From assembly GCA_036782775.1 (NCBI GenBank), contig DAIPYJ010000006.1, positions 4,289 to 68,288 on the forward strand: a stretch of 64,000 bases of DNA, in the 5' to 3' direction. The translations under genes and the position numbers were made by a program. How positions within the stretch are numbered: the stretch's first letter is position 1; every line of letters starts with the position of its first letter. This DNA is from Candidatus Dormiibacterota bacterium. GTDB taxonomy: Bacteria; Chloroflexota; Dormibacteria; CF-121. The notes under the pieces were generated by a model. It ran no database searches, was not told the origin of the DNA, and worked only from the letters and a program-made list of their open reading frames with translations. Of this stretch, positions 1 through 64,000 are shown piece after piece.

Positions 1-345
1 ATCCGTGAGAGCCTGGGCGAACGCCCGGGTATTGAGGTGAGTACGTTCGACGGGCTCACCATCGACTACGCCCGGCGCGTGGGCGCCAACGCGATCGTTC
101 GCGGACTGCGTGCCGTCTCGGACTTCGAGAGCGAGTTTCAGATGGCGCTGATGAACCGCCGTCTCGAACCCGAGGTCACGACTGTCTTCATTCCCACCAG
201 CCTGCGACATCTTTTTCTCAGCTCGAGCCTGATCAAGGAGCTTGCCGAATTTGGAGGAGACATCGCAGAATTCGTTCCAGCCAACGTCGTCGCACCACTC
301 AAACAACGTCTTGCCACAAGGGAGCAGCAGCATGAACATCCATGA
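1..345 (+). CDS. coaD: phosphopantetheine adenylyltransferase, C-terminal part (5' truncated by window edge)
   Basis: Frame-1 translation from nt 1 gives ...VRGLRAVSDFESEFQMALMNRRL...TVFIPTSLRHLFLSSSLIKELAEFGGDI..VP, the conserved CoaD C-terminus. Confidence 0.8.
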   Translation: MRESLGERPGIEVSTFDGLTIDYARRVGANAIVRGLRAVSDFESEFQMALMNRRLEPEVTTVFIPTSLRHLFLSSSLIKELAEFGGDIAEFVPANVVAPLKQRLATREQQHEHP

Positions 346-820
346 AGCGATCGACCGCCTCGAATACCTGATCGCCCACAGCCGTCAGATTCCTCTCACC
401 CGCACCGCCGTCATTGACCAGGAAGAGGCGTTGGCCTGCATTGACGATCTTCGCCTCAGCCTGCCCGACGAGGTCAAGCAGGCGCGCTGGACCCTGCAGG
501 AGCAGCAACGTCTTCTTTCCGAGGCGCAGGCCGAGGCGGCGCGGATCGTCAACAAGGCCAGCGAGCGAGCGCAGACGATGATGGGCCAGCAAGAGCTGCT
601 TCGACGAGCCGAGAAGCAGGCCGAGACCATGCTCAAAGAGGCGGCGGCCAAAGCCGATGAGACGAAGCGCGCCGCCGATAAATACGCCTGGGACGTGATG
701 CAAAACCTCGAGGGCCAGCTGCTGCGCACCATCAGCACCGTCAAGAAAGGCGCCGAGGCGCTTCGCGTTCCGGCGGCCCGCGCCGCACGCGAAGTCGAGG
801 TTGTTAGCGGCCGGTCGTAA
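332..820 (+). CDS. hypothetical coiled-coil protein (Ala/Glu/Lys/Arg-rich, ATP-synthase-b/DivIVA-like heptads)
   Basis: ATG at 332 preceded by AAGGGAG RBS (318-324). 163 aa ORF, no TM segments, charged helical composition. Family not recognised. Confidence 0.5.
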   Translation: MNIHEAIDRLEYLIAHSRQIPLTRTAVIDQEEALACIDDLRLSLPDEVKQARWTLQEQQRLLSEAQAEAARIVNKASERAQTMMGQQELLRRAEKQAETMLKEAAAKADETKRAADKYAWDVMQNLEGQLLRTISTVKKGAEALRVPAARAAREVEVVSGRS

Positions 821-843
821 AACGGGCCATGGGGACCTGGGAA

Positions 844-1125
844 TCAGCTGGACAACTTCCGGCGAAACTTGACCCAGCCTGCGATGAACGCAATGCCTGC
901 CAGCGAGAAAATCGCGGCAGTCACCAGCCCGAACACATAGTGCCGTACCACGGCGTTGATCAGCCACAAGCCTCCGGTAAGCAACATGAGGAGGCCCGCT
1001 ACCAACCGCAGCCGTAGCTCGAGCTTTCGGGTTCCAGGTCTCAACGTTCGACCGACCCCCGACCTCTTCGAACTCATAGGCGCAGGTGATGACGCCTGGA
1101 TACCGAAATACTTGCGGCGGGCCAC
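844..1125 (-). CDS. small membrane protein with two TM helices (PLD-N-like)
   Basis: 93-aa ORF with two hydrophobic helices (LVAGLLMLLTGGLWLINAVV / LVTAAIFSLAGIAFIAGWV). Alternative start at MSSKRS (about 1077). Confidence 0.4.
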   Translation of the reverse strand: MARRKYFGIQASSPAPMSSKRSGVGRTLRPGTRKLELRLRLVAGLLMLLTGGLWLINAVVRHYVFGLVTAAIFSLAGIAFIAGWVKFRRKLSS

Positions 1126-1141
1126 CCATTAGACTGCTCGT

Positions 1142-1749
1142 GTGGCCGAGATCGTGCTCTTTCATCCTGCGCTCGGCCTGACGCAGGGCACGCTGGCGTT
1201 CGCCGACGGTTTGCGCGCCGCCGGCCATACGGTGCATACCCCCGACCTCTACGAGGGGGTCACCTTCTCCGACGTCAACGAAGGCGTTCGACACGTGCAG
1301 GAGCAAGTGGGCTTCGGCACCATCATCAAGCGAGGCGAGCAAGCCGCGGCGGGATTGCCGAACGAGGTCGTCTACGCCGGCTTTTCCTTGGGCGGCCTGC
1401 CTGCGCAAAAGCTGGCTCAGAGCCGGCCTGGGGCTCGCGGCGCGCTCTTGTTTCACGCCTTCGTCTCGCCCGACCAGCTCGGCAGTCCCTGGCCGTCAGG
1501 ATTGCAGGGCAGATCCACATGATGGAGCAGGACCCGTGGATTGCCGAAGACCTTCCGGCGGCGCGGGAGTTCGCCAGTCAAACGGCTGATGTGGAGCTGT
1601 TTCTCTATCCTGGGAAAGGCCACCTGTTCACCGACAAGAGCCTGCCTGAGTACGATGCCGCCGCCTCGCGGCAGCTCTGGGATCGGGTGGTCGCCTTCCT
1701 CGACCGAGTCACGGTCCCGGCAGGTTCAGGAACGCGCAGTTCGGGCTAG
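1142..1749 (+). pseudogene. dienelactone hydrolase family protein, disrupted by a frameshift near nt 1500-1512
   Basis: ORF 1142-1522 (frame 2) encodes DLH N-terminus with nucleophile elbow GFSLGG. ORF 1519-1749 (frame 1) encodes the DLH C-terminus (VELFLYPGKGHLFTD). Joining them needs a 1-nt indel around ..SPWPSGLQ | VQIHMMEQ.. Confidence 0.6.
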
Positions 1750-2019
1750 CGGACGAACTCCCGGGCTGTCGCGACTCGCCTAGGACGCGGCGTGGTAACG
1801 ATGGTTCCGATCACTTCTAACGGGATCCTGGTCAAAGTCGACGAAGCCCTGCGCCTGCACCTCGCTCTATAGCGGTTTGACTCCGGGCGCGAGAGCGATT
1901 CAGCTCAACCGAGCCTCCGCAACCTTGCGGTCGCGTGAGCGCCGCCGTCGCCCGTAAATCTCCTCGACACGTCTCGCGGCGGCGATGACGGTCGGCCAGT
2001 CAGGCCTCGTTGATGAGCA

Positions 2020-3270
2020 TCAGCGCGACAGTTGCTCACGCAAGGACGCCACGATGCGCAACTCACGTTCCAGATGTTGTCGGGCAAGGGCGTTGCCATC
2101 AGGCCCAAGGTCAGACAGCTTGTCTTCGAGAGCCGTCGTGGCTTCGTCCAGGAGCCGCCTCGCCTCTTCGGCCCTTCCCTGTTGACGACGAAGAACGGCG
2201 AGGTGATATCTGGTTTTCGCTCGCTCGACGATCAAAGCAGGAGTCTCGGGCCACGAAAGCGCTTCTGCCAACATTTCGTCGGCACGAACCAAATCGCCGG
2301 CCTGGCGCAATTCGTTGGCCGCGTTCCTGAGCGCAATGATTAGTGACGAGGTGTCGGCCATCCGCCGCGCGGCACTCGCCGCCTTCTCAAAGTGCGTGGC
2401 TGCCTGTCGGTGCTCCTTGTTCGGCGTATGCAGACCGAGGTGAAGGTGCGCGCTGATTTCGACCTTGTCGCACCCTGATACCTCGGCTGCATCGGCCACC
2501 CGCTGGAGCAAGGAGCGACCAGCACTGAGGTCGCCACTCTGCACGACCCAGACCGCGCGCTCGAAGTCCGCCGCGAGCTCCCCACAAGGTTGGCCCCCAT
2601 CCCGGAACGACTCTGCCGACCTCTCTAACATCTGGTCCGCCTCGCCCGACCGACCACTGGCGCGGAAAGCCGCGGATTGAAGGGCTTGGGCAGCAGCCCG
2701 CTGAGCATGGTTGAGCGAGGGAAGATTGAGCACTCGCTCGAGGATCGCCCTTGCCTCGTCGGCGCGCCGCACTCGGAGGGCGCGTTCAGCAGCGATGGCA
2801 CCAATGCTGAAACGGGCCCCTGTTGAGCTGGCCGTCATTCGCCGAAGCGTGGTTTCCGACTCCTGGTTCAGGTTGGCAGCCGCATCCTCATCACCGCGGT
2901 CAGCCGCAATCAAGGCGAGTACACCGAGAGCTCGCCCCCGGACGTCCAGGCTGCTTTCCCGAATGGCGATGCGCCGCGGCCAGAGGCGGGCCGGACGGTC
3001 GCTCCACGCCTTCGCCACGGCAGCCGCGATGACGGCCGCGGCCCATGCTCGCTGTGTCTTGCCGTCGTCATAGGCGCCGATTGCTTCGCTTACCAGCGCT
3101 CCGAGCTCCCTCCTGGTGGACTCCTCCGGTTCGAGCCTCGAAGCGATTTCCTGAGCTCTACCGAGATCGATGCGACCTTCCTCGAGATCAGTCACCAGGT
3201 CATGAATGCTCGCCATAGGTAGGGCAACGGAGCGTCTGGCAGTCACTTGCCTCCTGGCTGCGCGTGGCAC
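2020..3270 (-). CDS. hypothetical Ala/Arg-rich all-helical (TPR-like) protein, about 400 aa
   Basis: Long minus-strand ORF with coding-like codon usage (GC-biased third positions, mixed amino-acid composition). No plus-strand ORF of comparable quality in 1750-3357. No DNA-binding or enzymatic motif recognised. Likely start at MASIHD (about 3216). Confidence 0.5.
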   Translation of the reverse strand: MPRAARRQVTARRSVALPMASIHDLVTDLEEGRIDLGRAQEIASRLEPEESTRRELGALVSEAIGAYDDGKTQRAWAAAVIAAAVAKAWSDRPARLWPRRIAIRESSLDVRGRALGVLALIAADRGDEDAAANLNQESETTLRRMTASSTGARFSIGAIAAERALRVRRADEARAILERVLNLPSLNHAQRAAAQALQSAAFRASGRSGEADQMLERSAESFRDGGQPCGELAADFERAVWVVQSGDLSAGRSLLQRVADAAEVSGCDKVEISAHLHLGLHTPNKEHRQAATHFEKAASAARRMADTSSLIIALRNAANELRQAGDLVRADEMLAEALSWPETPALIVERAKTRYHLAVLRRQQGRAEEARRLLDEATTALEDKLSDLGPDGNALARQHLERELRIVASLREQLSR

Positions 3271-3342
3271 ACTCTCCCGGTCCGGCCCGAGGGGGCGCTT
3301 GAAGGCGATGGCTGGCCCGACTGGATTCGAACCAAATCACCG

Positions 3343-3348
3343 TATAAT
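3343..3348 (+). promoter_or_regulatory. perfect -10 hexamer TATAAT 9 nt upstream of rpmF ATG (near-leaderless transcript likely)
   Basis: Sequence accgTATAATtgctcgtccATG. No convincing -35 and no SD between -10 and start. Confidence 0.3.
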
Positions 3349-3357
3349 TGCTCGTCC

Positions 3358-3534
3358 ATGGCCCTTCCGAAGACTCGATATGCCCATGCCCGCCAGGGTG
3401 AGCGGCGCGCCCACCTGGCGATGAAGCGTCCGGCGCTCGTCGAATGCTCGCAGTGCCACCAGCCAAAGCGGCCGCACGCGATCTGCCGCAACTGCGGCTA
3501 CTACGACGGGCGCGAAGTCATCAAGACCGACTAG
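3358..3534 (+). CDS. rpmF: 50S ribosomal protein L32
   Basis: 58-aa product MALPKTRYAHARQGERRAH...CSQCHQPKRPHAICRNCGYYDGREV with the L32 Zn-ribbon C-x2-C...C-x2-C. Confidence 0.9.
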   Translation: MALPKTRYAHARQGERRAHLAMKRPALVECSQCHQPKRPHAICRNCGYYDGREVIKTD

Positions 3535-3537
3535 GTC

Positions 3538-4464
3538 ACCCACATCACGCTCGCCTTCCTGTTCCCAGGCCAGGGCGCCCAATTCGTCGGGATGGCCCGC
3601 AACCTGCTCGAGGAGGACGAGGAAACCCGGCGCTTCCTCGCGATCGCCGAGGAACGCCTTGGAATACCCGTCGGCCGGCTGATGGTCGAAGGGCCCGACG
3701 CCGAGCTGCAGGCGACGCAGAATGCACAGCCGGCGATCGTCTTTCACAGCCTTGCCTTGCTCCGGCGTCTTCGGACGGCCGGGACGCAGCCTGCCGCGGT
3801 GGCGGGGCACAGCCTCGGCGAATTCCCAGCCCTCGTGGCGGCGGGAGGCCTCGACGCGCTCGACGCCCTGGCCGCGGTGCGCGCCCGGGGCGAGGCGATG
3901 GCCGGCGCAGCGCCGTCGGGCTCGGGCATGGTTGCCGTACTCGGTCTGGCGGACCAGGCGCTCGAGGCAGCCTGCGCCGGCGTCCCGGGTGCCGTGCCGG
4001 CAAACTACAATGCGCCCGGGCAGGTGGTCGTCTCGGGAAGCGATCAGGCCCTCGAGGCCGTAACGCCGGCGCTCCAGCAAGCGGGCGCTCGTCGCGTCAT
4101 TCGCCTTCCGGTGAGCGCCGCTTTTCATTCGCCGCTGATGGCGCCAGCCGCGCAAGCCTTCCGCAGCACGTGGAACAAGATTCCCTTGCAGCCGCTCCAG
4201 CTGCCCCAGGTCTTCAATGCGGACGCCGAGGTCCATCGCGATGCCGCCGAGATCCGGGAGCTGATGGTGGGCCAGCTCACCGGGCCGGTCCGCTGGACGC
4301 AGTCGGTGCGTAAGCTGGCAAGCCTCGGGGTCGACACATTCGTCGAGATCGGGCCGGGACGCACGCTGACCGGCCTGGTCAAGAAGATCCTGCCGGACGC
4401 CGTGCTCCACAATATCGACGACATGACCAGCCTCGACGCGTTTCTGCAAGCCGCGCATGCCTGA
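3538..4464 (+). CDS. fabD: malonyl CoA-ACP transacylase
   Basis: Product ..LAFLFPGQGAQFVGM...GHSLGEF..VSAAFHSP.., typical FabD. The conserved FPGQG motif lies upstream of the first in-frame ATG (3592). No ATG/GTG/TTG lies between the rpmF stop (3534) and 3592, so a non-canonical start (ATC 3544 or CTG 3562) is implied. Confidence 0.85.
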   Translation, partial: THITLAFLFPGQGAQFVGMARNLLEEDEETRRFLAIAEERLGIPVGRLMVEGPDAELQATQNAQPAIVFHSLALLRRLRTAGTQPAAVAGHSLGEFPALVAAGGLDALDALAAVRARGEAMAGAAPSGSGMVAVLGLADQALEAACAGVPGAVPANYNAPGQVVVSGSDQALEAVTPALQQAGARRVIRLPVSAAFHSPLMAPAAQAFRSTWNKIPLQPLQLPQVFNADAEVHRDAAEIRELMVGQLTGPVRWTQSVRKLASLGVDTFVEIGPGRTLTGLVKKILPDAVLHNIDDMTSLDAFLQAAHA

Positions 4465-5206
4465 CGGGTTCGCCGAGCAGGTGGTGCTCGTCACCGGCGG
4501 CAGCCGGGGGATAGGCCGCGCGGCCAGCGAGCTCTTTGCGGAGGCAGGGGCATCCGTGGCGATCACCTACAAGAGCCGCCAAGCCGAGGCCGACCATTTT
4601 GTCGAAGAGGTGTCGCGCCGCGGGGGCAAAGCGCTGGCGATCCAGTCGGACTTCGCCGACTCGTCCTCGCCGGCGGTCGCAGTCGAGGCCGTCGTCAAGC
4701 AGTTTGGGCGGCTCGACGTGCTGGTCAACAATGCCGGTCTCACCCGCGACACCCTGGTGATGCGGATGAGCGAGGCCGACTGGGACGTCGTCCTCCAGAC
4801 CAACCTGAAGGCGGCCTTCCTGGCGAGCAAAGCCGCCTTGCGCCCGATGCTGCGGCAGAAATACGGCCGGATCGTGAACGTGTCGTCGCTCGCCGGAGTC
4901 GCCGGCAACGCCGGCCAGGCGAATTACAGCGCCTCGAAGGCGGGCTTGATCGGGCTCACCAAGGCGCTCGCCAAGGAGGTTGGGTCACGCAACATCACGG
5001 TCAACGCGGTGGCGCCGGGGTTCATCGAGACTGAACTCATAGGTGCGGTGCCGGCGGACATGTTGGAGCGGGCCCGGCAGGCCGCCGCTATCCAGCGGAT
5101 CGGCACGCCGGCCGACGTTGCGCCGGCGATCGTCTTTCTCGCCTCGCGGGAGGCCGGGTATATTACCGGCCAGGTTCTGGGCATTGACGGGGGTCTGCCA
5201 ATTTAG
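4457..5206 (+). CDS. fabG: 3-oxoacyl-ACP reductase
   Basis: VLVTGGSRGIGRA Rossmann motif, NNAG, YSASKAG catalytic triad region. 8-nt overlap with fabD. Confidence 0.9.
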   Translation: MPDGFAEQVVLVTGGSRGIGRAASELFAEAGASVAITYKSRQAEADHFVEEVSRRGGKALAIQSDFADSSSPAVAVEAVVKQFGRLDVLVNNAGLTRDTLVMRMSEADWDVVLQTNLKAAFLASKAALRPMLRQKYGRIVNVSSLAGVAGNAGQANYSASKAGLIGLTKALAKEVGSRNITVNAVAPGFIETELIGAVPADMLERARQAAAIQRIGTPADVAPAIVFLASREAGYITGQVLGIDGGLPI

Positions 5207-5266
5207 GACGATGGCGGGGGCTTCGACTAGAATTTGACCCGCTCGCAATAGCCAAAAGGGGAATCC

Positions 5267-5515
5267 ATGGACGGCAACAATTACGAGAAGTTCAAGGGCA
5301 TCATCGCCGAGCAGCTCGGCGTCGAGCCCGAGCAAGTGACCCCCGACGCTTCGTTCGTCGACGACCTGAACGCGGATTCCCTCGACCTGGTCGAACTGAT
5401 CATGGCGTTCGAGGAAGAATACGGGATGGAGATACCTGACGAGGACGCCGAAAAGATTCAGACCGTCGGAGCCGCCTGGGACTACGTCCAGGAGAAACTC
5501 GGCATCACCACCTGA
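5267..5515 (+). CDS. acpP: acyl carrier protein
   Basis: 82 aa with phosphopantetheine site [20 protein letters not shown]. Confidence 0.95.
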
Positions 5516-5519
5516 GCCG

Positions 5520-6287
5520 AAAGTCGCTCAGGCTGACGAGCCGCTCCAGAAACTCCAGCGAACGCTCCGCATCCGATTTCATGACGTTGCGCTGCTCCGG
5601 CAGGCGCTGACCCATCGCTCCTACAACAACGAGCACCCGGAAAGCGGAGCCGCCGACAACGAGCGCCTCGAGTACCTGGGCGACGCCGTGCTGGAGTTGA
5701 TCGCGGCTGAGCACCTGTTTCACACCTATCAGACCTCGGACGAGGGCGAGCTGACGCGCCTGCGCGCGTCGGTGGTCAACACCAAGAGCCTGGCTCGCCT
5801 CGCTTCTCGGCTCAGCCTCGGCGATTACCTCCTCCTGGGAAAGGGCGCGCACAAAACCGGCGCGCGGTCGTTGCAATCGATCCTCGCCAATACCTTCGAG
5901 GCCGTGATCGGCGCCATCTTCCTCGACCAGGGTTATCGCGCCGCCTACCGCCTCTTCAGCCGCAGTTTGATCGATGTCCAGGCCTGGCCGGACGATAACT
6001 ACAAGGGCCGGCTTCAGGAAGTGACGCAGGAGCGATTCCTGACCACGCCGCAGTACGACATCATCGCCGCCTCGGGCCCAGGGCATCGCCGGGAGTACAC
6101 CGCTGAGGTGGTTTTCGGCGACGGAATCCGCGGCGTGGGCAACGGAAGGACGAAGCGGGCCGCGGAACAGATGGCGGCTCGCGAGGCGCTGTCGGCACTG
6201 GGTGCGCTCGACGAGGCGCCGGGAGCGGCGGACGAAGTGCTGGAGGCCGTAGCTGCGGAAGCCCGCCGCGCTCCGAGCACCGCTTGA
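5520..6287 (+). CDS. rnc: ribonuclease III
   Basis: ALTHRSY...NERLEYLGDAVLE signature plus dsRBD C-terminus (GRTKRAAEQMAAREAL). Frame is open from 5517 but has no ATG/GTG/TTG before GTG 5688, which would delete the signature. Start unresolved, possibly ATC 5571. Confidence 0.85.
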   Translation, partial: KVAQADEPLQKLQRTLRIRFHDVALLRQALTHRSYNNEHPESGAADNERLEYLGDAVLELIAAEHLFHTYQTSDEGELTRLRASVVNTKSLARLASRLSLGDYLLLGKGAHKTGARSLQSILANTFEAVIGAIFLDQGYRAAYRLFSRSLIDVQAWPDDNYKGRLQEVTQERFLTTPQYDIIAASGPGHRREYTAEVVFGDGIRGVGNGRTKRAAEQMAAREALSALGALDEAPGAADEVLEAVAAEARRAPSTA

Positions 6288-6343
6288 CCAAAGCTCGTAC
6301 ATAGCGAGCTTTTCGGCGCTAATCTCTCGCTATTGCTAGACTT

Positions 6344-6748
6344 TTGGCAGTGGCCCGTTACAAGATTGGCGAAGCTGCCGACCTGCTCGGCATTAGCGTC
6401 GACAGCGTTCGCCGGCTGGCCGATAGCGGCAAGCTTCCGACGGTGCGCAGTCGCGGCGGACAGCGAATGGTCGACGGACGGGCGCTAGCTCGCTACATGG
6501 CTGCCGCGCCGAGTGATTCGAAGACTGAGCCGATCGTCGGCCGCTCCGCGCGCAACCAGTTTCCAGGAATCGTCACCCGGGTCATCAAAGACCGGGTCGC
6601 CGCCCAGGTCGAGATCCAGGCGGGCCCGCACCGGCTGGTCTCGGTGATCACGCGCGAGGCGGTTGACGATCTCGGGTTGATTCCCGGGAAACGCGCCGTC
6701 GCCATCGTCAAGGCAACCAACGTGATCATCGAGCTGCCGAAGGACTGA
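6344..6748 (+). CDS. ModE-like regulator: MerR/excisionase-type HTH fused to a TOBE (Mop) molybdate-binding domain
   Basis: N-terminus YKIGEAADLLGISVDSVRRLADSGKLP (HTH). C-terminus SARNQFPGIVTRVIKDRVAAQVEIQAG..LVSVITREAVDDLGLIPGKRAVAIVKATNVII (TOBE). Directly upstream of modABC. Confidence 0.7.
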   Translation: MAVARYKIGEAADLLGISVDSVRRLADSGKLPTVRSRGGQRMVDGRALARYMAAAPSDSKTEPIVGRSARNQFPGIVTRVIKDRVAAQVEIQAGPHRLVSVITREAVDDLGLIPGKRAVAIVKATNVIIELPKD

Positions 6749-6754
6749 TTCGAC

Positions 6755-7537
6755 ATGCGCCGAGTTTTCGGTCTCCTCCTGGCAGGTCTGCTGCTGGTGT
6801 CATGCGGCACGACCGCCTCGACAGGAGACTCACCATCGCCGGGCTACAGCGGATCGATTACCGTGCTCGCCGCCGCGTCGCTAACAGGCGCGTTCACGAA
6901 AATTGGCGCTGACTTTCAATCCCAGCATCCTGGGACGTCGGTCAAATTCAGTTTTGCCGGATCTTCAACGTTGGCCACCCAGATCCAGCAGGGTGCGCCG
7001 GCCGATGTCTTCGCGTCCGCGGACCAGCAGAACATGAAAAAGATCGTCGACGGCGCACTCAATCAGGGGACACCGCAGACGTTTGCCCGGAACCGGCTCG
7101 AAATCGTCGTGCACGCCGGAAATCCAAAAGGGATCAACGGCCTCAGCGATCTGGCCGCGCCGGGCCTGATCGTCGTGCTTTGCGCGCCGGCGGTCCCCTG
7201 CGGCCGATACGGCGGCCAGGCGCTGCAGACGGCGGGCGTCAGCGTGAAGCCAGCCAGCCTCGAAACAGACGTCAAGGCCGTCATCAGCAAGGTCGCCCTG
7301 GGCGAAGCAGACGCCGGGATCGTGTACGTGACCGACGTAAAAGCCGGCGGCTCGTCGGTTCAAGGGGTGGTCATTCCCGACAGTCAGAACGTGATCGCAA
7401 GCTATCCCATCGCCATCCTCAAGGACTCGCAGAATCTCCCCCTCGCCAAGGCATTCGTCGCCTACGTTCTCGAGAACGTCGAAGCTCATCGAGGCGGCCA
7501 GCTGACGCTGCGCCAGTTTGGATTCCTTGGACCGTGA
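6755..7537 (+). CDS. modA: molybdate ABC transporter substrate-binding lipoprotein
   Basis: Signal peptide with lipobox LLLVSCG. ModA-like body (SFAGSSTLATQIQQGAPADVFASAD). Confidence 0.85.
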   Translation: MRRVFGLLLAGLLLVSCGTTASTGDSPSPGYSGSITVLAAASLTGAFTKIGADFQSQHPGTSVKFSFAGSSTLATQIQQGAPADVFASADQQNMKKIVDGALNQGTPQTFARNRLEIVVHAGNPKGINGLSDLAAPGLIVVLCAPAVPCGRYGGQALQTAGVSVKPASLETDVKAVISKVALGEADAGIVYVTDVKAGGSSVQGVVIPDSQNVIASYPIAILKDSQNLPLAKAFVAYVLENVEAHRGGQLTLRQFGFLGP

Positions 7538-8315
7538 CACCCGGGCACCCGCCGGCTTTTTGATCCTTGCCGCGCTCGGCGCGGCCTTCTTCATCCTTCC
7601 ACTCATCGGTCTTCTCTTCCGGGCGCCCTGGCCATCGGCATGGCAGTTGCTCACCTCAGCCGACAGCCTTACCGCAATGCGGTTGTCAGTGGTTGCCTCC
7701 CTGTCCGCTACCTTGATCGCGGTCCTGCTTGGCGTCCCGCTTGCCTGGGTGCTGGCGCGTCTTACATTTCCAGGCCGCGCCCTGCTGCGAGGGCTCACCC
7801 TGCTGCCGATGGTGTTGCCGCCGGTTGTTGGTGGCGTCGCCTTGCTCTTTGCCTTTGGGCGCACTGGACTGATCGGTGGCTGGCTCGAGCGATGGTTCGG
7901 CATTCATCTGCCCTTCACCACAGCTGGCGCGATCATGGCCGAGACCTTTGTGGCCATGCCATTCCTCGTCGTCACCGTCGAAGCCGGGCTGCGTCAAATG
8001 GACCGGCGATATGAAGACGCCGCGAGGACGCTCGGCGCCCGACGCTGGACGGTGTTCTGGCGGGTCACCCTGCCGCTGATCCGGCCGGCACTGATTGCCG
8101 GGGCCGTGCTCAGCTGGGCGCGAGCCCTGGGGGAGTTCGGCGCCACCATCACCTTCGCCGGCAACTTTCCCGGGACGACGCAGACCATGCCGCTCGCCGT
8201 CTACCTCGCATTGGAGACAAATCCCGGCAGCGCGGTCGTCTTGAGCTTGATCCTCCTCGCCGTCTCGCTCGCGATCCTGGTCGGGCTTCGGCATCGCTGG
8301 CTCGCCGCCCTATGA
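7518..8315 (+). CDS. modB: molybdate ABC transporter permease
   Basis: Multi-TM protein with ABC permease EAA-like loop (EAGLRQMDRRYEDAARTLGA). Overlaps modA end. TTG start. Confidence 0.85.
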   Translation: MDSLDRDTRAPAGFLILAALGAAFFILPLIGLLFRAPWPSAWQLLTSADSLTAMRLSVVASLSATLIAVLLGVPLAWVLARLTFPGRALLRGLTLLPMVLPPVVGGVALLFAFGRTGLIGGWLERWFGIHLPFTTAGAIMAETFVAMPFLVVTVEAGLRQMDRRYEDAARTLGARRWTVFWRVTLPLIRPALIAGAVLSWARALGEFGATITFAGNFPGTTQTMPLAVYLALETNPGSAVVLSLILLAVSLAILVGLRHRWLAAL

Positions 8316-9364
8316 GCCTCGACGCGCGCTTCCGGACGTCTATCGCCGGATTCGACTTCGACTTCGCGATCACGGCGGCGGCCGGCCAGACGATTGCCCT
8401 GCTCGGGCCGAACGGCGCCGGAAAGACCTCGGTGCTGCGCGCCCTCGCCGGCCTGCTGCCAATTACCGACGGGCGAGTCGTGCTCGATGAGACGGTGCTC
8501 GACGATGTGTGGACCGGCGTGCACCTGCCTCCCGAACGGCGCCCGATCGGCGTCGTCTTTCAGGATTACCTCCTGTTCCCGCACCTGACCGTTGCCGACA
8601 ACGTCGCGTTCGGATTGCGCGCCCGCGGCTTGTCCCGCGGCGAGTCAGCGCGCCAGGCCGGTGGGTGGATCGAGCGCCTGGGATTGGGGGAGTATGCGGA
8701 TCGACGGCCCAGCGCGTTGTCGGGCGGGCAAGCCCAGCGGGTTGCCCTGGCGCGGGCGTTGGCAACCAAACCGCGATTGCTGCTGCTCGATGAGCCAATG
8801 GCCGCGCTTGACGCCAGCACGCGCGTCAGCCTTCGACGCGAGCTGCGTCGCCAGCTCACTGGTTACGCCGGCGTGCGGCTGTTAGTCACGCACGACCCGG
8901 TCGAGGCGCTCGCAATGGCCGATCGGCTGCTGGTCATGGAAGGCGGGCGGGTCGTGCAGGAGGGCCTGACCACCGAGGTGACCCAGCGGCCACGCTCGCG
9001 CTACGTCGCCGACCTTGCCGGCGTCAATCTCTTCCGCGGTCGCGCCTCGGGCAATCACATCACACTCCCCGATGGCGGGTCACTGACGATCGCCACCGCG
9101 AGCGAGGGCGAGGTGTTCGCCATCGTCCACCCGCGCAGTGTCGCCCTCTATCGCACGCGTCCAGACGGAACGCCGCGAAATGTCTGGCAGGGGCGCGCGC
9201 TGGATCTCGACCTGATCGGTGATCGCGTCAGGGTGCGATTGGCCGGGCTTGTTCCGATCACCGCAGAAGTCACGCGCGCAGCGATCGGCGACCTGGGACT
9301 CGATCGCGGTGAGGAGGTCTGGATCGCCGTCAAGGCGACCGAGATCGATGTCTATGCTGCCTGA
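8312..9364 (+). CDS. modC: molybdate ABC transporter ATP-binding protein with C-terminal TOBE domain
   Basis: Walker A GPNGAGKTS, signature LSGGQAQRVALARAL, Walker B LLLLDEP. C-terminal TOBE-like 120 aa. Confidence 0.85.
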   Translation: MSLDARFRTSIAGFDFDFAITAAAGQTIALLGPNGAGKTSVLRALAGLLPITDGRVVLDETVLDDVWTGVHLPPERRPIGVVFQDYLLFPHLTVADNVAFGLRARGLSRGESARQAGGWIERLGLGEYADRRPSALSGGQAQRVALARALATKPRLLLLDEPMAALDASTRVSLRRELRRQLTGYAGVRLLVTHDPVEALAMADRLLVMEGGRVVQEGLTTEVTQRPRSRYVADLAGVNLFRGRASGNHITLPDGGSLTIATASEGEVFAIVHPRSVALYRTRPDGTPRNVWQGRALDLDLIGDRVRVRLAGLVPITAEVTRAAIGDLGLDRGEEVWIAVKATEIDVYAA

Positions 9365-9710
9365 TACGGCAGATCTCTTTGCGGGAGTTCCCGTCACGGA
9401 TCGGGCAAGGGCGGTCGAATGGTACGAACGACTGCTCGGGAAGGCGCCGTCATTTCTGCCCAACGACGCTGAGGCGGTCTGGGAGCTTGCCCCGCACCGA
9501 TACCTGTTTGTCGAAGTCAGCCCGCAGCGTGCCGGTCATGCCCGGCATCTCGTGTTCGTCGACGACTTCGAGGCCGCTATCGCGCAGATCGCCGCGCGCG
9601 GCATCGAGCCGTTCGAACGTGAAACCCTCGCGAATGGCGTACGCAAAGCGTCATATCGCGATCCAGACGGGAATCGCTTCGAGTTCGGCGGAAATCCAGC
9701 TCAGAGCTGA
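9348..9710 (+). CDS. VOC/glyoxalase-bleomycin resistance family protein
   Basis: About 120 aa, ends ..ASYRDPDGNRFEFG, typical VOC C-terminal motif. ATG at 9348 overlaps the modC stop. Confidence 0.7.
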   Translation: MSMLPDTADLFAGVPVTDRARAVEWYERLLGKAPSFLPNDAEAVWELAPHRYLFVEVSPQRAGHARHLVFVDDFEAAIAQIAARGIEPFERETLANGVRKASYRDPDGNRFEFGGNPAQS

Positions 9711-9847
9711 CAGGGATAGCCTCGCCCACGTTTGCGTTGCCTCGCGGCAACCTTCCGTGGTCTAATACACGCGTGACCCGCGCCGCGGTTCATGCTTACG
9801 TCTCAACAAGGCGCGAGAGCGCTGCCATGCTGCTTGCGGCTTAGCCT

Positions 9848-12800
9848 GTGCATTTAAAGTCGCTGCGACTGCAGGGCTTTAAGACCTTCGCGCGTCGCAC
9901 CGAGCTCACCTTCGGCAGCGGCATCACCGCCATCGTCGGCCCCAACGGCAGCGGCAAGTCCAACCTCGTCGACGCGATCCGATGGGCGCTCGGCGAGCGC
10001 AACGCGCGCGGTCTCCGCGGCCAGCGCATGGAAGACGTCATCTACGCCGGTGGTCCGGGAAAGTCCGGGATGGGCATGGCCGAGGTCAGCCTGCTGCTCG
10101 ACAACGCCGACCAGCGGCTGAACGTCGAGTTCAATGAGCTCGAGGTCGCCCGGCGGCTCTTCCGCTCAGGCGAAAGCGAATACCTGATCAACGGATCGCG
10201 CGCCCGGCTCAAGGACATCGATGCCTTGCTCGCCAGCACCGGGCTCCGCCAGGACGGCTACGCCGTCACCGCGCAGAACGACATCGATTACGTGATCCAG
10301 GCAGCCCCCGGCATCAGGCGCGACCTGATCGAAGAGGCGGCCGGCGTTCGGCGCCTGCGCGAGCAACGGCAGGAAGCCGTCAACCGTCTGCTCGAAGCCG
10401 ATCGCGATATGCGGCGTGCCCGCGACATCCTCAACGAGCTCGCGCCCCGTGCCGAGGAGCTGCGCGCGCAGGCTGAGGCCGCGCTCGAGTATCAGCGGAT
10501 CGCTGACCAGGTCAAGACGTTGCAGGGAAGCCTCGCGCGGGACGCGTGGCGCAAGGCGATGGTGCAGCTGCGTCGGGCAAAGAGTCGTGTCCAGGCAGCC
10601 GAACAGAAATTGGCGTCAGCCACCGAGGCGCTGCAGGAATTCGAACCCGTTTATGCGGCGCATCGCCAGGAATTGCTGGACGCCCGCGAGGCGCGCTGGC
10701 GGCAGCAGGAATCGGTCGCCGCCGCGAGACTGCAGCTCGCCGACGCCCAGCACCAGGCTCGCATCGCGCAGGAGCGCAACCTCGCCGCGGTCCAGGCGCT
10801 CGAGGCGCTGCAACGCGAGCTCCGCCGGCTCAGCGAGTCCGAGGAGGCGGGGGGTCGCGTGGTAGAGGAATTGAAGCGCGCGGCCGAAGCTGCCGCCACG
10901 GAGCTGGCAAGTGCCGACGCGAAGCTTGCCGAGGCCCTCGCGGCCGAAGCTGCGGCGAGCGAGGCCCAGGTTGCGCTCAACCAACAGCGAGCTCAGCTGC
11001 AGGCCCGAGCGCAGAGCTTGCAACGTGAAGCACTGGCCGCGGGCGCGGAGTTCCGGCAGCTCGATGGTCGGGTGCAATTCCTGATTGATCAGCAAGGCCA
11101 GTTGCGCCGCGAGCTCGAGTCGTGGACGATTCGGCGAACGGCGATCGGCGATGAACTCGATAGCCGCCAACGAGCCGCCAGCGTCGCCGAAGACCAGCTG
11201 CGAGATGTCGGGACTCGAGCCGCCTCCATTGATGAGCGCCTCGGAGGGGTCGAGCAGGCGCTCGACGTCGCGCGCAAGCGTGTGACGGCGCATGAGGCGC
11301 GACTGCGTGGCCTCGAGGCCGAGCTCGGGGCGCTACGGACACTTCTCGATGGCGCGCAACGACGGAGCCCGGTCGACGGCGGCGAGCGGTGGGAACGCCT
11401 GCTCGAGGTCATCGAGGTCGATCCCGAGCATCGAGCCGCCGTGGAATCAGCGCTCGAGGGATGGTTGCACGGCTGGATCGCGGGTGACCGTTCGAACTTC
11501 GAGCACGGGGCGCGCCGTCTGCAGGAATCGGAAGACGCCCGGGAAACGCTGCTCTGGTCGAGCGACGTGGTGCCGGTCCATGCGATACCAGCCGGCCTGG
11601 TTGCCGCGGCGTCGCTGGTCAACGCCCCACCTGAGCTGATGGGGGTTATCGAGCACCTTCTCGATGGTGTCGTGCTGGTGAGCGATCGCGACCAGGCAAG
11701 CGAGATGGTCCGTGATCATCCGGAGCTCCGCGCCGTCACGCCGTCGGGAGAGCTGATCACGGCCGTGTCGTACCGGGGCGGACGGGCGGCTGATCCGGTG
11801 CTTGCGGTGCAGGCGCGCATTCGAGAAACCGAGGACGCGCTCGGTGTCGAACGCCGCTTTTCGCTGGCGGCGGTGGAAGATGTTGAGCGCCTGGTGGCCG
11901 ATCGGTTCCGGATGCTGGGCGAGCGGCAGCAATTGGCCGACCTGATGAACGCCGCCCGCACCGAAGCCGGTCAGGCAGCGGGGGCCCTTGCTGCCGTCAG
12001 CGAGGCTGTCCGGCGCGAGGACGAACGCGGATCGCAGCTGAAGCAGCAGCTCGAGCGGATGACGCTATTGCTCGATCAGGCCGAGTCGCTTCGCGCCGAA
12101 ACCACGGCACGGCAGAGCTCGCTAACCGAGCAGGAGCAGGCCGTCCTGCAGGAGATCGACACGGTTGAGCGGAACATCTCCGAGCAGTCCGCCAGCGTCA
12201 CCGACAGCGTCGCTCGCCGTCAGCAGGCTGAGCTGCGGGCGGCGCTCGCCCGCCAACGGTCGGAAGACTTGACCCGTCAGCTCGAACAAGCGCAAGCCCT
12301 ACTGCGTTCGCACGGCGACGAGCTGATGCAGCGCCGCGCCGCCGAGGAAGAGCTCGCGGTTCAGCCCGCACTCATCAACGAGGAGCGGCATCAATGGCTC
12401 GAGCGGGCGTCTGTTCTTCAGACCGAGCTCGACGCGCTCGAAGCGCTACCGCTTCCCGACGACGAGGGCATCGCGCTGCTCGAGGCGCAAGTGCGCGATG
12501 ACGAGCAGCGGAATGTCAGCCTCCAGGTGCAACTGGCGCATGCCGACGATGCCCAGGCGTCGGCCCGTGCGGAAAGCGAAGCCGCGCAGGTCGAGGTCGA
12601 TCGTTGTGCCGGCGTACTGCGCCAGGAAGGACAGGCGATCGATGAGGAATCCGACCAGCCCGAGGAGGTCGACTGGCAAAAAACCGAGCGCGAAGTGTCG
12701 CGCCTGCAACGCCGGCTAGAAGCGATGGGTGCCGTGAACCTGCTGGCGCCCGATGAGTACACGCAAGCCAGCGAGCGCTGCGAGAGCCTCAGCACCCAGC

Positions 12801-13366
12801 TGACCGATTTGGAGCAGGCCTCGCAGCAGCTGACCGAGCTTCGCCAGCGCCTCGAGGACGAAATCGACGGGCGCTTTCGAACCGTCTTCCAGGCGGTCGC
12901 CGCCAACTTCCAGGAGTTCTTCTCCGAGCTGTTTCCCGGGGGTCGCGCCACCCTGCGCCTGGAAAACCCGGCAGAAGGCGAGGGCAACCCGCTGGACGAC
13001 GGCGTCGAAATCCTGGCCCAGGCGCCCGGCAAGCGGCTTCAGCCGCTGACCTTGCTTTCCGGCGGCGAGCGGGCGCTGACCGCGCTGGCCTTCCTGTTCG
13101 CGCTGCAAGCGGTCAATCCCAGCCCCTTCTATGTCCTCGACGAGGTCGATGCTGCGCTCGACGATGCCAACGTCGTGCGCTTCAATCGGGTTCTCTCGCG
13201 GCTCGCCGAGCAGCAGCAGTTCCTGGTCGTGACCCACAACCACTCGACGATGGCACGCGCCGAGGCGCTCTACGGCGTGACCCTCGGCGAGCACGGCATC
13301 TCGCGCATCGTCTCCGTCCGGCTCCAGCAGGACACGCTGGTGCCGGTTGCCGAGCGTTCCGCCTAG
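9848..13366 (+). CDS. smc: chromosome segregation protein SMC
   Basis: GTG start. N-terminal Walker [15 protein letters not shown], long coiled coils, hinge, C-terminal [17 protein letters not shown]...[11 protein letters not shown]. Confidence 0.9.
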
Positions 13367-14327
13367 CATCGAGTCCATGCCGGCGGAGCCGGAGAAGGCT
13401 ACCCGACAAGGGTTCTGGAAGCGATTCGCCAATACGCTCGACGCTGGGCGCCAGGCCTACGTCGCCGATATGAAGGAGGTGTTCGGCCGTCCGGCCCTCG
13501 ACGCCGGATTCTGGGACGATCTCGAAGCCACCCTGCTCGCAGCCGACGCTGGGATGCCCGTGACCGAGCGCGTGGTCGAGGAGCTTCGGCGTCAGGCAGC
13601 GGGCGCACACCTGCGATCACCGGCGCAGGCGCTTGCCTTTCTCAAGGAGGACCTGCTGAGCGAGATGCAGCCTCGTTCCCGGGATCTCAATCTCACCGCG
13701 ACGCCGGCCGTGCTGCTCGTGGTCGGCGTCAACGGCTCCGGGAAGACGACGACGATCGGCAAGCTGGCGCACCTGTTGCGCGACGAGGGGAGGAGACCGC
13801 TCCTTGCCGCTGCCGACACCTTTCGCGCCGCAGCCATCGACCAGCTCAAGCTCTGGGCAGAACGTGCCCAGGTCGAGGTCGTGGCCCATCAGCCCGGTGC
13901 CGACCCGGGCGCGGTGGCCTTCGACGCGGTCCAGGCGGCGAGAGCTCGCGGGGCGGACACCGTGCTGATCGACACGGCCGGCCGGCTGCACACGAGAAGC
14001 GACCTGATGGAGGAGTTACGCAAGATTCAGCGGGTGCTTCGGCGCCTCGATCCGAGTGCGCCGCACGAAGTCCTTGCCGTGCTCGACGCCCACGTGGGAC
14101 AGAACTCCGCGCAGCAGGTGAAAGTCTTTGCCGAGGCGGTCGGACTCACCGGCCTGGCGGTGACGAAGATGGATGGCAGCGCGCGTGCCGGCGTGGTGCT
14201 TAGTATCGAGGCGGAGCTTGGCGTTCCGGTCAAGCTGGTTGGGATCGGCGAAGGACTCGACGACCTGAATCGATTCGACCCGGGACAATACCTCGATGCG
14301 CTGTTACGAACAGAGGAGGCCGCATGA
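13347..14327 (+). CDS. ftsY: signal recognition particle receptor
   Basis: NG domain GVNGSGKTTTIGKLA, DTAGR, TKMDG (written TKMDGSARAG here). Possible start ATG 13377. Confidence 0.9.
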   Translation: MPSVPPSIESMPAEPEKATRQGFWKRFANTLDAGRQAYVADMKEVFGRPALDAGFWDDLEATLLAADAGMPVTERVVEELRRQAAGAHLRSPAQALAFLKEDLLSEMQPRSRDLNLTATPAVLLVVGVNGSGKTTTIGKLAHLLRDEGRRPLLAAADTFRAAAIDQLKLWAERAQVEVVAHQPGADPGAVAFDAVQAARARGADTVLIDTAGRLHTRSDLMEELRKIQRVLRRLDPSAPHEVLAVLDAHVGQNSAQQVKVFAEAVGLTGLAVTKMDGSARAGVVLSIEAELGVPVKLVGIGEGLDDLNRFDPGQYLDALLRTEEAA

Positions 14328-14584
14328 ACTCAGAGCAGGACTCGAAGGCGTACGTCAAGCTGGTCACCGCGAACGGGCTCGTCGAGGCGGACACCTGGAA
14401 AGCGGTCCTTGAGACTTCCGGCATCTCGGTCTATCTCCGTCATGAAGCCATGGCGACGGTGATTCCTGAAGTCGTCGGCGAGCTGGCGGCGGTCGACCTC
14501 TGGGTGCCTCGAGAGCAAGCTACTCGGGCGATGGAGATTCTTCAAGATGAGCGCGTCGAGCCTCCCGAGGACGAGCAGGTCTGA
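14324..14584 (+). CDS. DUF2007-like putative signal-transducing protein
   Basis: 86 aa with 4-nt overlap to ftsY. Pattern KLVTANGLVEADTWKAVLETSGISVYLRHE typical of DUF2007. Confidence 0.6.
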   Translation: MNSEQDSKAYVKLVTANGLVEADTWKAVLETSGISVYLRHEAMATVIPEVVGELAAVDLWVPREQATRAMEILQDERVEPPEDEQV

Positions 14585-14607
14585 CCGGCATTCTTCTCGT
14601 CATCCTG

Positions 14608-14715
14608 GTGGCGATCGTCGCCGCCGTGGCCCTCATTGCCGCGGTCACCGGCATCCTCTGGTTGATCCAGTTCGTCCTCGGCAACGAGGAGCGTCGGGAG
14701 GGCGGGCGCAGCTAG
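14608..14715 (+). CDS. candidate unannotated micro-protein, single hydrophobic TM helix (35 aa from GTG 14608, 44 aa from CTG 14581)
   Basis: Frame-3 ORF (TG)ILLVILVAIVAAVALIAAVTGILWLIQFVLGNEERREGGRS*. About 90% G/C at third positions with T-rich second positions, a coding signature. Not in the ORF track because it has no ATG. Confidence 0.3.
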   Translation: MAIVAAVALIAAVTGILWLIQFVLGNEERREGGRS

Positions 14716-14720
14716 CTATA

Positions 14721-14744
14721 CTGTCAAGGATTAATGCTTGACAG
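14721..14744. promoter_or_regulatory. perfect inverted repeat CTGTCAAG-N8-CTTGACAG overlapping the ylxM start codon, preceded by TATACT (14717-14722)
   Basis: 8-bp arms are exact reverse complements. The spacer GATTAATG contains the ylxM ATG (14734). Could be an operator or an RNA hairpin sequestering the start. Confidence 0.4.
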
Positions 14745-14976
14745 TGCCCGCCGCCGCCAACGCCAGCTTCGCCTCCTCGACCTCTATGGAACGCTCCTGA
14801 CCGAGCACCAGCGCCGAATTTTGCACCTCGCCTGGGAGCTCGACTGGTCGTATGGCGAGATCGCCCAGCGGGAATGCGTCTCCCGCACGGCGGTGTATGA
14901 CCTGGTCCGCCGGACGACGACCAACCTCGACGACTACGAGCGCAAGCTCGGCCTGGAGCGGGCACAACGTGTTTGA
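14734..14976 (+). CDS. ylxM: YlxM/UPF0122 small sigma-region-4-like protein of the ffh operon
   Basis: 80 aa LTEHQRRILHLAWELDWSYGEIAQRECVSRTAVYDLVRR, typical YlxM HTH. Immediately upstream of ffh. Confidence 0.8.
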   Translation: MLDSARRRQRQLRLLDLYGTLLTEHQRRILHLAWELDWSYGEIAQRECVSRTAVYDLVRRTTTNLDDYERKLGLERAQRV

Positions 14977-16303
14977 TTCGCTGAGCGACCGGCTGGACAA
15001 AGCCTTAAAGAAGCTGACCGGGCGCGGCAAGCTGAGCGAGGAAGACGTCGACGTCGGCTTGCGTGAAGTCCGGCTGGCCCTGCTCGAAGCCGACGTCAAT
15101 TACAAGGTCGTCAAGGATTTCATCGCCGCGATCCGCGCCCGCGCCGTCGGTGCCGAGGTGATGGAGAGCCTCAATCCAGGCCAGCAGCTGGTGAAGATCG
15201 TGGATGCGGAACTCACCCGGCTGCTCGGCGAGCATGTCCCCATGAGTTACGCGTCGTCACCGCCCACGGTCATCGTGCTTGCCGGGTTGCAAGGGTCGGG
15301 CAAGACCACCACCGCCGGCAAGCTCGCCCTCTTTACCCGTCGCGAGGGCCATCGGCCCTTGCTGGTCTCGACCGACGTTCGACGGCCCGCCGCGATGGAA
15401 CAGCTGGAAACGCTCGCCAAAAGCATCAACGCGCCGTCATACGCCCCTCGCGGCAAGGATCCGGTCACGATCGCGCGAGAGTCGGTCGCTGAGGCTCGCC
15501 GAGTGAATGCCGACGTGATCCTGATCGACACGGCGGGCCGCCTCCAGGTCGATCAGGATCTGCTGGCAGAGCTGAAGCAGATCACGCAGGCCATTCCCTC
15601 GCAGCAGCGCTTGCTCATCCTGGACGCGATGACCGGGCAGCAGGCGGTCAATGTCACCTCAGCGTTTCAGCAGACGGTCGCGTTGACCGGCGCCATCCTC
15701 AGCAAGCTCGACGGCGACGCCCGCGGGGGCGCCGCGCTCTCGCTCCGGGCGGTGACGCAGTGCCCGATTCAGTTCATCGGTGTTGGCGAGAAGCTGACCG
15801 ACCTCGAGATCTTCTATCCCGACCGCATGGCCTCGCGCATCCTGGGCATGGGGGACGTCTTGACGCTGATCGAAAAAGCGCAGGAGCACGTCGATGAGTC
15901 GACGGCGCGGGATATGGAAAAGAAGTTGCGCGCGGGCCACCTGAGCCTGGCCGACTTCATGGAGCAACTGAAGCAGGTCAAGAAGATGGGGCCGCTGGAG
16001 AACATCATCGGCATGCTGCCCGGTGCGGGAAAGATCAAGAATCTTGCCGGTGCCATGCCGAGCGACGACCAGCTCAAGGAAATGGAGGCGATCATTCTCT
16101 CGATGACGCCGGCCGAACGGGAACGCCCGGAGACCATCGATGGCAGCCGCCGCCGGCGGATTGCCAGGGGATCGGGCACTGATCTGGCTGCCGTCAATCG
16201 TTTGCTGAAGGGCTTCCAGCAGATGCAGCAATTGATGCGACAGATGGGGAAGGGGAGAGGCATCAAAGGATTGCCGATCGACCCGGCGCAGCTCTTACGA
16301 TAG
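14969..16303 (+). CDS. ffh: signal recognition particle protein
   Basis: GTG start giving VFDSLSDRL. GLQGSGKTTTAGKLA, M-domain with Met-rich and GSGTD motifs. Confidence 0.9.
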   Translation: MFDSLSDRLDKALKKLTGRGKLSEEDVDVGLREVRLALLEADVNYKVVKDFIAAIRARAVGAEVMESLNPGQQLVKIVDAELTRLLGEHVPMSYASSPPTVIVLAGLQGSGKTTTAGKLALFTRREGHRPLLVSTDVRRPAAMEQLETLAKSINAPSYAPRGKDPVTIARESVAEARRVNADVILIDTAGRLQVDQDLLAELKQITQAIPSQQRLLILDAMTGQQAVNVTSAFQQTVALTGAILSKLDGDARGGAALSLRAVTQCPIQFIGVGEKLTDLEIFYPDRMASRILGMGDVLTLIEKAQEHVDESTARDMEKKLRAGHLSLADFMEQLKQVKKMGPLENIIGMLPGAGKIKNLAGAMPSDDQLKEMEAIILSMTPAERERPETIDGSRRRRIARGSGTDLAAVNRLLKGFQQMQQLMRQMGKGRGIKGLPIDPAQLLR

Positions 16304-16349
16304 CGGCCCCGGTGTGGAAAGGCCGCGTGCCAAATAAAGGAGGTTTCAG

Positions 16350-16694
16350 GTGTCGGTAAAAATTCGACTACGACGGATTGGGGCGAAAAAACACCCGTTT
16401 TACCGCCTGGTGGTGGCGGACACCCGCTCACCGAGAGACGGCAAATTCATCGAGATCCTGGGGACCTACGATCCCATGACCGAACCGGTCAAGCTCAATA
16501 TCGACCAGGAGAAGGTGAAGGCCTGGTTGCAAAAGGGAGCGCGGCCGTCAGACACGGCTCGTGCCTTCCTCATCGGCCAGGGCTTGCTGCCCAAGGAGTC
16601 GGCAAAAAAGCGGCCGACCAAGCCGCCCAAGAGCAAGCAGGCCGCCGCCGAGGGTGCTCCGCAGCCCGCCACTGCCGCGACCGCGGAGGGCTAG
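16350..16694 (+). CDS. rpsP: 30S ribosomal protein S16 with about 30-aa Lys/Ala/Pro-rich C-terminal extension
   Basis: MSVKIRLRRIGAKKHPFYRLVVAD. RBS AAAGGAGG upstream. Confidence 0.9.
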   Translation: MSVKIRLRRIGAKKHPFYRLVVADTRSPRDGKFIEILGTYDPMTEPVKLNIDQEKVKAWLQKGARPSDTARAFLIGQGLLPKESAKKRPTKPPKSKQAAAEGAPQPATAATAEG

Positions 16695-16697
16695 GCC

Positions 16698-16934
16698 GTG
16701 CACGATTACACGGACCTGGTCAGCTACATCATCAAGGCGATGGTCTCCAAGCCCGATGAGGTCAAGGTGGCCATGGTGGAAGGGGAGCGCACCAATCGCG
16801 TCGAAGTCACCCTCGCCAACGACGACGTCGGCAAGGTCATCGGACGCGGCGGTCGCAACATCGACGCGATTCGAGCCGTCGTTCGCGCCGCGGCGCTAAA
16901 AAATCACGATCGGGTGATGGTCGAGATCGTGTGA
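16698..16934 (+). CDS. KH-domain RNA-binding protein (YlqC/UPF0109)
   Basis: VGKVIGRGGRNIDAIRAVV KH motif. Conserved position between rpsP and rimM. Confidence 0.8.
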   Translation: MHDYTDLVSYIIKAMVSKPDEVKVAMVEGERTNRVEVTLANDDVGKVIGRGGRNIDAIRAVVRAAALKNHDRVMVEIV

Positions 16935-17437
16935 GCGTCGCTCGGCCCAAGCTGCGCGTCGGTCGCATTTCGAAGGCACACGGCGTCAAGGGTGCGCTTC
17001 GGGTCGAGCTTCTCACCGATTTTCCTGAGCGGTTTGCCCCGGGCAGCGAGCTCGAGGTTGGAGGTCGCTCGATGGTGGTTGCCGGATCCGAGGAGCGCGA
17101 CGGCGGCCTGATCGTGCGCTTTCAGGGCGTCGACGACCGGAACGCCGCCGAGCAACTGGTCGGTGCCTACTGCACGCTGCCGCTTGCCGCGGCCAAGCCA
17201 CTGCCGGCCGACCGCTTCTATCAGTTTCAGCTGGTTGGCCTGCCGGTTTTCGATCGTCGACGCCAGCGTGAGTTAGGGCGCGTCGCCGAGGTGCTGAGCT
17301 ATGCCGCGAATGACGTGCTGCGGGTGGTCGACGGAAACACAGAAGTCTTGATCCCGATGCTGAAGAGCGTGGTCCGTTCGATCGATTCCGCCGAAGGGCG
17401 GATCATCGTCGAGCTTCCTGAGGAGACGGAGGCGTGA
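16931..17437 (+). CDS. rimM: 16S rRNA processing protein RimM
   Basis: [30 protein letters not shown] barrel C-terminus. 4-nt overlaps on both sides. Confidence 0.85.
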
Positions 17438-18114
17438 TCTTCGAGGTCCTCACCTTGTTCCCGACCCTCTTTCCAGGGCCGCTGACCTCCGGCGTCACCG
17501 GGCGCGGCATGGCCGCGGGACGGATCAGCCTTCGCATCCACAACCTCCGCGACTACACCCACGATCGCCACCGCCAGGTGGACGACGTTCCCTATGGCGG
17601 CGGCGCCGGCATGGTGCTCAAGCCGGAGCCGATCTTCGAGGCGGTTCGCGCCCGGGAAGGCAAAGGGCCGGTCATCCTCCTCAGTCCGCAGGGCGAGCGC
17701 CTGACCCAAGCGGTGGTGCGACAGCTCGGAAGCCACGACGACCTGTACTTGATCTGCGGCCGCTACGAGGGTGTCGACGAGCGCGTCGCGGCGCACCTGG
17801 TCGACCGGGAGGTCTCGATCGGCGATTACATCCTGACCGGCGGCGAGCTGGCCGCGATGGTGGTGGTCGATGCGGTGAGCCGGCTGGTCACCGGCGTCCT
17901 TGGCTCCGAGGAATCACCCCTCGACGAGTCGTTCGCCGAAGGCCTGCTCGAGTACCCGCATTACACCCGCCCTCCGGTGTTCGAGGGACACGCGGTGCCG
18001 GACGTCTTACTCTCAGGCCACCACGCCGAAATCGAGCGCTGGCGCCGCGAGCAGGCTGCCGAGCGCACCCGGCGCCGCCGGCCCGATCTGCTGGCCGGCA
18101 ATCACCCCACCTGA
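17434..18114 (+). CDS. trmD: tRNA (guanine37-N1)-methyltransferase
   Basis: [12 protein letters not shown]..., [19 protein letters not shown] motifs. Confidence 0.9.
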
Positions 18115-18135
18115 CGGCGACTGATCGGCGAACGG

Positions 18136-18570
18136 GTGATATCCTTGTACGCCGTGCCAAACGTCATCGACCTGCTGCAGGCCGAGGCCCGAAAGGAAAA
18201 GGTCCCCGCCTTAACGGCCGGCGACACCGTCAAGGTCCACGCGCGCGTCGTCGAAGGCAATCGCGAACGGGTCCAGATCTTCGAGGGAACCGTGATCGGC
18301 CTTCGTGGAAGCGGCAGCAAAGAAACCTTCACCGTGCGTCGCATCGCCCACGGAGTGGGCGTCGAACGGAGTTTTCTGCTGCACTCGCCCCGGATCGACC
18401 GGATCGATGTCGTCCGCCATGGGAAGGTTCGACGGGCCAAGCTGTATTACCTGCGAGGAAAAGTTGGGAAGAGCGCCCGCATCCGCGAAAAGCGCCAGGC
18501 CGTCACCAGCGGCGGCGGCGCCGAGCGACCCACCGGCAGCGAAGAAACGCCCGAAGCCGCGGAAAGCTGA
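18136..18570 (+). CDS. rplS: 50S ribosomal protein L19 with about 30-aa C-terminal extension
   Basis: [10 protein letters not shown]-like [32 protein letters not shown]. Alternative GTG start at 18154. Confidence 0.85.
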
Positions 18571-18577
18571 CCGCGAC

Positions 18578-19216
18578 CTCTGGGTCTTCGAGCGCCAGGC
18601 CTTCGGCCTCGGCTATGCCTGCGTCGCGGGGGTTGACGAAGCGGGGAGGGGACCGTGGGCCGGACCGGTGGTCGCCGGGGCCGCCATTATGCGGCCGTAC
18701 TTCCATTGCGAGGGCATCGACGACTCCAAGCTCCTGACGGCGGAAGAGCGCGACCGCTACTACGACTGCATCCTCGAAGGCGCCGAGGCCTGGGGCGTCG
18801 GGATCGTCCAGGTCGACGAGATCGACCGCGTCGGGGTCACCCGGGCCAACCGCTGGGCAATGGGCATCGCGTTGCAGCAACTCGGCCGCCCGATCGATTA
18901 CCTGCTGATCGATGGCTTCCTGCTGCCGGAGTCACTCACCCCGCAGCTTCCGATCGTCAAGGGCGACCGTCGCTCGATCTCGATCATGTGCGGCGGAATC
19001 CTGGCGAAGGTCACGCGCGACCGGCTGATGGTCCGGCTCGCGGAAAAGTTTCCCGGCTACGGCTTCGAGGTGCACAAGGGTTATCCGACGCCCGAGCACC
19101 TCTCGGCGATGGACCGGCACGGGCTGAGCCCGCTCCACCGGCGGTCGTTCATCTCGATTCGGACCCGCGCGGAACTCGAGGCTGCCGCCTACGCCAGTCA
19201 ATCCGCTCGGCCTTAG
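18578..19216 (+). CDS. rnhB: ribonuclease HII
   Basis: VAGVDEAGRGPWAGPVV catalytic motif, DDSKLL, KGD. No canonical start in frame between 18482 and 18650. In-frame TTG 18464 or ATG 18419 would add a Lys/Pro/Ala-rich N-extension overlapping rplS. Start unresolved. Confidence 0.8.
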   Translation, partial: LWVFERQAFGLGYACVAGVDEAGRGPWAGPVVAGAAIMRPYFHCEGIDDSKLLTAEERDRYYDCILEGAEAWGVGIVQVDEIDRVGVTRANRWAMGIALQQLGRPIDYLLIDGFLLPESLTPQLPIVKGDRRSISIMCGGILAKVTRDRLMVRLAEKFPGYGFEVHKGYPTPEHLSAMDRHGLSPLHRRSFISIRTRAELEAAAYASQSARP

Positions 19217-19544
19217 CGGCGAGGCACTGGCAGCGGACCACCTCCGTGGTCTGGGCTACGAAATCATTGCCGCCGACGTCCGGACGCCGTTGGGGCAGCT
19301 CGACCTGGTGGCGCGCGACGGACAGACGCTCGTCTTCGTCGAGGTCAAGACGCGCGCCGGGCATGGCTTCGGCCTCCCCCAGGAGTCGGTCGACGCCCGG
19401 AAGATCCGGAAGCTTCGCCAGCTCGCGCTGTACTACTTAAAACTGCGGCCCCACCGCGGCCCGGTGCGCTTTGACGTCATCGGCCTCACCATGCGCGAGG
19501 GCCGCCTGTCGCGCGTCGACCACATCCGAAACGCGATCGACTAG
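19212..19544 (+). CDS. yraN: YraN/UPF0102 family endonuclease-like protein
   Basis: GEALAADHLRGLGYEIIAADVRTPLGQLDLVARDGQTLVFVEVKTR, typical YraN. Conserved N-terminus lies upstream of first canonical start (TTG 19290). Confidence 0.7.
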   Translation, partial: LSGEALAADHLRGLGYEIIAADVRTPLGQLDLVARDGQTLVFVEVKTRAGHGFGLPQESVDARKIRKLRQLALYYLKLRPHRGPVRFDVIGLTMREGRLSRVDHIRNAID

Positions 19545-19553
19545 GTTCCGAGA

Positions 19554-20177
19554 TCAGCGGTTGGCCTCGTCCCAGGCCTTGAGGAACTGGTAGACCACGC
19601 GTCCGGTCGCGCCCCAGATCACGTCCTCCCCAACCGAGTAATAGTGGATGCGGTAACGCTGATCGTCCAAGATGCGGGTCTCGGTGCTGTGAACGTCGCC
19701 GTCTTGCAACCTCGATAGCGCCACCAGAAATACGCTGCGAACCTCGTCCGGCGCGAGGATCAGGTTTTCGACGCCGCCTTCGACCACCCCGACGACCGGC
19801 GTGATCACGAACCCGCTGACCGAGGTGAAGACGTCGTCGAGCTCACCCAGCACGGTGACCCGAGACGGTTCCAGACCGATCTCCTCGTAGCTCTCGCGAA
19901 GTGCCGTCTCCACGATTTGCTGATCCGACTCCTCCTGCTGGCCTCCGGGAAACGAGATCTGGCCTTTGTGGGTTAGCACGGTGTCGGTCCGCCGCGTGAA
20001 GAGCAACTCCGGCCCGGCGGCGCCGATGAAGATCGGCACGAGCACGCCGGCGCGGGCGAGCGGCGGCTCGACCTCGATGTCGCGTCGCAGTCGTTCATGC
20101 AGAAGTCGCTGAAGCCGATCAAGACGATCCGCGGTGTGGGCGTCCCGGTGCAACGCCGGCCGCGCCCTTAGGTCCAT
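19554..20177 (-). CDS. Nudix hydrolase, CoA pyrophosphatase-like
   Basis: Nudix box GGQQEESDQQIVETALRESYEEIGL and upstream ISFPGG. Probable start MDLRARP (20177). The longer ORF to 20318 is a GC-driven extension. Confidence 0.75.
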   Translation of the reverse strand: MDLRARPALHRDAHTADRLDRLQRLLHERLRRDIEVEPPLARAGVLVPIFIGAAGPELLFTRRTDTVLTHKGQISFPGGQQEESDQQIVETALRESYEEIGLEPSRVTVLGELDDVFTSVSGFVITPVVGVVEGGVENLILAPDEVRSVFLVALSRLQDGDVHSTETRILDDQRYRIHYYSVGEDVIWGATGRVVYQFLKAWDEANR

Positions 20178-20353
20178 GCCTCGAACGAGACCGGGACCTG
20201 GTGGCCGCAGTGGGTGCACACCCAAACCTGGCCACGCCGGGTGACGGTTCTGCCGTCGTCGAGCCGCACCGACTGATCCGGTCCGCTGATCCGTTCCCAG
20301 CGCGGCATGTGCTTGCACTGGTCGCAGACGGTCGGCGGGGGGTTCGCCTTCAC
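20168..20353 (-). CDS. small C4 zinc-ribbon protein (about 62 aa)
   Basis: CDQC ... CTHC pairs. GTG start at 20353 lies 8 nt after the acetyltransferase stop, with GAGG 5 nt upstream. 10-nt overlap with Nudix start. Confidence 0.4.
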   Translation of the reverse strand: MKANPPPTVCDQCKHMPRWERISGPDQSVRLDDGRTVTRRGQVWVCTHCGHQVPVSFEAWT

Positions 20354-20360
20354 GCCTCGA

Positions 20361-20918
20361 TTATCTCCGGCGATCCAGACGCTCCAGCGCTCGGAGCACG
20401 CGCGCCGGGTTGCCGCCTGCAATCACGCCGGCGGGAATGTCGCTGAGGACGACCGCCTGGATCCCGATTACGGAGTCACGGCCGATCCTCACGCCGGGCA
20501 GCACGGAGACCTGGCCGCCGATCCAGACGTTGTCCTCGATCAGGACGGGTTGTGGCGCGGGCGGTTGCCGCCGATCGACTGGCGATTCGGAGTAGTCGAG
20601 GTGGTCGCGGACTTCACAGGATCCGAGCACGCAATCGGCGCCCACGTCGATCCGATCGGCGGCGATCAGGGTGCAGCCGTTGAGCCTGGCATTGGCGCCG
20701 ATGCGGATCGTGGCTTCGGGCCGGGTCGTGATCAGCCGGTTCACCTCGGCGTGGGACCACGCATTAACTCCCGTTTCCAGGACGACACGACCCGGGCCGC
20801 TGAGCCGCAGCCGACCGTTGCCGAGCAGCCCTGGGCCTATCGCGTGGCGCGACTGCAGCCTGTAGGGCATCGTTGTGATCCAACCCAGCGCGCGAGCCGC
20901 GCGGCGTTTCCAGTTCAC
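20361..20918 (-). CDS. left-handed beta-helix (hexapeptide-repeat) sugar O-acetyltransferase, Maa/LacA-like
   Basis: C-terminal IEDNVWIGGQVSVLPGVRIGRDSVIGIQAVVLSDIPAGVIAGGNPARVLR matches maltose/galactoside acetyltransferases. Possible start M17 (20870). Confidence 0.75.
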   Translation of the reverse strand: MNWKRRAARALGWITTMPYRLQSRHAIGPGLLGNGRLRLSGPGRVVLETGVNAWSHAEVNRLITTRPEATIRIGANARLNGCTLIAADRIDVGADCVLGSCEVRDHLDYSESPVDRRQPPAPQPVLIEDNVWIGGQVSVLPGVRIGRDSVIGIQAVVLSDIPAGVIAGGNPARVLRALERLDRRR

Positions 20919-20951
20919 GGTTTTGTCGACCTCGCAAGCGTAATCGGATAT

Positions 20952-22196
20952 TTACGCGGCGGCGAGCTGATCCGGCGCTCGCGCCGGATGCAGAAAGTCG
21001 TAGCTAGGGGCCACGCTGCGCAGCTCCCCATCGGTAGCGCGGACCAGCTGCCACCCACCCTCATGCACCATCCAGTGGTGGCGAAGGCAGAGCAGAACCA
21101 GGTTCGAGAGGTCGGTCGCTCCACCGGCGACCCAATGCACAAGGTGATGGGCCGCCGTCCATGACGCCGGGCGCTCGCATCCTGGCCACTGGCAGTGCTC
21201 GTCCCGAGCATTGAGAGCACGCCGCATGGCACCGGAGACGACCCGCCGGGCGCGGCCCGCTTCCAAGACGACTTTCGCCGGTCCGAACACGACTCGCGCG
21301 ATCGACGAGTCGCAGGCAATGCGCTGTACGGTCTGGCTCGACACGGGTTGCGAGAATTCGAGGTCGGCGGCGGGCGACCCGCTCAATCCCCGGAGCGTCT
21401 CGAGCGTGGTCGTCACCTGCAGATGAGGCCGCTGACTGGCCCGATGCGGTAAGCGGCCGCCATCTAAGGCCAGCGTGGCCATCTCCACCAGGGCGTCCGC
21501 CTGACGGCGGTCGAGACAGCGGTCGTCGCCTTGCCCACTGCGCTGGGCCAAGGGCTCGAGGGCGGTTCGCAAGGTGGCGGCGCCGATGGAATCGAGTTGA
21601 CCGCTGATCAGCGAGCAGCCGTTTTCAAGTGGCATGATCTTCAGCCACCGCTCCTCAGCGGCTATGCGCTGTTCTTCGGCGACCGCCGCGGCGTTGAGCG
21701 CATGCCGCACGCGCACGCAGTAGTGCCAGAAGCGGCCAGGCGTCGAGCACTTTGCCTTCTCCAGCAGCTCATCCTCGGGAAAATCGATCTCGGCTGGGAT
21801 TCGCTCAACCGAGCGCAGCGTGCTTGCCATGACGGACAGATGCGCAAAGCCGATCTCCCCTGCCGTAACGGCGTCGGCGCTTTTCGTTAGCGCGCCAAGG
21901 TGCTTGCCAACGTTGAGGCGGTCAGCAGCGACCCCGTACTGCATCTTGCATTCCTGCCGGAGCCAATGGACCGGATCATCGCCTGGGTCACCTTCATTGA
22001 AAGCCCTCGATTCGACCAAGGCCGCCGCATCGATGGAGAACCTCAGCTCGACGTAATCAGCCACCTGCCGCTCGAGGACGAGCCTCTGCGCGTAGTCCTC
22101 AGGCTCGAGATCTTGGAAAAGCTCCCCCAGGAATGCGGCCGTCTTTCGCGCGATGCTCGCGTCGCCCGCCTGCCGATTCCCCCCTTCCCCCATCAT
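20952..22196 (-). CDS. DUF222 + HNH endonuclease domain protein (REP13E12-like family)
   Basis: C-terminal HNH ..DEHCQWPGCERPASWTAAHHLVHWVAGGATDLSNLVLLCLRHHWMVH... N-terminal about 300 aa DUF222-like. Only DUF222/HNH gene seen in window. Confidence 0.8.
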   Translation of the reverse strand: MMGEGGNRQAGDASIARKTAAFLGELFQDLEPEDYAQRLVLERQVADYVELRFSIDAAALVESRAFNEGDPGDDPVHWLRQECKMQYGVAADRLNVGKHLGALTKSADAVTAGEIGFAHLSVMASTLRSVERIPAEIDFPEDELLEKAKCSTPGRFWHYCVRVRHALNAAAVAEEQRIAAEERWLKIMPLENGCSLISGQLDSIGAATLRTALEPLAQRSGQGDDRCLDRRQADALVEMATLALDGGRLPHRASQRPHLQVTTTLETLRGLSGSPAADLEFSQPVSSQTVQRIACDSSIARVVFGPAKVVLEAGRARRVVSGAMRRALNARDEHCQWPGCERPASWTAAHHLVHWVAGGATDLSNLVLLCLRHHWMVHEGGWQLVRATDGELRSVAPSYDFLHPARAPDQLAAA

Positions 22197-22207
22197 CAAC
22201 GCTTAGC

Positions 22208-22236
22208 ATTATATCGAACATATGTTCGGCTGTCAA
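22208..22236 (-). promoter_or_regulatory. consensus sigma-70 promoter TTGACA-N17-TATAAT (minus strand) with a perfect LexA/Cheo box CGAACATATGTTCG in the spacer. Drives the HNH/DUF222 gene
   Basis: Minus-strand read cgcTTGACAgccgaacatatgttcgaTATAATgctaagcgTTGATGATG. -35 at 22231-22236, SOS box at 22215-22228, -10 at 22208-22213, start codons 11-14 nt downstream (near-leaderless). Confidence 0.6.
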
Positions 22237-22314
22237 GCGTTGGCGACGTCCCCCCGAGCGATTGGCCCGGATAACTTGTCGATACAGATACACAGTTTAG
22301 TGTAAGATGCGCTG

Positions 22315-23823
22315 GTGCTGGCCAGGGCGCTCTCTGGGAGCCTCTTCGGCCTGGAAGGGGTTCGGGTCGAGGTAGAGGCCGACATCGCCGACGGGCTCCC
22401 CGGCTTTCACATCGTCGGGCTGGGCGATCGCTCGCTCCAGGAGGCGCGCGAACGCGTAAAGATCGCGATCAACAACAGCGGCTTTCAGTTCCCCGGCCGA
22501 CGCGTCACCGTCAACCTGGCGCCGGCGCAACTGCCGAAAGAGGGGACCGGATTCGACCTCGCGATGGCGGCTGCGATCGTCAACGCCGCCGACGAGCGAA
22601 GCCTTCCGGCGGATACCGCCTGGCTGGGTGAGCTGGCGCTCGACGGATCGATCCGCCCGATCCGCGGGACGCTGGCCATCACCGCGCATCTGGACAAGCT
22701 TGGCGTGCGGCGCTTTTTCGTTCCGGCTGGCAACGTGGCCGAAGCCAGGATCGCGACCGGGGCCGAGGTGGTTGGCATCGATCACCTTCGCGACCTGAAA
22801 GCGCACTGGGAAGATGGCGCCCCCCTGGCCGGTTCGACTCCGACCACGTCCGCCCCGCCGACCGATCCCGCCCTTCCGGTTGACCTGGCGGAGATCCGCG
22901 GCCAGGCGCATGCGAAACGCGCGCTCGAGATCGCCGCCGCTGGAGCGCATCATCTTTTATTGGTCGGCCCGCCTGGTGCCGGCAAAACCCTGCTCGCTCG
23001 AGCCTTGACTGGGATCCTGCCGCCGCTGACGGCCTCAGAGGCGGTTGAAGTCACCTCGATCGCGTCCTGCGTCGGCAGCCTCCCAGCAGGGACTGGCCTG
23101 CTGGAGCTGCCGCCATTCCGCGCTCCGCACCACACCATCTCGGCAGCCGCGCTGATTGGTGGCGGCGGTGCGGCGCCGCGCGCCGGCGAGGTCACCAGAG
23201 CCCATCGAGGTGTCCTATTTTTGGACGAGATCACCGAGTTCCATCGGGACGCCCTCGAATCATTGCGGCAGCCGCTGGAAGAAGGCCGCGTCGCGGTCGC
23301 GCGGTCTCGCGGACATGCCGTGCTTCCGGCACGGGTCATGCTGGTCGCCGCCTCGAATCCGTGCCCCTGTGGTTTCGCCGGGGATGCAGGGCGCATCTGC
23401 GAATGCAGCCCGCCGGAGCGCCAGCGGTATCGCGCCCGGCTGTCGGGACCGATCCGCGATCGAATCGATCTGCAGGTGACGGTCCCGCGCCAGCCTGCCG
23501 GCGAGCTCTTACGCCCTGATGGCTCGCCGGAGAGCAGTCCAGCGGTCAAGGCTCGGGTGATGGCCGCGCGCGCTCGGCAGCTCGAACGTCGTCCTGATGG
23601 ACCGCTCAACGGAGGGCTGTCGGGGGCGCAGCTGCGCCGCGACGTCCAGCTCGATACCGCCAGTCAGGCGTTGCTCGAGCAAGCGGGCGAACGGTTGCAT
23701 TTGAGCGGGCGGGCCCTGCATCGGGTGCTGCGGGTGGCGCGCACCATCGCGGACCTGGACGCCAGCCCTACGGTAAACCAGGCCCACGTCGCGGAAGCGC
23801 TGCAATACCGCGAGAGCGGGTGA
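22315..23823 (+). CDS. comM: Mg-chelatase-like AAA+ ATPase ComM/YifB
   Basis: GTG start giving VLARALSG. Walker A GPPGAGKT, Walker B LFLDEITEF, C-terminal zinc-binding CPCGFAG...C.C motif. Confidence 0.85.
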   Translation: MLARALSGSLFGLEGVRVEVEADIADGLPGFHIVGLGDRSLQEARERVKIAINNSGFQFPGRRVTVNLAPAQLPKEGTGFDLAMAAAIVNAADERSLPADTAWLGELALDGSIRPIRGTLAITAHLDKLGVRRFFVPAGNVAEARIATGAEVVGIDHLRDLKAHWEDGAPLAGSTPTTSAPPTDPALPVDLAEIRGQAHAKRALEIAAAGAHHLLLVGPPGAGKTLLARALTGILPPLTASEAVEVTSIASCVGSLPAGTGLLELPPFRAPHHTISAAALIGGGGAAPRAGEVTRAHRGVLFLDEITEFHRDALESLRQPLEEGRVAVARSRGHAVLPARVMLVAASNPCPCGFAGDAGRICECSPPERQRYRARLSGPIRDRIDLQVTVPRQPAGELLRPDGSPESSPAVKARVMAARARQLERRPDGPLNGGLSGAQLRRDVQLDTASQALLEQAGERLHLSGRALHRVLRVARTIADLDASPTVNQAHVAEALQYRESG

Positions 23824-24758
23824 GCGCTCAGCAGCAAACGACCAACCTGGCAGCGGCAAACGCGTCGGCAGTCACCTGGGTCACCGACCCTGCGTATCCG
23901 CCGCTGCTCCGCCAGATTCACGACCCGCCACCGAGACTCTTCGTTGCCGGTCGCATCCCGGTCGGACCGATGATTGCGGTAATCGGGTCGCGCCGGGCGA
24001 CGCCGTACGGTCAACGGGTCGCGCACCGCCTCGGCCGCGATCTCTCTGAGGCCGGGGTGATCGTGGTCAGCGGGTTGGCGCGCGGCATCGACGCGGCGGC
24101 CCATCGCGGCGCGCTCGATGGGCCGACGCCGACGATCGCGGTGATGGCAACCGGACTCGATCGGATCTATCCGCCGGAACACAAGGAGCTCGCGCAATCG
24201 ATCGCGCGCAATGGCGCGCTGCTCACCGAGGCGGAGCCAGGAACGTTACCGTTGCCCGGATATTTCCCGGTGCGCAATCGCATCATCAGCGGCCTGAGCC
24301 TGGGCGTCGTGGTGGTGGAAGCGGCCGAGCGCAGCGGTGCCTTGATCACGGCCCGCATGGCGCTCGAGCAAGGGCGCGAGGTCTTCTGTGTGCCGGGCAG
24401 TATCGACAATCCTGTCGCCGTCGGCTCTCATCGATTGCTCAAGGACGGCGCCAAGCTGATCGAAACCGTCGAGGATGTGCTGGAAGAATTTCCACAGCTC
24501 GCGCGCGCACCTGCGCGCGCGCAGGCGCATACGCACGCGCGTACGCGTGCGCGCACGCGCGCGGATTCAGAACCGCAAGATCCGGAAGTGTTTGTCGTTT
24601 GGGAGTTGCTGGATTGGGTAGAACCGCGGCATCATGATGATCTGGCCGCCGCGCTCGGGCTGGACATCAAAGAACTGAATCGGCGCTTGACGTTACTGGA
24701 AATGAGCGGCTATATAATCGGCGACTCCGCTGGCGTCATCCGTCGACCCAAAGATTGA
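23820..24758 (+). CDS. dprA: DNA processing protein A
   Basis: VIGSRRATPYG, VVSGLARGIDAAAHRGAL, VVVEAAERSGALITA Rossmann-like DprA core. Low-complexity Ala/Arg/Thr linker, then C-terminal winged helix. Confidence 0.85.
   Translation: MSAQQQTTNLAAANASAVTWVTDPAYPPLLRQIHDPPPRLFVAGRIPVGPMIAVIGSRRATPYGQRVAHRLGRDLSEAGVIVVSGLARGIDAAAHRGALDGPTPTIAVMATGLDRIYPPEHKELAQSIARNGALLTEAEPGTLPLPGYFPVRNRIISGLSLGVVVVEAAERSGALITARMALEQGREVFCVPGSIDNPVAVGSHRLLKDGAKLIETVEDVLEEFPQLARAPARAQAHTHARTRARTRADSEPQDPEVFVVWELLDWVEPRHHDDLAAALGLDIKELNRRLTLLEMSGYIIGDSAGVIRRPKD
24490..24560. repeat. alternating purine-pyrimidine (GCGCGCAC/CGCGTACGCG) Z-DNA-prone tract with nested short palindromes, inside dprA linker
   Basis: gcgcgcgcacctgcgcgcgcgcaggcgcatacgcacgcgcgtacgcgtgcgcgcacgcgcgcg encodes ARAPARAQAHTHARTRARTRA. 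Confidence 0.5.
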
Positions 24759-24759
24759 A

Positions 24760-27081
24760 ATGGCAAACCCACTGATCATCGTCGAATCCCCCGCTAAGGC
24801 AAAGACGCTCGGCCGCTTTCTCGGCGGCAAGTACGAGATCCGTGCCTCGATGGGTCATGTTCGCGATCTACCGAAGAGCACGCTGGGCATCGACGTCGAG
24901 CACGCGTTCAAACCCGAGTACGTCACGATCCCCGGCAAAGAGTCGACCATCAAGGAACTGAAAGCTGCCGCCAAGGGCGCCTCCGAGATCTTATTGGCTT
25001 CCGATCCGGACCGCGAAGGCGAGGCAATCGCCTGGCACCTCGCGCATGTGCTGCATCTCAAGGATCCGCGGCGCATCGAGTTGCACGAGATCACCCCCGG
25101 AGCGGTGGAAAAAGCGCTCGCCGCCTTGCGCCCCATGAATCTCGACCTGGTCGACGCGCAGCAAGCCCGCCGCGTGATCGATCGGCTCGTCGGTTACAAG
25201 CTCAGTCCGCTGCTGTGGAAAAAGATCCGCAAGGGGCTCAGCGCGGGCCGGGTGCAGTCGGTTGCGGTGCGCCTGGTATGCGAGCGCGAGGAAGAGATCG
25301 AGAAGTTCGTGCCGGTCGAGTCCTGGACACTCGACGCGATGCTCAGCAAGCGCGATCTTGCCGACCGCGTCTTTTCTGCGCGGCTCATCCAGCAGGGCGA
25401 GGAGAAGCTCGAGCTCAAGGAAGAAGCGCAGGTGCAGAGGATCGTCGCCGCGCTCGAGGGCGCAACCTACACCGTGCTCGGGATCGAGACCAAGGACTCG
25501 ACGCGCAACGCGCCGCCACCCTACAAGACCAGCACCCTGCAGCAGGACGCCTCCTCACGTTTGCGCCTCAAGCCAAACCGCACTATGAGCCTGGCGCAGC
25601 AGCTGTACGAAGGCATCGAGCTCGGCAGCGAGGGGCCGGTCGGCCTCATCACCTACATGCGAACCGACTCCTTCAGGATTTCGGACGAGGCGTCGACCGC
25701 GGCTCGCCGCTTCATCACCGAGCACTACGGGCCCACCTACGCGCGCCGCGACAAGGTCGAGTTCAAATCGAAAGGCCCGGTGCAGGATGCGCACGAGGCG
25801 ATCCGGCCGACCGATGTGACCCGCACCCCCGATGCGGTTCGCCAGTATCTGACCGCCGATCAGCTGAGGCTCTATCGCCTGGTCTGGCAGCGCTTCACGG
25901 CCAGCCAGATGTCCGCCGCGCGCTTCGCGCAAACCCGCGTCGACATCGGAGCCGGCGACTACCAGTTCCGAGCGAACGGCTCGGTGCTCGTGTTCGACGG
26001 CTTCTATCGGGTGTGGGAACGCGACAGCGACAATGACGAGGAGAAGGATCTGCCTGCGCTCACCGTCGGAGAGGTCCTGAACCTCCAGGAGCTCAAGCCG
26101 GAGCAACACTTCACGCAGCCTCCGCCGCGCTACAGCGAGGCCTCATTGATCAAGGCCCTCGAGGAGCTCGGCGTCGGGCGGCCGAGCACCTTCGCCCCAA
26201 CGGTCGACGTCATCCAGACGCGCCACTACGTCAAGCAGGAGGAGCGCCGGCTCTATCCCACCGAGCTCGGCAAAACGGTCAACGCCTGGCTGATCGATCA
26301 GTTCCCGGAAATCGTCGACGTCAAGTTCACCGCCGGCATGGAGGAAGAACTTGACGACGTCGAAGAAGGGCGGCGCAAATGGGTGCCGATCGTTCGTGAG
26401 TTCTATAAGCCCTTCGCCCAAACGCTGGTCAAGGCCGAGAAGGGACCGCGCGTCAAGGTCCCCATGAAGGAGACGGGCGAAGACTGCCCGAAATGCAAAG
26501 AGGAAGGGCGAACCGGTCGCCTCGTCTATCGAATGAGCCGGCTTGGCGAGTTCATCGGCTGCTCGCTCTACCCGGAGTGCGACTACATCAAGGGCCGTGA
26601 GGGCCAGGAGAAGGCGGCCCCGCCTGAGCCAACCGGCGAGATGTGCCCCAAGTGCGGCAAGCCGCTGGTCAAGCGGACAGGCAAGCGGGGTCCGTTCGTC
26701 GCCTGCTCTGGCTATCCGAAGTGCCGCTTCGTCAAGCGAGAGATCAACCCCGAAGATGTCGTTCCCGATCGCGTCTGCCCTAAGTGCGGCAAGCAACTGC
26801 TCAACCGTAAAGGCCGCTTCGGGAGTTTCGTCGGATGCTCGGGCTATCCCGATTGCCGGTATCTGGAGGCGGGAGCCCGGACGATCAAGCCACCCGAGCC
26901 GCACGAGCTGCTGATGGACGATCCCTGCCCGCGCTGTGGCAAGCCTCAGGTACTGCGCCAGGGCCGCTACGGCGAGTTCAAGAGCTGCAGCGACTACCCG
27001 AATTGCAAGCCGGAACGAGCCGCCAAGACAACCTCGGCGCGGCGGCCAAGGGCGAAAAAGCCGACCGTGCCGGCCGCCTGA
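24760..27081 (+). CDS. topA: DNA topoisomerase I with four C-terminal C4 zinc ribbons and Lys-rich tail
   Basis: TOPRIM ESPAKAKT, catalytic region, then CPKC..C..C repeated four times. Confidence 0.9.
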   Translation: MANPLIIVESPAKAKTLGRFLGGKYEIRASMGHVRDLPKSTLGIDVEHAFKPEYVTIPGKESTIKELKAAAKGASEILLASDPDREGEAIAWHLAHVLHLKDPRRIELHEITPGAVEKALAALRPMNLDLVDAQQARRVIDRLVGYKLSPLLWKKIRKGLSAGRVQSVAVRLVCEREEEIEKFVPVESWTLDAMLSKRDLADRVFSARLIQQGEEKLELKEEAQVQRIVAALEGATYTVLGIETKDSTRNAPPPYKTSTLQQDASSRLRLKPNRTMSLAQQLYEGIELGSEGPVGLITYMRTDSFRISDEASTAARRFITEHYGPTYARRDKVEFKSKGPVQDAHEAIRPTDVTRTPDAVRQYLTADQLRLYRLVWQRFTASQMSAARFAQTRVDIGAGDYQFRANGSVLVFDGFYRVWERDSDNDEEKDLPALTVGEVLNLQELKPEQHFTQPPPRYSEASLIKALEELGVGRPSTFAPTVDVIQTRHYVKQEERRLYPTELGKTVNAWLIDQFPEIVDVKFTAGMEEELDDVEEGRRKWVPIVREFYKPFAQTLVKAEKGPRVKVPMKETGEDCPKCKEEGRTGRLVYRMSRLGEFIGCSLYPECDYIKGREGQEKAAPPEPTGEMCPKCGKPLVKRTGKRGPFVACSGYPKCRFVKREINPEDVVPDRVCPKCGKQLLNRKGRFGSFVGCSGYPDCRYLEAGARTIKPPEPHELLMDDPCPRCGKPQVLRQGRYGEFKSCSDYPNCKPERAAKTTSARRPRAKKPTVPAA

Positions 27082-27209
27082 GGAAACTCCGGGCTATACT
27101 TGGCCACGCGTAATTAAGCACGCGTTCTGACGGTGCTCGGGTTGCCTCGCACGAGGTCCGGTCGCCGGGTGAGGAGCGCGGAAGGTAAACACAGGAGGTC
27201 CATCGTCGT

Positions 27210-28049
27210 ATGCCACTCGTGACGCTCAAGCAACTGCTGGAGGCCGGGGTCCATTTCGGCCACCAGACCAGCCGCTGGAATCCCAAGATGAAGCGGTACA
27301 TCTTCACCGCTCGCAATGGGATCCACATCATCGATCTGCAGCAAACGGTCAAGCTGCTGGATGACGCCTCGAACTGGGTGAAGGATGTGGTCGGAAGCGG
27401 CCGCATGGTGCTCTTCATCGGCACCAAGAAGCAGGCCCAGGAATCGATCGAGCTGGAGGCGCGGCGCTCCGGCATGCCCTTCGTCAACCACCGGTGGATG
27501 GGGGGGATGCTCACCAACTTTTCCGTGATGCGGCGCCAGATCGAGCGGCTCAACAGCCTGCGTGCCATCCGCAACAACGGCGGCTTCACCGGCAGCAAGA
27601 AAACGATCACCGGACTGGAGGAGGAATACCAGCGGCTCGAGCGCTTCTTCGGCGGCATGTCCGAGATGAAGCGACTGCCCGGTGCCGTCTATGTCGTCGA
27701 TCCCCGCAAAGAGCACATCGCGGTCACCGAGGCCCGCAAGCTGAATATCCCGATCGTGGCGATCACCGACTCCAACTGCGATCCGGATGAGATCGACCAT
27801 GTCATCCCCGGCAACGACGACGCGATCCGGGCGGTCAAGCTGATCACCTCCAAGATCGCCGATGCGGCGCTGGAGGCGCGCCAGCTGATCAGTCCGGAGG
27901 AGCTCGCCGCCGCGCCCGAGGTGCCGGCCATGCCCGAGTACACCTACGAAGAAGAGGAAGAGGACGAAGACGAGAAAGGGTTTGCCGGAATGCCCACCGT
28001 CAACGAGGCCGAGTTCTACGAGGACGAAGCCCTGGACGACGAGAAATAG
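27210..28049 (+). CDS. rpsB: 30S ribosomal protein S2 with acidic C-terminal tail
   Basis: [19 protein letters not shown]. Confidence 0.95.
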
Positions 28050-28051
28050 CC

Positions 28052-29959
<1,908 letters not shown>

Positions 29960-29976
29960 GCGCCAAGGAGTCCGGG

Positions 29977-30699
29977 TTGAGCCAGTTGCCGCCGCCACAG
30001 CACGTCGCGATCATCATGGATGGCAACAGCCGCTGGGCCCGCGAGCGGTTGCTGCCGCGCGTGATGGGACATAAGGCGGGCATCGAGTCGATCCGTCGCG
30101 TGGCGGAGGCGGCGGACCAGCGTGGCGTTCGGGTTCTTACGCTCTACGCCTTTTCCACCGAGAACTGGTCCCGTCCGCGTGACGAAGTCGATGCGCTGAT
30201 GAGCTTGTTTTCCGACACCATCCGGCGTGAGGTGGAGGAGCTGGCCCGGCGCGGGATCGCATTGCGCTTCTCGGGGCGCGTCCACGAGCTTTCGCCCGCG
30301 CTTCAGGAGCAGATGCGGCAGGCCACGGAACGGACGAGCGTTAGCGCGCGGGCGGTGCTCAACATCGCCATCAACTACGGCGGCCGCATCGAAATCGTGG
30401 ACGCCGTGCGCGAGCTGGCGCGCGAAGGCGCCGATCTCCGGAACCTCGATGAGGCGATGCTCGCGTCCCACCTCTATACCCGCGATCTGCCTGATCCCGA
30501 CCTCGTCATCCGGACGGCCGGGGAGATGCGGCTGAGCAACTTCCTGCTCTGGCAGGCCGCCTACTCCGAGTTCTATTCGACGACGACCCTTTGGCCCGAT
30601 TTCGGCGGCGCCGACTTTGATGAGGCGCTGGCCTCCTATCAGCGACGCGTCCGTCGCTTCGGGGCCCGCCCGGAGGAGGTTCCGCATCGAGGTCGCTGA
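29977..30699 (+). CDS. uppS: undecaprenyl diphosphate synthase
   Basis: HVAIIMDGNSRWA, FSTENWSRP, RLSNFLLWQAAYSEF. Confidence 0.9.
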   Translation: MSQLPPPQHVAIIMDGNSRWARERLLPRVMGHKAGIESIRRVAEAADQRGVRVLTLYAFSTENWSRPRDEVDALMSLFSDTIRREVEELARRGIALRFSGRVHELSPALQEQMRQATERTSVSARAVLNIAINYGGRIEIVDAVRELAREGADLRNLDEAMLASHLYTRDLPDPDLVIRTAGEMRLSNFLLWQAAYSEFYSTTTLWPDFGGADFDEALASYQRRVRRFGARPEEVPHRGR

Positions 30700-31552
30700 C
30701 GCCCAGGCGGACTCGGAGGCGCTCGCTTCCGCTCGGCGTTCCAACCTGCTGATCCGGATCCTCACCGCCGCGGTGCTGATCGCCGTCGTGCTCCTCGTGT
30801 TGCTCGCCGGTTCCGTCTGGGTTTACGCCGCGCTGGCTGTCGTTCTCGGAGCAGGCCTGATCGAGTACTGGCAGCTGACGCGCGCGCTGCAAACGCCGGC
30901 GCCACTCTGGCTGCTGTTTCCGCTCAGCTACGCGTTCCTGCTCCGCGACCATTTGCCGGCGTCAGCCAACCTGACACTGGTCTTAGCGGCGGCCAGCGTG
31001 GTCGGACTCGGCGCCATGGTCTTCCTGCGCGACTGGCAGGCGAGCCTGACTCGCTGGGCGCTCGCCATCGGCGGAAGCCTCTGGCTGGGCCTGCTGCTCA
31101 GTTTTTACGCCTCGCTCTACTTTCGCCATCAACCGGACCCGACGCGACAGGGATTCTGGTTGGTCATCATCGTTTTCGTGACGATCTGGATCGGCGACAC
31201 CGCCGCCATGCTGGCCGGGATGCGATTCGGACGGCACCGGTTCTTCCCGCGCATCAGCCCCAAGAAGACGGCGGAGGGGGCGGTCGCCGAACTGCTGGTC
31301 AGCGCCGCGTTTTTCAGCGTGGCCGCGCTCTTTCTGCACATCGGTTTTCCGCACAATCTGCTCCTCGGCCTGCTGATTGGCGCCGCGGCCCAGGTCGGCG
31401 ATCTGGTCGAGTCTCAGCTCAAACGAACCGCCGGCGTCAAGGACGCCAGCCAGTTGATCCCGGGTCACGGCGGCGTGCTCGATCGCATCGACTCGCTGCT
31501 TCCCGTGGGAGCGCTTGTGTACTATTACCTCGCGTTCTTGCACCTGGCGTGA
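30617..31552 (+). CDS. cdsA: phosphatidate cytidylyltransferase
   Basis: Multi-TM protein with C-terminal signature SQLKRTAGVKDASQLIPGHGGVLDRIDS. ATG 30617 overlaps uppS by 83 nt. Conserved body begins about 30730, so true start uncertain. Confidence 0.8.
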   Translation: MMRRWPPISDASVASGPARRRFRIEVADAQADSEALASARRSNLLIRILTAAVLIAVVLLVLLAGSVWVYAALAVVLGAGLIEYWQLTRALQTPAPLWLLFPLSYAFLLRDHLPASANLTLVLAAASVVGLGAMVFLRDWQASLTRWALAIGGSLWLGLLLSFYASLYFRHQPDPTRQGFWLVIIVFVTIWIGDTAAMLAGMRFGRHRFFPRISPKKTAEGAVAELLVSAAFFSVAALFLHIGFPHNLLLGLLIGAAAQVGDLVESQLKRTAGVKDASQLIPGHGGVLDRIDSLLPVGALVYYYLAFLHLA

Positions 31553-31612
31553 GGCCGCCGGTGCAATGACCCCTTCAAAGCCGACGTTTCAGCTGATGCG
31601 GGTGTCTCCCGC

Positions 31613-32773
31613 GTGTACACCATGAAAGCCCATCGTCCATCGTTCCGGCGCCTGGCCCTGCTTGGCGCGACCGGGTCGATCGGACGCCAGGTCTGCGATC
31701 TGGTGGAGCGCCATCCCGAGCGCTTTGCGCTGCACGCGCTGGTGGGCGGTCATGACACGGCCGCGCTCGACGCCATCGCACGGCGGCACCCGACCGCGCA
31801 TGCGCTGCTGGCGCAGCCAGGCGACGGGCAGGCGACGGCGCGCGCGATCGACGAGGCTGTGTGCGATCCCGATGTCGACCTGGTTGTGGTCGCGGTGGCC
31901 GGCAGCGCCGCACTGGGTCCGACACTGGCCGCGCTGGAGGCCGGCAAGGACGTCGCGCTGGCGACCAAGGAAGTGCTGGTCATGGCCGGCCCGCTGATCC
32001 GCGAGCGAATGCGTCAGCATGGCTCGCAGGTTTTTCCGATTGACAGCGAGCACAGTGCCATCTGGCAATGCCTGTGGGGCGAGAAATCGAACGCAGTCCG
32101 GCGCCTGATCCTGACCGGTTCTGGCGGCCCGTTTCTGCGCCGGCCGCTTGCCTCGCTCGAGGCAGTGACCATCACGGAGGCTCTTGCCCATCCGCGCTGG
32201 AAGATGGGACCGAAGATCACCGTCGACTCGGCCACCATGATGAACAAAGGGCTGGAGATCATCGAGGCCCATTTCCTCTTCGATCTGCCCTATGCCGCGA
32301 TCGACGTCGTGGTGCATCCGGAGAGCGTGGTGCATTCGATGGTCGAGTTCGTGGACGGCAGTGTCAAAGCCCAGCTCGCTCAGCCGGACATGCATCTGCC
32401 GATTGCGATCGCGCTGGGGTTTCCGGACCGGATCCCTGACGTGAGCCCTCCGCCAGATCTGGCGACGCTCGGCCGTCTGACCTTCGAACCGCTCGACCCG
32501 GCGCGCTATCCCGCGGTCGAACTAGCCCGCCAGGTGGGTGACCGTGGTGGCACCGCGCCCGCGGTGCTCAATGCGGCCAACGAAGAGGCGGTCGGACTGT
32601 TCCTTCAGGGCCAGTGCCGATTCGTCGACATCGTGCCACTGGTCGAGCGGGTGCTCGAAGCCACGGCCATTTCCGACCAACTCGACCTGGAAAGTCTGCT
32701 GGCCGCGGATCGCCAGGCCCGCGCGCAGCTGCGGGCCGAAGCGGGAGACCGCCGGAGCAAGCTGCCGGCATGA
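31613..32773 (+). CDS. dxr: 1-deoxy-D-xylulose 5-phosphate reductoisomerase
   Basis: [54 protein letters not shown]. Confidence 0.9.
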
Positions 32774-33813
32774 GCCCGGTCCTGCTCGTCCCGCTCGTGG
32801 TCTTGATCTTCAGCCTGCTGGTCATCGTGCACGAATCAGGCCACTTCATCACCGCCAAGCTCGCCGGGATCAAGGTGGAGCAATTCAGTGTGGGCTTCGG
32901 TCCCAAACTGTTCGGCGTCCAGCGCGCGGAGACGCTCTACGCCGTCCGCGGGATTCCACTGGGTGGATTCGTAAAGCTCGCCGGCATGGACGGCAGCATG
33001 GATGCCGGGCCGCGGAGCTTCAACGCCCACCCACTCTGGCAGCGCTTCATCGTCATCGTCGCCGGCTCCGCCTTCAACCTGATCCTGCCGATCTTCATCT
33101 TCAGTGCGGTCTTCATGACGGTCGGCATCGCCCAGGTGAAGACGCCGATCGAAGTCGGCGCCGTCGACCCGGGCACGCCGGCGGCCGCCGCCGGGCTGCA
33201 AAGCGGTGACGTCATCCAGTCGGTGAACGGCCATGCGATCGTGCAGTTCCAGGACCTGCCGAACACGCTCAATGCTTCGAAGGGCACCCCGGTCACGGTC
33301 GCCATCGAGCGCGAAGGTCAGCCGCTCACCCTGACGATTACGCCCCGCCTCGATTCCTCGACCGGCAGCTATATCCTCGGTTTCCATCCCGCGGCCATCA
33401 CCTCGAAACCGTCGCCGCCAAAGGCCGCCTGGCTGGGCATCCAGGAGACGGGGAACTCGATCGTTGGCATCGTCGGCGGCATTTACGAGCTGGCGACCAA
33501 CAAGAGCCTCGGCGGCTTGCTCGGGCCCAACGGCCTCGAAGGTCCGGTCGGCATCGTCAAGACGACGGCGAAGGCGGCGCAGGCCGGCCTCCTGTCAGTC
33601 GTGGGCGTGGTTGCGCTGCTCAGTCTGAGCCTGGGCCTCGCCAATATCCTGCCGTTCCCGGCGCTCGATGGCGGGCGCGCCGCTTTCCTGGTGCTCGAAC
33701 TGGTCCGAGGCCGCCCGGTGGATCCGGCGCGCGAGCAGGTTGTGCACTACGTGGGTCTCGCACTCTTGTTTGGCTTGGTCGGATTAGTGACATATAACGA
33801 TGTGCTGAGATGA
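32770..33813 (+). CDS. rseP: RIP site-2 zinc metalloprotease RseP
   Basis: HESGHF zinc motif, PDZ domain, C-terminal LPFPALDGG. Confidence 0.85.
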
Positions 33814-34907
33814 GGCCCAGGCGCAAATCGATTCCTGTGCGTGTCGGCGACGTCGTCATCGGCGGCGCCGCCGAGATCGCCGTCCAGTCAATGACCAAGG
33901 CGGATACCCGTGATGTCAGGGCAACGCTCAACGAGATCGCGCGCCTCAAAGATGCCAATTGCCGCATCGTTCGCGTCGCCGTTCCGACGCGCGAAGCGGC
34001 TCAGGCGATGGTCGACATCAAGAAGGGCTCGCCCTTGCCGATCATCGCGGACATTCATTACGACGCTCCGCTGGCCCTGGCCGCCCTCGAAGCTGGGGTC
34101 GACGGCCTGCGGCTGAATCCCGGAAACATCAAGGATCCGGAGAAGGTCAAGGAGATCACGCGCCGGGCCAAGGAGCGGGAGGTTCCGATTCGCATCGGCG
34201 TCAACGCCGGATCGCTACCGGGGCGGCCGAAGGAGGGTGCCGGCGTACGGCCGCCCACCGAGGAAGTGGTCGATGCCATGGTCAAGGCGGCGCTCGGGCA
34301 TATAGCCATCCTCACGTCCCTCGATTTCAACCTGATCAAGGTGTCGATGAAAGCCTCGGACCCGCCGACCATGATCGCGGCCTACCGTGCGATCGCTGAC
34401 AAGATCCCGTATCCCTTGCACCTCGGCGTCACCGAGACGGGCCCGCCTCGAACCGGCGCGATCAAGAGCGCCGTCGGCATCGGCGTGCTGCTCGAAGAAG
34501 GCATCGGCGACACGATCCGTGTCTCGCTGGCGGGTGATTCGGTCGAGGAAGTCGAGGTTGGTTACGCCATCATCAATGCGCTCGCGGAGAAGCAGACCGG
34601 ACCCAACCTGATCGCCTGCCCGATGTGCGGCCGCCTCGAGATCGACATGCTGCCGATGGTGGCTGAAGTCGAGAAGGCGCTGAAGAAGATCAAGCGGCCG
34701 ATCAATGTGTCGGTCATGGGTTGTGTGGTCAACGGCCCCGGCGAAGGCCAGCATGCCGACATCGGCATCGCGGGCGGCAAGGGCAAGGGCATCCTATTCA
34801 AGCACGGCAAGATCGTCGGTACCTTTCCCGAGAAAGAGCTGGTCCCCGCGCTTCTGAAAGAGCTCGACGCGATCGCGGCCGAAGACGCCCAGAAGCTCGC
34901 CAGCTAG
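33810..34907 (+). CDS. ispG: 4-hydroxy-3-methylbut-2-enyl diphosphate synthase (GcpE)
   Basis: RINPGN, C-terminal Fe-S ligands ACPMCGR ... [10 protein letters not shown]. Confidence 0.9.
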
Positions 34908-34991
34908 CCCGGTCTTCAGTCCAGCGGACGGACTCATGGGCGATCCCTCGTAACTCCTGGCCGAAGCGGGCGTTCTGCAAATCAGAGGCCA

Positions 34992-36164
34992 ATGCATCGA
35001 CTTGTCGCGGTCGCCATCACCTTCGCCGTGGTCCTAACGGGCTGCGGTCCCAAGGCGGCGTCGGTGGCCGGAAAGACGCATCCGACTCCCATCTCCAGTC
35101 CGTCGCCAACTGCCGAGTGGTTTGGCGTTGGTCAGCCTCAGTTGGTCGCCCTTTCCGACGGAAACGTCTGGAGCAGCATCGAAGTCGGTAAGAAGGGGTG
35201 GTCGAAGGCCTGGCTCTTCAGCAGCGTGGACGAAGCCAAGACCTGGCATCCGATTAGCGTTCCGGGCCTCGAATCGGTTGGCTATTTCCATCTTTTCGAT
35301 CGATCACATGCTGTCCTGGTCGATGAGTCCGGTAGTGCCGTGTACAGCACAGACGACGCCGGTACTCATTGGTCGCGTGGCAGTCTGCCGATTTCGGCCG
35401 ATGGAACCGTGCCGGCCTCCTTCGTCGACACGCACGAAGGTTGGGTACTGCTAACCGGCGACGCCCCGACCACGACCCTGTACCACACGCGGGACGCCGG
35501 CAAAAGCTGGACTAAAGTCGCGATCCCCCAAGCATTCGTCTATCCCGGCTCGATCTTTTTTCGGGATGCGCTCCACGGCTGGCTCGGTCATGCTGCCTCC
35601 GCGCCCGAGTTGTTCGCCACTAGGGATGGCGGCCAGACCTGGACGGCGGTCGAACTATCGTCCCCCCAGGCCTATCCGGGCGTGGTCTCCTTCGTGGACC
35701 CGGTTCAGGTCTCCGGAAGCGAGCTGCTCTTGATGGTGAACGTGACAGAGGGCGGGATGGGGTCAGGCTTTCCTACCTCGACCTACGTCTATTCGTCAGT
35801 AGACGATGGAATCGACTGGAGTCACAGTGTGCGGCTCACGACGGGTGTGACGGTGGCGACTGGAATGGCTGCGATCGAGGTCCAATCCGCGAACCATTGG
35901 GCGGTCGCAATCGGGACGACTTTTCGAACAACGTTCGACTCTGGGAAGACCTGGACGAGCTATAGCCTTGAGCCAACTCCCGGATTCGTGAACGCCGGCC
36001 TGGTTTTCGCAGATGCGCGCGATGGCTATCTGCTTCTGGGGCGGTCCGCCGACTACGGCGCTTGCTTGCAACACTGTTTCCTGCTGCAGCTGACGAAAGA
36101 CGGGGGCGCATCCTGGCGCACGGCCTCCTTCCCTGAAGTCCCCGCCGACCTGGCACCTCCCTAG
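34992..36164 (+). CDS. BNR/Asp-box repeat beta-propeller lipoprotein (Ycf48/sortilin-like)
   Basis: Lipobox LTGC. Six S/T-x-D-x-G-x-T/S-W motifs (TDDAGTHWS, TRDAGKSWT, TRDGGQTWT, SVDDGIDWS, TFDSGKTWT, TKDGGASWR). Confidence 0.7.
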   Translation: MHRLVAVAITFAVVLTGCGPKAASVAGKTHPTPISSPSPTAEWFGVGQPQLVALSDGNVWSSIEVGKKGWSKAWLFSSVDEAKTWHPISVPGLESVGYFHLFDRSHAVLVDESGSAVYSTDDAGTHWSRGSLPISADGTVPASFVDTHEGWVLLTGDAPTTTLYHTRDAGKSWTKVAIPQAFVYPGSIFFRDALHGWLGHAASAPELFATRDGGQTWTAVELSSPQAYPGVVSFVDPVQVSGSELLLMVNVTEGGMGSGFPTSTYVYSSVDDGIDWSHSVRLTTGVTVATGMAAIEVQSANHWAVAIGTTFRTTFDSGKTWTSYSLEPTPGFVNAGLVFADARDGYLLLGRSADYGACLQHCFLLQLTKDGGASWRTASFPEVPADLAPP

Positions 36165-36215
36165 CCGATCCGAAACCGGCAACGTCATTCTTGCATTCGT
36201 ATACTCCGTAGCCAC

Positions 36216-37694
36216 ATGCCTGACGAGAAGAAGGACAGGGAGAACGGGGACAGGCCCGAAACCGGATTCGTGAAGGAGATTCGAAAGCAATCGGCCGATT
36301 TTCCCGGCTGGTACAACGACGTCGTTCGTAAGGCTCAGCTCGCTGACTACTCGCCAGTACGCGGTTGTATGGTGATCCGACCCTACGGCTACGCCGTCTG
36401 GGAGAACATCCGCGACGAGCTCGACCGGATGATCAAGGCCACTGGTCACGAGAACTGGTATTTCCCGGCGTTGATCCCGCTCAGCTTCTTGCTCAAGGAA
36501 CAGGAGCACGTCGAAGGCTTCGAACCGGAGTTCGCCATGGTGACGCGCGGTGGCGGGAAAGAGCTCGAAGAACCGCTTGTCTTACGGCCCACCTCCGAGA
36601 CGATGATCGCGAGCGCCCTTCGCGATTACATCCAGTCCTATCGGGATCTACCCGTGCTGACCAACCAGTGGAACAACGTCTTTCGCTGGGAGCTGCGCAC
36701 CCGCCTCTTCCTGCGGACGCTGGAGTTCCTCTGGCAGGAAGGGCACACCTTCCACGAAACCGCAGCCGAAGCGGAGGAAGAGGTGGCGCGGATGCTCGAG
36801 TGTTATCGGCAGGTCGCCGAGGACTGGTGCGCCATTCCCGTGCTCGCCGGAAAGAAGTCCGATACCGAAAAGTTCGCCGGCGCGCAGTATTCGACCTCGA
36901 TCGAAGGCATGATGCTCGATGGCAAAGCGCTCCAGATGGGAACGTCGCACTACTTCGGTCAAAATTTTTCCCGCGCCTACGAGCTGACGTTTACCGGCCG
37001 CAACAACGAGCGCGAGCATCCCTACTCGACCAGCTGGGGCATGACCACTCGGATGGTAGGCGCCGTCATCATGGCGCACGGCGATGACTTCGGCCTCCAG
37101 CTACCGCCCAGGATTGCGCCGGTGCAGGTCGTCGTCGTGCCGATCTTTCGCAGTGACGCCGAGCGCGCCCAGGTCACCGCTGCGGTCGACGCGGTCAAGA
37201 CGGCGCTCGACGACCTCCGTGTCAAAGTCGATTGGCGGGACGAGCGGCCTGGATTCAAGTTCAACGAATGGGAGTTGAAGGGCGTCCCGCTGCGGGTCGA
37301 GATCGGCCCGCGCGATGTTGCCGCGGGGCAGGTGACCGTGGTACGCCGGCTCGACCGGCAAAAAAAGCCCGTGCCGTTGACCGAACTCGGCCTGACTGTT
37401 CCCGCCATGCTGGACCACATTCAGACTGCTCTGCTGCAGCGGGCGCTGGACTTCCGCGAGCGACATACGGAGCGCGTGGACTCATTCGATGCTCTCGTGC
37501 AGTTCTTCCGCGATCGAGTTGGCTTCGTCATCGCGCCGTGGTGCGAACGGGCGGAGGACGAGGACAAGGTGAAGGCGGAGACCGGCGGGGCAACGACCCG
37601 GGTGATTCTGGTCAAGCCTGCCGGGACGGACACGGTCTGCGCCGTTTGCGGCCGGCCCGCCACCGTCGAGGTTGCCTGGGGTAAGGCCTACTAG
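36216..37694 (+). CDS. proS: prolyl-tRNA synthetase, archaeal/eukaryote-like architecture (no editing insertion, C-terminal Zn-binding domain)
   Basis: Class II motifs, 492 aa, C-terminal ..CAVCGRPATVEVAWGKAY. No T-box leader upstream. Confidence 0.9.
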   Translation: MPDEKKDRENGDRPETGFVKEIRKQSADFPGWYNDVVRKAQLADYSPVRGCMVIRPYGYAVWENIRDELDRMIKATGHENWYFPALIPLSFLLKEQEHVEGFEPEFAMVTRGGGKELEEPLVLRPTSETMIASALRDYIQSYRDLPVLTNQWNNVFRWELRTRLFLRTLEFLWQEGHTFHETAAEAEEEVARMLECYRQVAEDWCAIPVLAGKKSDTEKFAGAQYSTSIEGMMLDGKALQMGTSHYFGQNFSRAYELTFTGRNNEREHPYSTSWGMTTRMVGAVIMAHGDDFGLQLPPRIAPVQVVVVPIFRSDAERAQVTAAVDAVKTALDDLRVKVDWRDERPGFKFNEWELKGVPLRVEIGPRDVAAGQVTVVRRLDRQKKPVPLTELGLTVPAMLDHIQTALLQRALDFRERHTERVDSFDALVQFFRDRVGFVIAPWCERAEDEDKVKAETGGATTRVILVKPAGTDTVCAVCGRPATVEVAWGKAY

Positions 37695-37697
37695 GAC

Positions 37698-37718
37698 CCC
37701 TCAACCTAAGAGGGGACA
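37698..37718 (+). terminator. GC-rich hairpin CCCCTC-N7-GAGGGG immediately after proS stop (no U-tract)
   Basis: gaCCCCTCaacctaaGAGGGGac. Confidence 0.3.
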
Positions 37719-37785
37719 GCTGTATCCCGATTGGGCGCACGGAAGTTCGGGGATAATCTCGCCATACATCACATAGGAACCTGAG

Positions 37786-39933
37786 ATGCAATTCGCCGAC
37801 CTGCTGACGAAAGTCAGCTACCTGCCGCCGGGTGACGTCGAGGTGTTGTCGCGGGCCTATGACGCGGCGGCCAGCGCCCACCACGACCAGAACCGCCTGT
37901 CCGGCGAGAAGTTCATCGAGCACCCGCTCTCGGTGGCGTCCATCCTCGCCGACCTGCAGTTGGACCGGGACACCCTGGCGGCGGCGATCCTCCACGACAC
38001 GGTCGAGGACACGCACCTGACCGTTTCCGACCTGGAGCAAAGCTTCGGAACCACCGTCGGCAAGCTCGTCGCCGGCGTCACCAAGCTGGACAAGATCAGC
38101 TTCCGCAGCCAGGAACAGGCGCAGGCGGAGAACGTTCGCAAGATGCTGGTCGCGATGGCGGAGGACGTGCGCGTCGTCCTCATGAAACTGGCCGACCGGC
38201 TCCACAACATGCGCACCGTGAACTTCCTGCCCGAGAACCGCCGCCGCGCCATGGCGCAGGAGACGCTCGACATCTACGCCCCGCTGGCGCACCGGCTCGG
38301 CATGTGGAACATCAAATGGGAACTCGAGGACCTGTCGTTTGCGCAGCTTCATCCCGATGAGTACCAGGAGATCGTCAAGAAGATCGCCCGCAAGCGCAAA
38401 GAGCGTGAGACCTACGTCAACGACATCAAGGAGATCCTGGAGCGTGAGCTCGCCGCCGTGGGCATCAAGGCCGAGACCACCGGCCGCCCGAAGCACGTCT
38501 ACAGCATCGCCAACAAGCTCGCGCTCGGGAAAGACTTCGACGAGATCTACGACCTCTCCGCGATCCGGGTGCTGACGGACTCGATCAAGGATTGTTACGG
38601 CGCGCTCGGGGTCATCCACTCGCTCTGGAAGCCGATTCCTGGGCGGTTCAAGGACTACATCGCGATGCCGAAGTCAAACGGTTATCAATCGCTGCACACC
38701 ACGGTGGTCAGCCACACCGGTGAGCCGATGGAGATCCAGATCAGGACCCACGAGATGCATCGCACCGCGGAATGGGGCGTGGCCGCCCACTGGGCCTACA
38801 AGGAGGGAACCGGAAAAGACGAGCGAAAGATGGACCAGCGCTTTGCCTGGCTGCGACAGCTGATGGATTGGCAGAAGGAAGTGCTGGACGCCGAGAAGTT
38901 CGTCGACGCGGTCAAGGTCGACGTCTTTCGCGATGAGGTCTTCGTGTTCACCCCGCGGGGCGATGTCCTCGCGCTCCCCACCGGTGCCACCGCCGTCGAT
39001 TTCGCCTACCGCATCCACACCGAGGTCGGTCACCGCTGCATCGGTGCCAAGGCGAACGGGCGGATGGTTCCCCTCGACTATCCGCTGCAGAACGGCGACA
39101 TCGTCGAAGTCCTGACCTCGAAGGGGCCGCACGGGCCCAGCCGTGACTGGCTCGCGTTCGTCAAGACTGCCGGCGCCGCCCAGAAGATTCGCGCCTGGTT
39201 CAAGAAGGAGCGCCGCGAGGAAAACGTCACCAAGGGCAAGGAGCTGCTCGACAAAGAGTTTCGCCGCATGCAGCAGCGTGCGCTGGCCTCCATCGGCGAA
39301 GAGCGGATCCTCGAGCTGGCCAAGGAGTTTCGCTTCAGCGAGCTCAACGATTTCTACGCCGCGATCGGCTACGGGGATGTCAGCCCGCACTCGGTGCTGC
39401 TGAAATACATGGCGGTCAGCCAGCCAGACGGGAACGGCGAGTTTCCGCTGATCCCCCTCGTTCCACAATTCAAACCAACCGGCGAGATCCGGGTGAAAGG
39501 GGAAAGGGGCGTCCTCACCCAGATCGCCCAATGCTGCAAGCCGGTGCCTGGCGACGCCATCGCCGGCTACATCACGCGCGGCAAGGGCATCACCGTCCAC
39601 CGCACCACCTGCAAGAACGTGCTGAACGTCAGCAACCAGGAACGGCTGGTCGACGTCGATTGGGACACCGGCGGCCGGCAGCTCTATCCGGTTGGGATCA
39701 AGATCGAGGCCTGGGATCGCACCGGGCTCCTTCGCGACATTGCCACGGTGATCGCGGAAAGCAAGATCAATCTCACCGGGGCGGAGGTCCAGGTCTACGA
39801 CGATAAGACCGCGGTGATCTCGACCACCGTCGAGATCAGCAGCCTGACGCAGTTGAGCCGCCTGATGGAACGGCTTGAAACCGTCAAGGACGTCCACACG
39901 GTCGCCCGAGAAGGCAACCTGGCGCACACCTAG
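37786..39933 (+). CDS. relA: bifunctional (p)ppGpp synthetase/hydrolase
   Basis: HD hydrolase domain, synthetase domain, TGS, ACT. Confidence 0.9.
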   Translation: MQFADLLTKVSYLPPGDVEVLSRAYDAAASAHHDQNRLSGEKFIEHPLSVASILADLQLDRDTLAAAILHDTVEDTHLTVSDLEQSFGTTVGKLVAGVTKLDKISFRSQEQAQAENVRKMLVAMAEDVRVVLMKLADRLHNMRTVNFLPENRRRAMAQETLDIYAPLAHRLGMWNIKWELEDLSFAQLHPDEYQEIVKKIARKRKERETYVNDIKEILERELAAVGIKAETTGRPKHVYSIANKLALGKDFDEIYDLSAIRVLTDSIKDCYGALGVIHSLWKPIPGRFKDYIAMPKSNGYQSLHTTVVSHTGEPMEIQIRTHEMHRTAEWGVAAHWAYKEGTGKDERKMDQRFAWLRQLMDWQKEVLDAEKFVDAVKVDVFRDEVFVFTPRGDVLALPTGATAVDFAYRIHTEVGHRCIGAKANGRMVPLDYPLQNGDIVEVLTSKGPHGPSRDWLAFVKTAGAAQKIRAWFKKERREENVTKGKELLDKEFRRMQQRALASIGEERILELAKEFRFSELNDFYAAIGYGDVSPHSVLLKYMAVSQPDGNGEFPLIPLVPQFKPTGEIRVKGERGVLTQIAQCCKPVPGDAIAGYITRGKGITVHRTTCKNVLNVSNQERLVDVDWDTGGRQLYPVGIKIEAWDRTGLLRDIATVIAESKINLTGAEVQVYDDKTAVISTTVEISSLTQLSRLMERLETVKDVHTVAREGNLAHT

Positions 39934-40056
39934 CAGCCTCGCCGCGCCCCGGGACACGCCTGTAAGGGAGATCGTTACCGAGCTGTGACGTCGGCAGCCT
40001 GGTGCCGCATGGAGGAAACGGACGCTGTAACTTCGCATACCTAGCATCGGATTGCG

Positions 40057-40917
40057 ATGGGTGCCCATTCCAGCGGTCGACGCGCGCTCGCCGGCTTCTT
40101 TGGTCTGGTGCCGCTCGTCGTCGTCCTTTTTGGGGCGGTCGCGATGGTTGCCCTCCACCCGGTCGACGGCCTTGCCTGGGTGCAGGTGCCAGACCTTACG
40201 GCAGACCTCCGGTTGGATGCCGGGCTCAGTACGAAGCCCCTGAAAACGACGATCGTCGCGGAAGCGCTGCGCGATCAGGCGCTCGGTGGTGGCGCCCAGG
40301 CGTTGGTCGTTCCCCCCGCGCTCGCCGTCGTGCCGCCGCCCGCGATTGTGGCCGTCAGCCTGCCGCCTGCCGCCCGCCCGGTCGACACGCCGGCGCCGCA
40401 ACCGACCCCCGCACCGACCCCCGCCCCCACGCCCGCACCTGCACCCGCACCGGTGACGCCTCCGGCAGCGACACCCGCTCCAGCGCCGCAACCGACCCCC
40501 GCACCGACCGCCGCCCCCACGCCCCAACCGACGCCCGCACCGACGCCGGCTCCCACGGCGAGGCCGACTCCTGCCCCTAGCTTCGCCATCACGTTCGCGG
40601 GTGAGCTCGTCTGGAAGACGAACAGCTCAGGCAATGGGAATGGCAGCAACCGGTGCTCGCAGCTTACCGTGCATGCCTCGGGCGCCTTCACCACGAACGG
40701 TGCCGGCGGAGTCGTGTCATACGAGTGGGTTCGGGTCGACAACACCGGCAATCGAATCGTGATCAGCGAGGCGCCGATTCGGATTGCTGCCGGCGATAGA
40801 TCCTGGCATTCGGTCGTGAGCGACAGCTTTACACCGGCGCATAGCGGCTCGGAGCAGCTCGTCTTCCTCAGTCCCACCTATCCAGTCGCTGCGCAGAGCT
40901 GGAGCTGCCTTGGCTAG
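40057..40917 (+). CDS. membrane-anchored Pro/Ala/Thr-rich repeat protein with about 110-aa C-terminal globular domain
   Basis: N-terminal TM (FFGLVPLVVVLFGAVAMVAL). PTPAPTPAPTPAPAP... repeats. C-terminal domain with two Cys. 8-nt overlap with the GGDEF gene. Confidence 0.55.
   Translation: MGAHSSGRRALAGFFGLVPLVVVLFGAVAMVALHPVDGLAWVQVPDLTADLRLDAGLSTKPLKTTIVAEALRDQALGGGAQALVVPPALAVVPPPAIVAVSLPPAARPVDTPAPQPTPAPTPAPTPAPAPAPVTPPAATPAPAPQPTPAPTAAPTPQPTPAPTPAPTARPTPAPSFAITFAGELVWKTNSSGNGNGSNRCSQLTVHASGAFTTNGAGGVVSYEWVRVDNTGNRIVISEAPIRIAAGDRSWHSVVSDSFTPAHSGSEQLVFLSPTYPVAAQSWSCLG
40390..40570. repeat. tandem duplicated about 90-bp Pro-Ala-Thr codon repeat (CCGACCCCCGCACCGACC units)
   Basis: caaccgacccccgcaccgacc[c/g]ccgcccccacgcc occurs at about 40399 and about 40489. 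Confidence 0.6.
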
Positions 40918-43582
40918 GCGCCTGACGTTGCCGACGCTGAGGATCCGGATGCAGATCATCCTGCCGTTCCTCCTGCTCATGATGATCCTCGGAGTGATCG
41001 GCACCTATCTGACGACCAGTCTGGTTGCAGGCTCGCTCGAACGTCGCATTGCGGATCAGCTCGTGCAGGCGGAAAACGGGGCGCTCGACGCGGCCGTCAA
41101 ACTCCAGGGCCGCCAGGTAGCCGCGATTCGCCTGATCGCCAACACGGAAGGAGTCGACCAGGCCGTCCGCGCTGGCGACGCCGCCCAGCTCCGCCAGCTC
41201 ATCGTTCCACTCGAGGTCAACAACCGCCTCGGGACGGTAATGGTTTTTGACGCTTCTGGAAAGACCATCCTGGAAGTCAGCCAGCCGGATCCAACCAACC
41301 CCAACGGCCTGGTATTCCGCAGTGGCACCGACCTCGCCGCCGAGCCGGCCGTGCAGCCCGTATTGAAAGGCCAGTTCGACGCGCTCGGCGACAAGTACAT
41401 CGCGTATCTGGGCTCCCCTCCGACGGCGCTCGCCGCTGCCGGGCCCATCACGCTGGGTGACCGCGTCGTCGGTGGCGTCCTGATCGAGTCGCCATTGCCG
41501 GATGTCCTCGCTGAAATGGCGGGGGAGTCGCAGGCGCAGGTGACGCTGCTCGATACCAACGGTCGTGTCCTGGCCAGCACACTCACCGGGCTGCCTACCG
41601 GCTTGATGGACGACCACCTACGCTCGTATCTGTCGCTCGCCTCGCCGGGTCGGGCTGCGACCAGCACCATGACCGTCAACGGTCAGGCGTACGAGTTCCA
41701 GTTCACGAACTTTTATCTCCGCCAGCACGTCGAAGGGTTTCTCGCGGTGGCGCTCTCGCGCAAGGGCGTTATCGATGCCGGCGTGCAGTCCGCCATCCAG
41801 ATGACAGCGCTCTTCGCCGGGGTCGTCTTGATCCTGCTCTTGATCGGCTATCTGCTCGCATTGCGGCTCACGCGGCCGATCGAGGACCTGGTGGCCGGCA
41901 CCAGGGCGGTCGCGCGTGGCGATCTAAGCACGCGTCTGACGGTACGTCGAAAGGATGAGCTCGGTGAGCTCGCGCTCGCCTTCAACACCATGGCCCAGGA
42001 CCTGCAGGAGCGCACCCGATCGCTGAACGAGCAGATGCGCCGGCTGGCCGCCCTCTCGCAGACGAGCCAGGGACTGGGCCGCGACGAGGAACCCGGGGCG
42101 ATGGCCGAGGCGATCCTCGGTGTCAGCCTCAAAGCGCTCGGCCTGGAAAAGGCATTGTTGATGGCCCGCACCGATAGCGGTGGCCTCGAGACGCGGGCCA
42201 CGGTCGGTCTATCCTCCAAGGCGGCCGGCCAGTTGGGACGGATCAGCCCAGCCAAGCTGGCCGAGGGGTTCGCATCAGAGTCTGCCGCGGCGGTCAAGAC
42301 CGCCGTCCGCTTGACGGCGGATCCGCGTCTCGGGCTGCGGCTCTTTGGGGAGCTCGCCGGTGTCGAAGAAGCGCTGATCGTGCCGCTGCTTCGCGCCGAG
42401 CGGAACGCCGGCTATCTGGTGGCCGGTGTCGCCGCCGGCTACCGACTGCCGCAGCAGGATGTCGAGCTGCTGCAGACGATCGCGACCGAGATGGCGCTCA
42501 TGATGGAGAACGCCGAGCTGCGCAAGAAGACACAGCTCCAGGCGCACCGCCTCGACCAGGCCATCGTCGCGCTCGAGAAGATCTCTCAAGCCCTCACGAC
42601 CGTCACGGTGGGAACCGACAACCTCCTGCGGGCGGTGGCGCACGCCACCGCGGAGATCCTCGACGTCCCCTACGCCTCGCTTCATTTGCGCAAGTCCTCG
42701 TGGAAACAACAGTTTGCGGACGTCATCGTGGGGTCGACTGACCGCCGTGACCTGACGGCGATCCGGCACAGCGGCGAACTGGCGGCCCAGCGCGTGCAAC
42801 AACCTTCCCAGGTCGTCGACGTCGACCTGCTCGACGAGCGCGGCGCGCCGCTTCCTGCCGTCCGCCGGGCCGGCCTCAAGCGGGCGGTGGCAGTCCCGAT
42901 GTCCGTGGGCGGTGAGATCGTGGGCGTCCTCGTGATCCACATGCGGACGCCGCGTACGCTGGAGCGCAGCGAGGTCCGCGTGCTGCAGACGCTTGCCAAC
43001 CAGGCCGTGATTGCCATCGAAAACGCGGCCGCCTACGAGCAGACCAAGCAGCTGGCGACCACGGACGCGTTGACGGGCGTTGCCAACCACCGTGAGCTGG
43101 AGGCGTACCTCGATCGCGAGCTGCAACGAGCGGCCAGAACCGGAGAACCGCTGGCGCTCATCATGTGCGACCTCGACAATTTCAAAGAGATCAACGACAG
43201 CGTCGGCCATCCGGCCGGGGATCAGGTGTTGCGACATCTCACGCGGCGGATCCTCGTCCCCGCAGTCCGTCCCAAGGACCTGGTCGCCCGTTACGGCGGC
43301 GATGAGTTCGTCCTGGTGTTGCGCGGTGCTGACAGCCGGGTCGCGGTCGCCGTCGCCGAGCGGATCCGCAAGACCGTCGAGGGTCAAGCGGTGCTCGTCG
43401 ATGGCAAGGCGACCTCCAACCTGTCGGTCAGCCTGGGCATCGCCGTCTTCCCCCGCGACGGTGAGAACCGGGAATCGCTGGTGCAGGCAGCCGACCAGGC
43501 GCTCTACATGGCGAAGCGATCGGGCCGCAACCGCGTCGTCCGGACCGGCCTGTCGAACGGCGAACTGCAAGCAACCGCCTGA
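40910..43582 (+). CDS. sensor diguanylate cyclase: TM - extracytoplasmic sensor domain - TM - HAMP - 2xGAF - GGDEF
   Basis: C-terminal ..ALTGVANHRELEAYLDRE..LALIMCDLDNFKEINDSVGHPAGDQVL..RYGGDEFVLVL.. Two predicted TM helices about 270 aa apart. Confidence 0.85.
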   Translation: MARRLTLPTLRIRMQIILPFLLLMMILGVIGTYLTTSLVAGSLERRIADQLVQAENGALDAAVKLQGRQVAAIRLIANTEGVDQAVRAGDAAQLRQLIVPLEVNNRLGTVMVFDASGKTILEVSQPDPTNPNGLVFRSGTDLAAEPAVQPVLKGQFDALGDKYIAYLGSPPTALAAAGPITLGDRVVGGVLIESPLPDVLAEMAGESQAQVTLLDTNGRVLASTLTGLPTGLMDDHLRSYLSLASPGRAATSTMTVNGQAYEFQFTNFYLRQHVEGFLAVALSRKGVIDAGVQSAIQMTALFAGVVLILLLIGYLLALRLTRPIEDLVAGTRAVARGDLSTRLTVRRKDELGELALAFNTMAQDLQERTRSLNEQMRRLAALSQTSQGLGRDEEPGAMAEAILGVSLKALGLEKALLMARTDSGGLETRATVGLSSKAAGQLGRISPAKLAEGFASESAAAVKTAVRLTADPRLGLRLFGELAGVEEALIVPLLRAERNAGYLVAGVAAGYRLPQQDVELLQTIATEMALMMENAELRKKTQLQAHRLDQAIVALEKISQALTTVTVGTDNLLRAVAHATAEILDVPYASLHLRKSSWKQQFADVIVGSTDRRDLTAIRHSGELAAQRVQQPSQVVDVDLLDERGAPLPAVRRAGLKRAVAVPMSVGGEIVGVLVIHMRTPRTLERSEVRVLQTLANQAVIAIENAAAYEQTKQLATTDALTGVANHRELEAYLDRELQRAARTGEPLALIMCDLDNFKEINDSVGHPAGDQVLRHLTRRILVPAVRPKDLVARYGGDEFVLVLRGADSRVAVAVAERIRKTVEGQAVLVDGKATSNLSVSLGIAVFPRDGENRESLVQAADQALYMAKRSGRNRVVRTGLSNGELQATA

Positions 43583-43629
43583 TTTTCCGTCGCGAACGGC
43601 GGCCAGGCGTTCGGTAATCTTTCCAGACC

Positions 43630-44901
43630 ATGCCCCCGATCGCGCAACGCGTGCGCGGCACGCAAGACCTGCTGCCTGCCGACCAGCCGTATTGGGATGC
43701 GATGGAGCAGGCGGCGCGCCAGCAGGCTGAGCGGTTCGGCTACCAGCGGATCGAGACGCCCATCTTCGAGGCCACCGAGCTCTTCGTCAGGAGCGCCGGC
43801 GAGGGCAGCGACATCGTGACCAAGGAGATGTATACGTTCACCGACCGCGGCGGTCGATCGATCACGCTGCGGCCGGAGGGGACCGCGCCCATCCTCCGGG
43901 CCTATTTCGACGGCGGCCTCGACCAGGAACCGCAACCCGTTCGGCTCTATTACCTGGGACCCTACTTCCGCTACGACCGGCCGCAGGCCGGGCGGCTTCG
44001 CCAGCTGCATCAATTCGGCATCGAAGTCATCGGCGACGGCAGTCCGGAGCTCGATGCCGAAGCGATCTTGCTCGGCTGGGAATGGTTCAAGACGCTCGGC
44101 ATTGAGGGCATCACCTTGCGGCTCAACAGCATCGGTGACGAGGTTTGCCGGCCGGCCTATCGCGAGAAGCTCCGTGCCTACTATCAACCCCGGCTCGACC
44201 GCCTCAGCGGGGAGAGCCGAGCCCGATTCGAGAAAAACATCCTTCGCCTCTTCGATTCCAAAGAGCCGCAGGACGAGGCGCTGAAACAGGACGCCCCGAA
44301 GATCGTCGACTTCCTTTGCGATCCGTGCGCGCAAGCGTTCGCCCAGGTGATGGCGATCCTGGCGGATGAGGGAGTGCCCTATCTGCTCGATCCGATGTTG
44401 GTACGAGGGCTCGATTACTACACCCGTACCGTCTTCGAGTTCCAGCACGAGAGCCTGGGCGGCGCCCAGAATGCGCTGTGCGGCGGCGGTCGTTACGACG
44501 GGCTGGCCGCTGCCCTCGGTTATCGACCCACCCCCGGCGTTGGCTTTGCCGCCGGCCTCGACCGGACTGCGATGGTCCTCAAGGAGACGACGCCGATGTC
44601 GCCAAAGACCGCCGACGTCTACGCCTTCGCGCTGGATCCGATCGATGAGCCGCACGTCATGCATCTGGCCGGCACCCTCCGCGGCGCCGGCTTCCAGGTG
44701 GTCGTCGATCCGGGGACCGGCCGGCTGGACTCGCGCTTGCGGAAGGCCGTCAAACGTGGCGCGAAAGTGACGATCCTGCTCGGACCCGATGAGCGGGAGA
44801 AGGGCGAGGCGGTCGTGCGCGACATGCGGCTCAAGACCCAGGTCAGCGTGCCGGAGGCGCAGCTGGTTACGACCGTGAGCGAGGCGCTCGGGCGCCGATG
44901 A
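43630..44901 (+). CDS. hisS: histidyl-tRNA synthetase
   Basis: Class II motifs, HisRS-specific regions. No T-box leader. Confidence 0.9.
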   Translation: MPPIAQRVRGTQDLLPADQPYWDAMEQAARQQAERFGYQRIETPIFEATELFVRSAGEGSDIVTKEMYTFTDRGGRSITLRPEGTAPILRAYFDGGLDQEPQPVRLYYLGPYFRYDRPQAGRLRQLHQFGIEVIGDGSPELDAEAILLGWEWFKTLGIEGITLRLNSIGDEVCRPAYREKLRAYYQPRLDRLSGESRARFEKNILRLFDSKEPQDEALKQDAPKIVDFLCDPCAQAFAQVMAILADEGVPYLLDPMLVRGLDYYTRTVFEFQHESLGGAQNALCGGGRYDGLAAALGYRPTPGVGFAAGLDRTAMVLKETTPMSPKTADVYAFALDPIDEPHVMHLAGTLRGAGFQVVVDPGTGRLDSRLRKAVKRGAKVTILLGPDEREKGEAVVRDMRLKTQVSVPEAQLVTTVSEALGRR

Positions 44902-46673
44902 CGCGCACCGCGCGCACCTACGCCGGTGAGCTGCGAGCCGACCGTGTCGGCGCGGAGGTGGAACTCTACGGCTGGGTGCATCGGCGCCGCGACCTCGGCG
45001 GGCTGATCTTCATCGATCTGCGGGATCGCAGCGGCATCGTGCAGGTGAAGTTCGATCCGGTCCACGAAAAAGCGCATGCTGCGGCGGGTGAACTGCGGGT
45101 GGAAAGCGTCGTCCATGTCTGCGGCCCGGTCCGGCGACGTCCCGCCGGCACCGAGAACAAGGAGCTGCCAACCGGTGAGATCGAGGTCGAGGCGGACCTC
45201 GTCGAGACCCTCAACCGCGCGCAGCCTCCACCCTTTTCCGTCAACGAAGAGACGGCGGTCGACGAGCAAGTCCGCCTTCGCTTTCGCTATCTCGATCTAC
45301 GGCGTCAGCGAATGGCGCGCAATCTCCAGCTGCGGCACCGGATCAGCAAGGCGATTCGTGATTTCCTCGACGACGAAGGGTTTCTCGAGATCGAGACCCC
45401 GGTGCTCATCCGAAGCACACCCGAAGGAGCCCGCGATTACGTCGTGCCCAGCCGGCTCAACCCGGGATCGGTGTATGCGCTGGCGCAATCACCGCAGCTC
45501 TACAAGCAGCTGCTCATGGTCGGGGGGCTGGACCGATATTTCCAAATCGTCCGCTGTTATCGCGACGAGGATCTGCGCGCGGATCGGCAGCCGGAGTTCA
45601 CCCAGCTCGACCTCGAGATGTCGTTCGTCAACGAGGACGACGTCATCGATGTCATCGAGCGCTGCTTCGCGCACGTGTGGAAGACCGTGCTGGACGTCAC
45701 CGTCCCGGTGCCGATTCGTCGGATCACCCACGCTGACTCGATGCTGCGCTACGGTGTCGACAAGCCCGACCTGCGCTACGGCCTCGAGATCGACGAGGTC
45801 ACAGCCGCCTTTGCCGGCACGGGGTTCAAGATCTTTCGCCAGGTCCTCGATGCTGGCGGTGTGGTGCGTGCCATTCGGGTGCCGTCGACGCTCGGCGCCA
45901 AAGACATCGAGCGGTTGACGGAGGTGGCCAAGGCGGAAGGCGCCAAGGGACTGGCCTTCTGGCACCGCCAAGCGGACGGTTGGCAGTCGCCGATCAGCAA
46001 GTTCTTCAGCGCCGATGAGCTCGGTGAGCTCGAGCGCTTGACCGGCGCCAAGCCAGGCCAGACCGTCGTGGCGGTTGCCGACAAGGCCGAGGTTGCGGCG
46101 CCCGCCCTGGGCTCGGTCCGTAAAGCCCTGGCCCAGGACCTGGGTCTGACGAAAGCCGCCGGGCGATTCGAGTTCGTCTGGGTCACCGATTTTCCTCTCT
46201 TCGAGCGCAGCCGGGAAACAGGGGAAATCACGGCCGCCCATCATCCGTTCACCTCGCCGCAACCCTCTGACCTCGAGCTGCTGGACCGCGAACCGCTCAG
46301 GGTTCGGGCGCGGGCCTACGACCTGGTTCTCAACGGCACCGAGCTCGGCTCGGGGAGCATCCGCATCCATGACCCGGAGATGCAGCAGCGGGTCTTCGCC
46401 GGCCTCGGCATCGGGCGCGATGATGCGGAGCGCCGCTTCGGCTTTCTGTTGAACGCCTTCCGCTACGGCGCCCCGCCGCACGGCGGCTTTGCCTATGGCC
46501 TCGACCGGGTGGTGATGCTGGCGGCGGGGGAGGAGACGATCCGCGAGGTGATCGCCTTCCCGAAAAACCAGCAAGCGGAAGAACCGATGACCGGCGCTCC
46601 TGCGCCGGCTGAGCCGAATCAGTTGCGCGACCTGGGCCTGCAACCGATTCGCAAGCCGACGGCGATCGGATAG
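44898..46673 (+). CDS. aspS: aspartyl-tRNA synthetase
   Basis: OB-fold N-domain, FFQIVRCYRDEDLRADRQPEFTQLD, QLDLEMSF, GGLDR. Confidence 0.9.
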   Translation: MTRTARTYAGELRADRVGAEVELYGWVHRRRDLGGLIFIDLRDRSGIVQVKFDPVHEKAHAAAGELRVESVVHVCGPVRRRPAGTENKELPTGEIEVEADLVETLNRAQPPPFSVNEETAVDEQVRLRFRYLDLRRQRMARNLQLRHRISKAIRDFLDDEGFLEIETPVLIRSTPEGARDYVVPSRLNPGSVYALAQSPQLYKQLLMVGGLDRYFQIVRCYRDEDLRADRQPEFTQLDLEMSFVNEDDVIDVIERCFAHVWKTVLDVTVPVPIRRITHADSMLRYGVDKPDLRYGLEIDEVTAAFAGTGFKIFRQVLDAGGVVRAIRVPSTLGAKDIERLTEVAKAEGAKGLAFWHRQADGWQSPISKFFSADELGELERLTGAKPGQTVVAVADKAEVAAPALGSVRKALAQDLGLTKAAGRFEFVWVTDFPLFERSRETGEITAAHHPFTSPQPSDLELLDREPLRVRARAYDLVLNGTELGSGSIRIHDPEMQQRVFAGLGIGRDDAERRFGFLLNAFRYGAPPHGGFAYGLDRVVMLAAGEETIREVIAFPKNQQAEEPMTGAPAPAEPNQLRDLGLQPIRKPTAIG

Positions 46674-46683
46674 ACTGCCGGCG

Positions 46684-46953
46684 TTGCCTTTCGTCGTTCC
46701 TCCCGTCCTGGTGCTGGCAATCCTCCTCATCCTGGTGGCAACGCAGCTGTCCTACCTGGTTGCTCCGGGAGGCCCCCATTACCTCATCCGACTCGGCTTG
46801 AGCACGCTTGCCGTCCTGATCGGGGAAGCGATCAGCCTGCTTGGCCCGGGGGCGCGGCTGGCGGTCGGCGAACTCCATCCGATCGCCGACCTTGCCATCC
46901 TGGCCGTCTTGCAGTGGGCCGGGACCTGGGCCCTTCGCCGGCAGCCGGTTTAA
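46684..46953 (+). CDS. small hydrophobic membrane protein (about 89 aa, TTG start)
   Basis: High-GC3 hydrophobic ORF directly after aspS. No homology recognised. Confidence 0.4.
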   Translation: MPFVVPPVLVLAILLILVATQLSYLVAPGGPHYLIRLGLSTLAVLIGEAISLLGPGARLAVGELHPIADLAILAVLQWAGTWALRRQPV

Positions 46954-47021
46954 TCCAGTGAGCGCCACGGTAGAACTTGGGGAGCGACGCTCGTTGAGCG
47001 GGCGCTGAAAGGAGAGCAATC

Positions 47022-47363
47022 ATGGTCTGGCAGGTGGGCGTGCTCCTGGTGGGGATCGGGTTCCTGATCGTCAGCCTCTTCGCCGCTTTCATCCTTCTGA
47101 ACATGACGCGGAGCCTGCGCACGGTCGAGGCCATCCTCAGCCTGACGCTTGACGAAGCCCGCCTGGCGCTGCCGGAACTTCGTCACAGCGTGCAGCAGAT
47201 CGACGACATGGTGACCGCGGTCAATGACAAGTTCACGACCGCCGATCGAGCGATGAATGCCACCGGCGCCGCCATCAGCGGCTGGCGCGACCGCGTCCGC
47301 GATACGCTCGGCGGAATCGGCCGGCGCAGGAGCGGACAGCATGCCGAGCGGGAGGAATCATGA
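47022..47363 (+). CDS. DUF948-like membrane protein
   Basis: N-terminal TM VGVLLVGIGFLIVSLFAAFILL followed by helical domain. AAAGGAGAG RBS upstream. 4-nt overlap with next gene. Confidence 0.6.
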   Translation: MVWQVGVLLVGIGFLIVSLFAAFILLNMTRSLRTVEAILSLTLDEARLALPELRHSVQQIDDMVTAVNDKFTTADRAMNATGAAISGWRDRVRDTLGGIGRRRSGQHAEREES

Positions 47364-47848
47364 GGGAAGGCCGCACCCGACAGCACACCGCCGACAGCCA
47401 CGAGGCCACCGCTGGCGGCTCGTACGTGACCGAGCTGAAGCTCCCGGCGGTTGGTGATTACATCGTGGTCGCCAAGCGGGCTGCCGCCTCGCTCGGGTTG
47501 GTGGTTGGCTTTTCGCTCCCCGAGATCGACGATCTGAACATCGCCATCACCCAGGCCTGCGAAAGCGCGTGTGCCACCGCCGCAGCCAAGTGGGGGAGGG
47601 GCAACGGCCAGCTCAAGTTGCTCTTCAAGAGCCAGCCGCGCAAACTCGAGGTGGAAGTCCGAAGCGTCCCACCGCGGGCGGTCGAGCAGCAACAGCAGGC
47701 GGCGGTCCGCCGGCGCGCGGAAGCCGACCTCGACTATGAAAGCATTGGCCTCAACATGATCCGGCTCTTTGTCGACGAGCTCCGCTATCAGGTCGACAAC
47801 CAGACCGGAAGCATGCGCATGAGGATGGTCAAATACCTGATCGAGTAG
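47360..47848 (+). CDS. anti-sigma factor, RsbW/SpoIIAB-like serine kinase (HATPase_c_2)
   Basis: LKLPAVGDYIVVAKRAAASLGLVVGFSLPEIDDLNIAITQACESA resembles RsbW N-region. Immediately upstream of the SigB/F-type sigma factor. Confidence 0.7.
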   Translation: MREGRTRQHTADSHEATAGGSYVTELKLPAVGDYIVVAKRAAASLGLVVGFSLPEIDDLNIAITQACESACATAAAKWGRGNGQLKLLFKSQPRKLEVEVRSVPPRAVEQQQQAAVRRRAEADLDYESIGLNMIRLFVDELRYQVDNQTGSMRMRMVKYLIE

Positions 47849-47850
47849 AA

Positions 47851-48630
47851 CGGCCGGCAACCACGTCCTCGACGACGGTCCGCCCCAATCGCGATCTCGT
47901 TCGACGCCTCTTCCTCAAGTACCAGAAAACCAAGGACCCCAAGGTCAGGCAGCAGCTCGTCGAGCTGTTCAACAACCTGGTGGTCTTCCTTGCCCGCAAG
48001 TTCGCCAATCGCGGCGAGCCGCTCGAGGACATCGTCCAGGTCGGCTATATCGGGCTGCTGCAGGCGATCGAGCGCTTCGAGCCGCAGCGCGGGCTGGAGT
48101 TCTCGACCTTCGCGACGCCCACCATCGTGGGCGAGATCAAGCGCTATTTCCGCGACAAGAGCTGGGCAGTCAAAGTGCCACGGCGTCTCCAGGAGACGAT
48201 GCAGCGCGCCGACCTCGCCGGGCAGCGCTTGCAGGCGCGCCTGGGACGCCAGCCGTCTGTGCAGGAGATCGCCAAGGAGTTGGAGCTCGACCCCGAAGAA
48301 GTGCTGGCGGCGATGGAGGCGAGTCCTGCCCAGCGCACCATCTCGTTCGAGTCGACCGGACCGGCGCCGCGCGACGACGACGGCCTGCAGCTAACCGAGC
48401 GCCTTGGGCTCGATGACCAGAACCTCGATAAGGTCGAGCTGCAGGATCTGCTCGACCAGGCGATGCGGCACCTGACGCCGCGCGAGCGCCGCATCATGTA
48501 CCTGCGCTTCGTCGACGAGCTGCCCCAGGCGGAGGTCGCCAAGCGGCTTGGCATCTCGCAGATGCACGTCTCTCGCCTGCAGCGCGCCGCCGTTGAGCGG
48601 CTCAAACGGGAGTTACCCGTCCCTGGTTAG
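47851..48630 (+). CDS. group-3 sigma factor (SigB/SigF family)
   Basis: Regions 2-4: LARKFANRGEPLEDIVQVGYIGLLQAIERF, region 3, C-terminal HTH LPQAEVAKRLGISQMHVSRLQ. Region 2.1 lies upstream of the first canonical start (GTG 47980). Frame is open from 47740 with no ATG/GTG/TTG. Confidence 0.8.
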   Translation, partial: RPATTSSTTVRPNRDLVRRLFLKYQKTKDPKVRQQLVELFNNLVVFLARKFANRGEPLEDIVQVGYIGLLQAIERFEPQRGLEFSTFATPTIVGEIKRYFRDKSWAVKVPRRLQETMQRADLAGQRLQARLGRQPSVQEIAKELELDPEEVLAAMEASPAQRTISFESTGPAPRDDDGLQLTERLGLDDQNLDKVELQDLLDQAMRHLTPRERRIMYLRFVDELPQAEVAKRLGISQMHVSRLQRAAVERLKRELPVPG

Positions 48631-49065
48631 TTAGGGGACCAGAGGCGGTGCCGGCCCGGTCTTGCGATCGAGGTTGGCCACGTGCTGATCGACGTCCTTG
48701 AGTTCGGCAGTCACCTGCGCAAGATCGGCATCGAGCTGCGCAATCTTGGCGGCGAGATCCCGCATCGAGGGATCGAGGTTGGCGGTGTTCGACTGGATCT
48801 GGTTGAGCCGGGCGTCCATCTGGTGGATGTCCGGCTGGATGCGGTCGAGGTCCGCGCGCATGGCATCGAGCCGGCTGACGGATGGAGCGCTGCTCGGGAG
48901 CGATGAGCCGAGCTGGCGCATCTGCTGAAGCATCAGAAACATCTCGATCACGATGACGGCGAGAAAGACGATCATGACTGCTCCCGCCCAGACGAGGGCC
49001 CGGCGGAGCGGGTCTGGCGAGCCGGCGGCGTTGCTGATCCGCCTGCCAAGTGCGCTCATATTCAC
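48631..49065 (-). CDS. membrane-anchored coiled-coil protein with periodic LDxxxAxLD repeats
   Basis: N-terminal TM ALVWAGAVMIVFLAVIVIEMFLML then repeated LDAMRADLDRIQ / LDPSMRDLAAKIAQLDADLAQVTAELKDVDQHVANLD. The DNA shows corresponding imperfect direct repeats. Confidence 0.5.
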   Translation of the reverse strand: MNMSALGRRISNAAGSPDPLRRALVWAGAVMIVFLAVIVIEMFLMLQQMRQLGSSLPSSAPSVSRLDAMRADLDRIQPDIHQMDARLNQIQSNTANLDPSMRDLAAKIAQLDADLAQVTAELKDVDQHVANLDRKTGPAPPLVP

Positions 49066-49113
49066 ACCCTACCTTCGGATGGCGGCCTGAGGCCAATCGG
49101 TGATCTCGATACA

Positions 49114-51711
49114 ATGCAGAGCGCGCGAGGACCGAGAGTGAACAGCGCGGATATCCGCCGGCGTTTTCTCAACTTCTTCAACGAGCGGGACCACAAGGTG
49201 TTGCCGAGTTCATCCCTGATCCCGTTCGGCGATCCATCCTTGCTCTTTACCAGTGCGGGCATGGTGCAGTTCAAGCCCTATTTCCTGGGCCAGAGCAAGC
49301 CGCCGCATCCGCGAGCCGCCACCTGTCAGAAAGTGTTTCGCGCCGTCGACATCGACGTGGTCGGCCATGACGGGCATCACCTCACCTATTTCGAGATGCT
49401 CGGCAATTTTTCCTTCGGCGACTACTTCAAAGAAAAGGCGATTCCTTATGCCTACGAGTTCCTGACGCGGCAGCTCGGGCTCGAGGAGTCACGCCTGTGG
49501 GCCGGAGTTCACAACGACGATGACGAGGCCTACGAGATCTGGGTAAAGACCGGCATCCCGGCTGAGAGGGTCCGTCGCTTTGGTGACGAGTACAACTTCT
49601 GGGCCGCCGGTCCGACCGGTCCCTGTGGACCGGACTCCGAGGTCCACTACGACTGGGGCGAGCAGTACAGCTGTGGACGCCCTGACTGCGGGCCGAACTG
49701 CGAGTACTGCGACCGCTTCCTCGAGATCTGGAATCTGGTTTTTATGCAATGGAACCGGGATCAGGCAGGCAATCGAACCGACCTGGAACGAAAGGGAATC
49801 GACACCGGCATGGGCCTCGAGCGCATCACGGCAGTCGTCAACGGCTACCCGACGGCGGGTGCCCGGCTGAAACGGCCTCCTTCCGGCGTTTTTGAGACCG
49901 ATGCCTTTAAGCCGCTCATCGAGCACTGGGCGCAGGAGACCGATCACCCATATGGCGCCAACGCTCAGTCCGATGTCTCGCTCAAAATCCTCGCGGACCA
50001 CGCACGCGGCGCCACCATGCTGCTGGCGGATGGCGTCATGCCGGCCAATGACGGCCGCGGCTACGTGCTCCGCCGCCTGATCCGGCGGGCCATGGTCCAC
50101 GCCCGTCGTCTGGACGCCGACGCGACACTCTCCTCGGGGGTCCCGATCGTCGACGAGATTCTGGGCGCTGCCTATCCGGAGTTAGGGCACAAGATTGGAG
50201 AGATCCAGTCGATCCTGCAGGCGGAAGAAGATCGCTTTGCCGTCGCGCTGCGGCAGGGAACGGAACGGCTGCAAGGACTGCTGGAGCGGGGAGCGCTCAG
50301 CCCCGAAGAGGTCTTCTACCTGCACGACACGATGGGCTTTCCCGTCGAGCTGACGGCTGAGCTGGCACAGGAACGCGGCGTCACGGTCGACATGACGGCC
50401 GTGGCATCCCTGATGGAACGGCAACGGGAGCGCAGCCGCGGAGCGACTGCCGACTTTGGAGCGCCGGTCGCCGGGAGTGCGACGCGCTTCGTCGGCTATG
50501 ACCGTCTCGAATCGGAAAGCGTCGTCACGGAAATCTTTCCCGTGCCTGGCGACGACAAGGTCAGCGATGTGTTTCTCGATCAGACACCCTTTTATGCCGA
50601 GCGCGGCGGTCAGGCGGCGGACCGCGGATGGTTGCGATCGGACGGTTCGCAGTACGAGGTCGTCGATGCTCAATGGCAGGGTGATGCCATCCGGCATCGC
50701 GTGCTGATGCCCCCGGGCCGTCTACGGGTAGGCGACCCGGTCCGCGCCGCGGTCGACGCGGGCCGACGGCAGGCGATCGCCCGGCATCATTCGGCGACGC
50801 ATCTCTTGCACCGCGCCCTGAAAGACATCGTCGGCGAGGAAGCGAAACAAGCCGGGTCATCGGTCCAGGCGGAGTACGCGACCTTCGACTTCGGCTTTCC
50901 CCGGGCGCTCGAACGCGACGAGCTGGACAGGGTCTCCAGCCGGCTCAATCAGCAGATCCGCGCCAATCTCGAACGCCGCGTCGAACAGTTGCCGCTGGCC
51001 GAGGCGATGGCGAGTGGTGCCATCGCGCTCTTCGACGAGAAGTACGGCGAGGTCGTCCGCGTCGTGAGCTTCGGCGATTGGGCCCGCGAGCTCTGTGGTG
51101 GCACGCATGTCGAGCGTAGCGGGGATATCGGCGTCGCGCTGCTCTCCGGAGACCGCAGCATCGGAGCCGGCGTCCGCCGCATCGAGATGCGCGCCGGGGA
51201 GGCAGCCGAGCGGCAGATTCGCGAAGAGGAACGGGTGCTGACCCAACTGCAGGAGGCGCTTCGCGCCAGCGCCGGCGAGCTTTCGTCGCGAGTAGCCGCC
51301 CTCCAGGCTGAGGTCAAACGGCTCGAGAAAGACAGCGCGACGCTCCGCCAGCGGTTAGCCGCGGGCGGCACCGCTCGAGTGCAGGAGGCGAGCGTCAATG
51401 GCGTGCGCCTCGTTCTTCAGCGGCTCGACGAGGGCGAGAAAGAGCTGCTGGTCTTTGCCGATCAGACCCTCAACCGCGCGAATGGCAACAGCGTGGCGAT
51501 CGTGGTCAGCGGCCGAAACTTCGCGGTCAAGGTCGCGAGCCCGCTGGCAAGCCGGTTACCCGCGAACGACCTCGTGCAGGCTTTCCGCCAGGTCGCCGGC
51601 GGCAAGGGCGGCGGCCGAGGGCCGGTGGGACAGGGCGGGGGCATCGATCCGGACCGCGTCGAGGCGGCATTCAAAACGGTGCAGGACTACGTGCGGGCGC
51701 ACCTCTCATGA
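49114..51711 (+). CDS. alaS: alanyl-tRNA synthetase
   Basis: FLNFFNERDHKVLPSSSLIP, C-Ala domain, GGG C-terminus. Confidence 0.9.
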   Translation: MQSARGPRVNSADIRRRFLNFFNERDHKVLPSSSLIPFGDPSLLFTSAGMVQFKPYFLGQSKPPHPRAATCQKVFRAVDIDVVGHDGHHLTYFEMLGNFSFGDYFKEKAIPYAYEFLTRQLGLEESRLWAGVHNDDDEAYEIWVKTGIPAERVRRFGDEYNFWAAGPTGPCGPDSEVHYDWGEQYSCGRPDCGPNCEYCDRFLEIWNLVFMQWNRDQAGNRTDLERKGIDTGMGLERITAVVNGYPTAGARLKRPPSGVFETDAFKPLIEHWAQETDHPYGANAQSDVSLKILADHARGATMLLADGVMPANDGRGYVLRRLIRRAMVHARRLDADATLSSGVPIVDEILGAAYPELGHKIGEIQSILQAEEDRFAVALRQGTERLQGLLERGALSPEEVFYLHDTMGFPVELTAELAQERGVTVDMTAVASLMERQRERSRGATADFGAPVAGSATRFVGYDRLESESVVTEIFPVPGDDKVSDVFLDQTPFYAERGGQAADRGWLRSDGSQYEVVDAQWQGDAIRHRVLMPPGRLRVGDPVRAAVDAGRRQAIARHHSATHLLHRALKDIVGEEAKQAGSSVQAEYATFDFGFPRALERDELDRVSSRLNQQIRANLERRVEQLPLAEAMASGAIALFDEKYGEVVRVVSFGDWARELCGGTHVERSGDIGVALLSGDRSIGAGVRRIEMRAGEAAERQIREEERVLTQLQEALRASAGELSSRVAALQAEVKRLEKDSATLRQRLAAGGTARVQEASVNGVRLVLQRLDEGEKELLVFADQTLNRANGNSVAIVVSGRNFAVKVASPLASRLPANDLVQAFRQVAGGKGGGRGPVGQGGGIDPDRVEAAFKTVQDYVRAHLS

Positions 51712-52979
51712 TCAAGATCAAGGATCGGATCAAGCGCCTCCGCCGCGGATCGGACTACGAGAATTACTACACGGCGCTCGACATTGGCACGGAGTACATC
51801 AAGGCGCTGGTGGTCAAGCGCGAAGGCCGCAATGGCGTAGTCCTCGGAGCCTCGAAGCAGCGCCAGGAATACGCCGACATGCAGGGCGGCGTGCCAGCCA
51901 ACATCCAGGGCATCATCGACCGTTGCGACCGGGCGATGTCGCAGGCGGAGGACATGTGCGACACCATTCCCGGCCAGGCGGTGATCGGGATCGCCGGGGA
52001 GCAGGTCAAGGGCTTCAGCACCTCGATCAGCGTGCCTCGCTCCGATCCAACCCTCAAGATCACGGAAAACGAGCTGATGCAGACGCTGCAGCTGGTCGAG
52101 AAGCGGGCGCTACGCGAGGCGCAGCATGCGATGAGCCTCGAGCTGGGGGTCCCCGACGTCGACGTCAAGCTGATCAACTCGGCGATCACCGGCGTGAAGA
52201 TCGACGGGTACCCAGTCAATGACCCGCTGGGTTTCCAGGGCCGCACGATGGTGATCACGATCTTCAACACCTTCGCGCCACTGACGCACGTTGGTGCACT
52301 GCAGACGATCGCCTCGGAGCTCGACCTCGAACTGGTCGCCACGGTTGCCGAGCCCTACGCGATGGCACGCTGCGCGGCCACCGACGAGGTGTACGACTTC
52401 GGCGGGATCTTCATCGATGTCGGCGGCGGCACCACCGATATTGCCCTGATCCGAAACGGCGGCATCGAGGGGACGCGAATGTTCCCGATCGGCGGCCGGG
52501 TCTTCACCAAGAAATTGGCGGCGCGCTTTGGCATCTCGTTCGCCGACGCCGAGGCGGTCAAGCTGAGACATTCACGAAAGGAACTGCCGCCCGAGCACGC
52601 CGAGAAGGTCCACAGCGTGCTCGCCCGCGACGCCGAAGTCCTTGTCGAAGGCATCGCCATCACCCTGCAGGAGATGTCGAAGGGTGATCGCCTGCCCACC
52701 GCGATCTACCTTGCCGGCGGTGGAAGCGCCCTGCCTGAGCTCAAGGAGCAGCTCAGCCGCTTTCCGTGGGCCGAGAAGATGCCGTTTGCGCGCACGCCGA
52801 CCGTCACCCCGCTACGCCCGCTCGACATCCGGGGCATCTACGACTCGACCGGACTGCTCCTCGACCAGCAGGACATCACCCCGATGGGCCTCGCCTTCCA
52901 TGCCATTCAGCAGCAGTCCGAAGATCAGGCGCCGCTGTTCGGCCTGATGCGAAAGGTGCTGAAGGCGATGCGTGTCTGA
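51708..52979 (+). CDS. FtsA/PilM-family actin-like ATPase with C-terminal amphipathic membrane-targeting helix
   Basis: Actin-fold motifs DIGTEYIKALVV (phosphate 1), FIDVGGGTTDIALI (phosphate 2), AGGGSALP (adenosine). C-terminal PLFGLMRKVLKAMRV. ATGA overlap with alaS stop. Confidence 0.75.
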   Translation: MIKIKDRIKRLRRGSDYENYYTALDIGTEYIKALVVKREGRNGVVLGASKQRQEYADMQGGVPANIQGIIDRCDRAMSQAEDMCDTIPGQAVIGIAGEQVKGFSTSISVPRSDPTLKITENELMQTLQLVEKRALREAQHAMSLELGVPDVDVKLINSAITGVKIDGYPVNDPLGFQGRTMVITIFNTFAPLTHVGALQTIASELDLELVATVAEPYAMARCAATDEVYDFGGIFIDVGGGTTDIALIRNGGIEGTRMFPIGGRVFTKKLAARFGISFADAEAVKLRHSRKELPPEHAEKVHSVLARDAEVLVEGIAITLQEMSKGDRLPTAIYLAGGGSALPELKEQLSRFPWAEKMPFARTPTVTPLRPLDIRGIYDSTGLLLDQQDITPMGLAFHAIQQQSEDQAPLFGLMRKVLKAMRV

Positions 52980-53111
52980 TTCCGGAAAGTCTGATGCCAA
53001 CGGGCTCATCTTTCCCGAAGTGACCCCTTATCGCTGCGACAAAAGCTGACACCGTAGCAACTCGACAATCCGTGGCGTTTCCGTTATGAAAGGCAGCGGC
53101 GTGTTAAAACT

Positions 53112-54698
53112 GTGAAGACTCTGGCCAAGCTGCTCTACGTCGAAGCCGACGAGGAGATCACCGATCTCGTCGATCGCCTCCGCGATTTGAGCCTCGAAGA
53201 CGAGGTGACGTTCGTCGTCCCCGAGCGTGCCAGGTCACTGCAAAGTGCGATGAGCTTTCGCCTGCTCAAGCGCTATGCCGACAGCTACGGCAAGAAGGTC
53301 AACCTCGTGAGTGCCGATCCGCGGCTTCAGGCGATGGCGCTCGAGGCCGGCTTCACCACCTTTCCCACGATGGCGGCGTACGACCACGGGACTCAGGTTC
53401 ACCAACCGGCGCTGATCGACGAGCCTGACGTTCCTGTCTACCGCCCCATCGAATCCGGGCGCGCAATCGCAAGCACCGCTGGCGTGGCCACCCTGGAGCG
53501 TCCCAAGCAGGTCACGTCCGCCCCACCGAAGAAGGCTGCGCCTGGCTCGTCGTTGCCTTCGGGGCCGCCGCTTCGCGTCTACCGGCCCTACCTGATTGGC
53601 GCCGGCGTGCTGGTATTGCTGGGCCTGCTTGCGGGAATTCTGTATCTGCCGACGGCGAGCGCGGCGCTCATCGTCGCCGGGACGCCGATCAAGGAAGACA
53701 TCACGCTGAACGGCGCGCCCGGAGCGCAGACCAGCGGCGACCAGTTCGCAACGCAGGCGGTGCATGCGAGCCAGCAGCAGAGTCTACCCGGCACAGCGAC
53801 GGGCCAGAAGCCGGTAGCCGCTGTCGCGGCGTCTGGGAACGTGACATTTTCATATTCGAATTGCTTCATTTTCTGTCAGCCGATTCCCAAGGGCTGGACT
53901 GTCGAGACCGCCGATGGGGCCCAGAAATTTGCGACGCAAAAGGTTGCGAGCATCAACGGTACTGGTGGGAACGTCACGGTGCCGGTCGTTGCGGAGGCGG
54001 CTGGCGCTGCGGGCAACGTTGCAGCTGGCCAAATCTCAAAGATTCAAGGCAATGGCGACGACAGCATTACCGTTAGCAATGCCGACCCGACGACTGGCGG
54101 GGCTGACGCACGGACTGCGACCGTGATTCAGCAGTCAGACATCGACAGCGTCCGCGACGCCTATGCGAAGGACGCGACGCAGCAGGTTCAGGATCAGCTC
54201 AACAGCAAGGCGCAGGGAAAGAAAATCGTGCTCGTCGGCACCGGGGTGCAGGCGTCAGCGACCGCCGATCACAAAGTCGGCGACGAGGTCGGCGGGTTCA
54301 CGGTGACGGTCACGGTCGCAGGCGATGGCGTGGTGTTCGACGACGCTGCCGTGCAGAGTCTGCTCAAATCGGCGTTGCAACGGAAGCTGCCGCAAGGAAC
54401 CCAGCTCACCAGCGAGAACACCAAATTGACCTACGACGTCGCCAGCTCGAGCGCTGACGGCCACATCACCCTGAACGGCCATGCCTCCGGCTTCTATACG
54501 CCGGTTTACATCCAGTCGAACATCCGAGCCAAGCTCAAGGGCATGAGCCCGAGCAGGGCTCACGCCTTCCTGCAAACGCTGCCAAACGTGATCGACGCCA
54601 GGGTCACGCAGTCGCCCTTTGGGCTTCCCTGGCTGCCCCTGTTCTCGTCCCGGATCACGCTGCACTTTCAGGAGGTCGCCGGCTCCTCCAGCTCGTGA
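53112..54698 (+). CDS. bitopic membrane protein with about 175-aa cytoplasmic N-domain, one TM, and about 330-aa Gly/Ala/Thr/Val-rich extracytoplasmic beta-rich domain. Function unknown
   Basis: GTG start. TM LIGAGVLVLLGLLAGILYL. No recognisable family. 4-nt overlap with ruvX. Confidence 0.6.
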   Translation: MKTLAKLLYVEADEEITDLVDRLRDLSLEDEVTFVVPERARSLQSAMSFRLLKRYADSYGKKVNLVSADPRLQAMALEAGFTTFPTMAAYDHGTQVHQPALIDEPDVPVYRPIESGRAIASTAGVATLERPKQVTSAPPKKAAPGSSLPSGPPLRVYRPYLIGAGVLVLLGLLAGILYLPTASAALIVAGTPIKEDITLNGAPGAQTSGDQFATQAVHASQQQSLPGTATGQKPVAAVAASGNVTFSYSNCFIFCQPIPKGWTVETADGAQKFATQKVASINGTGGNVTVPVVAEAAGAAGNVAAGQISKIQGNGDDSITVSNADPTTGGADARTATVIQQSDIDSVRDAYAKDATQQVQDQLNSKAQGKKIVLVGTGVQASATADHKVGDEVGGFTVTVTVAGDGVVFDDAAVQSLLKSALQRKLPQGTQLTSENTKLTYDVASSSADGHITLNGHASGFYTPVYIQSNIRAKLKGMSPSRAHAFLQTLPNVIDARVTQSPFGLPWLPLFSSRITLHFQEVAGSSSS

Positions 54699-55123
54699 GG
54701 GTACTGGCGATCGATCCGGGCACGGTCCGTTTGGGCCTCGCCCTCAGCGATCCATCTGGAACCATCGCCCAGCCGCTTACCGTACTCCAGCGCCGCTCCG
54801 AAACTGAAGACCTGACCGCGCTCGCACGTCTCGTCGATGAGCATGCGGTGGAGATGATCGTGGTCGGGCTGCCGCGCACCATGGACGGCCGGCTGGAAGC
54901 GGCCGCGCAGGATGCCCAGGCGTTCGGCGCGCAGGTTGGCGAGCGGACCGGGCGGCCTGTAGCATACTGGGACGAACGCCTGACCACGGTGGCCGCCGAG
55001 CGCTATCTCATCGAACAGGGTAAGCGGCGCAACAAACGGCGCCAGGAAATCGACCGAATGGCAGCCACGTTAATGTTGCAGGGGTACCTCGACTACCAGC
55101 GCCGAGGCCGACCAGGAGGCTGA
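54695..55123 (+). CDS. ruvX: Holliday junction resolvase-like YqgF/RuvX
   Basis: VLAIDPGTVRLGLALSDPSG..., MIVVGLP. Confidence 0.85.
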   Translation: MRVLAIDPGTVRLGLALSDPSGTIAQPLTVLQRRSETEDLTALARLVDEHAVEMIVVGLPRTMDGRLEAAAQDAQAFGAQVGERTGRPVAYWDERLTTVAAERYLIEQGKRRNKRRQEIDRMAATLMLQGYLDYQRRGRPGG

Positions 55124-55408
55124 ATGCCAGAGTTTCCCGATGCGGACGGAGAGATCCAGACCATCGAGCTCGTCAACGAAAAAACGGGAGAAGAGGAAAG
55201 CTACGTCGTGCACGACGTGGTCGAGATCGAGGGGGAGACTTATTACGTCCTGCAGGCGGAGGCTGACGAGGATCAGGTCCTGATCCTGCGCCGCGAGGGC
55301 GAGTCCCTGGTCACGCTTGACGACGAGGAGCATGACCGGATCGTCGAGCAGATGGAGGCCTTCGAAGAGGAAGACGACGTGGACGAAGACGGTGGGACGG
55401 AGGGCTAA
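55124..55408 (+). CDS. DUF1292 acidic protein (YrzB-like)
   Basis: Conserved position between ruvX and mltG. Acidic IELVNEKTGEEESYVV..ETYYVLQ. Confidence 0.7.
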   Translation: MPEFPDADGEIQTIELVNEKTGEEESYVVHDVVEIEGETYYVLQAEADEDQVLILRREGESLVTLDDEEHDRIVEQMEAFEEEDDVDEDGGTEG

Positions 55409-56485
55409 CTGAATCCCGCTCGGCGGCTGCACGAATCGCCCGCCCCACGCCGTCGCAGCCGCCTCGTTGGTTGTCTCCAACTCGTCGCCGTCGTCATCGT
55501 TCTGCTCCCGGCCGCGGTCGGGATTCCCGGCGTGTTTGCCTACAACTGGGTCGACCATCAGCTCCACCAGCCGGTCAATCCCTCGACCGCCAAGGTGCGC
55601 TTCGTCGTTCAGCCCGGTTCCACCTTCCACGAGGTCGCCGATACGCTTCATCGCGCCGGGCTGATCGATAACGTCACGGTCTTCGATCTCTACGCCCGCT
55701 TCAAGCACCTCGACCGCAATGTGCAGGCGGGGGCCTATCAGCTCAGCCGGAACCTCAGCCCGGTCCAGATCCTGACCGCGCTCCAGACCGCCGTCCCGGA
55801 CGAGATCTACATCGCCATTCCCGAGGGGTACACGATCAAGAAGACCGCAGCTCTGCTCGACCAGGGCGGCGTCATCAAGGGCAGCGACTATGTCGCCCAA
55901 GCCGTCGCCGGCTCCTACTCCTATCCGTTCCTCAAAGACGTGCCGGCCGGCACCTCGCTGGAAGGGTTTCTCTTCCCGGACACCTACCTCGTGCCGAGAG
56001 CGGGTACCGCGAAGCAGCTGATCACGCTGCAGTTGAACGCCTTCGGCAGCCACTGGACCGAGGCGCGCAGCGGGCTGGCGGCCCAACGACGGCTCAGCCC
56101 GCAGCAGGTCGTCACGATCGCGTCGATGATCGAGCGCGAGGCTCGCTTCGACAACGATCGGCCGCTGGTGGCGAGCGTGATCTACAACCGCTTGCAGGCA
56201 GGCTGGCCCCTGCAGATCGACGCGACCGTGCTGTACGCCAAGGGGGTCTGGCAGTCGACCGTCACCAAGGACGACCGCAATATTCAGTCGCCTTACAACA
56301 CCTATTTACATACCGGACTTCCGCCTGGACCGATTGCGAATCCTGGCATCAAAGCGATCGATGCCGCGCTCCAGCCCGCGCAGACGGGCTACTTCTTCTA
56401 CCTCTCCGACCCCCAGGGCCACAACCACTACGCCCGCACCAACGACGAGTTCAACCAGCTTCTCAGGCAATACGGACTCCAGTAG
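55409..56485 (+). CDS. mltG: endolytic murein transglycosylase MltG (YceG-like)
   Basis: YceG domain. Frame open from DUF1292 stop and encodes the expected N-terminal TM (LQLVAVVIVLLPAAVGIPGVFAY) upstream of the first canonical start (ATG 55532). Start probably CTG 55409 or 55427. Confidence 0.85.
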   Translation: MNPARRLHESPAPRRRSRLVGCLQLVAVVIVLLPAAVGIPGVFAYNWVDHQLHQPVNPSTAKVRFVVQPGSTFHEVADTLHRAGLIDNVTVFDLYARFKHLDRNVQAGAYQLSRNLSPVQILTALQTAVPDEIYIAIPEGYTIKKTAALLDQGGVIKGSDYVAQAVAGSYSYPFLKDVPAGTSLEGFLFPDTYLVPRAGTAKQLITLQLNAFGSHWTEARSGLAAQRRLSPQQVVTIASMIEREARFDNDRPLVASVIYNRLQAGWPLQIDATVLYAKGVWQSTVTKDDRNIQSPYNTYLHTGLPPGPIANPGIKAIDAALQPAQTGYFFYLSDPQGHNHYARTNDEFNQLLRQYGLQ

Positions 56486-56505
56486 CGCCAAAGCGGGTAA
56501 GCCCG

Positions 56506-57341
56506 CCGACCGGTCGAGCCTGCTGCTCCTGGGGGACGACCCCGGTATGGAGCTCGCCGCAAGTCTCTACCAGGCAGCCTTCGATGCGGCGGGGCTCCCG
56601 ACGAGATGCGCGATCGCGCGCGGTGGGCTCAAAGATTTGGACGCCGCCGTGGCACGGCTCCGCTCGAGGCGCTCGATCACGGGGGCCGCGGTGCTGATGC
56701 CATACACGGTTTCGATCGCGGGCCGGCTCGACGGGCTGGGGCCCGAGGCGCAGTCCGCCGGGGCGGTGAATACGGTCAGTCACAAGGCCGGCAGATTGAT
56801 TGGCTGGAACACGGATCGTGCAGGCTTCGCGCGAGCCCTGGAGGACAGCGGTTTCACTGCCCGCGGCAAGGCGGTCCTCGTGCTCGGCGCCGGGGGAGCC
56901 GCCCGTGCGTGCGTCGACGTGATGCGGGATGAAGCCAGCCGGGTGTGGGTTGCGGCGCCCGACCTCGACGAGGCCCGCGTGCTATGTCGCGACCTCAAGG
57001 TTGCGGCCGGCGGGCCGACGCCGATCGGCACTCTCGCTCTGCTGGTCAAAAAAGTCGACCTGATCGTCAATGCCACTCCCGTCGGAATGGACGGCACGAG
57101 CATGCTCTTTCCGGCCGAGTGGCTGATGCCATCCCATTTTGTGTTCGATCTCATCTATTCGCCGGCGCTGACCCCGCTGGTCGGCGCGGCGCGCGAGCGA
57201 GGCGCCCGAGCGGTCAACGGGCTCAGCATGCTGCTTTTCCAGGCCCTCGCCGCCTTCGAGATCTGGGCGGGCCAGCCGGCGCCCGAGGCGCCCATGCGCG
57301 CGGCGCTCGAGCGCGCCGTGCTCGAACACCTGACGCCGTGA
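56506..57341 (+). CDS. aroE: shikimate dehydrogenase
   Basis: NTD substrate-binding region, VLVLGAGGAARA Rossmann. Start uncertain: CTG about 56520, or ATG 56361 giving a low-complexity extension overlapping mltG. Confidence 0.8.
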
Positions 57342-58009
57342 GCGGGCTCTTGCTTGCGCTCGCATGGGCGCTCGTGGGCGCTGCCGTCGGCACCGGACTC
57401 AATTTCTTATCGCGATGGCTGGCTCGCGTCGAGGAAATCGAGTTTCACCAGTCACTCCCCGAAGCGCTGCTGATGCCGCTGCTGGCGGCCGGGCTCTTCT
57501 TCGCCTTCGCCTGGCAGCTCGGCGCGCACCGCCTGCTCATCATCAATTCGGTCTACGCGGCGATCCTGGTCCAGGTCCTGGCGTTCGATCTCAAGACCCG
57601 ATACATCCTCGACCTGGTGATGTTTCCCAGCTGGGTGATTGCCTTCGGCCTCGCCTTCATCACCCCATGGACGCCCGGTCTCGGCTGGCCGGGGCCTGAC
57701 TGGCGAACCTCGCTCTTCGCCGCGGTCCTCGCCGGCGTCGTCTTCCTCGTGCTCTACCTTGGCGGGCAGCTGATCTTTGGGGCCGAGGCGTTCGGCTTCG
57801 GTGACGTCAAGCTCGCCGTCTTCATCGGCATGGCCACCGGGCTTTCGAATCTGCGTATGGTGCATGCCATCCTCTACGGGGTTTTCCTCGGAGGACTGGT
57901 GGCGATAATTCTGCTCATCACGCGGATCCGCAGCATGAAAGAGGCCGTCCCATACGGGCCGTTCCTGGTCACCGGCACGCTGCTCATCCTGCTCACCCAG
58001 GCGCCGTGA
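57338..58009 (+). CDS. type IV prepilin peptidase (A24 family)
   Basis: GTG start overlapping aroE stop. Multi-TM with FGFGDVKL catalytic Asp region. Confidence 0.8.
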   Translation: MSGLLLALAWALVGAAVGTGLNFLSRWLARVEEIEFHQSLPEALLMPLLAAGLFFAFAWQLGAHRLLIINSVYAAILVQVLAFDLKTRYILDLVMFPSWVIAFGLAFITPWTPGLGWPGPDWRTSLFAAVLAGVVFLVLYLGGQLIFGAEAFGFGDVKLAVFIGMATGLSNLRMVHAILYGVFLGGLVAIILLITRIRSMKEAVPYGPFLVTGTLLILLTQAP

Positions 58010-58485
58010 ACACGCGGGATCTGCTTCCGGGAGAGCGGATCCTTGCCAGCTCCTCGCGACACTGGATCGTCCTGGTGCGGCCGCTGGCCGCCACCTTGCT
58101 GGTGATCGCCGTCACCCTGATCGTGCTTTTGCTGCTCCCGCTTGTCGGCGAGCTGAAGCTGTTCCTGGCGCTGGCGGTCGTGGTCCTCGGGCTTGCCGCC
58201 ATCAACCTTTATTACTGGGCCTGGCGGGCACACGAGTACGTGCTGACCGACCAGCGGGTGATCCTCAACGAGGGCGTCCTCTCCAAGTTCTCGCGTTCGA
58301 TCGCGATCGACCGAATCCAGGATCTGACCACCTTTCAGGGGGTCTGGGGCCGGGCCTGGGGTTTCGGCGACATCGAGCTGGAGTCGGCGGGCCGGGAGAG
58401 CGCGGAGGTCCTGAGCACGGTTCCCCACCCCCAGCAGCTGCGCAACGCGATCTTCGCCCAGATCGAGGCGCGCCGCTCGCGCTGA
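58006..58485 (+). CDS. bacterial PH-domain membrane protein (YdbS/DUF304-like)
   Basis: Two N-terminal TM helices then PH-like domain VLTDQRVILNEGVLSKFSRSIAIDRIQDL. Confidence 0.6.
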   Translation: MNTRDLLPGERILASSSRHWIVLVRPLAATLLVIAVTLIVLLLLPLVGELKLFLALAVVVLGLAAINLYYWAWRAHEYVLTDQRVILNEGVLSKFSRSIAIDRIQDLTTFQGVWGRAWGFGDIELESAGRESAEVLSTVPHPQQLRNAIFAQIEARRSR

Positions 58486-58504
58486 TCCCTCTCGGTACAA
58501 TCGC

Positions 58505-59074
58505 TTGCCGGACATGGTCAATCCAAGTGATTTCCGCAACGGCATGACGATCGAGTGGGAGGGTGAGCTCTGGGTTGTGCTCGAGTTCCAGCAGGGGCAG
58601 AACGCCCGCGGCGACACCTTTTTCCGAACCAAGCTGCGCAATGTCAAAAGTGGCGCCATCATCGACCAGAAGTTTCGCGACAAGGACCGCTTCGCCCGGG
58701 CGCGAATCGAGAAGGTCCCTATGCAGTACCTTTACAGCGACGGAGACCGTCACTTCTTCATGGATCTGGAAAGCTATGACCAGCTGCCACTCAACGACGA
58801 TCAGCTGGGCGATACCTTGCAATACCTGAAAGAGAACACCGCGCTCCAGGTCCTGATGTACGATGGCCAGCCGCTCGGCGTCGAACTGCCGACCACGGTT
58901 GAGCTCAAAGTCACCGATACCGCCCCCGGCTTCCGTGGCGATACCGCCGCCGGCGGCGGAAAGCCGGCGACCGTCGAAACCGGCCTCACATTGACGGTGC
59001 CCTTTTTCGTCAACTCCGGCGATGTCATCCGGGTCGATACCCGGACCGGTGCCTACGTGGAGCGGGTGGCGTGA
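58505..59074 (+). CDS. efp: elongation factor P
   Basis: SDFRNGMTIEWEGELWVVLEFQ ... KPATVETG. Probable start ATG 58514. Confidence 0.9.
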   Translation: MPDMVNPSDFRNGMTIEWEGELWVVLEFQQGQNARGDTFFRTKLRNVKSGAIIDQKFRDKDRFARARIEKVPMQYLYSDGDRHFFMDLESYDQLPLNDDQLGDTLQYLKENTALQVLMYDGQPLGVELPTTVELKVTDTAPGFRGDTAAGGGKPATVETGLTLTVPFFVNSGDVIRVDTRTGAYVERVA

Positions 59075-59421
59075 CCGATCGCTCGCTGGGTTCGGTCAAG
59101 GTCGCGAACGAGGTCATCGCCCACATCGCCTCACTGACGACCTCCCAGGTGCAGGGCATCGTGGGGATGTACCCCGCGGGCTCTCGGGACGGCCACCGCC
59201 TGCTGCCCTCGAACACGTCGCACAAAGGGGTTCGCGTCGAGATGGGCAACGACACGCTGAACATCGACCTCTTCGTGATCGTCGATCATTCGGCGCACGT
59301 GCCGACGGTCGCCGCGGAAGTGCAGCGTCAGGTCGCGGACGCGATCGATAAAATGCTCGGCCTCGAAGTTCGGCAGGTCAACGTGTTTGTCGGCGACGTG
59401 AGGTTTCCTGAGGACGCCTAA
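59071..59421 (+). CDS. Asp23/Gls24 alkaline-shock family protein
   Basis: VKVANEVIAHIASLTTSQVQGIVGM. Conserved position before nusB. Confidence 0.8.
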   Translation: MTDRSLGSVKVANEVIAHIASLTTSQVQGIVGMYPAGSRDGHRLLPSNTSHKGVRVEMGNDTLNIDLFVIVDHSAHVPTVAAEVQRQVADAIDKMLGLEVRQVNVFVGDVRFPEDA

Positions 59422-59427
59422 CCGCTG

Positions 59428-59868
59428 ATGGGACGGCGGCACCTGGCGCGCGAGCTGGCGCTCAAAGTCCTCTTCGAGCTCGAAGGCGACGGCGCCAATC
59501 CGGACCGGTCGCTGCAGTACCACGCGGGCGAGGCTCGAGCCGACCAGGAGACCGTCGATTTTGCCCGCACCCTCATCCTCGGCGTGCAGGAGCACCGCGA
59601 GCCGATCGATGCCCGCCTGCGCGAGGCGTCTCAGCACTGGGACCTCGATCAGATGGCCAAAGTGGAGCGCACGCTGCTCCGGATTGCCACCTTCGAGCTC
59701 TGCTACCTGCCGAGCGTGCCGGTGAAGGCCGCCATCAACGAATCGATCGAGCTGGCCAAAACGTTCGGTGGGCCCGACTCGGGCAAATTCGTCAATGGGA
59801 TTCTGGGCCGGATCGCAGCGGAGGCGGCCAACCGCCCGGGCGCCGGCGCGGCGGCAGGCGATGCCTGA
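59428..59868 (+). CDS. nusB: transcription antitermination factor NusB
   Basis: [17 protein letters not shown]..., [12 protein letters not shown]. Confidence 0.9.
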
Positions 59869-59884
59869 GGTGGACGAGGATGTC

Positions 59885-60085
59885 ATGACCATGGACTACG
59901 AATCCGCGCTCGCGCAATTGGAGCTGACCGTGCAGCAGCTGGGCCGCGACCAGGACGACCTGGCACGGTCGGTTCGCGCCTTCGAGCGCGGGCTGGCCCT
60001 GGCCCGCCGCTGCGCCAGCCTGCTCGACGATGCGGAGCGGCGCCTCAGCGGGCTGGCTGCGGGCCAGCCCTCAGCCGGCGGATGA
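59885..60085 (+). CDS. xseB: exodeoxyribonuclease VII small subunit
   Basis: 66 aa YESALAQLELTVQQLGRDQDDLARSVRAFERGLALARRC. No xseA adjacent. Confidence 0.75.
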   Translation: MTMDYESALAQLELTVQQLGRDQDDLARSVRAFERGLALARRCASLLDDAERRLSGLAAGQPSAGG

Positions 60086-60519
60086 GCCTGCTCGAAAACC
60101 CCTACTTCGTCGTGCCCTTGATCGCCTGGGCGATCGCCCAAACCTCAAAGGTCATCATCGACTCGGTGATCCTCCACCGGATCAGCGTCCGCCGGCTGGC
60201 GACGGCAGGCGGCATGCCCAGCTCTCACAGCGCCCTGGTCGTCTCCCTCACCACCATCATCGGCCGGCTACAGGGGATCTCCTCGCCGCTGTTTGCGCTC
60301 TCCCTGATCTTCAGCACGGTCGTCATGTACGACGCCACCGGCGTCCGGCGGGCGGCCGGCCAGCAGGCGATGATCCTCAACCGACTGCTGGACGATGTCT
60401 TCATCGCCCACCGCGGCATTCACCAGGAGCGGCTCCGCGAGTTGCTCGGCCATACGCCGATCGAGGTGATCGCCGGGGCGGCGCTCGGCATCGTGATCGG
60501 CGTCGGTCTCTGGCGATGA
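60082..60519 (+). CDS. divergent PAP2/DUF212 membrane protein
   Basis: Multi-TM, GMPSSHSA motif typical of DUF212 acid-phosphatase-like proteins. Confidence 0.65.
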   Translation: MSLLENPYFVVPLIAWAIAQTSKVIIDSVILHRISVRRLATAGGMPSSHSALVVSLTTIIGRLQGISSPLFALSLIFSTVVMYDATGVRRAAGQQAMILNRLLDDVFIAHRGIHQERLRELLGHTPIEVIAGAALGIVIGVGLWR

Positions 60520-61253
60520 CCGTGGCCGAACGCCGGCGCCTCGATCAGGAGCTGGTGGAGCGTGGCCTGGCGGCCTCTCGCGAGCGGGCCCAGGCGCTGG
60601 TTCGCGCCGGGTTGGTCCGCCTCGAAGGTCAAGTGGTCAGTCGGCCCGACCAGGCGGTTGCGCCCGAGCAGAAGCTCGAGCTCGCCGGCGGCAGCGAGTA
60701 TGTCAGCCGCGGCGCGGAGAAGCTGGAAGCGGCGCTGAGCAGTTTCGAGGTCGAGGTCGCGAATCGCAGCTGCCTCGACGTCGGAGCATCGACCGGCGGC
60801 TTTACGGAGGTGCTGCTCCGCCGTGGCGCCGCGCGGGTGATCGCGGTCGACGTCGGCTATGGACAGCTTGCCTGGAGCTTGCGACAGGATCGCCGGGTCG
60901 TGGTCATGGAGCGGGTCAACATCCGGCACCTCGAGCAGCTGCCGGTCCCCGCCGACCTCGCGGTGATCGACGTCTCCTTCATTTCCCTCCGCCTGGTGCT
61001 GCCGCGCGTCCGCGACCTGCTCACCGCGCCGGGGGAAGTCATCGCGCTGGTCAAACCGCAGTTCGAGGTGGGCAAAGGTGCGGTGGGGAAGGGAGGCGTG
61101 GTGCGGGACCCTGCCCAGCACCAGCTCGTGCTCGACCAGCTGACGGGATTTGCGCGGGAGTTGGGCTACGAGGTAAAAGGACAGATGGCGTCGCCGCTGC
61201 TCGGCGCCAAGGGCAATCGCGAATTCTTGATTCACCTGTTGCCGAATGGCTGA
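60516..61253 (+). CDS. tlyA: TlyA-family 2'-O-ribose rRNA methyltransferase/haemolysin
   Basis: S4 domain RLDQELVERGLAASRERAQALVRAG, FtsJ-like MTase LDVGASTGGFTEVLL. Confidence 0.85.
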   Translation: MTVAERRRLDQELVERGLAASRERAQALVRAGLVRLEGQVVSRPDQAVAPEQKLELAGGSEYVSRGAEKLEAALSSFEVEVANRSCLDVGASTGGFTEVLLRRGAARVIAVDVGYGQLAWSLRQDRRVVVMERVNIRHLEQLPVPADLAVIDVSFISLRLVLPRVRDLLTAPGEVIALVKPQFEVGKGAVGKGGVVRDPAQHQLVLDQLTGFARELGYEVKGQMASPLLGAKGNREFLIHLLPNG

Positions 61254-62124
61254 GCACGGCGGGGACCCGGCGACATCCAATCGCGGCCGGGTCGGCATCG
61301 TCTGCCACCCTCGCATCAACCTCGGTGGCCCGCCGATTGTCGACGCCATCCGCCTGCTCGAGGCTGACGGCTATCGAGTGTGGACCTATTGCGCCAGCAG
61401 CGAGGAACGACCGGGCGCCTTGACCGAGGACCTCGACGGCACCCGCTTGATCGTCAGCTTTGGCGGTGACGGGACGATGTTGTGGACCGCGCAGCAGGCG
61501 GGACCAGCCGGCATCCCGGTGCTGGGCGTGAACGCTGGCCGGCTTGGCTTCCTCACCCAGGTGCAGCTCGGCGAGGAAGCGGCCGCGCTCAAGCGCTGGA
61601 GCCAGGGAAAGTTCGTGCTGCAACGGCGCACCTTGCTCGATGTGCGCGTGGGCGATCGTGCCTTTCACGCGCTCAACGACGCCATGGTCGACAAGGGTGC
61701 CGAGATCAATTTCATCCGGCTCGAGGTCGCCGTCGACGGACAACCCGCCGGCAGCTTCGACGCGGACGGCATCATCGTGTCGACACCGACCGGGTCCACC
61801 GCCTATGCGCTCTCGTTGGGCGGCCCGATCGTCCACCCGGACGTTCAGACCCTGGTCTTCATGCCGCTCAACCCGCACAGCCTCTTCAACCGGCCGGTCA
61901 TCCTTCCGGAGCGGTCACGACTCACGGTTCGAATTCCACAGGCCGATAGCGTGCTCATCTGTGACGGCCAACCCAACCTGCCACTGACCGCCGGTGCCGA
62001 GGTCCACATCGCCGCCGGCCCGCAGGTGCAGCTGGTCCAGTTCGACGGCGGAAAAAACTTCTTTCACCTGCTCCGCCAAAAGCTGCGCTGGGGACAACCG
62101 TTGATCGACGGTGGCCAGCCATGA
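61246..62124 (+). CDS. nadK: NAD kinase
   Basis: GGDGTML, NAGRLGFL, DGIIVSTPTGSTAYALSLGGPIV. Confidence 0.9.
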   Translation: MAEHGGDPATSNRGRVGIVCHPRINLGGPPIVDAIRLLEADGYRVWTYCASSEERPGALTEDLDGTRLIVSFGGDGTMLWTAQQAGPAGIPVLGVNAGRLGFLTQVQLGEEAAALKRWSQGKFVLQRRTLLDVRVGDRAFHALNDAMVDKGAEINFIRLEVAVDGQPAGSFDADGIIVSTPTGSTAYALSLGGPIVHPDVQTLVFMPLNPHSLFNRPVILPERSRLTVRIPQADSVLICDGQPNLPLTAGAEVHIAAGPQVQLVQFDGGKNFFHLLRQKLRWGQPLIDGGQP

Positions 62125-62621
62125 CGGGCGCGTTGCATCGAGTCGGGCAGTTCTGGCGTCATGCGTCGGCACGGGTCGATGCCCGTGAGCGAGCAACCGT
62201 CCAGCAGATCCTTGGACCGACGCTGGCCCCGATCTTTTTCGAGCTCCCCCTCAACGATCAGCGCCATGGGCTCGACGTGCTCCAGACCGTCGACCAGCAG
62301 GAGCCGGCGCCCAGCCTGCTGCTGCGGCAGGCAGCGCTACTGCATGACGCCGGCAAGCAGGGGGCGGCATTTTCCGTGATCGATCGAAGTCTGACCGTCT
62401 TCCTGGCGGCGGTCTCACCGCGCCTCTTGAATGGACTGCTCGCCGGGCGGCCGGCGTTTGCTCGCCGGTTCCAGATTTACGCCAACCATGCCGCGATCGG
62501 TGCGGAGCGCCTGCGCGCCGCCGGTGCGCACGACCTGGCGGCGATCGTCGCCGAGCATCATGCGCCGCATCCCGGCCTCGAGGCGACCGAACAGCTCCAG
62601 CGGGCGGACCGGCGCAATTGA
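62121..62621 (+). CDS. HD-domain phosphohydrolase-like protein
   Basis: HGLDVL...LLHDAGK...HAAIGAERL...AEHHAPH pattern. Confidence 0.6.
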   Translation: MTGALHRVGQFWRHASARVDARERATVQQILGPTLAPIFFELPLNDQRHGLDVLQTVDQQEPAPSLLLRQAALLHDAGKQGAAFSVIDRSLTVFLAAVSPRLLNGLLAGRPAFARRFQIYANHAAIGAERLRAAGAHDLAAIVAEHHAPHPGLEATEQLQRADRRN

Positions 62622-63388
62622 CTCGTGAGATCGAGCCGGCCACCCAGCCGGAGCGCGCAACCGCCGAGTTCGAGCGCGATCCCGTCTTTCTGGTGCGGAC
62701 GCCCGCCTTCGATGGGCCGATCGAGTTGCTGTTGACGCTGGCGCTCCGCGCCGAGGTCGACCTCGAGGCCATTCCGCTGGCGAGCCTGACGGACGGTTAC
62801 TTGCGGGCGATCGAGGAATCACGTCCGCCGGTCGACCGGCTGGCTGCGTTTCTCGTGATCGGCGCTCGCCTGGTGCAGCTCAAGGCGGCAGGCCTGATGC
62901 CCTCGACGGCCGCAGAGCAGGAAGAGGACCTGGCGGCCTGGGAAGACGCCATCAAGGGACGGCTCGAGGAGTACAAGCGGTTCAAAGATCTGGCCGAGTC
63001 CTTGATGCGCCGCCATGCAAGCGGCCGGTTCACGTTTGCCGGCTTGCTCGAGGCCGAGGTCATTCCGCAAGCCCGGGTTCAGGTGAGCCTCGATGCGCTC
63101 GCAGCGGCGTTTCAGCAGGTGCTCGACAGGCTGCCGCCGGCGGAAGACGTGACGGTCAAGCTCGAGGAAGTGTCCCTTTCTGACAAATTGGACGCACTTC
63201 GGGCAATGCTGCGGCATCAACCGCAGCTCAACTTCACGGGCATCTTCCGACATGCGCGGAGCCGGATCGAGGCGGTGGTCACCTTTCTCGCCCTGCTGGA
63301 GCTGATTAGAATCGGTGAGGCCCGGGTGGTGCAGGCCTCCCCCTTCGGAGAAATCATGGTCCATTCCCAGCAAACGGAACCGGCATGA
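62618..63388 (+). CDS. scpA: segregation and condensation protein A
   Basis: FDGPIELLLTLALRAEVDLEAIPLASLTDGYL. Confidence 0.85.
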   Translation: MTREIEPATQPERATAEFERDPVFLVRTPAFDGPIELLLTLALRAEVDLEAIPLASLTDGYLRAIEESRPPVDRLAAFLVIGARLVQLKAAGLMPSTAAEQEEDLAAWEDAIKGRLEEYKRFKDLAESLMRRHASGRFTFAGLLEAEVIPQARVQVSLDALAAAFQQVLDRLPPAEDVTVKLEEVSLSDKLDALRAMLRHQPQLNFTGIFRHARSRIEAVVTFLALLELIRIGEARVVQASPFGEIMVHSQQTEPA

Positions 63389-63939
63389 CAGTCGAGATCA
63401 GCAGCGCAACGCAGGTTCGGGATACCGTCGGACTGGCCGCGGCGCTGGAAGCGGTCCTCTTTACCCTCAACCGGCCGGTCACCATGCTCGAGCTGCAGGA
63501 GATCCTTCAGTCGCCTCTGCCCGATGTCGAGGCGGCGGCGCTTTCGCTTCAGCAGGCGCTCGACGGACGAGGACTCTTGCTGCAGCGCCACCAGGATCAG
63601 TTGCAACTGGTCACGGCGCCCGGCCAGGCCGACGTCGTGCGGCGCGTGCTCCGTCCCGAATATCCTTCACGCCTCTCGCCGGCCGCGTATGAGACGCTCG
63701 CGATCGTTGCCTATCGCCAGCCGCTGACCCGCGCTCGGATCGAGGAGATCCGCGGCGTCAACTGCGAGGCGGTGTTGGAGAGCCTCGAGGAGAAAGGCCT
63801 GATCACCGAGACCGGCCGTCTGGACGCGCCGGGTAACCCGCGGCTCTTCGGCACGACCATCAAGTTTCTGCAAATCCTCGGCTTGCGCAGCCTCGACGAG
63901 CTGCCGCCGCTCGGCCCATCCGCCTCAACCACTACCTAG
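63385..63939 (+). CDS. scpB: segregation and condensation protein B
   Basis: LEAVLFTLNRPVTMLEL..., second winged helix LSPAAYETLAIVAYRQPLTRARIEEIRGV. Confidence 0.85.
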   Translation: MTVEISSATQVRDTVGLAAALEAVLFTLNRPVTMLELQEILQSPLPDVEAAALSLQQALDGRGLLLQRHQDQLQLVTAPGQADVVRRVLRPEYPSRLSPAAYETLAIVAYRQPLTRARIEEIRGVNCEAVLESLEEKGLITETGRLDAPGNPRLFGTTIKFLQILGLRSLDELPPLGPSASTTT

Positions 63940-64000
63940 CGCGCGCCGGGATCGCCGCCCGGCGCAAGGCCGACGCCTTGATCGCTTCGGGTCACGTCAC
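63918..64000 (+). CDS. rluB: pseudouridine synthase RluB-like, N-terminal S4 domain (3' truncated by window edge)
   Basis: RLNHYLARAGIAARRKADALIASGHV overlaps scpB end. No canonical start in frame. ATC 63918 is positioned exactly where the start is expected. Confidence 0.6.
   Translation, partial: MRLNHYLARAGIAARRKADALIASGHV

Follow-up and report, generated by a model that had tools for sequence, protein, structure and literature searches.

In the 64-kb window (the whole stretch of DNA that was analysed, 64,000 nucleotides), the gene for a DUF222-HNH protein is quite probably driven by a near-consensus housekeeping-sigma promoter of its own, which would be repressed by LexA and released by DNA damage. 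The core of the sequence-only reading, which had described a Cheo-type SOS box within a consensus promoter of a DUF222/HNH gene, was borne out by the same layout at 59 homologous loci and by the literature. That reading had also called the box a Gram-positive/actinobacterial LexA operator. The match to this motif is exact, but the host is a Candidatus Dormibacterota MAG (an uncultured soil phylum) and not an actinobacterium or another Gram-positive organism; both the identical DUF222 protein in NCBI and ComM point to this phylum.

On the minus strand, the elements follow one another in the order TTGACA (22236-22231), gcCGAACATATGTTCGa, TATAAT (22213-22208), gctaagcg, TTG, ATG and ATG. The perfect -35 (22231-22236) and -10 (22208-22213) hexamers and the 17-nt distance between them were found exactly as they had been described. 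With its 12/12 consensus match, TTGACA-N17-TATAAT is the sole match in the 64-kb window even when up to two mismatches are allowed, and 0.23 matches are expected from shuffled sequences; the hexamers and their spacing within 16-18 nt are those of a sigma-70/SigA-type promoter. The spacer of exactly 17 nt is filled by the 14-bp palindrome CGAACATATGTTCG at 22215-22228 (no strand assigned), a putative LexA (Cheo-type) operator. This palindrome has zero mismatches to CGAAC-N4-GTTCG, as had been claimed, and an A/T-rich centre, and it overlaps the core promoter elements, as is typical of LexA boxes. No RNA family was matched by an Rfam scan of the region.

CGAAC-N4-GTTCG occurs twice in the window, compared with 0.13 expected occurrences. 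The second copy (36521) lies inside the prolyl-tRNA synthetase gene and looks like a chance occurrence. Boxes with one mismatch were not enriched in the window (7 found, 3.9 expected) and were mostly intragenic. One such box, CGCACGGAAGTTCG at 37736-37749 on the plus strand, immediately precedes a GATAAT, and its distance to the relA/spoT-type gene downstream (37786-39933) is 37 nt; because the centre of this box is G/C-rich, it is probably a chance match as well.

Conservation of this arrangement was studied by a homologue scan with one genome per species, which yielded 331 relatives, and the best 80 of these 331 loci were analysed. Almost all of the 80 belonged to Dormibacterota MAGs, and several genomes had 2-4 copies. 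The upstream DNA was sufficient for box scoring at 76 of the best 80 loci, and the box beside the gene start was exact in 39 of the 76 and had one mismatch in 27 (typically CAAAC or GTTTG). The full layout, i.e., a TTGAC-type -35, a box with no more than one mismatch in the spacer and a TAnnnT -10, was found in 60 modules, namely the window and 59 homologues. The spacer was 17 nt long in 48 of the 60 modules; the -35 was TTGACA in 29, and the -10 was TATAAT in 30 and TAnnnT in all 60. The information content amounted to 1.1 bit over the promoter with its box, with 1.2-2.0 bits at nearly every position of the box, compared with 0.09 bit per position in the sequence 5' of the -35.

In the alignment of the closest homologues, which represent three genomic contexts, similarity is confined to the stretch from the -35 to the stop codon. 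The composite of promoter and box was kept while the coding sequences of the homologues diverged to 45-84% identity. By this clear phylogenetic footprint, the promoter-operator is assigned to the DUF222-HNH gene, and comparison of the loci indicates that the gene is passed on together with its promoter and operator as a single compact unit.

The DUF222 + HNH nuclease gene occupies 20952-22196 on the minus strand and encodes 414 aa. In the ORF 20952-22199, Pfam detected DUF222 (PF02720; E=1.5e-29, 103.7 bits, cut-off 24.4) and HNH (E=3.5e-06, 27.5 bits, cut-off 21.4), which places the protein in the family. The HNH catalytic and zinc-binding residues, including C340, H350, H351, N365, C370 and H378, were invariant among 118 homologues, and the protein is likely an active nuclease because of this invariance. 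An AlphaFold (AF2) model built from the 118 sequences had a pLDDT of 75.6 with a confident helical N-terminal domain. Its fold search against the PDB gave no match at E<0.1, and neither did a sequence profile search of the PDB with the protein give a match. No PADLOC model of an anti-phage defence component matched either.

The start of translation was studied in the window and in the family. Between the -10 and the start-codon cluster TTG(22199)-ATG(22196)-ATG(22193) (22191-22199, minus strand), the sequence gctaagcg contains no Shine-Dalgarno sequence. The three start codons lie 8, 11 and 14 nt after the -10, respectively, and the NCBI annotation of the identical DUF222 protein begins at the ATG at 22196 (414 aa). 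In 43 of the 60 modules, the first ATG or GTG follows the -10 after 6-7 nt. In bacteria, the usual distance from the -10 to the transcription start is about 7 nt. Since these two distances coincide, a leaderless mRNA appears to be the norm in the family. A leaderless gene would have its ATG or GTG about 6-8 nt after the -10 and no Shine-Dalgarno sequence; the window has a TTG at 8 nt, and its first ATG follows at 11 nt. In the close homologues L003 and L083, a GTG occupies the position of this TTG, and the discriminator of the window is one base longer than theirs. Translation of the window mRNA would thus begin at a 5'-terminal UUG or, more likely, at the AUG at 22196 after a leader of 3-4 nt, and the earlier description of the start as near-leaderless is a fair one. 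Because the TTG replaces an ancestral leaderless GTG/ATG and the first ATG is 11 nt from the -10, the translation efficiency of the window copy is uncertain.

To our knowledge, no LexA of Dormibacterota has been characterised, and the identity of the box was approached through its other occurrences in the lineage. At 16 of the related loci (L008, L009, L010 (3377-5365), L013, L015, L017-L023, L025, L035, L036 and L040), an imuA/imuB-like cassette lies within about 0.4-1.5 kb of the DUF222 gene. It is preceded by a second box, mostly CGAACAAATGTTCG, on the opposite strand and inside TTGACG-17-TAAGAT. The cassette encodes a RecA-like protein of 225 aa, which matches the N-terminal part of Pfam RecA and weakly NCBIfam ImuA, and a protein of 404 aa that resembles Y-family polymerases; both fell below the NCBIfam curated cut-offs and were named by architecture and weak similarity. 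No dnaE2 adjoins the cassette in those loci. The box was also found at two uvrB genes. At the uvrB of L049 (11275-11310), it stands directly before the -10, and at the uvrB of the Dormibacterota-like locus L130 (4122-4153; UvrB 78% identical), the centre of the box differs and TAGACT follows after 3 nt. The ATG of the latter gene follows the -10 by 6 nt, hence this gene is leaderless. The same motif is thus found upstream of canonical SOS genes in the lineage, i.e., imuA/imuB-like genes at 16 loci and uvrB at two. imuA/imuB and uvrB are classic SOS genes. Because the box precedes them, it is most likely the LexA operator of Dormibacterota, and LexA as the box-binding protein in this phylum can be regarded as a strong inference.

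The gene for the repressor itself was sought. None of the tblastn queries, i.e., the LexA proteins of E. coli, B. subtilis and M. tuberculosis and the RecA of E. coli, detected a lexA or recA in the window or in Dormibacterota loci totalling about 0.9 Mb; the RecA matches that occurred in the Dormibacterota loci were rejected as recA, being ImuA-like paralogues. Metagenomes were then scanned with a pattern that combined the box with codons for LTxRQ, a motif of the LexA N-terminus, 8-38 nt further on. The scan gave 120 loci (L098-L217), 85 of which had a true lexA. Since lexA follows the box at so many of these loci, CGAAC-N4-GTTCG is the autoregulatory LexA operator in other high-GC soil lineages, e.g., Gaiellaceae. 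None of the 85 lexA loci could be assigned to Dormibacterota, and tetranucleotide similarity did not separate the phyla. The best candidate for a Dormibacterota lexA, L193, was rejected because it belongs to Gaiellaceae, and the sole Dormibacterota-like locus from the scan was the second uvrB locus (L130). At the 85 metagenome lexA loci, the order is a TAcnnT -10, the Cheo box and a GGAGG leader, a placement of the operator that differs from the in-spacer layout of Dormibacterota.

That lexA was found neither in the window, nor in the 0.9 Mb, nor at a metagenome locus assignable to the phylum speaks for another explanation, in which CGAAC-N4-GTTCG would be bound in this phylum not by LexA but by another repressor that responds to DNA damage or stress and happens to have the same operator sequence. 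This explanation is considered improbable. We know of no other repressor family that uses CGAAC-N4-GTTCG, and the box precedes LexA-type targets, namely the imuAB-like cassette, uvrB and the DUF222/13E12 genes. Moreover, its sequence does not differ from the LexA consensus operator in Firmicutes and Actinobacteria, for which GAAC-N4-GTTC has been described as the LexA motif (PMC3323433).

The relation of the box to the divergent comM gene was also considered. The start of comM at 22315 was the same in this analysis as in the sequence-only reading; the divergent region between DUF222 and comM is 118 bp long, and the comM start follows the centre of the box after about 93 bp. The position of the box within this short region and the fact that comM and dprA are DNA-processing genes would favour the idea that the box serves both divergent genes and that comM-dprA-topA is also SOS-regulated. 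However, at this distance from the comM start, the centre of the box is outside the footprint of RNA polymerase at that gene. In addition, comM adjoins DUF222 at no other of the best 80 of 331 DUF222 loci. In four comM orthologue loci (L094-L097, 80-89% ComM identity), the gene order is NUDIX(-), hexapeptide transferase(-), comM, dprA, topA, and DUF222 is missing. No box with up to two mismatches was found within 700 bp of comM in these four loci, whereas the core promoter of comM is kept. Alignment with them located this core, a TACAC-N6-GTGTA palindrome overlapping a TAAGAT -10, at 22289-22308 on the plus strand of the window; in the window and in L094-L097, the TAAGAT-like -10 is followed by GTG 6-9 nt later (6 nt in the window, 22315). 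Because these loci have the comM core and neither DUF222 nor the box, the comparison indicates that the box came with the DUF222 gene and is not part of the control of comM. Joint control of both genes is accordingly very unlikely, and the earlier suggestion that comM might also be affected is not supported. comM is probably leaderless and would be transcribed from its own promoter under different control, and the TACAC-N6-GTGTA palindrome points to an operator of another regulator.

The gene order in the window is trmD, rnhB, NUDIX(-), hexapeptide transferase(-), DUF222-HNH(-), comM(+), dprA, topA. Compared with L094-L097, about 1.3 kb is additional in the window (about 20919-20951 to about 22270), and this segment contains the promoter and the DUF222-HNH gene only; divergence of the intergenic DNA prevented an exact placement of its edges. 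At a conserved chromosomal site, the hexapeptide-transferase|comM junction, the segment is thus present in the window and absent from L094-L097. The insertion parted the hexapeptide-transferase gene from its former divergent promoter region, and in L094-L097 that gene faces comM directly. In the window, the hexapeptide-repeat transferase gene (20361-20918, minus strand; Pfam) starts 33 nt after the DUF222 stop codon. A terminator scan of this 33-nt gap revealed no terminator-like site, and the hexapeptide-transferase and NUDIX genes may be read through from the SOS promoter. In the closest homologues (84% and 71% identity), the gene with the same promoter-operator is at another locus, with an ECF sigma/anti-sigma pair on one side and an aminotransferase/arginase pair on the other.

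A multi-copy family in varied contexts, with a window copy that is an extra segment relative to related genomes, could suggest that the palindrome is not an operator and instead serves a selfish DUF222-HNH element for recognition or recombination (in homing, or as a transposition end). Such a role is extremely unlikely for a palindrome that stands in a fixed register inside a promoter spacer and that is also present at imuA-like and uvrB promoters without an attached DUF222 gene. No inverted or direct repeats and no target duplication flank the 1.3-kb segment, and the DUF222 paralogues within a genome share 66-84% DNA identity, which argues against recent transposition; the family thus shows neither the terminal inverted repeats nor the target-site duplications nor the near-identical copies of a mobile element. 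On viral contigs, no full-length relatives were found, the matches being limited to the HNH domain at 34-40% identity. An active transposon was rejected on account of the missing terminal repeats, the 66-84% identity of the paralogues and the lack of full-length viral relatives, and a phage origin was rejected on account of the HNH-only viral matches. In the compared genomes, the DUF222 family gives the picture of paralogues that were dispersed long ago and are occasionally gained or relocated. Finally, although single consensus matches can arise by chance, a chance resemblance without function has a negligible probability and is already refuted, since 0.13 boxes and 0.23 promoters, taken separately, are expected per window and the composite was kept at about 60 loci despite coding divergence to 45-84% identity.

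The following course of events is proposed for the LexA-repressed promoter of the DUF222-HNH gene. In an undamaged cell, a LexA dimer would occupy the 14-bp palindrome that fills the spacer between the -35 and -10 and would keep RNA polymerase off. DNA damage would then lead to RecA-stimulated self-cleavage of LexA and free a promoter with perfect hexamers and optimal spacing. From the freed promoter, a strong burst of mRNA, leaderless or with a leader of 3-4 nt, would be produced for the HNH nuclease. LexA as the binder, the position of the transcription start, the induction by damage and the role of the nuclease are the parts of this scheme that we infer.

That LexA controls DUF222 (13E12) genes had already been established for M. 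tuberculosis, and the present analysis supports an extension to Dormibacterota. In M. tuberculosis, 6 of 25 LexA ChIP-seq peaks were located at 13E12 (DUF222) genes (PMC3381160), and the 13E12 family is strongly inducible by DNA damage (PMC3381160, PMC13157036). The statement in the sequence-only reading that some mycobacterial 13E12 (DUF222/HNH) genes are damage-inducible agrees with these reports. The M. tuberculosis genes (Rv0336, Rv0515, Rv1702c, Rv2100, Rv1588c and Rv0095c) belong to the same Pfam family, in which DUF222 is usually combined with HNH, and like the DUF222 genes of Dormibacterota, they are multi-copy diverged paralogues with a GAAC-N4-GTTC-type SOS box at the promoter. LexA binding was shown by ChIP-seq in M. 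tuberculosis. The present case, from sequence alone, belongs to another phylum, Dormibacterota. The arrangement there is more regular: the operator has a fixed place in the spacer between the -35 and -10 of a near-consensus promoter, the start is leaderless, and the module occurs at 66 of the 76 sampled family members and not in a subset. In further contrast to 13E12, no second, RecA-independent promoter of the RecA-NDp type is present, and an imuA/imuB-like cassette often adjoins the gene.

The box and its promoter also resemble other SOS systems. The 14-mer of the window has the exact CGAAC-N4-GTTCG form of the Cheo box of Gram-positive SOS promoters (Bacillus subtilis and actinobacterial LexA regulons). 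As in Cheo-box promoters, the operator overlaps the core promoter, so that repressor and RNA polymerase compete (PMC3323433 and general knowledge). In contrast to such promoters, the -35 and -10 of the window are of perfect consensus, which is unusual for high-GC organisms. The LexA-controlled imuA-imuB(-dnaE2) cassette has its counterpart in the pair of imuA-like and Y-family polymerase-like genes with the same box and spacer register at the 16 related loci; this cassette neighbours DUF222 in other genomes but not in the window, and it lacks an adjacent dnaE2. A likeness may be seen as well to SOS-controlled selfish or mobile genes, such as the integron integrase gene intI, colicin and pyocin nucleases and prophage repressor circuits, in which LexA silences a nuclease or recombinase at a promoter-overlapping operator and damage releases it. 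Unlike these systems, the window has no recognisable mobile machinery, element ends or immunity gene.

In many copies of the family, a small ORF of 65-99 aa, leaderless from the SOS promoter, stands ahead of the DUF222 gene, giving two-gene units (L010 (5735-5935 + 5899-7188), L007, L008, L011-L013, L015, L017, L019, L022, L025, L033, L035, L040 and L041). These units recall the split 13E12 pairs of M. tuberculosis. The product of the small ORF ends in a conserved W-x-T-x-P-x-F, and it begins with M(K)MGVGG in those copies that are closest to the window gene. In most two-gene copies, the TGA of the small ORF shares bases with an ATG of the DUF222 frame (ATGA). Such an overlap suggests coupling by termination and reinitiation, and this stop/start coupling was preferred to a programmed frameshift, which was rejected for the two-ORF subfamilies. 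The window subfamily has one fused ORF that retains only the MGxGG start.

A broader reading can be put forward tentatively and is rather doubtful as a whole, namely that DUF222-HNH and the small leaderless upstream ORF form an ancient dedicated SOS effector that is common to Actinobacteria and Dormibacterota, is always equipped with the operator-in-spacer promoter and is tied to the ImuA/ImuB mutasome. In such an effector, the damage-induced nuclease could make breaks or nicks that feed error-prone repair or genome rearrangements such as those observed at 13E12 genes in M. tuberculosis.

We know of nothing that had been reported on the damage response of Dormibacterota before. The analysis provides this phylum with a probable SOS operator and three regulon members, i.e., DUF222-HNH, the imuA/imuB-like cassette and uvrB. 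LexA control of DUF222/13E12 nucleases would thereby appear as a deep and ancient property of the family across phyla and not as a mycobacterial oddity. With control of this kind in more than one phylum, it becomes more plausible that the family serves the host in its damage response, and the function of the family becomes worth testing. In addition, the unit of promoter, operator and leaderless gene could represent a clean natural expression module that is portable, tightly off and strongly on.

Two further observations concern the distribution of the module. At L009 (2612-2650), a complete TTGACA-box-TATAAT has no start codon or DUF222 ORF directly after it, and a DUF222 gene follows about 2 kb further on; this site may be a remnant or an interrupted module. 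The same promoter module with a Dormibacterota-type DUF222 gene was also found on contigs labelled Solibacter (L027, L028 and L067), Nitrosopolaris (L038, L039 and L052) and Verrucomicrobiia (L080), and these contigs with labels of unrelated phyla, including an archaeon, are likely mis-binned.
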